Below are positions 1-64,000 of a DNA stretch of 64,000 nt, piece after piece; position 1 is the first letter of the stretch, and each line of letters begins with the position of its first letter. The position numbers and the translations under genes are program-made. The notes under the pieces were generated by a model that was given only the letters and a program-made list of their open reading frames with translations, had not been told where the DNA came from and ran no database searches. Origin of the DNA: Dirinaria sp. TL-2023a (lineage: Eukaryota); the NCBI GenBank assembly GCA_051941275.1, contig JAVEBF010000003.1, positions 1 to 64,000 on the forward strand. The letters are read 5' to 3'.

Positions 1-908
1 AGGTACACAGCGCTCTAATAAGTCCCTTTCAAAAAAAGAAGGAAAAAAAAAAAAAAAAAGGCCGAGCAGGGCTACAGTACAAGACTACAGGCAGGACAAA
101 CGCTGCAAAACAAGCAATGCCAGCCAGATCGATCAAACTATTGGCGTCTCTGGTCGCTGGGGTAGACGTAAAATTGGCCGGTTAATTGACACACACGCAC
201 ACACACACAGAGTGGCCGGATGTCACAAAGGGGCCGCCGGATAGCAGAGTCATAGTTTGGGCCAAATCAAATGGTCCATAATAATTTGCGTCCCCTCGAG
301 AATCCGGAACATATCATAGTTGACTCCCGTCGAAATGGCACCCTGCCCCGTTTCTCCCATCCTACCTTCCGTTAATTCCTCCCTTCCTTGCATCGATGAG
401 TGTCTTTGCTGGCAATAGATATCACTCCTGCTTCCTCCTCTCCTCTCGGATTCGTCTCAACCTTCACCCTGGCCAATCTACCACTACGATAAGCACCGCT
501 GGCACTATTTTGGAAGGATTGATCTGCCTCTGCTGAAGTGGGTCTGAAACACCTTGCCTATGAGGATACTACTCCACCATCATCCTCAGCCTGCTTGCCT
601 GACCTAAGTCTTCGTCCGTCCTATTACTCGATCAATCTCACCTGCATTTGCATTACCTCGGGGTCGATTTTTTTTATCTTCTCAACCACCTCAGCCCGCA
701 CAAGTTTTACGAACAACGCACACGCACACAGCCCAGCGCACAATCTAGGCGTGAGTCAGCTCAGCACCGTGTAATCGCGGACTTTATTTAAGTATATATA
801 ATCCCATAGCCCACGGTGTTTCGACATTTTCTTCACAGACCACCACTGACACTCTACCCAAGATTTCCAACCGCTTCTATGATCACCAGAGGACTCACAT
901 CACTCAAC

Positions 909-974
909 ATGGGACGAGGCGCATACGACACAACCGGCGTACCTAAGCCCAAACCACCACCAAAGCCCAAATAA
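909..974 (+). CDS. Candidate micropeptide MGRGAYDTTGVPKPKPPPKPK (21 aa; 31 aa if the in-frame ATG at 879 is used)
   Basis: ATG in strong CAACATGG context. Flanked by two canonical intron-like segments: 751-862 (GTGAGT..CTGAC..AAG) and 1132-1196 (GTGAGT..GCTAAC..CAG). No convincing longer ORF nearby. Confidence 0.5.
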   Translation: MGRGAYDTTGVPKPKPPPKPK

Positions 975-2417
975 TGCGTGGACGGGGCTTCCGCGTGGCT
1001 CCAAGGTCAACAAGCACACGGCCATCCCATCTCGACCATCACGCCATTGGCTGGGGCCAACGAGCGTCGTGAAGAGTCATATGTGTGTTTCGTTGTTGAT
1101 TTGGACAAGAGTTGATATGAATGCGCGCGAAGTGAGTGGACGCAGCTACCTTACACTACCGACCCTTGGCGAATCATGCTAACGTACGTAATCCAGGCTC
1201 ATACCTTAACCATCCGCACCACTCGTCGTCACCGCCCCTTACTCCATTTTCAGCTTTCGAAATTTTGCCATGTGTCATTTCGGTTTTTCTCGACATCCTA
1301 TAGACTGTACCACCACCCGAGGCCCTTGCCTAGACTGTATCACCACCATTCGTTAGCGATACCCCCGCATTCGCGCTATTGAGCGACTTTCCCCGGCATT
1401 TACAGGTTATGGATTTTTATTGCATCGCTATCAAGAATCATTGCAGGCGTTGGTCAAAAGATGGATCAGGGAAATACCACGATAGATTATTCCGCTTCAC
1501 GGCGACTTGCGACTTTTGGGGGAGGGGTTTAGGACTAATAGGGTTGGAGCTGGTTCTTTTTTGGGGGGCACTTTGCGCGGCTTGGCTTGGTCTTCTGTAG
1601 CGCTGGGAGTTTTTGCAGGCTTCATTGGCTTGAACAAGTGCAGAAGAGGATGCGAGCTGGGCTGGACCCACGTTTTGAGAGCCCTTTGAGGATATCGCGC
1701 TTCCTTTTCCATTAATAGAACATCGTCCAAGACGGGGACTACCTATCTAAACATTCGCCGATGCGTGTCGTCCCACCATTGACCAGGTGACTGATGCAAG
1801 AGTGCCCTTTTCCGGGAAACGGTGATAGCGACCATGATGTGATTCATACTTTTAATTAGGCAGCATCATCGGGCCATTATTATTGACCTGCTCGGGCAAT
1901 GGCTACTTTTCCAGTGTTGTGCCTAAGTGAAGTGCATGTGTGGAGAGATGACATGTTCGGCTTCAAGGTACGGGAAACTGCTTTTTCGCAATTAGCATAC
2001 CTTACCTTATGCCCAGCACCTATGACGAACACTCTGCAGCAGGCGCTTTCCGGGCCCTTCTGGAAGGCGCTAACGATTAGGTAAGGTACGAGTACTGGGA
2101 TGCCTTGAGGTGCCGTTCAAGTCTAAGTACCGAGTCTACCTACCTCCCTACATTGTACTGTACCTTATTCGCCAAGAGCATCACCTTCGCTTTCCACGCA
2201 GAATCATCCAATACGAGGAATCCACCACATCTGAAACCCTGCGTGGCATAAGCGGAACATTTAATTTGTGCTACGTTCTAGAATTCTGCCTGGCTTTCCT
2301 CCCGTGATACAAACTAACTAGTGCTCATCTTCCTCGCGTGGAATCCAGCTGAACAGGCAAGGCTGACGCTATCAACCTCGCTACTGTTACCAACCGGTGC
2401 TGTCCCCATCGGATACG

Positions 2418-3305
2418 ATGGCCGATACTGCTGCTCCACCGCCAAAGCCGAGCAGCAGTGTGAAGCTCGTTCTTCTCGGCGAAGCTGCCGTCGGCAAGGT
2501 AGGAATCTAGGCATCGCCAAATTTGCCCTGTTTGCTGCAGCTCCGTCTCAGACCCGCTGACCTACCATGCACCGCCAGTCCTCCCTCGTTCTTCGCTTCG
2601 TGAACAATGCTTTTCAGGAGAACAAAGAACCCACTATCGGTGGTACGTTACATCCATCACCCTGCTGTACGGATTACTCTCACACCGGCTGATGGTGAAA
2701 CAGCTGCCTTCCTCACTCAAAAATGCAACCTACCGCATCGGACCATCAAATTTGAGATATGGGATACGGCCGGACAGGAACGCTTCGCCTCCCTCGCGCC
2801 GATGTACTACCGGAATGCCCAGTCTGCTCTTGTCGTTTACGACCTTACCAAGCCGTCAAGTCTTGTCAAAGCCCGTCATTGGGTTGCAGAGCTGCAACGG
2901 CAAGCAAGTCCCGGGATTGTTATCGCGTTAGTAGGAAACAAACTTGACCTGACGGACGAAGAAAGCTCGGAAGCGAATACCAGTAACGAACGAGAAGAAC
3001 ACACGGGCACCGAAGCAGGCGAAGGGGACTTGGTGGGCGATGCTCGGAAGATCAGCACCAAAGAAGGCCGCGACTACGCCGAAGAAGAGGGTCTACTTTT
3101 CTTTGAGACGAGTGCGAAGTCCGGTGTCAACGTACAAGAAGTGTTCACCGCTATAGCCAACGCGATTCCTGAGACGCAGATGAAAAGCGCTCGTGGCCCA
3201 GGAGCTACAGGTGGGCCTCAGACAGCCTTAGGCTCAGGCTCAGAGAGAGTCAACCTTGCAGGTCCACGAGGTGAAGCCAGGGCGAAAGATGGCTGTGCAT
3301 GTTGA
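2418..3305 (+). CDS. vps21: Rab5-family (Ypt51/Vps21-like) small GTPase
   Basis: Exons 2418-2498, 2579-2642, 2704-3305 give KLVLLGEAAVGKSS, EPTIGAAF, WDTAGQERF, GNKLD, ETSAK and a C-terminal CAC (CXC prenylation motif). Confidence 0.93.
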
Positions 3306-3854
3306 TACACCTCGCAAAAGAATTGCTTGGTCGTGTCCAGGATTTGGCGAGACAGAAAATTTTGTGTCCATCGTCAGTTCACCTTGTTATTAAAGTCCTT
3401 CTAGCGTGTGATTTGTACTGCGAAGTATGGTATGAATTGGAGCGCAGCATGTATTGGGCTCGCACTGTCTACAATTAACCGGAAAGTCAACGGCCTTTCT
3501 GTTTTACCCTTAGAAGCCGTTCATGAGCTCGAGGTTCGGGACTTGGACAATCGGTAATTGATACTTAAGTCAGGCACGAAACGTGGCTGGTTGACCTTCG
3601 ATCACGACGCTGGCTAACGGTCTCCACGGCGCTGTAGAAAGCACCAACAAATGTTTCTACCAGGATGCGTTGCTCTGCTCTTTCTGTTGCACTGTTCTAA
3701 GTTCACCAGTCCGCGCTGAGCGTGTCTAAGCTGCTAAACATCTTGACTTGCCACAGCTCTAATAAAAAACAACTGACAACAAAAATTAGTGATCGATTAT
3801 CAAGTATTTATATCCGAAAGTCGCGTTTTATGTTCAGTCGGCACCGAGGCACCT

Positions 3855-4605
3855 TCAACCCCGGTAACGCTTGCTTTGCAGGAAGGCCGTTATGTTCGGC
3901 CGCTGTTCTACGGCATCAACAAGCTTTATCAGCCTTTGATAGCCTTTCAACCCCTTCCGGCCCTCCTGGGTCAAATTTTCATCGTGCAGTATCTGATATA
4001 GCACGATGTCCGAGTACGTAAACGTATTACCCACCACGAAGGGACCTCGAATCGAAATTTGTGAGGTTGAAAGGTGTGTTTCCATTGCTTTCAAATAATG
4101 GTTTCGCGCTGTGTCCTGATGCACGGCATACGTTCTTTCTCTGTCTTCACTGAAAAAGGCCTGGACGAACAGCGTCCTCCCTTGGCGAGTATCAGCATCC
4201 TCACGTCATATTCCCAATTGTCGAACGAAGGGGCCTACAGTCGATAGCGATGTCGCACATTGCATCAGCCCAGTACTTCTCATCGTCATTCGCCCCGTCA
4301 TACTTCCCCAACTGCCTCGCAAAATAGCGCAGTATAGCATAGCTTTGGGTTAGAACCTTCCCGTTGAGCTCCACGACGGGGACGTTGGAGGTGGGGTTCA
4401 GCTCGCTGATAATAGACTTCTTGTAGGAAGGATACTCGTCGAAACTGTAGCGCACATCGGTATACGCAATGCCGGCATCTTCCCACAAAAGGCGGACGGT
4501 CTGTCCCCGGCCACGGGAGGCGAAGTCGAAGTAATGGAGCGTGGGAACTCCACCGATGGCCTTGTTGGCAGCCCCGGAGGTCCCGACTGTTTCCCTTGTG
4601 GGCAT
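3855..4605 (-). CDS. Glutathione S-transferase (Tyr-type, sigma-like N-terminus)
   Basis: LHYFDFASRGRGQTVRLLWEDAG, NVPVVE..VLTQSYAILRY and the C-terminal FTYSDIVLYQ motif. One intron 4181-4238 (GTAGGC..GCTGAT..AAG) joins the two ORF-track fragments in frame. Confidence 0.88.
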
Positions 4606-5718
4606 TTGCACTGGCTTGTTGTCCTAACTTGTGTCCCAATATGTAGCTCTTCAGGACTTATTTTCTAAAAGTATTAGTTCAGTATAATAACTCGAATGGC
4701 GCTCATGGAGCCTCCCAGTCCCAGGGCTCAGGGTTATCGTGCGATTTATGATCGACGGTACCTTAGTGATGATGTCAAAGCGCGAAACCTTCACCGCTCA
4801 ACGCAAAAGCCGGAAGGGATTCTGGACTTCTTGCAGAGAACTAGAATACCTCGTGGATCAATAGAGTCCTTTCAGCTTCGGCAGTCGTGGTCGCTTGGCT
4901 AAACAGCAATAGCCGCTGTTTGGGAAGATATGGCCAGTACCTTACCTCGTCACAAGACTACGACGATACTACCTTAGTGTTTGCTCGTTGTTACTCAAAG
5001 GCAAGAAAATTGCTGTCGCAGATAATTATCCCATGTAAAGTGAGTTCCTTACTATCAATGTGCCTTACGGATTACTACTGGCACCCACGGGTGCTCATGA
5101 GTGTCGAATTTCGAGGTACAATTACATGGTACCTTGTACGAGTACTCGCACCTAAATAAGCGAAGGTTTGGGTACCTGCAATCGGGTACTCGTATGAGTA
5201 TGTACGAGTTACTAGGCTTCTCTAGGGGGAGTGAAACACACTCGAATAATTCTTCTAAGGCTATGGGTGGAAAAACTTCTGTCGTCGGAAGTTTCCCCAC
5301 GATCTAACTGAAGTTTGGAATCATGCCTTTCACTGCCTTATCTACCTTAGTGATGATATGTCTGTGCGCTTCTAATGAGGACAGTGAACCTGGAAGGAGG
5401 GGCAACCCACATGAGGGCAACGAGCGCCAGGCATCTAATTGAACTGTTCATGTCAAATTCCTGGGCTATCATCGACCACAGCAAAATCAAACTACAGGTT
5501 GAAATAATCTTGACAACGCATTGGGAAGCGAGTAGTCACTCCTAAAAAATTAGAAGGCGTGCCCTCCGACACATCGTCCATCTAACCCGCTCGAACAAGC
5601 AACAAGCTCCAAGTCATCCCACTGATAATTCAAGTCATCCGTCTCAAGCCAACCTTCCTTCTAATTGCATTATAGCACGTTGCTATAAGAGAAGTCCGAC
5701 AAAACCTCGATATGCGCG

Positions 5719-7349
5719 TCATCCTACAGCTAATTGAGTTCGGCCGCCATCTTGCGTCACCCTATTTCGAACTCGCATTTTGAGGTACCTTCCCCCAAGC
5801 CTATCGCTACTCAGCCTTCCGTCTTTGCCGCCTTCTTGCAAACCGAGTAATGCGGTTGGTGCAAACAGGAAGGCCTGACCCTTCTTGAGCGCTACAATCT
5901 GGTCGAACAGTTCTCTCATCTCTTGCCCCTGGTCATCTTTCAGCATCGATACGGCTGCTATGTGGTATTTGAGCATCTGCAGCCACTCCCAGGATCCGAA
6001 GCGATGCACAATGGTCATGGATGATAAGTCAAGTAGCTTCGGAGAGATCGTTGGCTCTTGAGTGGAAATAATCACTCGAGTAGCCAGATGACGCTGTTGA
6101 CGGATCACCGAGAGGAGAGACTCTGTGAAAGCTTGGGCAGAGCCGGTGCCCGTCAGGAACTGCTCGCATTAGCGATTGAAGCTGTCTCATTGCTGCAGGC
6201 GTACCTTATGCGCCTCATCCAGTGCGACGATGCGTCCCATACAATCGCCTTCATCACGCTTTTCTAGGAAGATGGCGAGGCACATATCGAACAGGGCGCA
6301 AACCAAGTCTTCGTCAACGAACGGGCAGCTCAGATCCACGATCGTCAAAGAGCCTGGTTCGAAGGCCCAAGTCTTTTCCGATTCTTTCTTCTTCTTATTC
6401 CGGGTTTTTGGTGTCTTCTTCCTTGGTTCCATGAAGCTTCTTAGGAGATCAAGTCGAATTTCAAGCAATGACCTCTGCTTTTGGTCAAATGGTGCGGCTT
6501 TAAGTCGCTCCTCGAACTCGTCATAGTCCAGTCCTTCGCTCGCTTCACGCGTCATAGCGACTTCGCGCAATACTTTGCTCACAACCTAAATGACGGTCAG
6601 CGGAATTTTTGATTATACTTGAGACATTTGCTTCATTTTCCGCTTTCAGCTTTTCGACTCACTTCCATGTATAATGGCGTTGGCGCGTCACCACTGTCCA
6701 TAGACATCAGTTTCTTCATTCTCCCAGCGTTTAGATGCCGGTCCTGGAGTTCAAGCGGCATCACGGTTGGTCGAGCCCCTTTTGGAAGCCCTTTTATTTC
6801 TGTGTAGGCTTTCACCATATTTTTAAGGTTGCTTGGGGATACCAACACCTTCACGGGTATACCTTCCGAGCAGAGGTATGCCGCTTCGCAGACTTGAGTT
6901 GCACCAAGTCCAGTGAATTTGTCATAATGAAACACCATACCAGCGAGTGGTTTTGGCAATTTTCCCAGTCGAGCTGGTGGCTCGGACTGCAAAAGCCCAT
7001 TTTCAAGTATGCATGATAGAGTGTGACTCTTCCCTGAGCCCTGAGAACCACAGATAAATGCTGACCATGGTGCATTCACATTGAGAAACAGGCGATTGTC
7101 TTCGCTCAAGTTAGGCTCCGTATCTGGTGTTACGCTCTTACAGGTGCTGATATGGTCTGCAAGCAAGCCGTACTGTGGCAGAAGGTTGAGTCGACCGAGT
7201 TCTGTTTCCTGATCGGTCGCAGCGCGGAGGACACTGGCCGAGAATATAGGTGCCGTCCCTGCTTCCTCCTTTGCCTCGGCCGCCTGTTTGTCCGTTTGAG
7301 CAGCGAGCAGCCAGTCATGGTACTCCTGTTCAGAGGTCCACTGTGCCAT
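5719..7349 (-). CDS. P-loop NTPase with HerA/FtsK/VirB4-like motif set, function unknown
   Basis: Walker A GSQGSGKS, Walker B IVALDEAHK and RQQRH..VIISTQEP. Introns 6586-6662 and 6160-6204 restore the frame. Probable 5'UTR intron at 7377-7446. Start codon tentative. Confidence 0.8.
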
Positions 7350-9193
7350 TTCCAAAGCAGTATTACCCACTGTCCTCTATTGAACTATTAGCACACATTT
7401 TTCGAGATCATTGCCATCGCCTCAGGGAAGTGTTAGTAAGGCATACTCGTCTCTAGTGTCGAAGCGGCAGGCACTGATCGCGAATCGGAAGAATTAATGT
7501 GTTGAATGCGTCAACAAAGACTAGTACAGACGAATCTGAGCCCCTTATGGACCCCGAATCGCCAGAATTTGGAGGTGGGTTGATTGTTTGTCGTGGCACT
7601 TTCTGATATGGATCCCGTAGCCGACTGGTGCTCCTTTACTGGGTACTACTTAAGCGTTGGACTCAAGCTGGTATAAATATCTTTACGTCCATCATCACGG
7701 AAAGCAGGAGCTGCAATCCCACCGTTGTTCCATCGGCAACCACCCGTGAAATCCTCCATCTGCGTCTGTCCGTCCATTACCTCATCACTTGTTCATATGC
7801 CAGAGCTCTTTGATTAATGCTAAAAGGTCATCAGCCAAGCAAACATACTACAAAGGAGACCTGGAAAGGTAGAACATTGGAGATTTTATTCTTATTATTG
7901 CGATGATTGTGTGAAAATAGATGCTAGGGAACTTTGAACTATCTTACCAAATCGTCCTTGTCTCTTTATCGAATGCTATGGACAGCATGCGCCGCTTTTC
8001 ACGCTTTCCTAATACTCTTTTTCGTGTTAGCAGATAATATCCAGCGAGTCAGGCTGGAAAGGACGCAACATTTAGAGCCGGGCCACAGGTGAGGTAAGAA
8101 CTTAATACAAAAAATAGTTCATTGAGCTCATTAACACCGCCCTAGCCAGTAAGATATTTGAAGCTTGAAATGGAACTTCAAGTCAATCCACCACCAACCC
8201 AACATGATTACCTCATTTCGTTAGGAAAGTCAGAGCCTCTGCAACATGAATGCTCTCGTTCCCCAATTTCTTATTAGAGCCTAATGTACGAGTACTCTTT
8301 CATCTCAACGACTAACCCACGCCTTGGTAGAGTTCTCGTTTCAAAGGCCTATTTAACACACCAGCAAGTTATGATGACGAAGTGTCAACGGACTAACAAC
8401 GGACTAGGCTAGCCACTAACGAAGAGGCGTTCGCGAAGCCGAACAGTCGTTGGAGTCTTATTAGATACTACCGGAAGAGGGAGCTTGAGAAAAGAATACG
8501 AATAGACCAATGCAAAAACAGCATGCTGAGGAATGAGCGCTCATTCTTGGGCACGAGGTATACCAACTGAAGAATGCGACTGTTGCCCACCTTCACGCTC
8601 TTGGCAAGATGTGAGGCCTGTGCTCAGGACTCAGAATACCGGGTGAAGGAATTAGTTGCCTTAGGACGGGCTGGATAAGGCGGTCATTCAGGACTGGAGG
8701 AAACTGACGGTCTGGAAGCTGGATTTGATGTGCCTTCGTGGGATATTCAAAGAAAGATGTCGTTTGGACAGGTGGAAGAGATAATTGCCCCGAATCGATA
8801 CGGGAGTTGTCTCGATAAGGGTTGAATCAAGTGCGGGCGGCAGTCAAGCGTGATACGTTGTTATCGGTGCGGAATAGTTTTGACGGCTGACTATGTCGAA
8901 TGGTGCTACACTATCAAAGCAAAGCTAGCCTTGGAAGGGGCTTCCATGGGTTTCCAGGCGTGGGAGGATAGCAATGAATTCAGTAGAGCGAATATGGCAG
9001 AACCAATGCAGATGTGCACGAATACAGATTAGGAGTACCTATTGAATGTCTCGATCCACATGCTAGTACCTCAAGCAGGCTCTAGAACCCATTCACCTGC
9101 TCACCAAGGCCTCGGAACGCGGCATAGGACCAGGTCGGGCAAAATAATAGTCTACAACCTCTCGAACGGTCACGGTGCCGCTGAAACTCGAGC

Positions 9194-10326
9194 TCAAGCA
9201 CCTTCCTCAGCCTTGATCTTCGCCTCGTATTCCGCAATATTGTTAACACCCTTCGGCATACCATTGGGCATTAGACCCTGCTCGTCCATCAACTTGTCTC
9301 TGCACTGCAAGGCCTTCTTGAACGAGTCTCTTGATACTATTCGATCGTGCTACGCATGCACATTAGGAAACTCCTTCAAAGGGTCCGAATCCGGCACTCC
9401 CATGGCCCTCCCCAATCTCTCGTTCCATGTCACGAACGCCAGATCCGCGAACGTGCACTTCTCTCCCACCAGCCATTGCTTCCCAGTCAGAGAGCGTTCT
9501 AGCACGCCGAGGATCCGTTTGACTTCATTGTCGTAGCGCTCCTGCGCTGACGGGAGTTTCTCGGGATGCAGCACATTGAACCTTTTCAGCAACCACAGAT
9601 TATCAGACGCACCGTGCGCGTTTCGAAGAGCATATGTATACGTGCTTAATAATAGGAATGACTGACCATGCGCACTGTCCATAATAAGGACCCTGCCCGC
9701 TCATCTGAAACATGAGCCATTGATTCAGAAGCTGTCTCTCGTGAAAGGACTCATATGTCAATTTCTTCCCCCGGTCATACTTCTCAATCAAATACAAGAT
9801 GATTGCACCCGACTCCCAGAGCGTGAGGTTGGTGTTGGGATCGATGATCGCTAATTAATTCTACGAGTCAGCTTTTTTATTGATTTGCATGCAATTGGGG
9901 GGCAACGACTTGTAGCGTGTGGATCACGTACCGGGAGCCCGGCCGTTGGGATTGATATCGATGAATGGAGGCTTCTTGATGTCCTCAAAACGGATCTATT
10001 TGATCTCGTACGGGATCTCGAGCTCCTCGAGAACGATGATGACCTGATAGAGAAGAAAGAACGAAAAAAAGTAAGAAAAAAGCCAAAAAAATAAAATCAA
10101 CCCGTCAACCCGGCCCTTGGGCTGGGATGAAGGATGGTCTATATATCTTACTTTCCAAGGATTAGGAACCGGCGCTGAAGTTTTCACAATTTTGTCAGCA
10201 AAAACACACACGTAGTAGGTAAGAAACTTACTCTGGCGTGAAAGGTAAGGTGGCTCGCTTTCATCGACTGTGCAAGAAAAGAAGAAGAGACTTACGAGAC
10301 ATCCATACTTCAATTGGCTTGGACAT
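9194..10326 (-). pseudogene. Ure2p/GstA-class glutathione S-transferase with two in-frame TAG stops
   Basis: Exons 10326-10296, 10174-10152, 10043-9932, 9850-9667, 9581-9194 give MSKPIEVWMSPPVPNPWKV..NPNGRAP..LWESGAI..FQMSGQGPYYGQ..FADLAF..LMDEQGLMPNGMPKG. TAG at 9996-9998 and 9350-9352. No frameshift and splice sites intact. Confidence 0.8.
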
Positions 10327-10896
10327 TGTCACAGGCACTGGATCAAATTGGATAGGGAAAAAATTTCCCCAGGTCAGATACACAAGTGAGAAAGTTTAGC
10401 AGCCACGGGACTGGTTGTTGGCTGTGTTGTTGTTATAGCAGAAAGAAAGCAAGGTTGGGGAAAAATTTTAGGGATTGCATTTCCGTTACATATGAAGGAC
10501 GCCTTCAATTCCTGCTTCATAATGAAACGACAAGGAATATTGGGTGAACAAGGTAGTTCCACTCCCTCCCCGGCGGGGTTATTGCGCGGCAAACAACGTT
10601 CTTGTGCTTAGGATCAGCATGGCGGAACATGCAAGTGCATGGGTTGGAGTGAATCCTCCGGTCAGGATAAAAGCATACATACAGAATGCATGGTAGATCG
10701 CAGTTGCAGGGTACATATGATGGATGCTTGAAGCAAGATCTTACCTTGTACCTAGAAGCGGCGAGTCTAAGTACCTTACAAACCAAGTGGAGGAGCCCTA
10801 CTTTGCGAATTCCAGCCGCGCTGTCTAGTATATTGAAACGCTTCGCCAGTCTAAAATATATCCCCCCCAAAACTCCCATCGCTCGATGCATCTTTT

Positions 10897-12879
10897 CTAA
10901 CCCTCAAATACGCCGTGATTGAGTTCGACGCCAAAATCTTTCGCGATCTTCGCCATATGCACCTCCATATCATCTTCCATCCCGCCGCCCATACCGAAGA
11001 CTTGCCGGATTTTGCTCGCGTAGAAGACCAGGTCGCTGCTGAACAGCACAAGCTTGAAGAGCAAGTGCCGGTACAGGTTCCTCGCTTTCTCTGTGAAGCT
11101 CAGATCCGGGCTTTCGACCAAGGCTCGTGAAGCCCAATTGCCGGTAATTTTGATGCGGTTGACGGGAGAGCCGAGGAACTGGTTGTTGCCTTGAACGATG
11201 CGGAGATTGCGGCCGATGAAGATCAGCTCTTGAGGGAAATCGGTTTCGTCTCCTAGGATTTCTTTGATCCCCTTGCGCATCTTTTGCTGCATCTCGTAGG
11301 CTCTTTCCGCTTGGTCTTTACCTGACAGCCCCATCTTGATGTCGCCTGAGACCCGGTTGTTGCCCCCCGTGTAGGGTCGCATCAGGGTAGCCGACGCGAA
11401 GATATCCGCATCGTTGATGCCCCAGCCTTTGATGATTTGGCTTATCGTCCTGTTGTCGAATGTCATGAGAGACTTCCAGAACAAGCTATACTGGTGGCGG
11501 AATTCGGGCTGCATGTGGACATAGAGACCGTGATCGATGAGGACGAGCTCAGGCTTCCCGGATGGAAGACGCCGGATGAAGATGTTTCCCGGATGAGGAT
11601 CGCAGTGAACCCAGCCCCACAAGAACATTTGCGCTGAGAAGAGATCGATCATTGTCGTCATTACGTCCTTCAGAGAGAGGCCTAGCCCGCCTTCACCATC
11701 AGCGCCTTTCCACCAGTCTCTTTTTGGTTTGAGCTTTTCGCGTGAAGGATCAGTCCCAACAGACTCGGCCATTTCACGGGCATTAGAGGGATCGAGAGGT
11801 TCACCGCGACATCCTGGGCTTCCCCTTCTCCATCCCCCGTGCCATTTTCCTGTGAGGCTTGCCTTATCCCAGAGACGTACGCCTTCTATCCATTCAGCGG
11901 TCATAACCCGCTTCGAACTCAGCTCTCGATAGACTTTCGGTATGTACACCTTGCCGCGTAGTCGAGGTTCGTTCGCCACCAATCTCGCCATGCGCTCGGA
12001 ATTGTCGGCTTCGTTCACGAAATCTGTCTCGAGCTGCAAACGTTCGGTGATGTACGGAACAAGGCTGTAGAGCGGAAGATCGAATAGCCAGGTATAGATT
12101 CGGGTGGTGACTTTGAATGTCCACAGATCCCAACCCACCTGACTGGCGATTTCTCGCTTCTGGATCTTGACCGCAACCTCTCTGCCATCCTGCAGCCTCG
12201 CCCAGTGCACTTGTGCTACACTGGCGCTTGCTCTTGCCGTCCGCTCCATGACACCCTTGTCCGGACGACCGTCAAAGCTCACCCCAAACACCTCTTCGGG
12301 CGATTTGCCAAAATCTTCCCTTATGACTTGCTCCACCTCTTTCCAGTTGTTCTGGGGAGCGTCATCGAACATTTTTGAGAACATCTTCTGGAATTCGGGA
12401 GGGAGTATCGCGGATTGCATTGCAATCGCCTGCCCGATTTTGAGGTACAGTCCGCCATTTGTACGCAGGAGATCGAACAGACGTTCGGCATTGCGATGAT
12501 GCAGGGCAGGAATAGAGGCCACGAGTGGGGGATGAGGGCGGAAGTTGATTTTGTAGTCTATGGCTACAACGACGCCGAGCCAGAAGGTGCGGACGCTGCG
12601 TGTCAAGGAGGAGGCGTATAGTTGCCGGTCGAGACCATACAGAGCTCCTGCGGCGGCGGAAAGGTAGAGCAGCCGGCGCAACCATTTTCGGGTGCGCGGA
12701 TACGTGCTCGGAGGCGAAGGCTTCGGAAGAGAGCCGGGAGCGGGTGGAGCAAAGGGTTGGAATTGTTGTGTTTGTAGAAGCCTTCGAAGTTTGACTCTTG
12801 TGGGATTGATGCAAGGGATGCTGGCCCTACTGGATCTCACGTAGCATCGCACGCACAGACCAGCAGGCGTTGCGATCAT
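10897..12879 (-). CDS. ABC1/UbiB (ADCK) atypical kinase, probably mitochondrial
   Basis: Single long ORF with NGGLYLKIGQ, ASASVAQVH, VAVKIQ, VHCDPHPGN and IDHGLY. Arg-rich N-terminus. Confidence 0.92.
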   Translation of the reverse strand: MIATPAGLCVRCYVRSSRASIPCINPTRVKLRRLLQTQQFQPFAPPAPGSLPKPSPPSTYPRTRKWLRRLLYLSAAAGALYGLDRQLYASSLTRSVRTFWLGVVVAIDYKINFRPHPPLVASIPALHHRNAERLFDLLRTNGGLYLKIGQAIAMQSAILPPEFQKMFSKMFDDAPQNNWKEVEQVIREDFGKSPEEVFGVSFDGRPDKGVMERTARASASVAQVHWARLQDGREVAVKIQKREIASQVGWDLWTFKVTTRIYTWLFDLPLYSLVPYITERLQLETDFVNEADNSERMARLVANEPRLRGKVYIPKVYRELSSKRVMTAEWIEGVRLWDKASLTGKWHGGWRRGSPGCRGEPLDPSNAREMAESVGTDPSREKLKPKRDWWKGADGEGGLGLSLKDVMTTMIDLFSAQMFLWGWVHCDPHPGNIFIRRLPSGKPELVLIDHGLYVHMQPEFRHQYSLFWKSLMTFDNRTISQIIKGWGINDADIFASATLMRPYTGGNNRVSGDIKMGLSGKDQAERAYEMQQKMRKGIKEILGDETDFPQELIFIGRNLRIVQGNNQFLGSPVNRIKITGNWASRALVESPDLSFTEKARNLYRHLLFKLVLFSSDLVFYASKIRQVFGMGGGMEDDMEVHMAKIAKDFGVELNHGVFEG

Positions 12880-14195
12880 CTCCACGATTCAATCGCCTGC
12901 CATGGTCAGACAAGATGACGATATCGATCTATTAGATATTAATAGTTCCCTCAATGTTGAGATGGAGTGCAAATCATATGTACCTTGTCGAATGTAGCCC
13001 ATGTAGGGCCACTAGAGTAGGCGAGTCTCGGTCTCGGCATCATAGCGCTCGCGCATCGGGCATGGCGCCTCGATGCCGGCTCGGCGATTTCATTTGCCCG
13101 GCATTGGGGCACTAGTGCTTATTGGGCCTCGAGCACATAAGCGAACGGGGGTGAAACTGTCGCAACTGCCAATAGTCTCTGTTTCACGACTCTTCTGCGA
13201 GGCAAACAAGTCGAGCCGACATCACCTTAAATTACTGCGAAGTACGGTACAGCAGGTACTTGTAGATAAGATGGATGCGGAGTACTCTTGAACACCCCAT
13301 GTTCAGGTTGCCATGCGCAGCTCTCCAACACGAGCTCGTTGTGAAAAGTCTATTCGGATGGACGCTTAGCCAAAATAAAGAAGAAGAAAAAAAAAAAAAA
13401 GGAAGCAATAGTAGTACCTTAGTCCAAAAATCATTAGTATGATGATGATTTTATCCGTGCTCCCGCTCGTCTCTTGCAATATTAATCTCGCGCAAAGTGG
13501 AGCCGAGAGGGAGAGAGTACCTTAGGTAAGGACTACCTAAGGACTACCTGGACTAGTGAGACTGAGATGCAAGAAATTGCTTGGCTTGATTGAACCTTTT
13601 GACTTTAAGGTAAAAGAAAGTTGCTTGGTGCAACTTCCTGCGAGAACAGGGAGCTTCACACCCTCGGCCCTCCCCCCCGAATGAAAGACACAAGACGCAA
13701 TACATACTGGACTTGCCTATTATAATTGCTTGATGGATGATTAACCCCAGCTTTTGCCCTTTGCCGATTCCTTTCCACAGTAGCCAGCCCTCCTTTGCTA
13801 CTGATTGCCAGACACGTTCACCCTCACGCTCATTATTTCCCAACTTTCTTTTTTTCCCTTGGCATTCTGCGCTAAACCTCGAACACATCGAACACCTTCT
13901 TCCATCTTTTGCCGGAGCGCACATGGCGTCGCAACGACTGCAGTAATAGCACCCTTTACAAGACGTTTCCCTCAACCCTCTTCCATAATACCAAATCCTG
14001 GAATTCCCCTCCGGTGGAAGGTGCGTACGGTGAGCAGTATGCGATCGGGCTTGTGGTAGCTGGGCTTCATCCAAGCCTCAACCACAAACTTCAAGACTTC
14101 CATATAACCGACGGCATTCAGACCATCGACTGCTCGCGACGCCATCCAACGCTCTCTCTACGGCATCAGAAGGCCATCCAAGTACCGACCCAAAT

Positions 14196-16754
14196 ATGCT
14201 TCGACCAGCGACGCCATTGTCTATTGTGCTTTCTGTCGCCTTCGTCCTACTGCTGCTCTCAACAATATCCACGCCCATTGTCCGAGGCATACCGCTCGCA
14301 ACGTTCGATGGAATTGACTTTGGGGTTTTTGGACACTGTAAAGGGGATTCATGCAGCGGTATCCAGATTGGTTACAAGACAGGTATGTTACTCTTCGTCC
14401 ACAGCCGGTTTTCGTACGACTATACCCCTCGGGTTGCTGCTCGAAGCCGTTCCGCGGGGGAAGGCTGTCCGTTGCTTGTCATACTAAATGGTTGCACATA
14501 GACTCGCAGACGCTCTTTGGTAACGACAATGAGAATAATGACTTCTCTCTCCCCGCCGGCGCCCGGTCTTCCTTATCCTCAATCCTCATAGTCCACCCAA
14601 TTGCGGCTCTGCTCACATTGATATGTCTCATCCTGGCCGCGACCGCTCATCTACACTCTCCTTCACACTCGCCGAGATACCTTATGGCCTTGCTACTATT
14701 GTTGATTCCGACGCTACTAATCACCTTGCTTGCATTCCTAGTGGACATTCTGCTGTTCGTCCCGCACCTCAAATGGGGAGGATGGATTGTTCTCGTGTCC
14801 ACAATATTGATTACTATCGCGGGTGTGGTTACATGCGCGATGCGCAGGACACTTGTCAGCAGAAAGGCTCGCAAGAAGAGAATAGCAGAGAACGCGGAAA
14901 TGAATGGGCAGAATTTCTACGCCCGCCAAGCTGGAGCTCGGGCAGAATCTCCTCCACCACTCGATCAAACTGCTGCACCGATGGCCAACGGTGCGCCAAT
15001 GGCAGACAAGCTTCCTACGTTCGCAACTTTCGAAAAAGCACCGCAAGGAACCGATGAAGAGCGCATCCCACTGAAATCGAGGAGTCCTTCCAATAGGACT
15101 GCTCCTAGTAGTGCTACGCGCACAGTCCCCTCGGAAGAAGGGATCAATAGGTATGGCGGACCTGAACGAGGAGGCAATGGAGGTATGCGAGACGTGCCAG
15201 GTGATGGATACGGTGGAAGCCGTGATGCGTATGGTAATCCACTACCACCGTTGAACGTCGGGAATTCGATGGCAGTAGGAGGCGTGCGCAGAGACCAATC
15301 AGAGCCACCAATGAGGCGTCAATACTCAAATGAAACGATGAACTCGCAAGGCTCACGAGGGAGAGGCAGAGGAGGCTACCCACCTAGAGGCTACGGCAGG
15401 GGTGGACCCTATAGGCCCGGTCGGGGAGGGCCGGGGATGAATGGGTACGGTCGAGGGATGCAGATAGATGGACCACCGCCAGGCTACGGAAACGGCAGCC
15501 CTTTCCCACCGATGGGAACAGGGCCAAACCGAGGTCCGGGTGGTTATGGTCGTGAACAGTCTGCTCCGGGTTACGGTCGAAGACCGTCGCCAGGGCCGCC
15601 TTCCGCGCCGGGGGGTTACTACGGCAGACGACCATCGCCAGGACCACCTTCAGCACCTGGAGGGTATGGCAGGAGACCCTCTCCAGGCCCGCCTTCTGCG
15701 CCTGGAGGGTATGGCAGGCAAGCTTCTCCTGGGCCTCCATCCGCGCCTGGTGGTTACACAGCCTATGGGTCGCGTGAGCCATCACCAGGAGCCCAAAGCG
15801 CGCACAGGATACCAAGATCGGAATCGCCGCCACCACCATTGCCCATGCCACATCCTAGTGATGGCCCTATCGGACAGGCGGTAGAGATGGACGCATATAC
15901 CGGTAGTCCCCAGCGGTCTCCTCGTTTCCATCAACCCATGCAACTACGAGACAGCGACAGTGATGTGCAGGGGTTGGTTGGGCTTCAGCAGGGGCAAAAT
16001 CACAGAGAATCGCCTTTGAGTTTGAGTAGCGTCTATAGCTCTCAAGAGTAAGTCTCCGCCAGTGTGGGACATTTAAGAACAAGCCACTGATAGATTTAGA
16101 CCCTACGTCCCCCCCCGTGCTGCGTGGGCAGGAGGGCCTTCTCGCAGCGGAACTCCTCCAGCTGTTAACGCAAGCCAGCCCCTTTCTCCCGTACATGCCT
16201 CTCCAGCCGAGCTTCCTACGCCAGTCGACCAACCGTCCCAGGGTGCTCCCGTACAGCAACCCGCACAGCAGCGTGCCGCTCACATGCGCTACAACTCCGG
16301 CGATAACTATTACGAAGACGTGGATCCACGTTTTGCGGCACCCGAGCCTGCTCCTCCTGCCAGTAGCCCCCTCCCTTCATCCTTAATGGCAGGTCCGAAC
16401 GCCGCCTCCAATCTCCAAGTAGATCGCGGCCACTCTCCTGCCCATCTAGAGCCATCCAGCTCCTATGAGGACATGCAAGACGGTACTCGCTCACCTGCTA
16501 CGAGCGATAATAGCAACTATACCTCGATATCGCAGCGAGGTGTCAACCCGGCTTGGAGGCCACCGCCAAGTGGTATGGGTATGGGCGGTGTTCCAAATCG
16601 AAGACCGGCGCAACAGCAGAGAGATGTGCTCCTCGCGAATCCTGACTTCGAGCTTCCGAGTGGTGGACGCGGTGGCCGAGGCGGCTTCCGAGGCGGCCGA
16701 GGCGGAAGACTGCCAGGCCAAATTCCAGGAATGATGCCAGCCAGCGGCAGTTAG
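14196..16754 (+). CDS. palI: PalI/Rim9 (SUR7 family) pH-signalling membrane protein with long cytosolic tail
   Basis: MLRPATPLS start, FGVFGHC..C motif, several TM segments followed by TCAMRRTLVSRKARKKRIAENAEM, and YVPPRAAW. Introns 14383-14501 and 16048-16099. Confidence 0.88.
15569..15757 (+). repeat. Four tandem copies of a coding repeat of about 15 aa (GYGRRPSPGPPSAPG) inside palI
   Basis: Visible in translation. The nucleotide copies differ mostly at third codon positions. Confidence 0.9.
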
Positions 16755-17534
16755 TCCAGCAAAGTCTCAATCCTCACCGATCTCGAGCCATTTGCGCTTC
16801 ACCACGTCACCAACATCATCATGATACCACAGATTGGTCTTTGGTTTCCACCACTTCATAATCCATTCAAATCTCTGATACCGATTAGCTTCGAACGACG
16901 ATTCACTGGCATTTCGGCAACCACGAATTTTTCCACGAATTCAACGGGCACTTACATACAGTTCTTTTCATGTACATTCTACATACAGAAACCCTGGGCG
17001 AGAGCCTTACCGATGCTTTTCGTTTCCAGGTCTTGTGATGAAGGAAGGCTTTTTTTATTTCTGGCGGACCTAATGTGCGTGATCGAGAGCATTGATTTGG
17101 AGGTGTTGGAATTCATTGGGACGGCAGGAAGCCTGTCTTTGGCAGTGAATATGGTAGAAAATACGGAGTCTCACGAGATTAGTACATATTCGTTACTTCG
17201 AAACCCGTGGTGATGAATGGGCCACACATTCTCGAAGTGCTTGGACTTGTATCGTCATAGAAGAAGATGCAGCACCGCAAAATCAGTCACTGTCCATTGC
17301 AGTCGACTCACTTGTCCTTTTACTTTTGATAGATGAAAGCGCCAAGCCCACTAGCTTCATACATTTGTGCCGAGGTTGCCCCATTTGGAATCTGCCCGTC
17401 GCCGACACCTTCCAAGTCCCGCAACCAAAGTTCATAAGCTCATAATAAGGTGAGGTAGCTGTACCTTCCTTTACTTTCGTTCTAGCATCTACGCCAAGGG
17501 CAGATGCTCCTGCGTACAGTGGCCTTAGGCTTTC

Positions 17535-19148
17535 ATGACCTCCTTTGAACCCATTGCTGCATCTCCACCAAGCCATCACCCCCCTTTCTCCCACCCGTCA
17601 TTGCAACATCAACCTTTCTCCGATCCCAGTCGCCTGGCGCCTGAAGACGCCTTCTTAGCCCATTCTCCACCTCGAACCCGACGGGAGAAGAGGTTCGCCG
17701 AATCAGCGAACAGTGGCTCACATGAAGCAAGCCAATACGGTACAAGTGACAATGGCCTTCTACGTCGAAAGCGCGACAAGGATCGAGGCAGGAGCGGAAG
17801 CCGGAGGAGGAAGGGAGAGTGGAAGAAGTTGCTGTGGGTGAGGCATCCAGGATGTACGGAAACCGCCACCAACTACAACTCTCTGCCGCCTTTGGAAGTA
17901 CCTAACGCCGTATAGATCCAGACAACTACACCGACCCCCCAACATTTCTCTCTCATCTACAGCGCAATCCCCGCTTGCAGCTCTATGATTTCTGGCCGCT
18001 TGTCGCAGACTCCACCGTCATTGTTCAGCATATCTGCTCGGTTGCAATCTTTGTCTGCTGCTTTGTTGGTATCTATCTGGAGCGCATATCTCCGGTCTCG
18101 GTCGTCAGTTTGGGCAGTGCAGGGACCGTACTTGGATGGGTACTTTGGGACTTCTGGGCGGGACAAGAAGCAGCAAGAGCAAGCACCGAAAGTACTGCTG
18201 CGTTGCCAGCCGTGGATGCGGGTCTCAGCGACATAGGGAGCGGTATAAGCTCAGGGCTAGGCATTGAAACTTCAGTCTCTCATAGCAAAGAACCTCAAGC
18301 TCTCGGACTTGGTCTAACCTTTAATACAAACAGCACGAAGCTTCGTCGCGGTCATTCGCCGTCGCAGAGCTTAACTTCCATTCCCTCTGCGTCATCCGCT
18401 CCATCCTCTACGTCGTCGGTCAACGCACATAGTTCAGCTTACTTTGGAAGTCAAGGCGCTCAAACTCCCTATTACACATCGGATTCGCCGTTCTCGACTC
18501 GAAATCAGCGACGCCTTGCAACTGCCAAGTCTGCTGTGCTGATATACTGCTCACTGCTGGGGCTGAGCCCTATTCTAAAATCATTAACCAAATCGACAAC
18601 CAAAGACTCGATCTGGGCACTGAGTAGCTGGCTGATGCTGATCAACATCTTCTTCTTTGATTATGGCGGTGGAGTGGGTGTAAAGTAAGTTTTACTTCGA
18701 TGCTTCTGGCCTTTGGCGAAGAATAATCTTATCCTCGCGCAGATTTCCAGCTTCGCTGTCCACCAATGCTGCTCTGATGGCATCTACAGTGCTCGCGTCT
18801 CGACTAACGAGCACTACCCACGTGTTTAGTCTCACTCTCTTCAGCATTGAGGTTTTTGGACTTTTCCCCGTGTTTCGTCGGCACCTCCGCCACTACTCCT
18901 GGCAGGGTCATCTATTTCTTACATTTGCCCTGGTTTTGGGAGCAGGCGCCGGGATGGGTATTACTTTGGCACCTGAATCAAGTACCTGGAAGGCCGCTTC
19001 GGTCGGCATTCTCTTGTGGGGCATGGCTACTGCGATAGGAATGGGTGGTTGCAGCTGGTGGCTGATTGGGTTACAAAGGTACAAAAACGTGGTCATTGGA
19101 CCGTGGGATCCAGCCAGGCCAGTCATAAGAGCTGGTCAATGGGAGTAG
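17535..19148 (+). CDS. GPI2: GPI-GlcNAc transferase subunit Gpi2/PIG-C
   Basis: WKKLLWV..YPDNYTD, LSPILKSLTKSTTKDSIW, SLSTNAALMASTVLASRL and KNVVIGPWDPARP. Introns 17854-17915 and about 18685-18742. Confidence 0.92.
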
Positions 19149-19164
19149 CGAGTCCCTTCGCTAG

Positions 19165-19803
19165 CTAGTCGATATCAACAGCCTGATTTATACTCATGGT
19201 CCTCTCCGCAACGATGGTCCAATCTTTGAGCTCCCTCCAGGTTTCCACCAGGACCATCTGGCCACCATCCCACCCATCATGGCCTTCACGCTCTCTTCCG
19301 CCTAGGAGTCCTTCAGTCTCTAAGCGAACGCCAGCTTCAATCAAATCGTCCAACACCTCGCGACGCCTCGATTCACCGATATCGATATCTGCGTACAGCA
19401 AGCTTACGTGCGGCGCATAGTTTTCGCCGAACCACTGCATGGCGGCCACGTCATCGCCACCTTCCACCGCCGCCGCACGTGCTTGGACCGCTAGTTCCTG
19501 TAGAGGAGCTTTTTTCGAGCTCAATGTGAGCTTCTTGAAGAATTGCTGGCTCACGTCGAGTGATTGCAAGTTGACGGATGGCGGCTCGGAGACAGATATC
19601 GAAAGACCATCGAGCCACTCTTGAGGGTTTTCACCCACGGTCTCTGTAGCAATATCGCTTGTCAGAGTAAGGTGTGGAGGGAAATTTGGAGGGGCATCCA
19701 GCTCCGGGAAGCGTGCCGGGACAGTTTTGGCGATGAGCGTTGAGAGGATCTCGTGGATGTCGGATTTGGAAGGAGGGATGAGCCATAGTGATGCGCCTGG
19801 CAT
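19165..19803 (-). CDS. CPD1: 2',3'-cyclic-nucleotide 3'-phosphodiesterase (2H phosphoesterase, Cpd1-like)
   Basis: MPGASLWLIPP start and two HxT/S motifs (PPHLTLTS, APHVSLLY). Confidence 0.85.
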   Translation of the reverse strand: MPGASLWLIPPSKSDIHEILSTLIAKTVPARFPELDAPPNFPPHLTLTSDIATETVGENPQEWLDGLSISVSEPPSVNLQSLDVSQQFFKKLTLSSKKAPLQELAVQARAAAVEGGDDVAAMQWFGENYAPHVSLLYADIDIGESRRREVLDDLIEAGVRLETEGLLGGREREGHDGWDGGQMVLVETWRELKDWTIVAERTMSINQAVDID

Positions 19804-20881
19804 TTTCCAAGTTCGCCTCAATAATCAGTGACAGGATCCTGGAAAGTGTGGATTCCGATGTGGGAAAGGTAGGCCAAAAGGGCTGATAATCGGAACACCA
19901 AAGCTTGCGGTTCCTTAAAGAACCCACGAGTTGCGTTCAAAGTGATATGATATCACGGTCAAGTAGCGCAGGGTAGGTCCAATGTAGGATCGAGTGCCCC
20001 GATATCCAACTTAGTTCGTCGATGCCAAGCTTCCACTTAATCGTAATGCGGTTCGGGAGTCAGCGACAGACAGGGAGTGTAAGAAGGAGCCGTCCTGATC
20101 ATCCCCGCTTAGAATACCATCCATAGCTCCAAAAGGTATCTTACACATACAGCTCATCTAGATTCAGTGGTAGTGCAACTTAATCGTAACGTGATCAAGC
20201 AGAATTTCCGTCCTTTGAAAGAAAGAATAATAATCACGGGCATAAAATTTTTCCTCCGGAAGGGCGGATCTTTTTAGTGCTTACCCCATGGTAGGAAGTA
20301 CGAGTACTCGTACAGTAGTAGTCTGTTACCCCCCACCCACCCACGAAATGCCTCCGAGCTACAGACTACAGTACATACATGTAGTCAGATCACGCGACTA
20401 ACATCCTCTTCAACTCTCGCTTGCTGACAAAGGAGGGAAAGAGAGGGGCCGGAGTATCATCATTGTCATCCTTATCATTGTTATGCACTACTTACTACTG
20501 TGTGTCACTGAATTGAGGTGGCTAGCTAGCCTCAACTGATCGTGATTCCTCAATTGACTGTTGTATACCCCACGAACCCCGCTCTTTACATATATGTACT
20601 TTCTGAAGCTATGACCAGAGGGGGGAGAGAAATGAGAGGATGATTTATGAGGGATGATTTTGAGCGTGTCTGCAAATAGACAGCTCTGTGGTAGGTAAGA
20701 GAATAATGGGTGGAGGTGATGGAGGTCCTTTGGGTTGGGGAAAATAGGACGTTTTATAGATTGAGTTGCATCTTATTTCGGGGGTTTGGGTTCCACTTGG
20801 GGGAATACGGGCATGCGAATAGATTGGAAGACTCATCTTATTGGGGAGAAGAATTGGGCAGCTGTGGAGGGTTCATACTTG

Positions 20882-20913
<32 letters not shown>

Positions 20914-21916
20914 TGGAAAATTGGATCAGAGCAGTCAGGTGTGGCCAGGGGGAATATTGAAAATTACCTGAAGACAAAATGAGATTGATGGGCTGCATTT
21001 GAATTGTCCTCAGAGACTTTCCTCAGATTAAAAAATTAGCGACTGTTTTCCAGAACCTTGGTCAGAAGGAGCGCATAGTCCGTATGGGCCTAGGTGATTT
21101 TGGTTAACTTGTGGTGTGGGAAAGGCTTCTATATAAATTGGTGTAGAAGAAGCTCAATTTCAGCAGCGAGTGGAGTGACGGATCTGGGGAGAGCAGGTAA
21201 TAGATTCAAACGAAGATTCGAACGAGACGGACATGTTAGGTAGATAGCACATCCACGCTGATCAAATACTAGTACCAATTCTCGGGTTTCGTCCGAGCAG
21301 ACGAAAATGAAGGAACGGCGAAGTTCCCTGGTGACCAGCTCCATATGCTGTAGATGTAGGAAAGCCGGCTCCATGTGTAACTCATCTGCTCTCGGACAAA
21401 GGGCGATGCGAGCTTAACGCTTCATGATCGACATCTATTGAAGTCCCTCGTACAGGAACGGTAGCTTCTCGGATCCGCTGTGATGGTTACTTTCATATCG
21501 TGGCTCGGTCAGGTCTCGATGGGTTGTGGACAGAAGTCTTGTACGCTGTACCATGTGATGAAATCGTCCAGCTTCCTTCGGGATTTTGTTCAAGGTCTTC
21601 CAGGACCTGCTGAATGGATACTCGTAGATTGAAGTAGTGTTTTTTATTTTTTTTTATTTTTATTTTTTTTTTGGGCGATCGGCGATCTTCTGGCTGGCAG
21701 AAATTCCTGTTCGAGCTTGTACTAAGCTCTCAAGGAGTAAATGTTAAAGCTCTATCCTGGTGCATAGGTCTATATTATCTCGCTCCTTCAGAGAGCATCA
21801 AATTCCTACCATGTAGCAGGCTGCATTATATGGTAGGCCGCTATCAAGCCATGCAACGCTATTGGTGAAGATCAAAATGGATGGAATATCCCTTTACATT
21901 GTACACACACTCTGGA

Positions 21917-22979
21917 TCAGAAGGTCTCTTGGTCATCCTGAACGCCTTCATCTGCCTCGGCTGGTATCTCAAATCCCTCCTAGGGCATCCCGGTAAGCTT
22001 TTTCATAGCACAAGGACAAGAACAAAAACTCACTTCTGTCGAATAAAGTATCGTCTGAATATGCTTCACCAACCCCTCCTCGTCCTTCTCTATTTCTGGA
22101 TCGACTTCTATGGCCTGTTGCAACAAGAGCTCAATATCCCTCAGTTTGCTGAAATAGAAGTCTCGTTCCCTCTCCAACCCTTGAATTGTCTCCTTCAGCT
22201 GATTGTTCTCATTGACCAGTGCCGCGCTCCCAGGACCCGGTCCGCCGGGTCTCGTGGCTCTAGCAGCTGTTGTGGGTGTGGTGCCTCTCCTCGCCGCGCC
22301 GGTACCGACACCTGAAGTACGTGCTGTTGTTGGAGGTGGGGCGGTGGATGCAGGAGCTCCGGATGCTTTCCGGCGGGCGAGGGCGTCGTAGTCGCCTCCG
22401 GGGAAGTACTGATCCCAGTAGCGCTTAGTCCACTGCAGAAATTCGAGATTGTCTTGCATTTTGCATTTGATGAGGGCTTCGATGGGAATAGCACGATCAA
22501 TCTGGTGTTTGGTGAAACTGTCTGCTCCTCGTCAGAGACAGGCACTTCCACTGGAAGAGGGAGGAACCAAGTCCTTTACTCTGAAGGATTTTGAAATTCT
22601 GAAGGTAGGCATATTCGGTGTTAACATTAAACTTTACTCTGCTCATGGGTAGGTCCTCTGATTAGGTCAGGCTCGAACTTCCAGCGACGGCACGGCGGCA
22701 GATCTACATACGGAATATGCTATCATAGATCTGGCACAAAGCTGCGCTAGCCGGCACGTCAGTGTATTTTCTTCTCCGAGTTTGTGGCAGCCGATTGGCA
22801 CGTTCTGGATCATGGGCGCTCATACCCTGTTCCGCATTGCTCCACTTTCGTGACATTGAGTTGGAGCAGATTGTTCAGCCAGGCCAGAAGCTCCTGTCTG
22901 ACAGAGAAAGGACGTCAGTGACTTCTGGTCTATCTAAATGGTATCGAGGTGGTTTTGAATAGTACCTGGACTCCCCCAT
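21917..22979 (-). CDS. BIM1: EB1/Bim1/Mal3 microtubule plus-end binding protein
   Basis: MGESR|QELLAWLNNLLQL, CKMQDNLEFLQW, LERERDFYFSKLRDIE, ILYSTE and an acidic tail ending QETF. Several short introns. Confidence 0.93.
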
Positions 22980-23607
22980 ACTGGGTGGTTTGTGGGCAGC
23001 CTAGCGAGGATTAAGGGTGAGGCGACTTCTGAATCAGACCGTCCAGAGTAGAGATGGGAATAGTCCTGGAATCTCTCTGGAGACCAAAGAGAGGCATATG
23101 ACGTTGTCTGTGGTCAAGAATAGAGAAATTTTTGTCTGGATTTCAGTATGCCTCATGACCTGAGGGTATCAACACAAGTCGCTGAATCAACCAATCACGC
23201 AGCTTCCACTCCCGCTTAGAGTTAGGGCTAAGCAAGCTAGCGATCAGAGCAAAGCTCGCTCCACCGGCCTAAGTTAAGCACGCAGTACCTTATTGTACAT
23301 CGAGTTTGCCAATGGCTTCTTGAGATACCCGGCACTACAGTATTTACATTAAAAAGGGGATCTGAATGCGCCAAGTCAAAGCTATTCACTGCTCCTATTC
23401 TATTGCTATTTCATCTGCGTCTAAGAATGCTGCTCGCTGTAATATGTACACTTAACTTCGTCCTCCATATCGTACAGCAGCCCCTTCATGCACCAGCTAG
23501 CCTCCTCAACCGATCAACGTTATAACGTTTTCCAGATGCAGCGACACATCCAAGAGTTCATCATAACGGATCGTCCGAATTCATAACCATCCGCCAGCCA
23601 TAATCAC

Positions 23608-25629
23608 TCATGCCGCAAGCAGCCCAATCCCGTCAACACCATCTCCAAAGTCCATGATCACTGTTCGACTGTCCTGACTGGCCGCCACTATACGCCGATA
23701 GTCTGCCTTGGCACTCAGTATCCAGCTCGTGGTCCAAGATGTGAAAGCCACGATTTGCTCTCCCGTCATGAAGTCGTACGCCCTGACACTCATGTCGTAG
23801 CTTCCACTCACGATTCGTCCGTTTGCATTGTCGAGATGAAGGGAACGGACGAGGTTCTTGAAACCGTTGAGCTCTCGCGTAAGCTCCCCTGAATTGGTGT
23901 CGAATTGGTAGATCACTTGATCGTTACCGCCGGCAAGGATGGTCCGAGAGTCAATGCTGAAATCGACGCAGGCCATGCCTCGGTCTCTGCTAGGAAATTC
24001 CTTGATGCAAAGCCCTGATGTCAAGTTCCAGAGCTTGGCAACCCCATCGCCGCTGGCGCTCACGATAAGTTCACCCCTTAGCCGGACCGAGTTCACAGGC
24101 CCACGGTGTCCTCTCATACGTCGAATTCTTTCTCCAGTATGGCGGTTCCAAAGACAGATGGTGGTGTCTTTTGAGCATGAAACAATGTGTTTGCTGTCGA
24201 AGCAAACGTCGAGGACGCCAGTATCGTGACCTACCAGGCGCCTGGCAAACTTGTAGTCGGCCTTCAGATCCCAGACGATGCATGTCCTGTCCGATGACCC
24301 TGTAACCATTATATCTTCGTCAAATTGCAAGCAAAGAATAGACCCTGTATGACGTTCACCAGCACCGACGCTGGCCTGCATATTGTGCTCTTGAGAGAAA
24401 TAGACTCGTGTGGGTCTGCCCGGCTGTCCGGTATTCCTTTCCGATATAAGGGGTTTGATAGTTGCAGTGGTTCTCTTTGGTAAACCTAACATTTTGATGC
24501 AGCGATAGGTTTTGGTGTCCCAGACGCGGACGGTCTGGTCCCGTGAGCCAGTAATGATCTTGCTTTCATCAAATTGCACGCAGTAAACACTGTCCGTATG
24601 CCCTTCAAGGTATATCGCAGCTGCTCTGCCATTTCTCCAGCGCGACTGCAATTCTTTGCGGGCTTTCAGCATTTTCTTCCAATCTTGATCTGGTATAGGT
24701 TTGCCTAAGCCTGCACCTTGGGTCGGAGTTCCGCCACCAGGTACCAATGCATTGTGTGTGGTCGCTTGAACGTCATTTTTAAATGCATGCCTCCAAACAA
24801 GGCGCTGACTTGCGGTATTGAACCATCGGCGAGATACGCGCTCTGCTCCTGCTAATGAGGTGGCGTCGAGATAGGATAATATTGCCGAAGTGATCTCCGA
24901 AGGAAATACTCCAAATGGATCTGCATTAGGACATGAGCGGCTGGCATACTCTGACGCACTGTATAACATACCTTTACGTATAACCGGAATGCTAGGATCC
25001 AACGAGTCCCCATTTTGCTCCGGAAAATCAATACCGATCCCACTCTCTGTATCCTTCGCGAGGCTTTGACCAATCAGCCTTGCTTTGTGAGGACTCACTA
25101 CTTCTTGATGCTGGAATCCGTCATTGCGGGCTCGGCTACCTCGAGAATGGCTCGGCCGCGCGGATTTATGGGCTGCTACTGCTGCTCTTGCTGCCGCTCC
25201 ACTAGAAGTCTCGACCGTCTTGTTGGGCCAATGATCTGGCAGTTGTGCAGTAGCATGGTCTCTACGCAACTGCACCTGGTGGGAAGGGACAGTGTCGAAA
25301 ACAACAGGATCATGACTCGATCTGAACCTAGTGCTCAGGGTGCGCCAGAAAGGAAGTGGGGATTTTGAAGTTGGCGACGTCGCAATGCAAGTACTCGGTA
25401 GATTTGGGTTCGTCACTGCTGGCGAAATACCACTGGCAGTTAAATTCTCGTAAGATCTTGGTTTCCACCGAAACGGGAGCGCTTTGTGCACCAGGTTCTG
25501 GGTGCATTTTTCACAGTCCTCGAGTGCTACACAGCCCAGTCCTTCTATCTCGGAAGGTTGGAGTGCATCTTCCTCAGGCTGCAAGGTCCTGCGCTTCCAA
25601 AATTTGTAGTTGATGGGTTTTTCTCTCAT
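23608..25629 (-). CDS. F-box/WD40-repeat SCF substrate adaptor (beta-TrCP/Pof11/FWD-1-like)
   Basis: F-box DPFGVFPSEITSAILSYLD..VSRRW and WD repeats beginning GHTDSVYCVQFD..ITGSRD. In-frame 51-nt intron 24921-24971. N-terminus uncertain. Confidence 0.87.
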   Translation of the reverse strand: MREKPINYKFWKRRTLQPEEDALQPSEIEGLGCVALEDCEKCTQNLVHKALPFRWKPRSYENLTASGISPAVTNPNLPSTCIATSPTSKSPLPFWRTLSTRFRSSHDPVVFDTVPSHQVQLRRDHATAQLPDHWPNKTVETSSGAAARAAVAAHKSARPSHSRGSRARNDGFQHQEVVSPHKARLIGQSLAKDTESGIGIDFPEQNGDSLDPSIPVIRKGMLYSASEYASRSCPNADPFGVFPSEITSAILSYLDATSLAGAERVSRRWFNTASQRLVWRHAFKNDVQATTHNALVPGGGTPTQGAGLGKPIPDQDWKKMLKARKELQSRWRNGRAAAIYLEGHTDSVYCVQFDESKIITGSRDQTVRVWDTKTYRCIKMLGLPKRTTATIKPLISERNTGQPGRPTRVYFSQEHNMQASVGAGERHTGSILCLQFDEDIMVTGSSDRTCIVWDLKADYKFARRLVGHDTGVLDVCFDSKHIVSCSKDTTICLWNRHTGERIRRMRGHRGPVNSVRLRGELIVSASGDGVAKLWNLTSGLCIKEFPSRDRGMACVDFSIDSRTILAGGNDQVIYQFDTNSGELTRELNGFKNLVRSLHLDNANGRIVSGSYDMSVRAYDFMTGEQIVAFTSWTTSWILSAKADYRRIVAASQDSRTVIMDFGDGVDGIGLLAA

Positions 25630-26525
25630 GACGAATTGATGTACTCATACGCACAATCCTGATCGCTTGCTCTGCACATCTGCAATGGGGAGGGAAGTCA
25701 GCTAACATGAAGCAAGTTAAAGTTGAAGAAGATTCAATGTAAAGTCAAGCGGGGCGTTAACAAACCTTTAAATGGACGCCTTGTGCATGGAGGCTTGAAG
25801 TGAAGCGTGAGTGGAAGCTGCGTGAACACTGACTGACTTCCAGGCGCAATGTTAGAGAGCGGTCCTGAAACACAGACCAAGACGTAGATACAATGGCAAC
25901 GCTGTGAAGTAAAGAGATTATGAGTGAGGCCAGTAGAATAGCATAGAAGAAGAGCAAAAGCAATGTCGAAGAGGGCAGCCTCGGTGTTTACATGCATGAG
26001 AGTCAGGCATGACCTTACCTAATATTAATGTAAGGTAACTTCCACATGGCAATCTGGATTCTGGCGCGGGAAATAAGCCTCGCCCGTCCGCCTGCCACCT
26101 CGCCCGCCTTGGCCTGTGGCGCAGAATAATAATAACCCCGGCCTCCTTGTTCCAATCACCCAAACAGTAGCTGCGTACAGTGATCAGGGCATCGAGGTGA
26201 GGTCCTGCAGGTCTCGTAGGTACCCTGTAGGTAAGTCTTACATTATCCACATCATAACAAAAATCGCACGAAGTACTATTCAGCTGCTTCTGGCCTGAGG
26301 AAACTTCGTCAGCCACGGAAAACGAACCTCGCAGGCTGGCTCCGTACATCGAGCGCTAAGATCGCTCGACACAACTTTCTGGTACAAAATGGCAAGGATT
26401 GTACCCCACTCTCTCCAATCTTAACCTTGGGCTTTAAATTTGTGGCTTTTCGCGGCGACGATTGTCTCTCATGTATCCTTGTGGCAAAGATATCCCGTCG
26501 ATCAAACACCAGGCCATCGATCATA

Positions 26526-27002
26526 ATGTGTGCACCGACAGTGTATAGGCTTTTCTTTCTCTACATCGAGCCGATGTCCGCCATAGTCGGTGCCTACTAT
26601 ACCTATCTCAAACAACACACGTACCTCAACTTGACCCATGCCGCTTCAGCCCCCCAGCGGGATATTCCCATATCGACGCAGATAGTCCTGTGTCAGCTTT
26701 CAAATTTATATCTGCTATTTGCCATGAATGAAGCGCTAGTTCTTCGTGCGACGTCCGATCTGGCCGTCTGGCGGACATTGCTTTTCTGCCTGCTGGTGGC
26801 AGACTTCGGCCACCTCTTCAGTGTTCATGCACTAGGAACGCGGTTGTATTGGGATGTATTCAATTGGAATGCCATGGACTGGGGGAATTTGGGCTTCGTT
26901 TATCTTGGAGCCTTGATGCGAGTGTCCTTTCTTGCCGGTATCGGCTTCCCAGATGCGAAACGAGGCTCAGGTCGAACCAAGACACGGCGAGCAAGAGCAT
27001 GA
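26526..27002 (+). CDS. Small multi-pass membrane protein of a conserved-looking fungal family, function unknown
   Basis: 158-aa ORF with about 4 hydrophobic segments and motifs YRLFFLYIEP, LLVADFGHL, WNAMDWGN. Confidence 0.75.
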   Translation: MCAPTVYRLFFLYIEPMSAIVGAYYTYLKQHTYLNLTHAASAPQRDIPISTQIVLCQLSNLYLLFAMNEALVLRATSDLAVWRTLLFCLLVADFGHLFSVHALGTRLYWDVFNWNAMDWGNLGFVYLGALMRVSFLAGIGFPDAKRGSGRTKTRRARA

Positions 27003-28128
27003 TGTAGCCGGATGACACGAAAGCCTTAATTATCGAAGGAAGCGGAGCCATGTAAGCCCCGTAATCCGGTCATTCGACTATGTTACCTCATCGGAGTCTC
27101 GTTCCAAAGATCGATCGAGCTGTCTCTTCAAACCTAGAGCTCACAAGGAGCGCTACGATTTAGTACTGCAGGCCACGAAGCCATTCTTGGGGGTTCTTTT
27201 GCGTCAGCATCAACCGCACATATTCAACTGTTACGAGCAGAGCTCTTGGGTAAGGCAGAGAATCAGCGGTCATTATTCATAAACAGCTACGTCAGCGTGG
27301 GTATCCCAATGATGCCTGCCCGCCTTGTCGTTGCGGAGAAAAGCACAGCTTAGCTGTAGAAGCCCACGCTGTCTAGCCCGGACAAAAACACAGTAGGTGA
27401 GGCTATGCCGGGCACTCCAAGAACCGCCTTCAAAGAAGAATGTTAAGGTAATGCAAACTCCTAAAATGAAGGAGTAAAAGCAGTCTACCCAGATTATTAG
27501 GTGAACAAAGTACAAAAGTTCCGAGCCGAGCATAAGGTGGAGAGCGAAATCGGTATTTGAGGAACACCGATTTTGACGATATTTAGGAAGCGGTCGAGAG
27601 GTAGAAACCAAGAAACGTCGAATGTACGTCTGTACCGATAAATTGAGCATCCTGCCCAAAGCATCCAGTTTCATGGCAAACAAAGTAGCCGGCGTGTTTT
27701 TTTTTCACATGCCAATCTTTGTCCCTCAGGAAATTGTGAGTGCAAATCCCTGGGTTGTTGAAGCTGGAGATTAAGTATGTAGCAGTTTTTCAAGGAAGAC
27801 TAGCGTTGATTGGTTTACAGTCCAACCTCATTCATGCTAGCGACTCAGTCTTGCCCTAGAGCTTATTCGTCAATCCATCTTGGCCACATTATTAACAACT
27901 CCACCTTCACTCGCTGGGTACTTGCAGATATAATTTTAGTAAAACCTATCATGCTTCTTCCTTCCAGAATATCATCGAGTTAAGATCACCAAGGACTTTG
28001 ATACCGCAAATATTGACATTAGACAACGATCTCTGTTGGAATTTTCGGCGGATTTCAAGTTATCATAATTAGTGCGCGCCGTCCTGAGGATTGCTCTGTG
28101 TTGTCGACTTGCAAAATTGGCGATCAAT

Positions 28129-28136
28129 TTGGCGGA
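28129..28136 (-). promoter_or_regulatory. Putative galacturonic-acid responsive element (GARE, CCNCCAA core)
   Basis: TCCGCCAA on the minus strand, about 195 bp upstream of the gaaA ATG. Confidence 0.45.
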
Positions 28137-28329
28137 TAGAACCGAGATTTATCCAGTGTGGAACTTCTTCCTTGCCCCGCAGATCGACCGTCATGGCTGT
28201 TCTCGTGGTAGTTGCCAGCTCTGTGCCTAAACCCTCAGACATTGGTGATTCGCAATACCTATACAAGCCGGATTGAAGTTTGGAAGTAATAAGACATCGT
28301 ACTCACGAATCCTAAAGTTGCCGGTAAAG

Positions 28330-29702
28330 ATGGCTCCTCCTAATATTCTCATGGTGAGGCTATTCGATAGGCGCTTCCCGGTCATACTTATCTTTCTTGA
28401 TAGGTAGGCAGTGGAGAATACACGACAGGCTTTGTCGCTGGCAGCGCTTCAAGCTCCGACAAGAAAGTAGGCGTTGTTGGGCTTACCCTTTTCGACTTGC
28501 GCCGGCGAGGGAAGGTAGGCAAGCTCAGCATGGCCGGCACGACAGGCACCAAATTCCCATCCGTTCGCGAGCATCTGCAACAGAATATATCCTCAGTCTA
28601 CAATGACCTCGACGTCTCATTCGATTCCTTTCCCTCTGACAGTACAATCAGTGACACGGACGCATACAAAACCGCCATCGATGCTCTCTCCTCAGGTGAC
28701 GCTATCTGCATCTTCACGCCCGACACCACCCACTATCCTATCGCCCTTTACGCCATCCGCCGCGGCATCCATGTCCTCCTCACGAAACCCGCCGTGAAGC
28801 TCCTCTCCCATCATCAACACCTCCTCGCCGAATCCATCAGACGGAACGTTGTGGTTTATGTCGAGCACCACAAGCGCTTCGATCCAGCCTACGCAGATGC
28901 GCGTTACCGTGCGAGGACTTTAGGCGATTTCAACTATTTCTACAGTTATATGAGTCAGCCGAAAGCGCAGCTCGAAACATTCAAAGCGTGGGCAGGGAAG
29001 GACAGTGATATATCGTACTACCTGAATTCGCATCATGTGGATGTTTGCGAGAGTATGGTGCCGGATTACAGGCCAGTAAGGGTTACGGCGAGCGGGTCCC
29101 GAGGGATAGCAGAGGGGCTGGGGTGCGTTGAGGGTACAGAGGACACAATAGCCCTGCTTGTCATGTGGCAGAAAAGGGACGACCCGACGAAGGTGGCAAC
29201 AGGAGTGTACACAGCGAGCTGGACGGCACCTCAGAGAGCAGGCGTGCACTCAAATCAATATTTCCATTGTCAGTAGCCGCTTTTATCGACTCTCCTCTCA
29301 ATCATGTTGCTACTACGTTCCAATGCTGACCATGATGTAGACCTTGCATCGGGCGGCGAAATCCGCATCGACCAAGCGAAGCGCGGCTACGATGTCTCTG
29401 CCGACGCAGACGGCCAGTTGATCTGGTATAACCCGTTCTACATGAAGTACGCACCTGACGAAGAGGGCAATTTCAATGGTCAAACCGGCTACGGGTATAT
29501 CAGCATTGAGAAGTTCGTCGATGCAGTCACAGCGTTTGAGAAGGAGACAATAAGTCTGAACGACTTGGATGACAGGGGCCTACCAACGTTGAAGAACACT
29601 ATTGTGACGACGGCGATACTAGAGGCGGGAAGGAGGAGCTTAGATGGTGGTGGCAAAGGCGTGGAGATTGTGGAAAGCGATGCCGGTCTAGAGCTGAAGT
29701 AA
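28330..29702 (+). CDS. gaaA: D-galacturonate reductase (Gfo/Idh/MocA family)
   Basis: MAPPNILM|VGSGEYTTGF..SDKKVGVVGLTLFDLRRRGKV, FTPDTTH, VEHHKRFDPAY and WAGKDSDISYYLNSHH. Introns about 28354-28403 and 29269-29340. Confidence 0.88.
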
Positions 29703-30879
29703 TACAAGCTTAGTAGGTTCAGCGCCCTCGACATAGTTAACAATGTGCTTATAAAGCCTAAAGCCAGGCATATACGGACTGATAGAACGGCATTAAGCCA
29801 ATGCACAATGAGCCATCGATTAAATTGTAAGAGCAAGATACATGTTCGCATCTCATTCAAGTTTCCATTACTCCTTGTTCATTGGCTCGACTAGGCGACA
29901 TAAATCGTATTACGCAGCTAACAGCAGAATAAAATCCCTTTCCCTTGACACTGACGCAGATGAAGATCTTCCATTCAGCCCCATCTTCACCTCGAAAAGC
30001 GTCAAGAACCAACCTACACGAGACTCTCGTCGATCACTATCAGCTTTGACATCACTCTGCCCACAATTTACGTCTTTCCCATCTCTGAGCTCTGCAATGG
30101 ACGCACTTCGACCGACGAACCCACCCCAAGCATGGACGACCAGGAACGAACATCCCCTCAACTGCATGCGCTGGTCGCCTTTAATTCCTCGCCACTTGCA
30201 GCGCGACATGTCATCCACCTTCCACGTTTTCTCCTCAGCTCTTTGGGACCGGCGGCCGCGAAGCTGTGATTGAAGCTACACTGGAAGAAGATCTTGAGCG
30301 AGATTAAAGGGAGAGGGAACTCGTGGGCGCCGACCGTGGGTAGGGGGAGTGGGAATAGTGCTGGTGATCGGAGAGGCGAAAGCGTGAGGTGGCGTGCTGA
30401 TGGCCCGGTTGGTGAGAAAGGGAACACGCCATGAGAAGATCGTAACGGGGGATATAGAGGAATATGCGAAGCAATTGGAGCTTGAAAATGGCGCTATTGG
30501 TATTAAAGCACCTGCATGAGAAAGAAAAAACACCAATGGCCTGTGAACTGGACAGCATCACTGCTTCATAGTCTGTATCCTAGACTTCCTTCTAGTACCC
30601 TACTCCTGACCATGTTTTCTCTCTCATATGCACGGCAGATTTGATCCAGGTCCCAGATTGGATCAATAGTCAGGTGAGTGGATCAAAATTTTTGAAATAG
30701 ACGTTGCCCCGTAGAATACCCTTGTGGGTCAGCCCCTCGATACTCGATACTTAGATCTTTTCCCCCACAACAAGGACTACAACATAAATTGAAAAGTTGC
30801 CAGTATCTAAGACATTTTTGGCTCGAAGGCAATAATTGTTGCGGTATACTCTATTCTGGCAACCCCCAAAAAGTAGCTC

Positions 30880-31974
30880 CTAGAAGCTATCCACTTCGAG
30901 GGCTACTGACCTCACACCAGCATCCCGTCGTAATTCGATCCTTGGCTCTTTCCTGGCAACGCGTTGCACTTGCGGTTCCTTCGTTTCCGGAGTTCTGTAA
31001 GCGATCTCAAACTTTGGTTTGCTCCTGTGTCGCCATTTTATAAGGAGATATATCAAGGTTATCAATACGATCGTAGCCAGCACTATCCCAATGCCTATAC
31101 CAACTTTAGCACCCGCTTTAAGGGTCTTCGAAGGTGCCACAGCTGACGCTCGCGCGGTGGCAGCTAAATGAGATGCTGTGGCAGATGGTAGCAGAGTCAT
31201 TTTCCGCATGGAGCCAGCTGATTTCGTTGTAGCTGAAGCAGATGATAAAGATGAAACACGTGATGAAGGTGCGCTCGATGACTCGGGTGAAGATGATAGT
31301 TGAGCCGTACGGGTTGATCGGGCTGCAGTCGGCCGAAAAAACTTCAAAGACGAAGAAGCCACTGAAATCGATGTCGGAATGGAGTAGCCAACGCGAGTGT
31401 AGTACGAGTCTAGTTGCCCGACCTCACTAGGAAGCTCAACAAATTTATTAAAATGTATCTTCTTTCTGCCATCCCCTTGATCGCAACAGGTCTGGTTCTT
31501 CGCATTCGGGCATACAGTATTGTCATCACAAACCGTCGTGTGCCGAGCCCATACCCAGGGTTGAAAGTGTCTCCCTTCCAAAGATTCTGATGATGATGTA
31601 AGTTTCCAAAAGGCCAAACGTGCTCTGGACGCTGATCGAGAGCAAGTGGAGAAAGAGATCCATACTCAAATCCAGAGGACATTCCTCATCCTCCCACGTT
31701 TTATCTGTACAAGTCCCTATTGCACGGACTGAGGATGCCGGTTCCATGCATTGGAAATTTGTGTCGCAGATCCAACCAGGTCTACAGCAGGCGCTCGCCT
31801 GAGCCAAGTTAGTTTGCCCAAAGGGAACCATGAGCAACATTCCAAACTGACTTTGGCATTGGGCTTGCACGGGAAATCTGTGCTCAAAGACTGATCTGGC
31901 TTGAAGCACGGCTCAACTTTGCAATCAGTGTAAGGTAGGAAGAAAGCGAGTAAACCGAAGCACGGTTTATACAT
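30880..31974 (-). CDS. Type I membrane protein: signal peptide, Cys-rich ectodomain, Ser/Thr stalk, one TM helix (Mid2/WSC-like architecture)
   Basis: C-x-PD, SACC..C..C, GTCTDKTW..CP and C..C..CC motifs. S/T-rich region followed by AKVGIGIGIVLATIVLITLIYLLIKWRHR. Two introns (about 31799-31851 and 31588-31665). Confidence 0.7.
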
Positions 31975-34760
31975 GATTTTCAACAAATCCGAAATGATTT
32001 CCTGAGAGGTCGGCCGGACACTGACGACCACAATGCTCATGATCGGACGGAATACATCAAGGAGAGATGTCAGGGAAATCTTATAGCAGACGGTACTAAT
32101 ATCACTTTCATTATTGAGGACTGCTGAAAGGTTTCAATAGTGCACACATTGCGAGGCTAGTTTGACTATATTCTGCCGTGTAACAGGTTCTCAGATAGGT
32201 CTCTCTTGATGCTACCCGGTCTGTAATGGTTGGTGGGTCCATGAAGTTCGAAGGCACGGGAGTGATGCCTCGTCCGTGCTCATACAGTGCAAAGCGCGAA
32301 CGTCTCGCCGGAGCAATGCTCATGAGCTAGTAGAGATAGTATCAGAGTCTAAGCTTTTGAGCATATTGGACGATTAGAAGTCTTAAGGTAATGCAAGGGA
32401 GACTGAATGATTCATACAACTTCTGGCTAAAAGCCTTGTTTTACTCGCTGTGGGACAACGCCAGGCGGATAATACCTCTCCAATGCCTTTAAGATCTGCT
32501 GCTGTTGATCGAACATAAATGCTTAGCCGATCCTATAGATGATAGAAGGTGAAGCAAAGGTGCGGGTTCTTGATTTATCAGGCGTCTTCGGTGTAGTACG
32601 GCAAAGCGATTTTCTTCGGCTGAGCGTAGCACACACACGCTCTGGATTCTGCCAAGTCAAACAACACAGCCCTTTTTTCTCTTCATCCTCAGGCGGTTTT
32701 GGAGTGCGGCTCATTTGCCACTGGAACCAGTAGATCTACAATGCCGATACATTGGGGCTCTTGAGTACGTGTTCTATCCATCCCTTTAACGCCGTGTCCT
32801 GTTGACTTTACATCCTTGCTCGGTTATACAATTTGAGCACAGCCTTCGAAGCAGCAGTGTTTGTATTTCAAGGTGAAGATCTTACGTACTGGCGCGGCTG
32901 GTTTTCTCGTTACTAAGGTATTTCAACGAAGTCTTGCTAAGCTCGCGATTGATGCGACCGTAGCTCTCTCACGATAGCCAATGCATACAGTTTCGGACCG
33001 GAGATTGAGAGTGGCTATCATGATGGCTTCTCCCTGTACGAAGGAGAAGTGCTGGCAGCTTAGATAGAGCCGAAGATTATACTTGGCGAGTATTAAATCA
33101 AGAATTTCCTGGCTTATGACGAGCTCAATAGGAGGTATCCAATTATAATTGCTTCCCTCATGGGCTGCTGAAGTCTTGTTGCTTATGACCGTCTGGTTGT
33201 TCTCTCCACTCTAACAATCGAAATCGCCTCATTTCTCTGAGGAATTTTAGCTCTTTGACAGGCCAATCATACTTTACCACATATATGGCTTGGGGACATG
33301 AGTCCATCTGACATGAGTATTAGGAAATCAGGTATTAACCCTTGACAGAAGGCAAAAATAAGCAGCTCCGCCATAGCAGCATCGACTAGACACTCGCAGC
33401 TTTCAACGCTGTCAACTCAAGTGCGATGCCAAAACTTCGTGCAAAAAAAAACTTTTACTTCGTATATATGAGTACGTTCTAACAAAGAGGGATCCAAAAA
33501 TGTGCTGGGTCGCCAATAATATCAGATAATTGCGCGTGCGTTTCTCTGCACATTGTTGCAAGAATGGTTGTCTGCTGCATTTCTATCACCGCTCAGGGTG
33601 AAATAGAAACCCAATTAAACGAATCCGAAGAGAAGCACTCGGCATGTTGGTTCGACGCAATGATCTTGATGGCCAGGGTTGTGCTGTCGAAAAACAATTG
33701 GGCTTCCCGGTCACTGATAGAGGTGATCGAGAGCATTAAACTTTGTCATCGAGTAGCAACGGCTACAATAGAAATAGCGCTAAACGGAAGAAAGGACAAG
33801 CAGTCTTCAGGACACAATGCAGTGGAAAGAGGAAAGATTTTTTTAGCGCGTTATTTAAGGGCCCGAGGGAGCTCTATCTTTGGCAGTCACTCCTCGAGCT
33901 GGACTCCATGAATGTCTCCATCAACTAGGCGGGGAAAACGCACCGTGTATCAATTGTGAGATTCGATCACTTGCCTTCGCGCTCAGGCATTCACACTGTT
34001 TCACGCATCACGAGCCGCTCAGGGACTTTCGGTTGATCTTTTACTATTTCTGAGGTGTATGGGCGAAGACTCCGTCTCGGATATTGCTTCTGGGAACAGT
34101 AGGAGAGATTGATAATTAGAGTGATGCATCGCCTCAGAAAGATTCCCCATCGAGTACTTCATCCGGATAGCGCGATGGACGTTTTAGCTGCAAAACCTGA
34201 CTTGGAAGATACATCCTACCAGTCATCTTGGGATGGTTCGTTGCAAACAGTGTTTCGGCGTGATGACTCTCGAGTCGGTAAGCGTAAATCCAGAAGCAAA
34301 TCGATCATCAACGGTTTGTAGTCCAGCACTATTGGCTTAGATACACGTTGTCACATCCAAAGCGACAAAGAATATAGCTCCTTCACCCAAACCCTTGTCA
34401 GCGATTAACGCGGTGGACACAGCCTTAAGAGCTTCGTTAATCGTTAACCTCCGAGGGAAAGATCACTCAATCTTATAGACAGCAATAGTAATAATGATCA
34501 GGTTCGTAATCAGCGGTACGCAAACAGTGTTTGAAATGGCGGATCAATAAGGTAACCCGTTCATTAATTTCGGGGCCACTTCTCATTTTGCGATCGGCGT
34601 AGCAGTGATACGATGAATTCGAAAACAAGCATGCACACATGCTTGGCTTTACTTATCTCGGACTCATGAAATAGGGATGATTTAGAAACTAGGTTTTTCT
34701 TGGGAGGATATCATTCGTGGGCCTGGAGCATCGGAGATTTCTACAGTTTGCTCCGAATAC

Positions 34761-34788
34761 AGTGGTAGTGGTAGTGGTAGTGGTAGTG
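34761..34788. repeat. (AGTGGT)n microsatellite
   Basis: About 4.7 perfect hexamer copies. Confidence 0.85.
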
Positions 34789-37209
34789 TGTTCAGTCTAG
34801 TGTCCCACCCCAAAGGGTATGCACGTGAGTCTACTTCCAGGGAGGTGGCCCCCCCGGCTGTACCTCGGACTATCTACAAATCGGGTTAGATCAGCCGTTT
34901 CCTCCAGCAACACAGTAAACAATAATAACAAAAACAACAAACAGAACAAGAAGCAGTACATGTGAGTACTCATCAACGTGATGTGTCTGGTCGGATTGCA
35001 GCCCGACGCTCAGACGGCTCAATAACATAGAAAAGCAATAATAGCAATAACAACATGACCTCACTCTTGAATGATTCTCGATAACTTGATCTCACAGTGT
35101 AACTCAAACTTGTTCCTTCAAGATTCAAGAAGGTACTTCGTGAGCTTCTGCCTCAATTGTATGTCGTCCGAATAGTATCTTGATAGGTCGTTCCGACTAA
35201 TCTGAATGTATCCACGTCCGCATGGGACTATGTATGTCTGCTCAAATACTAAAGTGTACACATTCTTAAACCTGACCCGCGTTAGATTGTAACACTCTTA
35301 GGAATAAGTTTGTGCTTAGCTGTGTGACTTGACGCAATCTGAATCAGAAGATTGACATCATGTGTGGATTCTTGCCTTCAAAGAAGACGTGTTTTGAGCC
35401 TTGCTCATGTAGTGTTTTTGAGTGCTTTTCTCTAGCAATCTAACGTCGCTCGAACAGGCGCTTGTTGAGCAAACACAAACACCTTGTGTAAGTGTTTAGT
35501 CTCAAAAGTTAGCCAGAATCAACGCCTGCAACTTTGCATCATTGTAGAGAAGTATTATTGTATCAAAATGTGGTGGGAAATCAAAATGTAGGTTTTCGAG
35601 CATGATCGCGAAGTTTTCTGTACAGTAGAGTACAGTATGTACCTGCTCCGAATAATCGGCGCCCGCACCCTACTTTCCAACCCTCAAGAAGGTCAACGCC
35701 ATATCCGTAAGTTCTGGCGGTTCAGGGGCATGGCAGGGGTACTGCGCAGTCTCAGCCTCAAAACGAGGGGTGTATATCTGATATACGCCGCTCAATTTGC
35801 ATGGCAATTGCTAACAATTCTCCCAGAGCCAATAATGTAGGTACCCTACGATACTATTATATAAACAATGAAGGGAATATCCAACGCTTTCTGGCACAGG
35901 TAAATTCGGTCGTGCCCTGGGGAAACCTCGGTGCAAATGAGTAGCAACAACACCAAGCAGGCATCAAAGCACAAATCAGCAAGTCGTTGATGCGCGTGGC
36001 TTGCTTTGGAAATTATGAGGACCATACTCTACATGTCGAAGGATTGCTGCCATAGTCGATGCGTGAAACCGCCAAGTCACCTATGCACTCATTATCTAGG
36101 CCATGGTCTGAGCCATCATGAATTGTATGCGAGAACAGGGCAGGTGCTGGAGGTGTACTCCGTATGTCCCTACCTTACCTAGGTACCTAAGGTAACCTTA
36201 AATTCTTTTACGATTAGGGTTAGGGCTATGGTGAGCTAGTGTGCCAAGAGGGGAGCAGATACAACCTTCCATACGGAGTACGTCCGATACTCACCAACTT
36301 CCCTGTCTTGCAAAATTCCCACAATCGAAGCACCTCATGTCAGTGCCTGTAACTTACAAACCGAAGACTTGACACGGTAACGTATCTGAATGAATATGGT
36401 AATGAAATCACTTACTTCGCTCTCCTTCCACTTTAAGATGCCACTTTTCTTTTCCGCTATTCTTTTGGCGCCTTTAGTCGTTTCACAAGCGGGGAGCTAC
36501 TGAGTCGTCCTAATAATAAGTCATGCAGCGGCATGAAACATCCATGGCCTGCCGAGAGCCACTACCTAGGTACCTTGAGGTAAGATACCTTAGCTTACAT
36601 TACGTTGGGCTTATCATATGCCCTAATCCCGAGAGGGTCCAGAGCGCACCACGCGCACCGCAGACGGCAGACAGGGATCGGAGCCTCTGGAAGTAAGGTA
36701 CGGAGGTATCTCGCTGGGAGTAAGGAGGGAGGGCTTACGTAGCCCTCCAGAAGAAGCAAGATAAAAAAAAAAAAAATCTTCCTGCGGTACCCTGGCAATT
36801 TCTTCATGCATACTTCCTACTATTCATTTCACCAAAGCGACTTCTCAACCGTTCATTGATAGTTTAATTATGATACCCTCTTCGAAAAACGGGCGATGCG
36901 CATCCTGCCCAGAACTTTGCCGCTCCTGTTGGTTTGTTCCAGCTAGTTTATGTAAGCGATCAGCGGAGGCTTCTTTCTTAGGGACGGTACCTAGGGGAGG
37001 CTCGGCGAGGGTAATAATCATGCCAGATCGTGTGCCTGGGGAGCTGGAGGAGAAACCGTGTTCTCCAATTCCAGCCATGTTGCGTCTCGGAACTGGCTTC
37101 TTGTTCGATTTACTACATCTTTGTCGCCTTTGCGTTTCTTGACCTTGGAATAAATGTGGTTGTGGATTTGTAGCCTTTCGTCGCATTGCCCTCTCGGTTT
37201 CTCGACACC

Positions 37210-38972
37210 ATGAAGCACAGGTATACTTTATTGAGCAGTGTACCAATGCCCTCAAGTTTGTGCAAGCTTGCCGTATATCTTGTTTTCTTTCTTGGAGCGC
37301 TTTTCATTGCAACTCTTGGGCTTCGAGCCTCCATCTCGTCAGCACCGGGCTTTTTCGCAGGCCCTTCATCGAGGGGAGATATCCATGCCTACCAGCAGAT
37401 TTCGAGTCGACCGAACAATGACACGCTGAATGAAGAGCGAGCGAATGGCGTCCGGGACGCCTTCATATTCGCCTTCAATGGCTATTGGGAGACCTGCAAA
37501 GGACAGGACGAACTGCTCCCCAATTCCAATACTTGCGGCAATCCGAGGTAGGGCGAGCTTCATGGCCATAGTAATCTGAAATTGCTAACATGTTGCAGAA
37601 ATCATTATGGAGCGTCCGCCGTAGACGCGCTCAGCACTGCTGCGATTATGGAAATTCCATCTATTGTTGATGAGATTATTGAATGGATACCTTCGATCGA
37701 TTACAATTCAAGCTCCAAGGAACTCAGCGTCTTTGAAACAACTATTCGATATCTCGCAGGGATGCTATCAGGGTACGACCTACTCACAGGGCCATTGTCC
37801 CATGTGGCATCCAATACATCAGCGGTCGAAGGGCTTTTAGCTCAGTCGGTAAACCTGGCAGACGCCCTCAAATACGCCTTCGAAACTCCTACAGGTATTC
37901 CTCATCACAGCCTCTTTCAGACCAAGCACGCCTATGATTCGCCGACTGATAACAGTATCGCTTCCGTTGGAACACTACAAATAGAATGGCAGCGGTTGTC
38001 AGACCTGACAGGCAACCCTGAATACGGCAATCTCGTACAAAAGGCTGAATCATATCTCTTGAACCCGAAGACTGAAATATGGCCTGGCCTAATCGCTACT
38101 CACATAGACATTTACAACGGAGAGTTCACTGATATATACGGAGGATGGAGCGGCGCACAAGATTCTTTCTACGAATATCTTATCAAAATGTACGTCTACG
38201 ACTCATCTCGCTACGGCAATTACAGTGATCGCTGGATAGTGGCTGCTGATTCAACAATGAAACACCTTGCTTCACATCCACCAAAAAAGCCAGAGTTGAC
38301 TTTCATTTCGGGTTACTTTAACCACACCCTTGATCATTCGTCACATCATCTTACCTGTTTCGATGGCGGGAACTTCATACTTGGTGGTCAGGTGTTCAAA
38401 AGGAAAGATTACCTCGATTTCGGCCTTCAGCTTGTCGATAGCTGTCATTGGACCTACAACAGTACTGTCACAAAACTTGGTCCGGAAGACTTTAGCTGGA
38501 ACCCGCACAAAGTGCCCGCGTCCCAAAAAGCTTTCTATGAGAAAAATGGCTACTATATTAAAAACGGCATGTATGATCTGCGTCCAGAAGTTATTGAGAG
38601 CTATTACTATGCGTATAAAGCAACCGGCAATGAGATGTACCGTGATTGGGCGTGGGAAGCTTTCGTTGCCATGAACGAGACATGCAGAGCTGGTAAAGGT
38701 TTTACAGCTATCACTGATGTCAACGCACCCGGCGGTGGAGATAGCCGGAACGAACAAGAGAGCTTTCTCTTCGCTGAAGTCTTGAAATACAGTTACATGA
38801 TACAAAAGCCGGTATGTTTGACTTCAGGCTGAGTTTCATGCCATTGCCGTATGTGCCAGAGGTGCTGACACGGATTTAGTCTCAAGTATGGGATTTCGGC
38901 CACAAGGGGAAAAACCAGTTTGTATACAACACGGAAGCTCATCCTATAAAGTGTGCAGGGCCTCCTGTATGA
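37210..38972 (+). CDS. Class I alpha-1,2-mannosidase (GH47)
   Basis: N-terminal hydrophobic segment, SVFETTIRYLAGMLS, DSFYEYLIK, HLTCFDGG, LRPEVIES, QESFLFAEVLKY and YNTEAHP. Introns 37548-37598 and 38812-38879. Confidence 0.93.
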
Positions 38973-41243
38973 TCCAGGGGCGCCTTGCGTGTTTGATTCA
39001 GGTATATATATTGTAGTACATCGCGACTTCGGATAGGGCGTATAGCGGCTTGGACACCACGCTTGGCATTCGAAAATGGGAATATATCATCATAGGAGCC
39101 CAAAACTGGTCTATGGACGTGGTCTTGTCGACATGGCGATATGTTAGCAAACGAGAATATAATACTTGTTTCTCAGTCTGGGCACTAAAAATACTTAATT
39201 TTGACAACAGACATTTGCTCAGGAGTACCCTACCTCTCTATGTATCCGGGAAGATCCTTGAGGAACCGTTGTATCATCCTTTGGACCCTCACCACATCGC
39301 AGTGCCACCAACGCTGAGAGTAAGGTATAATTAATTGCTCTTCAGCCAATGAGGATCTCCTGGGACTCATGATGATGTAATTGCGGTTGTTGAACTCAGC
39401 TAAATGTAAGTACTCTGTCGGATTACGGGTATTGGGACTATTCCAACCGGCCATTTACCTGCGACGGTTCTGCAACAGGAGGGAGGAAATCTTTTTTGCT
39501 GGCTCTCGACCCAAGGGTTCTCGAGTTGTTCCAATTTGGCTTCGTAGCAAGCCGCTTTCGCATCAGACCTCCGCCTCCACCCCTGGGCTGGTGATATACC
39601 TCATTGAGCATGGCCTGTCTCATCATCACCGGTATCTTGATACTCCAATGCTTCAAGTGGGCCCCCAGGTATTACTAGCCACGTCACGAAGTTATCAAAC
39701 TGCTTGAGACTGAAGGGTCTCGCTTCGAGTATGGCAAGTCAGAAATCGTCGTTCAATAGACCGAAGCTTGATCATGTAAACCATCAACTGACGTAGGTGG
39801 ACCATCCGGTTCGCTACCCATTTGCTAAATTCGTACCTACGAGAACTCTCGTCGAATTCATTTTCAAAGCTCAACGGTAGGGATCGTTCATACATGATCA
39901 TACTCTCCAGCAGTCGCCCATCGGCCTTTGGATGAGGAATTTGTCTACAAGTACCCGACTGTAGTAGATGTGGACGGTGGAACCTTTTCTACAGCCATTG
40001 CTGATAGGTTGATGATCAAAGCTTGCAAACGAAGCGAAATTGCCCGCAGCCGACGCTTTTGAAAATGCTACAGTTACCTATGCACGTGGATCCGTTGTAT
40101 GGTTTGATTTCACTATACTTCTCATTATCAACCAAGTCGCTTAGAATCGTAGAAGAAACGTGCCGAGAATTGGAGAAGCTTAAGTGCTGGCTGGTCTGGT
40201 TAGCCGTTACCTATTAGGTGGTCGCCCGGGGAAAACAGAGCACCCAATACAATTATCCAGGCAAGCTGATCGCCTACCTGCAACGCGCCTATGCTCGCCA
40301 AGGAACCTTGGTTGCCAACCGGAGCAGTGCTGCCGCCAGCTGACTTTCAGTTTGGACGCGTGTCACGCTAATCAGGACTTTGGTACCTTTTGACACAAGT
40401 CGCTGGCTCTTATCAAGCCTCATTCGAAGCATCAATATTCGTACGCCTTGCGCGGTACGATTGCGACATGTCTGAGGGTCACTAAGGGAGTACGCCTTTC
40501 GCAATCAATCTTCAAAGTCAGGTAGGTACGTGTTGTTGAGCTGGAGGGGCAATGCATGTACAAAGCTTCTCGAGAACATTTCCGCAAGGGCATCACTTTG
40601 CCATCTGTCACTCTATCTATCATATGCGCTCGACGTCGCAGCCTGGTAGGAGCTCCACAAACAAAAATTCCAAAGCGTTGAACTCTTGTTTGGGGTCCAG
40701 CCTTGGGCAGTGAGGACCGCTTCGGGAATCCGAGATGGGTTGTTTTCGTGGCGGGTCGGACGACCAGAACGAGGCCACTTTTGAAGAAGCCTTTCTAAGG
40801 GCCTCGGGCCCGATAAATGCGGCATGCGCCCGGGCTTTAAGGTTGCAGGTGAGAAGGGAATAATCTGGAGGTCTCAGAGAGTCAGAATTCGTCACGGCGG
40901 AGCTAATGCACAAAAGGTCTTTAAGCCCGGCCGCGTATCTACATCGAGTCCGCATTAAACCCGGTGGGTTTGGGCGACCATGACAGCATGCATGTACACT
41001 AGCAGCTGATGAGTCTTCAATGGAGGCAAAATGTCCTGTAATGGACGCTATATAATATAGTTGCATACGCCAATATCACAATGATTCGTGTGTTGTTACT
41101 ATCTTACCTTTCCTTACCTCTTCCAACTCTTCATCTGTACCTTTACGCCTGGGAGGACTTCTGACCGCACTCTCGTCAGTCAATAGATCATTATTTGCAT
41201 CAACATGAGGCGATCTTCTTAATTGTCCATCCCGAGCTCGAAG

Positions 41244-43244
41244 ATGGATGAGCCAGAATCAAATCGGACTGAGGCTTCCGTGACGAGGCTTCACAGAAGC
41301 AGATCACAACCTTCACCTTTGCACGGAAGCGATCGCCAACCTCGACTTTCAAGGGTCTTTTCGGCACAGCATCTAGATGATCACTCTCATTACCATGGCG
41401 ATATCGAGCCGCGCAATCGCGCATCATTGGAAACAACACCAATAGAGGAGTCAGATTTCTCGGAAAAGGGACCGGAGACCGAAGATCGGGAAGCCGGTTC
41501 TTTGAGCGGTGAAGCCAATGAAGTTCGAGAAGGCATTGCCAATGAGGGAGATGTGGAAGCGCCGCTGGAAAAGGTCAAGAGCTCGAGGTCCAACAAGCCT
41601 GCTGACTTGGTAAGCCCGCTTCGCTTATGAAGACGGGGGAAATTGCTGAGATCTAGAACTCAGGTCACTTGGGATGGCCCAAATGATCCCGAAAATCCGA
41701 AGAATTGGAGTAAAAAGGTCAGGTGGGGTGCCACGCTCGTCGTCTCATCCTTTACGTTCATTTCGCCCGTTTCCTCTTCAATGGTAGCACCTGCAATAGT
41801 TTCAATCGCAACGGAATTTAAAATCACCAATGAGGTCGAGCAGCAAATGGTATTGTCGGTATTCATTCTGGCTTACGCAGTGGGTCCTCTCTTCCTCGGC
41901 CCTTTGTCAGAGATATATGGCAGGGTCCCGGTACTACAGCTAGCCAATCTGTTTTTCCTAGTGTTCAATAGTGCGGCTGGAGGAAGTAAGAACAAGGGAG
42001 AGATGATCGCTTTCCGTTTCTTATCTGGGTTGGGAGGTAGCGCGCCACTTGCCGTTGGCGGTGGTGTACTGAGCGATTGCTGGAAGCCAGAAGAAAGAGG
42101 ACGTGCAATCAGCATCTACAGTTTAGCTCCGTTACTTGGACCCGCGATCGGACCTATCGCTGGAGGATTTATCACACAAAATACCACTTGGCGCTGGGCG
42201 TTTTACTCCGTGTCTATCGCGGACGCCTTGATCCAGCTATTGGGCCTTTTTTTACTTCGAGAATCGTATGCGCCCAAGCTCCTACACGCAAAAGCTAATA
42301 AGCTGCGGAAGGAGACGGGCAACAGGAATTTGCATACAGAATATGAGCATTCAGATCGCAACTTCGCTAACACAATGAAACGCTCCTTGATCAGACCATT
42401 CAGGCTCCTTGGCACTCAACACATCATTCAAGTCCTTGCTTTGTACATGGCTTACCTCTATGGGTTGATGTATCTTGTGCTTTCGACATTCCCAGTACTC
42501 TGGACGGAGCGCTATCACGAGTCGATCGGTATTGGTGGTCTAAACTACATCTCACTGGCTCTTGGCTTTTTCCTCGGAACCCAAATCTGTGCGCCATTGA
42601 ACGATAAGATATATCGCCGCCTGAAGCATAGAAACGACGGTATTGGCAAACCTGAGTTTAGGATACCGCTCATGGTCCCTGGATCGATTCTGGTACCTTC
42701 CGGGCTGTTCCTGTATGGCTGTAAGTTGTATTTTCCGAGCATGATTATCACCATTTGAGCCTCTCAAGGACCCTGTGGAACGTCTGAGCAGCAACGCCGC
42801 GCTCTTAGCGAAACCAACTGACTCAGACGGAATGCTGACTCCACCAACTTACAGGGACCGCTCAGTACCACTTGCACTGGGTAATCCCCAATGTCGGGGT
42901 GAGCAAAGACCCAATCTTCCATTCCGGACGTCTGAAATCCTAATCCATTGCAGGTCGCGATATTCAGCGCAGGTGCCATTGTTGGATTCCAGTGCATTCA
43001 GACATATCTGATTGATTCTTACCAGACGTTCGCAGCGTCCGCGCTTGCCGCAGCGACGGTGTTACGAAGTTGTGCAGGGTTTGGGTTCCCACTATTTGCG
43101 CCGTATATGTATAGTGCGCTGAACTATGGGTGGGGTAATAGTCTGCTGGGCTTTGTTGCGATCAGCATAGGCTTGCCAGCTCCTGTACTATTATGGATAT
43201 TCGGGAAGAGACTTAGGGAGAGGAGTCCTTTTGCTGCTGGTTGA
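41244..43244 (+). CDS. MFS drug:H+ antiporter (DHA1 family)
   Basis: VTWDGPNDPENPKNW, GPLSEIYGR, WRW, ESYAP and PEFRIP. Introns about 41610-41663, 42721-42854 and 42899-42953. Confidence 0.92.
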
Positions 43245-43933
43245 GATTTGTTAGGATAGAATGGAATGAATGCAAAATCATGGGCGAGATGAGATATGAT
43301 TAGTAGTATTATATAGCATGACTTTTGATCATTGTAAAACCATATTATATATATTATTGAACTCGAAGATACGGTGCTCGTACCCCAGGTGGTGATCGAA
43401 AATGAAGCTGACCGAGGCCCTCGGCCCTGCAGTGTTGTTTCTTAGGGGAAGGTAAAATGCAGTGGCCCACCTAAGAGGTAGGTACCTTACCTAAGCGAGC
43501 CAAGGGTACCTACGGTTAAGGCACTTAATGAGGGTACAGTACGAGAGTAGTAAGGTATCTTACCTCACGAGTACTCATGGTCATGGAACTGTGGCTGAGA
43601 CGCCGTTGTAAGTTGGCAAGCCACGCGCAACTCTTGTCAGTTGTCACTTGCTTCTCGACGTCACCTGCAATAAGAATTCCCGCTATCAAATGTGATCGGC
43701 TTAACCTAATATTACTCTATAAACATTGGTGCAACTTCATGGGCTGGGCTGAGCCTCGGTGGCATTATGATCTTCCTTCCACCTCATCATCTTTTCCTGC
43801 GCCTTGTACTGTCCCACCGCTTGATGTGTGCTCAAGATACATCACTTGCAGTAGGTAGTAATAGCACACTCGCTATTCCACTTCATCACACCTGTTCTTG
43901 GACTCTCGCTCTTATTCTGTATGCCACAGCAAC

Positions 43934-46259
43934 ATGAACGATCCCGGCCTCGACGCGCCCATCTCCGATGACGCGAAAGCAGTGGAGGTTGACCAGAATG
44001 AGGACCGAAAAGAAGAAGAGATAGAAGCCGAGGATGAACAGGCATTCCTGAATCCAAGGTTCAACCTCCATCCCACTGGTTCAGAACACTGCTGACGGGG
44101 TTCTAGTCGATGGTGGTTCGCCTCGACTGCATTCCCTTTGCTTGCCGTACGCGCACTGTTGTCCTCGACTTTGAGATCAACGCTAACCACGCCGTCAAGG
44201 GCACCTTTGGACCAATGGCAAGTGCCTTCTCCGTCTGCGCCCTGGTAGAGAACTGGAGAGTTGTGGTCCCCCCAGGCGGGAACGAAGCCCATGGAATCGA
44301 TGTTAAGGATCCAAAATGGTAGGGAAAATATGGATATCCCTTCAAGGCGCGACCCACAAATCGCGAAACAAGAAGGCACTTCAGTGTCACTAGTGCTTTC
44401 CCTATCAGTCGCATGCTCCATTGCTAGAAGGGGCTTTACTGACTCTCTAACGTAGGCTAATAGCCGTCAACGCTGTATCGCTCACGCTTGCACTGATCGC
44501 CAACTTTGCCCTACTATTGAACATGGCTCGCCGTCTTTCGTTTTCCGTCGCACAATCCGTAACCATCATCGGATGGTATATTTCTTCCATCCTACTGATA
44601 TCGCTCGTTGCAGCTGCTGTCCATATCGTCAAAATCCCTGGAGAAAACCGAGCTTTGACGCAAGCCTTCTATTATGCAATCATAGCTGCTATGCTTTACT
44701 TTATCATTGCAACTTTGATGGCCGTCACCGTATACTGCGCGTACAAGGGTCATTACGCCAAAGACTTCAAGCTTACCATGAGTCAGCGCACCCTGATGTT
44801 GCAGACCATCAGTTTCATGGTTTACATGATCGCGGGTGCCGCGGTCTATGCGAAAGTTGAGAAATGGAAATTCCTAGACGCGGTCTATTTTACCAATTAT
44901 ACATTGCTCACGGTAGGTATTGGGGACTATGCTCCTTCGACACATCTTGGTAGAGGATTGCTCTTCCCTTACGCCATTGGTGGGATTGTCACGCTTGGTC
45001 TTGTAGTCGGCTCCATCAGATCTCTTGTCTTGGAACGGGGTAAGAAAAAGCTCGGCAGTCGTATGATCGAGAAGAAGCGGGAAGCCCTCCTCAAGAACCT
45101 TCGTAAGAAAGAGGACACCGCTCGGCTCATACCTGTAGGGAGCGAGGAGCATGCCGCTCAGGTTGGTATGAACGAGCGGGAGAGGCGAAAGCAGGAATTT
45201 TACCTCATGCGCGAAATCCAAGACCGTGCTTCGGTAAGACAAAAATGGACTGCACTAATCGTTTCCGGTACTGCGTGGTTTATACTATGGTTCGTTGGGG
45301 CTGTAGTCTTCTGGAAGGCAGAGCATGCACAAACGTGGAGCTACTTCGAAGCTGTCTATTTCTCCTATACTTCTCTGTTGACTATTGGGTACGGGGATTT
45401 GGCGCCATTCAGCAATGCTGGGAAGCCTTTCTTTGTGTTCTGGTCTTTGCTCGCTGTTCCTACACTCACGATCCTGATCAGTAATATGGGAGATACAGTG
45501 GTCAAAAGTGTTCGTGATTTGACTCTGTACTTGGGTGAATTTACTGTGTTGCCAGGCGAAGTGGGTATCAAAGATCGGGCGGTAGAGGCAATTGCAAAGC
45601 TCCGGTTCGATAAGGTTCTCAAAGATGGAAAAGCCCACGTCATGAACGAGCCCCCTAGCTACCTCGGAGAGAAGAAGTCTGAGGAGGGGAGCAAATCTCA
45701 GGCTCAGGGCGTGCGTGCTGCCGCCGCAGATGACGTTGCAAAGACATATGAACACGAAGAGCTCCAGGCAGCTGAGGCGGCCCGGGAACGAGGAGATACG
45801 CTCCTGGAAAATTTTCACGAGTATCACTACCTACTCGTTAGAGAGTTTAGGAACGTAATGAAGCATCTCAACGAGAATCCGCCTCGGAAGTACACGTATG
45901 AAGAGTGGGCCTGGTTCTTGAAGCTGATGGGAGAAGATGAAGCATCGATCAACTCGCATCGAAGAGCTCCCATCAAGGTTCAGAAGCCGAAAGACTCAAA
46001 GCCCGACACCCAACAGGCGCAGAGCGACGACAAAGACAACAGTCTCAGGCAGTGGAGCTGGTTAGGCAATCGCAGTCCTTTGATGGGGGAGACGGAAGAG
46101 GCGGAGTGGGTGCTGGAAAGGCTCTCAAACACTTTAGAGAGACAGTTGAAGAAGCAATTTGAAGCGGGGAAGAGAGGTTCTGACGAGAAAAGTGTGCCGC
46201 ATCACTCGGTCGCGCGAAACTCCAATAGTAGTAACAGCAGTAGCTCACACGCGGGATAG
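43934..46259 (+). CDS. TOK1: Two-pore-domain outward-rectifying K+ channel (TOK family)
   Basis: MNDPGLD, PSRWWFASTAFPLLAGTFGPMA and two pore loops (LLTVGIGD, LLTIGYGD). Introns 44059-44106, about 44149-44199 and about 44319-44455. Confidence 0.9.
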
Positions 46260-46774
46260 TAATCGATCGATACTCTATCTCTCGCTTGGAGCTTTTAGGT
46301 CAAAAAAGATCTCATTGCGTCGGGCTCCAGCTTATTCACAAGAAAGGTTGCATCTCTTACCATTCGAAAGTCTTACTTTTCCCTTGTATTATTACATGAT
46401 CCCATACTTCGGAATCCCGGCGGTGGTCGACAAAGATCGATCCACAGCGCCGACAGGACCAAACATGAGCGAAATTGTCAGACTGTGGACTTACCTGGCT
46501 TTCTTTCAACCCTCATCGGTTTTCCTGGCCTGAGCTAGCCTGAAGTACTATCCGAAGGTGCCCTTAGGGAGGGCCTTGGCTTCACTGCTCCTTTTCATTA
46601 CTATCGCATTCCCGCTGACAGTCATTGTTCAATTTCCACGCACAGAATCCGTAAACCCGAAGCGATGAATAGCGCAGTCAGTGCGGATTCCAAGCAACGC
46701 ATTCCTACCTTACGGAGATAGCTCTACCAGAGTATTCCAATAGGCGCTGTTTCCTTCATCTACTAGTCATTCGA

Positions 46775-48112
46775 ATGGCAATGCGCCCATTCTGCATAAC
46801 CTCAGACAGTGTGATCTTAGATCAATCAGCCTGGCAACCTTCTTATGCAAATGCTCCTCTTCCATTCAAGATGGGTTCCAACCCCAATAAAGGAGAAATA
46901 GTAGCTTATTTCGCTGTGGTGATTTTTCTGGTTGCCGGGATTCTCTCGAGCACCTACTACTACCTCTGGCGCCGCAATAAGAAGATCAAAAACCAACAAC
47001 CCGTGATTATTGGGCTTACAAGCCAGCATAGAAGGGCTCAGTCAAGCCGTGATCTGCTAGACAACCGGCTGCAGCCACTTCCGCTCGCACACATCCCTTC
47101 AGCATCGAGGAACAACGGCAGCTTCTTCAGGGAAGGCCCTCTGTCACCTTCCCAACTCCGTGCACTGGCGCAACACAACCGGGGTTTCTTTAGAGAACGG
47201 CCTGACATATTCACGCACGGTTGGAGACACTCTATAGAGGACGACGACAACGACTTCACGGCCCAGTGGGCAAGAGAGCAAGCTTCCAGCAACGCGTACC
47301 GCAGATCCAATCCCCTGACAATCTACCCCGAATCCAGCATCTCCTCTGTTCCTCGAAGACCCTACACCCACCCGAGAGACTACCCAGCATATCCCAGAAG
47401 AACACCGCCACACGCACCGTCGCGACAACGACCAAGCCTCGAACTTCAACGATCACCACCACCACCGACACCGCAACAACAACAACACTTCTTCCAGCCA
47501 GCTGCCGGCGATCGAGAAGATGTCTCGTCTGCCGACGAAGACTTTATCCAATCAACTCGAAGGCTGTCCTACACCTCTCTCACCCCGCCTCGGAACAGCG
47601 ATCCCGAAAGTCATGGATACGCGGAGCCTACGGAAGCAGCACAGCACTACCACGAGCCACATCGAGCCTTGACCTCTCACCTTACGCAAAACCGGGCCCC
47701 TTCTCATCACCGCGCGCCTTCCCAATCCCATTCCTTCCACCTCCCCACCATATCGTCGCACATCCCACCGACACCCTCTACCGTTTCTCCACCTACCGAC
47801 ATCGCCGCCTGCGTCAATCCGTACTACCTGTCCTCCCAACAGCAGTCGCGCCTCAGAGACTGGTCAATCTTCGGCCTGGGCAGCGAGGCGAGTAGCAGTG
47901 TTGGCCAACAGGAATGGGTGGTGCAAGGGCGAGCTGCTATGCTGGCGCAGGAGAGCCCGACTCCGGCGCCGCTGAGCTTCGAGCAGAGGTCGCGATCACA
48001 TGATGATGGCGACGTGAGAGAGTCACATGGCGGAGGAAAGGAGATGGAGGGAGACGGAGAGGATGACGCAGTGCTAGAGTCGGTGGCTTACAGAGCTGGT
48101 GGGCGTTTTTAG
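46775..48112 (+). CDS. Hypothetical single-pass membrane protein with long disordered P/S/H/Q-rich tail
   Basis: 445-aa ORF with TM segment IVAYFAVVIFLVAGILSSTYYYLW followed by basic RRNKK. True start may be the ATG at 46871. Confidence 0.6.
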   Translation: MAMRPFCITSDSVILDQSAWQPSYANAPLPFKMGSNPNKGEIVAYFAVVIFLVAGILSSTYYYLWRRNKKIKNQQPVIIGLTSQHRRAQSSRDLLDNRLQPLPLAHIPSASRNNGSFFREGPLSPSQLRALAQHNRGFFRERPDIFTHGWRHSIEDDDNDFTAQWAREQASSNAYRRSNPLTIYPESSISSVPRRPYTHPRDYPAYPRRTPPHAPSRQRPSLELQRSPPPPTPQQQQHFFQPAAGDREDVSSADEDFIQSTRRLSYTSLTPPRNSDPESHGYAEPTEAAQHYHEPHRALTSHLTQNRAPSHHRAPSQSHSFHLPTISSHIPPTPSTVSPPTDIAACVNPYYLSSQQQSRLRDWSIFGLGSEASSSVGQQEWVVQGRAAMLAQESPTPAPLSFEQRSRSHDDGDVRESHGGGKEMEGDGEDDAVLESVAYRAGGRF

Positions 48113-48544
48113 TAACGTACGCGTAAGGTTATGCGATACGGGTGTCATCAATGGTGGAAGACTTTTGGCTTCTTGTTGCGAGAGGAGCAACCGTGGGGCG
48201 TGGGATTGCCTTTCTTGGGGGGCTTTGTCGTTAACAGATCATTTATATTGGAGGGCCAAAGGCCGTGATAGTTGGGTCCACTGCATTCTGCGCTATTTCG
48301 GATAGGGGTAGTAAATTTTGTAAAGGCTGACAGACATGAGTCTGCTGGCTAGCCACCTGAAATTTACAAGGGATCTATGCGGTCCACGCACAAGATCTGG
48401 TCAGTAAGGATGAGTGCTAGTCCCTGAATCCAGCTCCGCCTCATCAGATGTGGAATGTAAAAAGAATGCTGTAAGGGGTATAGGGTATGAGAACTAAAGC
48501 CATCACAGAATTAGAACGCAGATAAGCAACCTCACAACTCAAGC

Positions 48545-50387
48545 CTAGAACCTGGCCTGCTGGTTCAGATGGAACAATTTTGCTCCTCCACTTCCCTGGA
48601 TCTTCTTCTCCGCTGTCTGTCTGTTGAGTCGCTCAGTGCGCCATCCCTCGTAGAACATTTCCCTGCTTGCTTCCCTCAATTCACCCCGCCAGTCGGCAAA
48701 AATCGACTCTTTGAGCTTCGAAAAGTCACAGTGCTCGGGTGCATGTGGATCAGCGAAGCCCCATGGGAACCTCCTGCCAATGACGTCCGGTTCGTAGGGG
48801 TCGGGAGAGATGATGGATAGAGGTACCAACGGGTTTTCGAACCTCGATTGGCTGGTAACGTGGGTTTGTTTTGATTGAACTTTTTTTGAAGGGTTGGCAA
48901 GGTCGAACTCAGAAGCTGAGAAGCTCGAATCGCTGGGTGAGGGAGATTCGAGATGTGAAGTGTGAGACAAACTCCGGTCGTGCCTATGGACCGCTTGACG
49001 GTCCTCGCCAAGGTGCTCCCGTTCCATAATGACTTCGGTATGATCTGATTTGTCATCTACCTCCAAATCTTCGAGACTTAAAGACGCAAGGGGATCAATA
49101 TTTGCGCGCTTCAAAGCGGTCCACACTACCCTTTTGAGGTGGGTCATGTGAGCAGTAGTGATGGTATCTGCTTTCGAAATGACAGGGACCACAGTCGTCT
49201 TGCTCTGCAACGTCCGCAATACTTGCAGGTCAAGATTTTCATCTAGCACGCCGCTGATGACTCCCGGACCAGATCCAAGGAAAGAATTACCATTCACCAT
49301 AGCGTCATTGGTCGATCGGACTTCGTTGGCAATGGCGAGGTTCCGATCTAATCGAGCGGGGTCTAGGAGTAGGAATACGCAGTGAACGTGAGTATCCCGA
49401 AGGCCAGGGGAGCGAATGACCTTCAGTTCCTCGTTGAACGTGTCATGAAATTTGCTTTCCAGGAATGACGACATCTCACGAAGCTGAAGATCAACAACGT
49501 TACTTTCGAGGCCCTTGGAGTCCCATAAGGTAACGCCGATACGCTCGCCCTCAATTTCCGTCTCCACGTAATGAGAGGTGAAGCTTGGGAAAGCTTGACT
49601 CGAAACCGGGGGGGCAACGTTGTAAGCATCATCGCGGAGCTGAGGGCGCCTCTTGTGAGCAGGCAGGGCCAAAGACGTCCGTAAGAAGTCTAAGAAACAA
49701 GATTTTCCGGCGTTGCGAGCTCCAATGACGAGGATGCTGTACGCTACGGTCAGTTTCTGCTCCCACTGTACCATGACGGACCTACTTAAACGGGGTGGGA
49801 TCCTTCCTCCGCCGCATCTTCCTCGGATTGTTGATCGTGCTCACGGCACTGCTTGCGTAGCTATACCTCCCACGGTTGGTCATGCTCTCAGACCTGGCAT
49901 AGGGGTCCATAGAGTCGCCATTGCTTCCTGGGGAGCTACTAGGTATTGGAGGAATAGGCACATGAGGGTACGTCCGAGGACTACGTTGCTCCATTGAGGC
50001 TTTTGATACTATTCTTTGACGCTGGTTGAAGTCTCCTGCCTTGTTGGACAGAATAGCGAGACTATCGGGTCTCAAGACTTCGCCCTCAAAGGTCTGCAAC
50101 TGTGGTGGACGAGGAAGGTCTGGAATTTGAGGCGGTCTTGGCGGTATTTGTTCCTTAAGCAATTCCTGGTCTCTTGTGAAGGCGCGTTGCCTCTTCGTCA
50201 GCTTCGCGCCCGAGGCACTTCTTGACGGAGTCACCCGTTCAGTAGATTTGCTGCGGCGGAGAAAGCTGAAGGATGGACGACGCTTGAGACTTCCATTGGA
50301 TTCGGTACGATTTGGGTACGATTGACCCTGGGAAGGAAGCGACTTCCCGGAAGGCTGTCGTTGGTGGGTTGGTGTTGATGAATTCAT
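48545..50387 (-). CDS. aspE: Group-5 septin (AspE-like)
   Basis: RRRKDPTPFN|ILVIGARNAGKS (G1), LWDSKGL (G3), DTHVHCV, VISKAD (G4) and GRRFPWG..HCDF. Intron 49737-49785. Confidence 0.85.
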
Positions 50388-51278
50388 TGGGGAGTGGGAG
50401 GGGAAGTTGTCAGTGTTAATCAGCGCTTGCTTCCTGGCAATTACGAGTTGACATCTGGTGCAGCAGCGAGTGACGTGTTTGGTCTTGAGCTTCAATCGAA
50501 TATGATATCGTCAACGACATCTGATTCTATCCATCGACTTCGCTACAATCTCGGGTCGACCCAGCGCTGAGCTTTGGCGTGGCAGTTTGATAGTTTGCTG
50601 AGAGCAGGATGGTGGTGCAACACTAACACTGTACCTGACTGTCCGATAACCATTAACGCCAGGAACAGGAACGTAATGGCCTTGGAATCGGCTTGACCAG
50701 CGACGCGCAATTGACAATGGCAGTATGGAAAAGGGATGACCGATGGCTCAGGCACTAATGGTATGTACCTTACCTTAGTACGAGTACCTACCTTAGCCTC
50801 CATTCGCACCCTCGTACGAACTACATACATATGGACTAAGGCAAGCACAAGCCTCGGGCCGTTCTCCACGAAACCATCCGTTTCAAACCCCAGACACCCT
50901 CAATCTCGCCACGTCTTACCTCCTAACTACATATCATCTACCTTACTGTGCATCTATTCATTATTCAACCTCCGTCATACCCTGATCATGCCTTGGCTTT
51001 CGGATCTGAAGCTAGTCCTGATTGGAACGTACGAAGTGCCACTTGGCCGGCATACAACACTCTGGAAATAAGATACTTCAAATAGATAGAAAATACCTAG
51101 TTAATTGCCATAGCTCTGATGTCGCTACGAGGTAAATTACCTTCTTTGAACGCCTAGTCGCTCTACTGTTGGACATACATAGGTATTAGGTGCAACACAT
51201 CATACATATGGTTTCCGAATAACTGTGATGACGCTTGTAGTACGTTTGTAGAGACTGTGTAGACCATCCAAAATTCCT

Positions 51279-52414
51279 TCAAGGTCCCAAAGCCGGTCGA
51301 ATCACACATGGCTCTTTGTTGTAATCAATACAAACATTGGTCCGGTTAAGCTGCTTGAAAAGCGGACCATTAGGTCCAGACGTGAATCTGGCAGTAGCGT
51401 CCACACCTGGTAAGATGAAATGCTGGCGGTGATCGGACTTGGGATATTCCTGATCTCCCCATTGCCCATTGTACGACAGCCACGCCGTGGGCGAACTACC
51501 GTCATAGGCTGTGAATTTCTGGCTGCCCGAGTCGAAGCTGTAATAATATGCGTTCAGCGTGGGATCCCATAGGGTACCCTGGTCGCACTGGTCCTCAAGG
51601 AATCCCCGAGGAAGATTTAGGTTCGGGATGGTATGATCATGAATTCTACGATGAGATCAGCCTTCTATTCACTCGTACAAAAAGCACTCTTACCCGGTCG
51701 TCGCGTAATTGGCATGAGAGCCGTTAGCACTATAGGCTACTGGCCGCTGCCCTTTCTTTTCCACTGCACTGTAACTGAATGCTTCTCCATACGCGTGCTG
51801 GCTGAACCAGACCGCCTGAGGTTCCTCATTCAAAAATCGGACCATGGTGTGCTCCCAGTCCCCGACGTGATCGTCGACGTCTTGGTCTAAAACAGGGGGT
51901 CCGTAATTGTACGCATAGAAGTACATGTAGAAGGCATCGACATTCCCGCCGCCATGGTCATTGACGATGATAGCCGCACTGACAGCGTCGTTCGTTTTGC
52001 CGCTGCCATCAGGTTTCACACCATTGAGCCATGTCGGGTTCTTGGTAATGTCGTCGACAGAGGTGAGAAAGACACTCGTGCCACCCTGACTATTCAGGGT
52101 ATCTAGGTTATTCAAGGTCAAGGGGCTGGGGGCACCCGGAACGGCTGCAAAATTGACCTCAGGTTTCGTATGTTGAAGTTGGGCGCCGATGTCAGATGGA
52201 AAGTAGGGATCTTGAGATTGTATCCACACGTAAGGTGCTACGCATCATGTTAGACGTGTAACAAAAAAGAATAGAGGGTAACTCTGCCATAGGCTGTGAC
52301 GTAGGAAGGGGGGGCCAGTGTCTGGCGCTTCGAGGATATATCTAGCGCCCTGCACGGCGCTTGAGCAGTCAGCAAGCCGGCAAACAGAAGCTTGATAAAC
52401 GTGGGGAGAGCCAT
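51279..52414 (-). CDS. Secreted Vps62-like protein
   Basis: Signal peptide plus KR site, YAPYVW..DPYFPSD, FYMYFYAYN, HVGDWEHTMVRF, YSANGSHANYA, WGDQEYP and SGPNGP. Introns 52238-52287 (apparent GC donor) and about 51646-51693. Confidence 0.82.
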
Positions 52415-53887
52415 AGCGCTGGATATTTCGTACTCTGCCCCTTAAAAGCAAAGCCTGGTGGAAATTCATTGTCGGCGAAGGGGGTTACTTATGTACTCCT
52501 CCAAACGAGATACAAGTTGATCACAGGTCTACGCAGATGCAACATAGCTAAAACACGGTTCAAAAGGAAGCGATGCCATTGGCCATTGCTTAGGGATAAT
52601 AATAACACAACAGAGAGGAGAGGTCAAGCGAGTCCTTGCATCGGGCGGCCCAGTACGAGTACCGTGCGCGGGTGGTCATGCGAGCTCTCTCTTCGTGCGC
52701 TTCTCACTTGAAAATATGAAGAAAGATAATCGGACGGCTCAGTACTCCAAATAAGGCGCCACTTCCGGGTCGATCAAGGCAGCGTGGAGGAATATGACCT
52801 CGTGAGTGGCTTAAGATGCGGAGGCCAATTCCGGATTTTGCCAACACCCGCCTGACGATCCCCCAACCCCTTGTTCAAGCATACGATATTGCACGAAGTC
52901 TTGAAATATTGCCGTTGCTTTATGGCGTCTGAGGAATGCGTAGATATGTATGGTTCGTATTATAATAACCCTTTCTTCGGACATGACCGTTGACTACCCG
53001 CAACGAATAAGGATGGGTAAATCCTGTACGGAAGCTATCTCGGGGACGGGAGGTTCGGTACCTCGCTTCACCTTAGATAAAAATCGACAGCTAAAATAAT
53101 AAGCTTTAGCGGTTTTCGGTTCGGTTCTCTCCTTGCCATCTCTAAGAAAAATGACAAGAGGCAATCCGACTGCTGTCATATACCCGAAAGGGTTCCCGAG
53201 GGGGACTTTTGAAAAGATTCGAGTTTAGACATGATCCAAGGTGGTCAAAAGCCGGCCAATCTCATAAACCTGGCACAGACCTTACCTTAATCCCCGAACA
53301 TGTTATCTTACCTACATGTACTTTAGGTCCAGCTTGCTCGCTCATACCTTACTCTTTCGATTTGTCTTCTTTGTTACCACTGAGACTGACCTGCAGTACA
53401 AATCTGTTTACGAGAATCAGATTATGGTGCTCGCATCGAAGCCGGATTCGGTGGTGTCGTCCTGTGATATGTTGACGTGGATGTTTCCATCCCACAGTTT
53501 TTGTTAGCTCGGCAATTCTCTGCAATTGAACGCTGGTAAAAACAATATCAACTTCAGCGGCTGGTATGATTACTCAAATACCTTAGACTCACAGAAGCTC
53601 GTTACCTTGCCTTCTTACCTAATATAATGTCCACGGGCATCCTCGGGTGAGCCCTCGAGCCAATGAGGGCTCACTTAGGGCAATTCACACTCTACAGTAC
53701 CTTACCTTACATAGGCTCATAGGTAAGGTACCTTAGGTAAGGTAAGATACCTTAGGCTCAGGCCCCATTATCTAATCAAATATCGCGTAAAAACTCTCGA
53801 TCACTCCGAGCTGAAAGGCAGTCCTAAACCACTCGACAGTCTCTTCCCATGATTAATTGACGTATTTGTGCCTACATACCGTCTCTA

Positions 53888-56219
53888 ATGTCTCTAGCAG
53901 TTCGCGATCATCGTTCGAGAGGCCGCTCCAAATCTCCTGGTCGGCGAGACGAACGTTCGAGGTCGCGCGATATCCGCGCCCCGTCTCCACAGGCTAAATC
54001 GAGGAAGTCGTCGAAAAAATATTACAGCGACGAGAGCGACTCAGGCTCACGTTCGAGAAAAAATCATTCCAAAAAGTATTATAGTGACGAAAGTAGTAGT
54101 GAGTCGGACAGGCGGCTCAGAAAGAAATCCTCCAAGAAATACTACGAAGAAGAGAGTAGTGAGTCCGGTGATCGACGCAGGAAGAAACACTCAAAAAAGC
54201 GTTATGAAGAAGAGGACGATGAAAGTAGTAGTGAGAGTGGCAGCGATCGGCGTCGGCCACAAAAGTCTTCGAAGTCCAAAGCCGAAGCTGCAGAGTCGAG
54301 GCATCGACGAGAGTCTCCTCCAGGTGACCATTCGAAGCATTCAAGAAAGGGAGAATACACTCAGTCTTCGAAGCCACAATACGAGCGAGAGCGTAGGGAA
54401 GGAAGGCACGCTAGTTATGCGGAGCCAGAGCGCTACGAGCATGCTAGGCCGACAGAATACACTCGGCATCTCAGCTACAGTAGTACTGAAGGATCAGGAC
54501 ACGAACGGCCCGGGCATACTCTCCCAGGACAATTTAAATGGGAGTATGATCATTCGCCCGAAGGTTACGAGCGAGGCTACCGCCCCAATCCAATGTCCGG
54601 TGCTGAGCAGTCTCGCCATCTGTCCATGAGTACCTCCGGTAATTTCAATGTCAGCCTCGGTGGTGGGCATCAACCGTACCCACCCAATCAGCCTACCTCA
54701 CCCACTTACATCCAATCTCACTACGGATACCCTTCTGCATCTGCTCGTCCAGAGAATCAGCGGGCTCATTCTGGGTCCATTGGCACCAAAGCCCCTTATC
54801 AATTAATGGACCCACCTCAGAACGTTAGTTATGCACCGAAGATGGACGCAAGACGTCCATCATATACACAGAGTGCTCGTCCGCAGTTTGTAGAAGTGAA
54901 ACCTCATGATGTGGAGCACAAACTGCAGCGTCTATCGATCTCTGGAGGCACCGCTGGTGCCATGTCGTTGACAGCGCCTAGCCATAACAATAGCCAAATG
55001 CACGGAGGCATACCCCCAGGGAGCCCTTTGCTAGAATCGTATCATGGTACCTATCAGTCGATCTCGCCAATGCCATCTCCGTTGATGCTACCATCAAACG
55101 TTGATGACGATATGTCCGATCTGGATCAGCTTTCCTCCAAGGACTCCAGCGATGACCCTACCGCGCTCATAACAACGCAGAGCAAGTCTACCAAAAAACG
55201 GGTCTCTTTCTACAACCCTGAGCCGGATGCCTTAGCATTGGCGGCCGCACTTAAGCACACCAAGCCAGACTCTGAACCGATCATTTCCATACTACCACGC
55301 CTTTCGGACGACCATATTCTCGAACTGCGTACAGAATACAAAAAACACATTAAAGTGGGCGGCAAGGGAATCAACATTGCCAAACACATCAAGATGAAAG
55401 TTACAGGAAATCTGGGGAAAATTGCGTATGCAGTTGCTCTCGGTAGGTGGGAGAGCGAAGCACATTGGGCGAATTTCTGGTACCAATCCAATACATCACG
55501 CCGAGAATTACTTATTGAGAGCCTGATGGGTCGTACCAACAGCGAGATCGTAAAGATCAAGGACGCTTTTAGCGACAAGAGATATGATGATAGCCTTGAA
55601 AAGTGTATGCAGACTGAGCTTAAGAAAGACAAATTCCGTAACGCCGTCCTCCTGGCGCTTGAGGAAAGGCGAATGCCTGAGAATGAAAAGCTTTCGATCG
55701 ACCTCGTGCGCAGAGACGTGCACGACCTCTATCGAGCCTTGACGGCTAAAGAAGGCGGGGAGACGGCCATGATAAACATCATTGTCGTGCGCAGCGATAA
55801 TCATCTTCGAGAGGTCTTGCGGATTTTTGAAGATACTTACAAGAAGAACTTCGCGAGGGAGATGATTAAGAAATCTCAAAACTTAGTTGTAAGTACTTGT
55901 ACCTGCTTTTTTTGCTTAGCTGGCCTTTTCCCTTACGAGCTGCTAGGGCGAAACACTCGCACATATCCTCAACGGAGTGCTCAATCGTCCTGTTCGGGAT
56001 GCCCTACTTCTCCATCAAGCCTTGGCCGAGACATCGAAAGACCGCACTGAACTGCTTGTTAGCCGGTTGGTGAGGTTCCACTGGGAGCCCAGGCACTTCG
56101 AAAAGATCAAGGTCGAGTATAAGAAGAAGTACGGTTCGAGGTTGGAGCACGATCTCGCAGAAGGGACGAAAGGAGAATTTGGCGATTTCTGCAAGGAGCT
56201 TGCGAAAGGTGAGAAATAG
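53888..56219 (+). CDS. anxC4: Fungal annexin AnxC4-type protein with long charged N-terminus
   Basis: MSLAVRD..RGRSKSP start, PPGSPLLESYHGTYQSISPMPSP and annexin repeats (RRELLIESLMGR, GGETAMINIIV). Intron 55889-55946. Confidence 0.85.
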
Positions 56220-56961
56220 CGAGATGGGGGCATTCATCGATTTGAAGTGAAGCAAGATCCCTCTTCCTCTCTCTGTTTCTGTTTCAGCCAGTCCAGAGCG
56301 ATGCCACGAAGCAACAGGACCCGAATGGTGGCAAAAGTCCGTCCATGGCTACTGTAATCTTACTTAGGCTAGAGGTACCTAAGGTACCTACTTACTAAGG
56401 TAGCTTATGTTTCCGTTGGGGCTGTTCAAATACCTTAACCTTGCATTACCTACTGGCCGCTCAATCAGGCAACCTGGTGTGCCTCACAGTAGATACCCTC
56501 GACCCAGGGTACAATGGAATGTACAGTTTCCAATTGGATGGATTGGTCGGGGCAGGCTCGGCTACTTGCTGGGGGCGATTGGCCGCTCTTGATCCCCTCA
56601 CCATCTGGGTACTCGTACTATCCGTCCCCGAGCACTTCCACCAACGCGTCCCCACGTATTTGTCCCTCACAATGGAAAGTATTAGTTTCCTACCTTTTTT
56701 ACCCTACATATCTTACAGAGGGAGGTGCAGTCTGTTTACTCTATCATTTCATGTTGTAGCCACGATTTGGCTCCACCATACCGTCACGCAACGCTTGGCT
56801 CGATAACCCGTCTCTACCTCTACCATACGCTGTGTAGGTTGGGTTAGCTTCTTTCTTTGCAATTAACTTCCGCTACGGTCTTGATTCTCCTTGGCTTTGC
56901 CCGCGCGATCCTTTTACCTCGATGCTTTGTTCTCGCAATATAACCAATCCCTCCATTCGCC

Positions 56962-59033
56962 ATGGCCAGATCGCAGCGCCTTGGTACTTCCTCCAAGGAC
57001 ATCCTAGGTCACGCAGCACCAGAGCCGTGCTTGGACACTGTCCAGGGCGGGTCAAACCCATCTAAACAGCACCCAGAACGTGTCAGAGCTGCTTCGGCCA
57101 ACAATCAAACGTGGAAGGATTCGCACACTAGAGACGCGGATACTGCAGTAGCACTTTTCGCCGACGAGGTAAATGAGATTATCGATCCGCAAGAAATTAA
57201 GAGACTTGAACGGAAGATCGATTTCATGATTCTGCCGTATCTAGCCGTGTGCTACGCTTTCTTTTACATCGACAAAACGACGCTAAGTTATGCTGCGATC
57301 TTTGGCATTGAAGATGACCTCCACCTCCATGGGACAGAGTACAACTGGCTCAGCAGCATCTTTTATTTTGGCTTCTTGATTTGGGCTTTCCCCACCAACT
57401 TTTTGATGCAAAAACTCCCAATAGGTATGAAGTATCCTACCTACTTTGGCATCAGCTACCTTACCCACTCGTCGCGTCACGTGAGTTTCTACATCATCAA
57501 TCTAACACGTGGAAGGCAAATACCTCGGCACCAATATCTTCTTATGGTACGTGCCACTGTGGTTCAACCGAATTCCAACTGATCATGGCCAGGGGTTTCT
57601 TCCTTATGTTGCAAGCCACCGCCCGCAACTTTTCCACACTAGCGGTTCTCAGGGCTTTTGGGGGCGCTGCAGAGTCATGCTCCGACCCGAGCTTTATGGT
57701 AATCACAAGCATGTGGTATACACGCCGGCAACAGCCAGTTCGTATTGGAATATGGTATACGGCGAACGGGCTTGGCATAGCTGGTGGGGGCTTGCTCGGG
57801 TATGGTATAGGCCATATCAAGGGCGAATTGCGATCTTGGAAATATGAGTTCTTGATTATGTACCATTGGTACTCTCCCTTCCAAATCTGGACAGCCGCTA
57901 ACCTGTTGCAGCGGAGCCCTTTGCTGCGTTTGGGGCATTATCATGTTCATTATGTTGCCAGACTCGCCTGTGTCTGCGAAATTACTCTCACCAGTACAAC
58001 GAAGAATGGCTGCTGAGAGACTTAAGGAGAACCAGACAGGTGTTGAAAATAAGCATATTAAGGCCTACCAGATCAAAGAGGCATTCTTGGACTACAAGCT
58101 CTATCTGTTCTTTTTACTCGGTGTCGTGGGTAATATACCGAACGGTGGCATAAGCAATTTTGGAACTATCATCATTAAGGGCTTCGGCTTCTCTACGTTG
58201 GTGACTACCTTGATGCAAGTACGCGAAGATAAAATACGTCAAATATGGCGTATAAATCTGACTTTGGCCCCACTCCAGGTTCCTTACGGTGTCTTTATCT
58301 CAATCAGCATTCTCACTTGCGTCTTCCTCAATGACCGTTTTGCCAACAAGCGGTGTTATTTCATCGTCGCCTTTTTGCTGCCGAATATTGCTGGGGCCTT
58401 TGGGCTTCGATTTTTACCACTCGAGCAAAAGGTCGGACGCTTGATTTGTTATTATTTAACAGGACCCTACAATGCGGCATTCGTCATGATTTTGAGTTTG
58501 CAAACAGCAAACACCGCAGGTAGTGGTCAACGCAGTGTCATCAGAAAATGTTGCGCTAATCAGTTATAGGCCATACCAAAAAAGTTGTTACCAATGCTGT
58601 CCTCTTTCTCGGCTATTGCACAGGAAACATTGCTGGTCCTTTCTTCTATAAGACATCGCAAAAGTAATATGAGGAGAAGCTGTGATTACGCAGCTTGGAC
58701 CTAAGTCTCGGCTGATATTGGTCGCAGTCCGTCATATCCCCTCGGTATCTGGTCTATGCTTGTCTCTCATTTCCTCGAGGTCATTGTCATTCTGGTTTTA
58801 CGGGTCTTGTTGTCTAGAGAGAATCGGAGGAGAGATCAAGTTCAATCGGACACAGAAGGTGGCCTTGACGGAAGAGACCTTAATGCAACGGCTTTTGCAG
58901 ATCTGACAGATCGTGAGAATTTGAAGTATGCAGTGTTTGTTCTTTTCTCCGTACACCATTGGTATCCAATGCAATATGTGAAACAAATACTGACAGCCTT
59001 GTGAACCTATATAGCTTCAGATACATTTATTGA
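56962..59033 (+). CDS. MFS anion:cation symporter, allantoate permease (Dal5)-like
   Basis: KIDFMILP..YIDKTTLSYAAIFG, MWYTRRQQPVR, LPDSP, NTAGHTKK and C-terminal DLTDRENLNFRYIY after splicing of several short introns. Confidence 0.9.
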
Positions 59034-60067
59034 GAGAAGTCATCGGTGTCCTGCCATACTTTCTACCATCTGAGTCCCCCAAAGCTAGGTATATCATTTC
59101 CTACCGCACGTCTGGCACGTGGTGACTCACTGAAACTCTCCGAGAAACAAGTAGAAGTACCGAGGGTAGGGAGTGTTGGCTAGCAAAGCTTTCTAAATGG
59201 AGCAATGACGACAAGGATGCAAAGAACAAGAGATACTGCATATCACTGAAGCTGCTAACAATAGATACAGGGGTAGATGCTTACTTAAGGGCCTTTTCTA
59301 ACAGCGACTACTCATCCTAGGGCTTTGTACCGCATCGATCATCGCTGCCTGCCTACCCAAGGATCTTGGCTCGCTCCTCGTAGATGCCGTCATGCTCCAG
59401 ATGTGAGATGTCGAGACCCCACAGTGATTTTACCCTCCATGTTCTATGCATATGCAACCGACTACTCCAAGAGTTGTAGATTCTATGGCGAGCATGAAGT
59501 GGGTTGGATGCGAAATCCCGTTAGCGAGAGATATCTGTAGCTACCGGACTGTCTTTGAGCGCTTTGGTAATGGCAAGGGCCAGGAGAAAGAAAGGACAGC
59601 GTTCTGCTTTTCCGGATAGCACACTATTCCGCCGTCGCTAGAGCTGGGAAACAATACAACGGCCGGTCGAGAAGCAAGGGAGCCAGCAAGCCGCCGAGAC
59701 CGTGTCGATGCGAGGGAGCCAATGCACGTATGGCCTCCTATATTCTAGCAGATTACGATGGCTTCACACCCAACGAAGCAGTCGCGAAATGATCTGGGCA
59801 CCTGCGAGGTGGGTTTTCAATTTCTTTACAGTAGAGGCAGCCTATAGACAAGGCGAGCAGAACAACATAGTGGAGTATGATAGTACGTATCCCAAAATTG
59901 GCAGATATTCCGTACATATCACATGAGCATAAGGTAGTGAAATCTCTCAAAAGCTGTGGAATTGGCTACCGCCTTATGCTATGCTAGCTGAGCTAATTGA
60001 GAACTTTTTTCATGCTGAACAGTATAGTGTCATACTACCACTTTAGTGCCAGGGCACGAATAACCCT

Positions 60068-60479
60068 CTAGCTGCTCTTGCGGGCCTCCGAGTGCACATC
60101 AGCCTTGGTCTATCACACGGAATAGTCAGCACCAGTTCAGGAGGAGCAGTGGTAAAGGATAGGAATGTAGACTAACGTCGTGCTTCTGCTCGTCGATCTT
60201 GTCACCCACGGCGTCTTTGGCAGCCTCGGCTCGGGTGCCAAGGGAGGCGTCACTATCCTTTGCAACGTCTAGAGAAGGATGTCAACGGGACTGTGTACCA
60301 AGGGCAGCAGATTCAGGGGTTGCCTACTCTTGTTGGCCTCCTTGGAAGCTTCGGAGCCACGGCCTTGGAGAGTCTCAGAGGCCTGGTTCAAACCTTGCCT
60401 AAGGAGCGTGACATGATCAGCGTTGCTGTTTGGTAGAGTGGACAGTGCTCGGGGGGGAATCTCACTTGATGGTCTCCAT
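60068..60479 (-). CDS. grg1: Glucose-repressible/stress protein of the Grg1 (Neurospora grg-1/ccg-1) family, about 72 aa
   Basis: Introns 60399-60465, 60269-60327 and 60110-60176 give METIKQGLNQASETLQGRGSEASKEANKNVAKDSDASLGTRAEAAKDAVGDKIDEQKHDTKADVHSEARKSS. Only a fragment appears in the ORF track. Confidence 0.9.
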
Positions 60480-60653
60480 TGTAAATTGGAATTTGAATTT
60501 CTGAAAGTGATTCTTGGAATGTTTCGTGTAATGGTTACCTTATTTCTGGGTACTCGAGTTTGGTGGAGAAGTCTGCGAATATGTAAGGTAATGTAAAGAA
60601 GAAGGAGAAGAGGGACTGGAGTTGAGGAATGGCAGATGTTTTTGTAGGCAGCC

Positions 60654-60683
60654 GCGGGGGCGGGGCATGAGGCTTTGACGTCA
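60654..60683. promoter_or_regulatory. Tandem CreA-type SYGGRG sites plus a perfect CRE/ATF site in the grg1 promoter
   Basis: GCGGGG at 60654-60659 and 60660-60665, and TGACGTCA at 60676-60683, 175-205 bp upstream of the ATG. Confidence 0.6.
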
Positions 60684-60921
60684 GGGTTCCCTTCCAAACA
60701 CAGTTACTGTTCAAATTCCAGGTTGGTCAGGTGTCAGAATTTTTGAGTTGAGCACGAGGCACGGATCGTCATAATGGTGGCGGTGCCTGGGCAGGCTCCA
60801 TTACGTAGCGCTGGCTCGGCTCGGCTTCTCGGTTAGCCTTTGCTTGGCTCGGAGCTGACCGAGATGATACACAGGCTCGACACTCGACAGGTACCGAGCT
60901 CGCCGAGGTACCTTTGCTCTA

Positions 60922-60951
60922 ACCACTACCACTACCACTACCACTACCACT
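60922..60951. repeat. (ACCACT)5 microsatellite
   Basis: Five perfect copies. Reverse complement of the unit at 34761. Confidence 0.85.
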
Positions 60952-61695
60952 AATCGAAGAGATCACAATGTGACCAGCACGAGGTGAACCCTTCAAAGAC
61001 ATTGTCAATAGATCTGTGTTTCAAAGCGTATCTCGTAGTCGTATCAGCTGTCCACATACTTCGTTACCAAGGCAGTCGATAATTCCATGCCTGAATCTAG
61101 ACACTTTGGTCTAGAACGAAACAAAGGAGACTCTTCGGAAAACGGTACCAGGATTTGCTTGACTGAAGAGGAATACCTAGTTGCGTGCTCGGATCGTGAA
61201 GGTTCTTGGAAGGTACCATTGGCCAGGTAGTATAAATAAAAATGGCAACTTGAAGATTCGCTTGAACAGATGAGTAAAAACGACGATCGTATTTGATCAC
61301 GGCCATTCTACGCCAATCAGTTCTTTCTTTCCTCGCATCTTCGTCTTATCGAAATGGGTAGATACAGTTCTAAGAAATTTTTGATCGATGGCAGACTGGT
61401 GGGAATATGTGAGCGGTTCTACGCCTGAACAGGGAGCGCGTGTCGTACGAGATTCAGAGTAATTGGCAAACGATCTGTGATTGTGGATAGGATATTCTGC
61501 AATCAACGCATCTCATTGTCTTGCGATTAGATTCCCGTTAAAGCGCAGCCGCTCTCTTTTGGCAGTTCTACACATAGTAAGACTCATGTGTTGATATCCG
61601 CGTCGGGATTCGCACTTTGAATCCATCCAACGCACTTTCGCTTCAAATGTAATAAGTCCTTCCGAATCAGTGAGAAATCTTGGTGTATATCAGAC

Positions 61696-62997
61696 ATGTC
61701 AACGCAACACGCAACCCCGGATCATCGACAACGGTACGAAGGTGACGACAGCGTACGTTCGAGCACCCAGCTTGCAGATTCCGGATCAGACAGCTATAAT
61801 GACAGCGCTCTTGACCTGGAAGGGCAAAGAAGTAGGGACGAGGAAAGTCGAGACAGGAGTGCTGCAGAATACTACGTTCCTACCGGCACCAAATACGTCT
61901 ATCTTGGCCTATACTTCGCTCTCAACCTCGCGCTCACAATGTACAACAAAGTCGTGCTGGGCAAGGTGCATCAGCCCCCTTTTCCCCTCTCCCCTCTATC
62001 CCACAATTCAGCATTTTGTCTCATAATTCTCTGACTGACTGCCATTCCTTCGCAGTTCGCCTTCCCATGGCTACTCACGACCATTCATACTGGGATTGCG
62101 TCCATTGGCTGCTACATCCTACTCCTGAAAGGCCAATTCAGTCTGACCAGACTAACGAGACAAGAGAACCTCCTGTTGTTCGCTTTTTCCATGCTTTACA
62201 CCGTCAACATTGCCATTTCTAACGTATCGCTGTGGGTTGCGCACAATGAAGAACCCCACAAGTGCGGAGAGCTAACCGTGAATGTCCACAGAGCGATGGT
62301 CTCACTGCCTTTCCATCAGACCCTGCGGTCGACATGTCCTATGGTCGCCGTTCTCATCTACCGCGTCCACTATCGCCGTCGGTATGCAACAGCAACTTAT
62401 CTCTCATTGATCCCTCTGGTTCTCGGCGTGAGCTTAGCGACTTATGGTGACTATTACTTCACGCCTGGTGGATTCTTCCTTTCGTTGCTCGGGGTCATCC
62501 TTGCCTCGCTCAAAACCGTTGCTTCGAACCGACTCATGACGGGCAATCTTGCGCTACCGGCGCTGGAGCTTTTGTTGCGCATGTCACCCTTGGCCTCCCT
62601 ACAATCACTGGTCTATTCCATGTCGACTGGAGAAGCTCGGAAGTTCGTCGCTTTTGTGGGCGTTGGTGATCTGACCACAGGTCATTGCCTAGCTTTGACG
62701 GGTAACGGCATACTCGCCTTTCTGCTCAGTGTAGCCTCACTGTATACCAACAAATTGGCGGGAGCGCTGACCATGACTGTTTGTGCCAACCTGAAACAGT
62801 GTCTGACTGTATTGTTAGGCATTCTAATATTCAATGTCCGAGTGGGTGTTCTCAATGGATACGGTATGTTGATTACGCTTGTCGGCGCTGCAGTATACAG
62901 CAAAGTGGAACTGGATTCGAAGGGTAAAATCATGGCTGCTGCACCAAACATACCAGACACACTCAAAGGCCAGGGGCCGGGCACCCGGGAAAAATGA
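61696..62997 (+). CDS. Triose-phosphate/nucleotide-sugar transporter (TPT/DMT) family protein
   Basis: YFALNLALTMYNK, FAFPWLLTTIH, LYTVNIAISNVSL, LLLRMSPLA and AGALTMTVCANLKQ. Two introns (about 61966-62055 and 62232-62291). Confidence 0.88.
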
Positions 62998-63710
62998 GAG
63001 CGGAATTCCCGGCGGAGCGACGGCGGCTTTTGCTGCAGGATTGATCTCACCAATAGCATATTGTCATAGCAGGAATAGCATACGCAACAGATAATGCTCC
63101 ACATGTAGACCAGCTTTATCAATTTACCTAAGTCCAGGCATCCGTGGTGCCATTTTTTGAAGCCATGGCTACACCACTTCGAGCGCAGACGACGCTGGCT
63201 TCAGGTGTAGGTAGGCCCTTAGATTATGCTGAGATACGGATGATTGCGTTGGGAGTTTCTTGCTCTCCGTGAGACACGCTTACTTTTCTTGCAGTTGATG
63301 AAGCTCGTTCGCTAAGAGAAGCAATTTTGGGCTGGTAATCTTGCTCTAATGTAGATTCATCTGCTAATATCTAAAGCAAGTATCGAATTAAAACGACAGC
63401 CATGTTTGAAAAGCTCGAAAGAAATCATCGCGTAGATGAAGAAATGATAGGGATCAGTGACGCAAGTAACCAGTCATTCCCACCTGCATCTACGCCAATA
63501 CCAAAGCCGGTGACGAGGATGTTGGGATAGAAGATCGCAGAAGGTAGATCGACGTCAACAGCAAGAGCACAGGGGCCCTCACGGTCACCTCGAATACCGA
63601 GCCCAGCGGGAAAGAAGCCAGCGGCTAAATGAAGACACTCACATGAGCGAACTTGAGGCTTAGCGCGACGCTAATAGTACCAAAGACTTTCCGCTGGGGT
63701 GGCGATATGC

Positions 63711-64000
63711 TCACTGGTTCTCGCCACTGTTCGTATTGTTGGCTGGAGCAGCCACCTCAGTGTTGCTGTCGTTAGATGGAGGCCACTGGTAGTTGGTCGG
63801 ACGTGGCGCAGCCTGAGGGTATGAGGTGTAGGGGAGGTATGGAGGCGGTGCTGTAGGATACTGCATGGAGCTCGTACCATTCGGCATATAGGGAGTTCCG
63901 TGCATCTGTAGTCCAGAGCTTGGCTCATTATCCCCTGAGATGGTCGCCTGAGGGAAGTACTGCCCGTATTGGGTCTGGTTGAACGCTGAATAGTAAGGGT
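63711..64000 (-). CDS. 3' end of an unknown gene running off the window (P/Y/Q-rich low-complexity C-terminus)
   Basis: Frame is open from the window edge (PYYSAFNQTQYGQYFPQ..MHGTPYMP..GENQ) to TGA at 63711. Confidence 0.4.
   Translation of the reverse strand, partial: PYYSAFNQTQYGQYFPQATISGDNEPSSGLQMHGTPYMPNGTSSMQYPTAPPPYLPYTSYPQAAPRPTNYQWPPSNDSNTEVAAPANNTNSGENQ

Follow-up and report, generated by a model that had tools for sequence, protein, structure and literature searches.

Near the start of the window, as we call the whole 64,000-nt stretch analysed here (contig JAVEBF010000003.1 of Dirinaria sp. TL-2023a, positions 1 to 64,000), lies a spliced transcription unit with a single conserved ORF, and 1.5 kb downstream of that ORF on the same strand begins a Rab5-like GTPase gene with its ATG at 2418. 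The small ORF occupies 879-974 of the forward strand and has 31 codons and a TAA, read in the sequence at 972-974; the 31-residue product, MITRGLTSLNMGRGAYDTTGVPKPKPPPKPK, would be basic and proline-rich. Its exon spans 863-1131 (+) and is followed by an intron at 1132-1196 (+) and a long 3' exon at 1197-1737 (+). An earlier, sequence-only reading of this DNA had proposed a micropeptide ORF of 21 codons at 909-974 (+), with the ATG at 909 in the context CAACATGG. The motifs and the coding frame of that proposal stand, but the ORF is longer: because conservation begins at an in-frame ATG ten codons upstream, we assign the ORF to 879-974, of which 909-974 is the C-terminal part. An in-frame ATG precedes the conserved core by 10-11 codons in 35 of 45 distinct peptides, and some loci have S, F, H, A or L in place of the internal Met; by these alignments the ATG at 879 is the conserved start. 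The context at 909 (AACATGG) is strong and that at 879 (TCTATGA) weaker, and 909 is a candidate second start, to be reached by leaky scanning. Taken by itself the ORF is ordinary, as ATG ORFs of at least 21 codons occur at 4.8 per kb per strand.

The RNA evidence consists of contigs from four runs of one lichen metatranscriptome sample, from which the start, end, strand and level of a transcript are not readable. Contigs from three of the four runs cover 854-1737. Those over the exon of the small ORF (854/858-1045, 934-1114 and 1017-1131) are collinear with the DNA, and the 3' exon is covered by contigs at 1197-1519/1533 and 1524-1737. The second of the two introns proposed from sequence, 65 nt long and 157 nt after the stop, has its motifs in place (GTGAGT at 1132-1137, GCTAAC at 1176-1181, AG at 1195-1196) and is confirmed, since RNA contigs of X1 and X2 splice out 1132-1196 at the joint 1131>1197 (GT..AG). 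The proposed micropeptide locus is thus a transcribed and spliced one. No RNA contigs were found on 1-296, 632-853 or 1738-2160, an absence that is not evidential in one shallow sample. The strict pattern GTGAGT..CTRAC..AG occurs six times in the 64 kb on both strands together, near the 3.8 +/- 2.2 of a first-order Markov simulation; three of the six are on the forward strand, and two of these three flank the small ORF. In the spliced transcript the longest ORF has 78 codons, in keeping with the earlier remark that no credible long ORF lies nearby, and no ORF of the transcript other than the small one is conserved.

The position of the confirmed intron may bear on the stability of the RNA. According to a passage in PMC7746235, which cites Zhang and Sachs 2015, NMD in Neurospora is set off by 3'UTR introns and by long 3'UTRs; the earlier remark that 3'UTR introns can have this effect agrees with it. 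The window transcript shares with the Neurospora targets of EJC-dependent NMD a spliced intron that lies more than some 50 nt past the stop codon, here 157 nt after the TAA, and it likewise joins a short ORF to a long 3'UTR. Within the family the 3'UTR intron is limited to 15 of 48 representative loci, where it lies 141-159 nt past the stop, and a second large clade is without it.

What lies upstream of the exon is less settled. A conserved region at 297-750 (+) is a candidate 5' exon of a long isoform, or promoter. One X1 RNA contig covers 297-631, the DNA alignment with seven related loci (the L002 group, with L002 and L007 aligned) runs from 334 to about 1720, and the block 376-443 retains 81% identity in the more distant L036 group. 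Between this region and the exon lies a candidate 5'UTR intron, 751-862 (+), which contains promoter-like elements. Its signals (GTGAGT at 751-756, CTGAC at 846-850, AG at 861-862) are present and conserved: of 45 representative loci, 27 have a GTGAGT donor between -139 and -257, together with a CTRAC..AG about 18 nt before the ATG. So much of the first proposed intron holds; its splicing, on the other hand, is not seen in the contigs. The joint 750>863 is absent from the RNA contig list, from which, in one shallow sample, nothing is concluded about this intron. Two contigs reach 751-862; they start at 854 and 858 and include its last nine and five bases, and ahead of 854 there are 19 loose letters that differ from the end of the proposed exon at 750. 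Overlapping the donor at 752-758, with no strand assigned, is TGAGTCA, which we take to be the bZIP consensus of the Gcn4/CPC-1/AP-1 type. It is present in 27 of 27 representatives with the GTGAGT donor; L070 and L073 have TGACTCA instead, a change that weakens the 5' splice site but, read on the opposite strand, leaves the palindromic site as it was. A TATA box, TATATATAA at 793-801 (+), lies inside the candidate intron, and TATATA[AT] is found 25-46 nt past TGAGTCA in 12 of 12 loci of the window's clade plus L010, and 17 of 26 representatives have it at some point in the element. The caveat attached earlier to the first intron, that TATATAA (795-801) might be a TATA box and the intron spurious, was well placed, the box being conserved and the bZIP-type site overlapping the donor. 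We regard 751-862 as a candidate intron, a candidate promoter, or both.

The 3'UTR at 1197-1737 contains conserved non-coding blocks that are set apart by indels not multiples of three. A UGUA-containing motif, TAGACTGTAYCACCACC, was read in the sequence (+) in two copies within 1301-1347, at 1301-1317 and 1331-1347; the window's clade conserves the two, and the second clade has a related CTGTACA motif. RNAalifold on nine sequences finds a small conserved hairpin at 1493-1504 (+) with four pairs, two of them compensatory (GC:6/CG:3 and GC:5/AU:4), and no extended consensus structure across the nine 3'UTRs (7 pairs, -5.1 kcal/mol). Does the transcript then act as a structured RNA, such as a telomerase RNA? 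We dropped that idea because every one of 100 shuffles folds better than the 3' exon (z = +2.99); a search of Rfam with 1-4000 of the window gave no match at E<=1. We do not regard two ORFs of the 3' exon, 1409-1600 (+) and 1497-1712 (-), as coding, since indels of 1-2 nt distinguish the RNA strain from the DNA at 1553, 1644 and 1719. The pyrimidine tract followed by a G/T-rich tract that had been described here is borne out by base skews, 1200-1399 being C/T-rich (GC skew -0.49/-0.32) and 1500-1699 G/T-rich (GC skew +0.42/+0.27, AT skew -0.51).

Is the peptide itself the object of selection? Metagenome contigs searched with the window peptide gave 212 pattern matches; tblastn confirmed 133 of them, and 80 were retained. 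The core N-x-GRGAYDTTGVPKP is present in all 80 loci as well as in the window, and is followed in the 80 by a Pro/Lys/Arg tail and usually by a stop 6-10 codons on. Of the 80 loci, 67 begin with exactly ATG-GRGAYD, as does the window; in 63 of these 68 sequences the stop falls 20-23 codons past the internal Met. Across many distantly related filamentous fungi the 13-residue core is identical, and the silent positions of its DNA have changed freely. Among 45 distinct core segments of 45 nt, the variable sites number 5, 5 and 15 of 15 at the three codon positions, and the Arg codon occurs both as CGN and as AGA. Conservation in the core is 0.99 at codon positions 1 and 2 against 0.53 at position 3. 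As a majority-base fraction, core positions 1 and 2 score 0.99 and the stop 0.94, while the bases flanking the ORF score 0.38-0.41. Some of this conservation must be ascertainment, since the loci were found by peptide patterns. As a control, 18 unrelated groups found solely through DTTGVPKP were scored over their GRGAY codons, so that for each locus the measure covers the half of the core not used to find it; pS is 0.73 (saturated) against a pN of 0.024, a ratio of about 0.03, and the stop is mostly TAA (15 of the 18). The ORF, which is under 100 codons, is under purifying selection at the amino-acid level across these 18 groups, and the saturated silent sites exclude contamination from a single source. 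Selection appears from these substitutions to act on the amino-acid sequence and not on the RNA. In a minority of loci (L015, L017, L018, L054 and L057) the tail differs and the upstream Met is absent, and tails in general vary in length and composition, PPP not being universal (e.g. LPPKPR and QPPKPR). The sequence-only reading had left the choice between a micropeptide gene and a lncRNA; the peptide frame is kept, with a clear mark of coding selection, in dozens of unrelated fungal contigs, and this strongly favours the former, as a lncRNA would have no ORF under coding selection and 879-974 is one. The locus is best read as an authentic micropeptide gene flanked by long, conserved UTRs.

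A profile search recovers 230 relatives at E<=1e-3 and 75 at E<=1e-10, the better matches having E-values of 1e-11 to 1e-16. Of 30 matches looked up, 17 fall in clusters that include a species-named member of the Sordariomycetes, Leotiomycetes or Dothideomycetes; all these named members are hypothetical or uncharacterised proteins, one of them a coded identifier. Among the same 30 there was no named match from Eurotiomycetes, Pezizomycetes, Orbiliomycetes, yeasts or Basidiomycota. Named relatives include NCU03451 of Neurospora crassa and SMACR_12796 of Sordaria macrospora, with further hypothetical proteins in Colletotrichum, Cytospora, Coniochaeta, Xylariales, Pseudogymnoascus and Mytilinidion. 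These share with the window the order M-I-x-R-E ... N-x-GRGAYDTTGVPKP ... Pro/Lys/Arg tail, and the group of NCU03451 and SMACR_12796 is the window peptide's own family. The relatives' entries are automatic annotations only, and their lengths are inconsistent, from 30 to 304 residues, because the gene models run on upstream or downstream; in most profile matches the motif is at the C-terminal end. Five relatives, P0003, P0006, P0021, P0023 and P0107, carry two or three in-frame copies of core plus basic proline tail in one ORF, and P0006, P0023 and P0107 are from named Xylariales. As to a possible secreted repeat-peptide or RiPP precursor of the Kex2-processed type, which would have an N-terminal signal peptide and dibasic sites beside repeated cores, inspection by eye shows one core and no hydrophobic leader in the canonical form of 30-33 residues, and acidic linkers and no KR sites in the multi-copy forms. 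Two profile matches, P0114 and P0150, were set aside as, by eye, unrelated repeat translations.

Searches for a known domain or function gave little. Pfam has no family for the window peptide, and for 35 members it returned three stray single-member matches (E 0.024-0.5) and no family; the ESM Atlas gave no usable match for the peptide. AlphaFold2, given a 35-sequence alignment, predicts neither secondary structure nor a fold (pTM 0.17), and the tails, inspected by eye, do not consistently follow an SH3 class I or class II ligand pattern. The peptide strings, NCU03451 and SMACR_12796 are absent from searchable paper text, searchable sources give no description of the peptide's role, and the accessible portions of the literature on micropeptides in filamentous fungi gave nothing relevant. 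NCU03451 is also absent from the supplements of PMC7746235 and PMC10578600 and from files 1 to 12 of the 48 belonging to PMC10191625.

What might such a peptide do? We take 879-974 to be a genuine small gene, of one uncharacterised family with NCU03451 and SMACR_12796, and think it probable that its peptide is active as a free molecule and docks onto a conserved partner through the invariant segment, a linear motif. The mRNA would extend over about 854-1737, with a longer isoform perhaps beginning near 300, and would lose its 65-nt 3'UTR intron by splicing. Ribosomes would make the 31-residue peptide from the ATG at 879, and by leaky scanning some would probably start at the stronger ATG at 909, adding a 21-residue form. 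The peptide would then work in trans, N-x-GRGAYDTTGVPKP docking onto an equally conserved cellular partner. Its amount would be set by the TATA promoter and the bZIP-type site, and the mRNA would carry features that trigger NMD, namely the short ORF, a 3'UTR of about 700 nt and, in the window's clade, the 3'UTR intron. We count in favour of action in trans the multi-copy relatives, the lack of any other conserved ORF and the difference in downstream gene between clades.

To our knowledge very few micropeptide genes are known in fungi, and ORFs of 30 codons are mostly missed by genome annotation. Here a 13-residue core is unchanged between lineages in which every silent position has turned over, and constraint of this degree is usually confined to parts that touch core cell machinery. 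Should the peptide turn out to serve in docking or in translational sensing, a new piece of conserved fungal cell biology would open up. Since the gene is present in model fungi, as NCU03451 in N. crassa and SMACR_12796 in S. macrospora, its role is testable at once. It is also instructive that splice signals and start-codon context alone sufficed to single out what appears to be a true micropeptide gene.

Invariance, a proline-rich C-terminus by the stop and long conserved UTRs would also be expected of an arrest peptide acting in cis, and this counts against the free-peptide reading. Conserved-peptide uORFs and arrest peptides are known, among them the fungal arginine attenuator peptide of arg-2/CPA1 and the proline-ending uORFs that depend on eIF5A or polyamines. 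Like the window ORF they have about 20-30 codons, conserve the peptide rather than the RNA over long distances, and have a proline-rich C-terminus near the stop; no sequence likeness to the window peptide is seen, by eye only. One can imagine, and we hold it possible though doubtful, that the nascent peptide with its proline-rich tail stalls the ribosome, depending for instance on eIF5A, polyamines or amino-acid supply, and that the free peptide has no role. With the same doubt, such a stall would control what becomes of the long, conserved RNA that encodes the peptide, whether by NMD, by no-go decay or by way of access to elements of the 3'UTR. A core that stays invariant despite saturated silent sites would suit contact with the hardly evolving ribosome, and a tail of two to five prolines adjoins the core, with the stop 6-10 codons later. 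The UTRs are long and have conserved blocks, the spliced 3'UTR intron keeps its distance from the stop in its 15 representatives and accords with the passage on Neurospora NMD in PMC7746235, and what we presume to be a Gcn4-type site lies in the promoter region. Against a stall, there is no downstream conserved main ORF or other clear output, and fixed geometry at the stop is not conserved, the tails differing in length and composition and some lacking PPP. The in-frame multi-copy versions, and the second large clade without the 3'UTR intron, are likewise unfavourable. A more specific form of this idea is more tentative still: the transcript could be a stand-alone sensor RNA whose arrest module, the invariant nascent peptide plus proline-rich tail, reads eIF5A, polyamine or amino-acid status. 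In that still doubtful scheme the promoter would be of the Gcn4/CPC-1 type, and the stall would decide whether the long RNA, a built-in NMD target, is destroyed or survives, in which case it would act through its conserved 3' blocks. Such a sensor might be spread over at least three classes of Pezizomycotina as well as lichen-metagenome contigs, and it would be an arrest peptide without a main ORF to control.

Could the small ORF instead be an ordinary uORF, controlling the Rab5-like gene at 2418 through a long read-through isoform? A Rab5-like main exon does lie 1.5-2.1 kb past the core on the same strand in 24 of the 40 loci with at least 2400 nt of downstream sequence. Conserved-peptide uORFs, however, sit in the leader of the conserved main ORF that they control, whereas the neighbour of the small ORF varies, being an ARPC5-like gene in 7 of the 40 loci and neither gene in 9. 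Moreover, DNA similarity to the nearest relatives stops at about 1720, short of the Rab5 leader, and no RNA contig links the two units, though contigs may miss rare forms. We judge such control very unlikely. On the upstream side, a Pfam search of 16 ORFs from six loci found ARPC5 (p16-Arc) only, about 4.5 kb upstream in L036.

It is still less probable that the ORF is the first exon of a longer protein made by unrecognised splicing, such as the 84-residue model of NCU03451. The predicted proteins P0015, P0016, P0087 and P0096 do begin with the motif and continue. The RNA contigs, by contrast, are collinear over 854-1131 with no joint within or just after the ORF, and the stop is in the same place in 63 of 68 sequences. 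Nor do the run-on parts of the models share anything mutually, by eye; most matches have the motif at the C-terminal end, and Pfam has no family for the small ORFs. We give almost no credence to a non-coding RNA or DNA element with the ORF as a chance feature: ORFs of this size are common and the transcript has conserved non-coding blocks, but variation is confined to third positions and to CGN/AGA switches at the Arg codon, the limits of conservation coincide with the start and stop codons, and pN/pS is about 0.03 in codons outside the ascertainment.

Micropeptides on RNAs annotated as non-coding are familiar from animals, as the tarsal-less/pri and myoregulin type. These belong to another kingdom and have no sequence relation to the window peptide. 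They resemble the window gene in placing a very short ORF on a long, otherwise non-coding-looking transcript, and they resemble its family in that a short conserved motif may be present in several copies. In the fungal relatives the copies share one ORF, whereas in the animal genes they occupy separate ORFs.

The peptide encoded by the small ORF at 879-974 is under strong selection in many lineages. Its stop-to-stop frame of 54 residues led to one JGI protein sharing MGRGAYDTTGVPKPKPP, and an alignment of this protein with the window was used to scan metagenome contigs. The scan gave 212 pattern matches; tblastn confirmed 133 of them, and the 80 loci retained all carry the core, a 13-residue segment that includes GRGAY and DTTGVPKP. 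The exact ATG-GRGAYD form is found in 67 of the 80, and in 63 of 68 sequences (these 67 loci and the window) a stop lies 20-23 codons after it, preceded by a Pro/Lys/Arg tail, typically PPPKPR and then the stop. Among 45 distinct 45-nt core segments, variable sites number 5, 5 and 15 of 15 at codon positions 1, 2 and 3, each fourfold-degenerate codon uses three or four synonyms, and the core Arg is written as both CGN and AGA. The loci were ascertained by peptide patterns, and hence pS and pN were taken from the core half that was not used to find each locus; 68 of 81 sequences (80 loci and the window) matched through DTTGVPKP only. The sequence-only reading had made conservation of the peptide frame in related genomes one of its tests, and the frame is conserved: the tblastn-confirmed relatives carry the core, and the GRGAY codons, which are independent of ascertainment, give a pS of 0.73 and a pN of 0.024 (DTTGVPKP-only loci, one representative from each of 18 mutually unalignable groups). 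The ORF sets the limits of this conservation. The majority-base fraction is 0.41 at 16-30 nt upstream of the start, 0.99 at core positions 1 and 2, 0.53 at position 3, 0.94 at the stop and 0.38 directly past it. Six loci (L015, L017, L018, L031, L054 and L057) keep (M/L)GRGAYDTTGVPKP and have neither the upstream MIxRE start nor the Pro/Lys tail, their ORFs continuing for 35-121 codons into unrelated sequence.

Where does translation start? The 21-codon ORF first proposed is open on the + strand from the ATG at 909, in the strong context CAACATGG, to the TAA at 972-974. Its length is unremarkable, as ATG ORFs of 21 codons or more occur at 4.8 per kb per strand, and no credible long ORF competes with it, the longest in the spliced transcript being a low-complexity frame of 78 codons. 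The conserved ORF is longer than was proposed, however, since the frame is open upstream of 909 to an ATG at 879, for 31 codons. Of 45 distinct peptides, 35 have an in-frame ATG ahead of the core by 10 or 11 codons, with a semi-conserved I-x-R-E after it. Several loci have Ser, Phe, His, Ala or Leu in place of the internal Met, so that the upstream ATG must serve as the start there. Conservation of the upstream ATG and replaceability of the internal Met indicate that the conserved product is that of 879-974, MITRGLTSLNMGRGAYDTTGVPKPKPPPKPK. Start-codon context in the window is weak at 879 (T at -3) and strong at 909; it is plausible that 31- and 21-residue forms are both made.

The locus is covered by RNA contigs. 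Four runs, from one sample of one study labelled lichen metagenome and available as contigs only, contain parts of 1-3600; near the ORF they cover 297-631, 854/858-1045, 934-1114, 1017-1131 joined to 1197-1519, 1268-1533 and 1524-1737. They differ from the window by about 1-3%, and therefore come from a close relative. Two introns had been proposed to bracket the ORF, and all of the signals described, splice motifs, ATG context, stop and TATATAA, are where they were said to be: on the + strand, GTGAGT at 751, CTGAC at 846 and AG at 861-862 for the first, and GTGAGT at 1132, GCTAAC at 1176 and AG at 1195-1196 for the second. The strict GTGAGT..CTRAC..AG pattern occurs 6 times in 64 kb on both strands (3.8 +/- 2.2 in a Markov simulation), and two of the three + strand matches bracket this ORF. 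The second intron, of 65 nt at 1132-1196 and 157 nt past the stop codon, is spliced: the joint 1131>1197, with GT..AG ends, is present in contigs of two runs, so the 3'UTR intron is genuine and the RNA has the orientation of the + strand. As to the first, two contigs reach the proposed acceptor at 862/863; starting at 854 and 858, they retain the last bases of 751-862, and the exon end proposed at 750 is not matched by the 19 loose letters that precede 854. Contigs can show neither starts nor absence, so the first intron stays a candidate.

Is 751-862, then, an intron or a promoter? GTGAGT lies at -139 to -257 in 27 of 45 representatives, which also have a CTRAC branch and an AG about 18 nt upstream of the start ATG, the signature of a putative conserved 5'UTR intron. 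In 26 of the 27 the donor takes the form GTGAGTCAG, a 9-mer that includes TGAGTCA, which we take to be a site of the Gcn4/CPC-1/AP-1 type; the one variant found, GTGACTCAG (L070 and L073), makes a poorer splice donor and keeps the palindromic bZIP site. The sequence-only reading had cautioned that TATATAA (795-801, + strand) might be a TATA box and the first intron spurious. A TATA box 25-46 nt past TGAGTCA is indeed present in 12 of 12 loci of the window's clade and in L010, and in 17 of 26 representatives overall, and the splice signals are conserved too. With both sets of signals kept, the likeliest arrangement would be an internal TATA promoter giving a short mRNA, together with transcripts from a start further upstream that have a long leader spliced at 751-862.

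Sequence on either side of the ORF is conserved as well. Seven related loci (the L002 group) can be aligned with the window over 334 to about 1720 (68% identity), but no further. The C/T-rich and then G/T-rich tracts downstream of the ORF are evident in the composition, and the 3' exon (1197-1737) holds many short conserved blocks, among them the repeated motif TAGACTGTAYCACCACC at 1301-1317 and 1331-1347. Indels between blocks are not multiples of three, so the blocks are non-coding, and coding in that part is excluded by 1-nt indels at 1553 and 1644 and a 2-nt indel at 1719 in the RNA strain. No extended RNA structure was found in the 3' exon; a small hairpin at 1493-1504 has two covarying pairs. 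When folded, the exon is less stable than every one of 100 dinucleotide shuffles (z = +2.99), as if kept single-stranded. Of 48 representative loci, 15 have an intron 141-159 nt past the stop, and all 15 belong to the clade with a Rab5-like gene downstream; the 3' blocks of a second large clade are conserved without this intron. The block 376-443, about 500 nt upstream of the ORF, contains TTGCTGGCAATAGAT and shares 81% identity with the distant L036 group; it may be where transcription starts or where a protein binds. The second clade has another conserved block, equally far from the ORF. Near the start of the window (30-60 and 186-210), before the conserved region, are A-rich sequence and a (CA)n-like microsatellite.

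How widespread is the family? Searching 1.84 billion representative proteins with a profile built from 35 small ORFs gave 230 matches at E<=1e-3 and 75 at E<=1e-10; two listed matches are, by eye, unrelated repeats. The motif is at the C-terminal end of most, as expected because ORF callers run on upstream. Seventeen of 30 matches checked have a cluster member named to species, all hypothetical or uncharacterized and one only a coded identifier: Neurospora crassa NCU03451 (an 84-residue model), Sordaria macrospora SMACR_12796 (33 residues), several Colletotrichum species, Cytospora mali, Coniochaeta ligniaria, and members of Thermothielavioides, Thermothelomyces, Neopestalotiopsis, Xylaria, Rostrohypoxylon, Annulohypoxylon, Pseudogymnoascus and Mytilinidion. 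These span Sordariomycetes, Leotiomycetes and Dothideomycetes, with no Eurotiomycete among the names from those 30; the window's nearest relatives are lichen-metagenome contigs. Pfam has no family for the small ORFs, an Atlas search gave no lead for the peptide, and the peptide string and gene identifiers are absent from the searchable text of papers, the supplements of several Neurospora papers having been searched in part. Database entries for the family are all hypothetical proteins without names, and their models are inconsistent. The exceptional constraint on the peptide, and its presence in tractable model fungi, make the gene of high interest.

What might such a peptide do? The product appears to be short, basic and proline-rich, without a predicted fold (AlphaFold2 gave a pTM of 0.17 and no secondary structure). 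We favor a free peptide whose invariant segment would dock on a highly conserved partner, because some lineages have duplicated the module in frame, tail length varies and no downstream ORF is conserved. Five protein matches (P0003, P0006, P0021, P0023 and P0107), three of them from named Xylariales, have 2 or 3 in-frame copies of the core and basic Pro tail, with acidic linkers between. As a micropeptide on an RNA otherwise non-coding in appearance, the locus resembles known micropeptide genes. The main rival, a cis-acting arrest peptide, is distinctly less probable and deserves perhaps a quarter of our belief: such peptides typically show extreme invariance beside a proline run and stop codon, and the mRNA has an intron in its long 3'UTR as well as a short ORF. 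According to one report (PMC7746235), long 3'UTRs and 3'UTR introns expose Neurospora transcripts to NMD, as short ORFs in 5' leaders (uORFs) also can. Conserved-peptide uORFs are similar in size and mode of conservation, but the conserved main ORF that defines them is missing from this transcript. A uORF of the neighboring gene is rejected, the Rab5-like gene being downstream in only 24 loci, on the same strand, of the 40 with at least 2400 nt downstream (ARPC5-like in 7, neither in 9).

In the window that neighbor, by eye a Rab5-like small GTPase gene, lies at 2160-3562 on the + strand (ATG at 2418, C-terminal CAC); RNA contigs confirm both introns (joints 2496>2577 and 2641>2703). It has an acidic insert ahead of its C-terminal part, and two RNA haplotypes across 2919-3293 have mismatch counts differing about five-fold. 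In L036 and its relatives an ARPC5 (p16-Arc) gene is found some 4.2-4.8 kb ahead of the small ORF; this gene is upstream in the window's clade and downstream in a second clade, and the roughly 4 kb between ARPC5 and the small ORF are without any ORF with a Pfam match. Farther along the window, ORFs at 4201-4605 and 3855-4085 (3855-4605, - strand) are by eye the candidate N- and C-terminal halves of an intron-split glutathione S-transferase.
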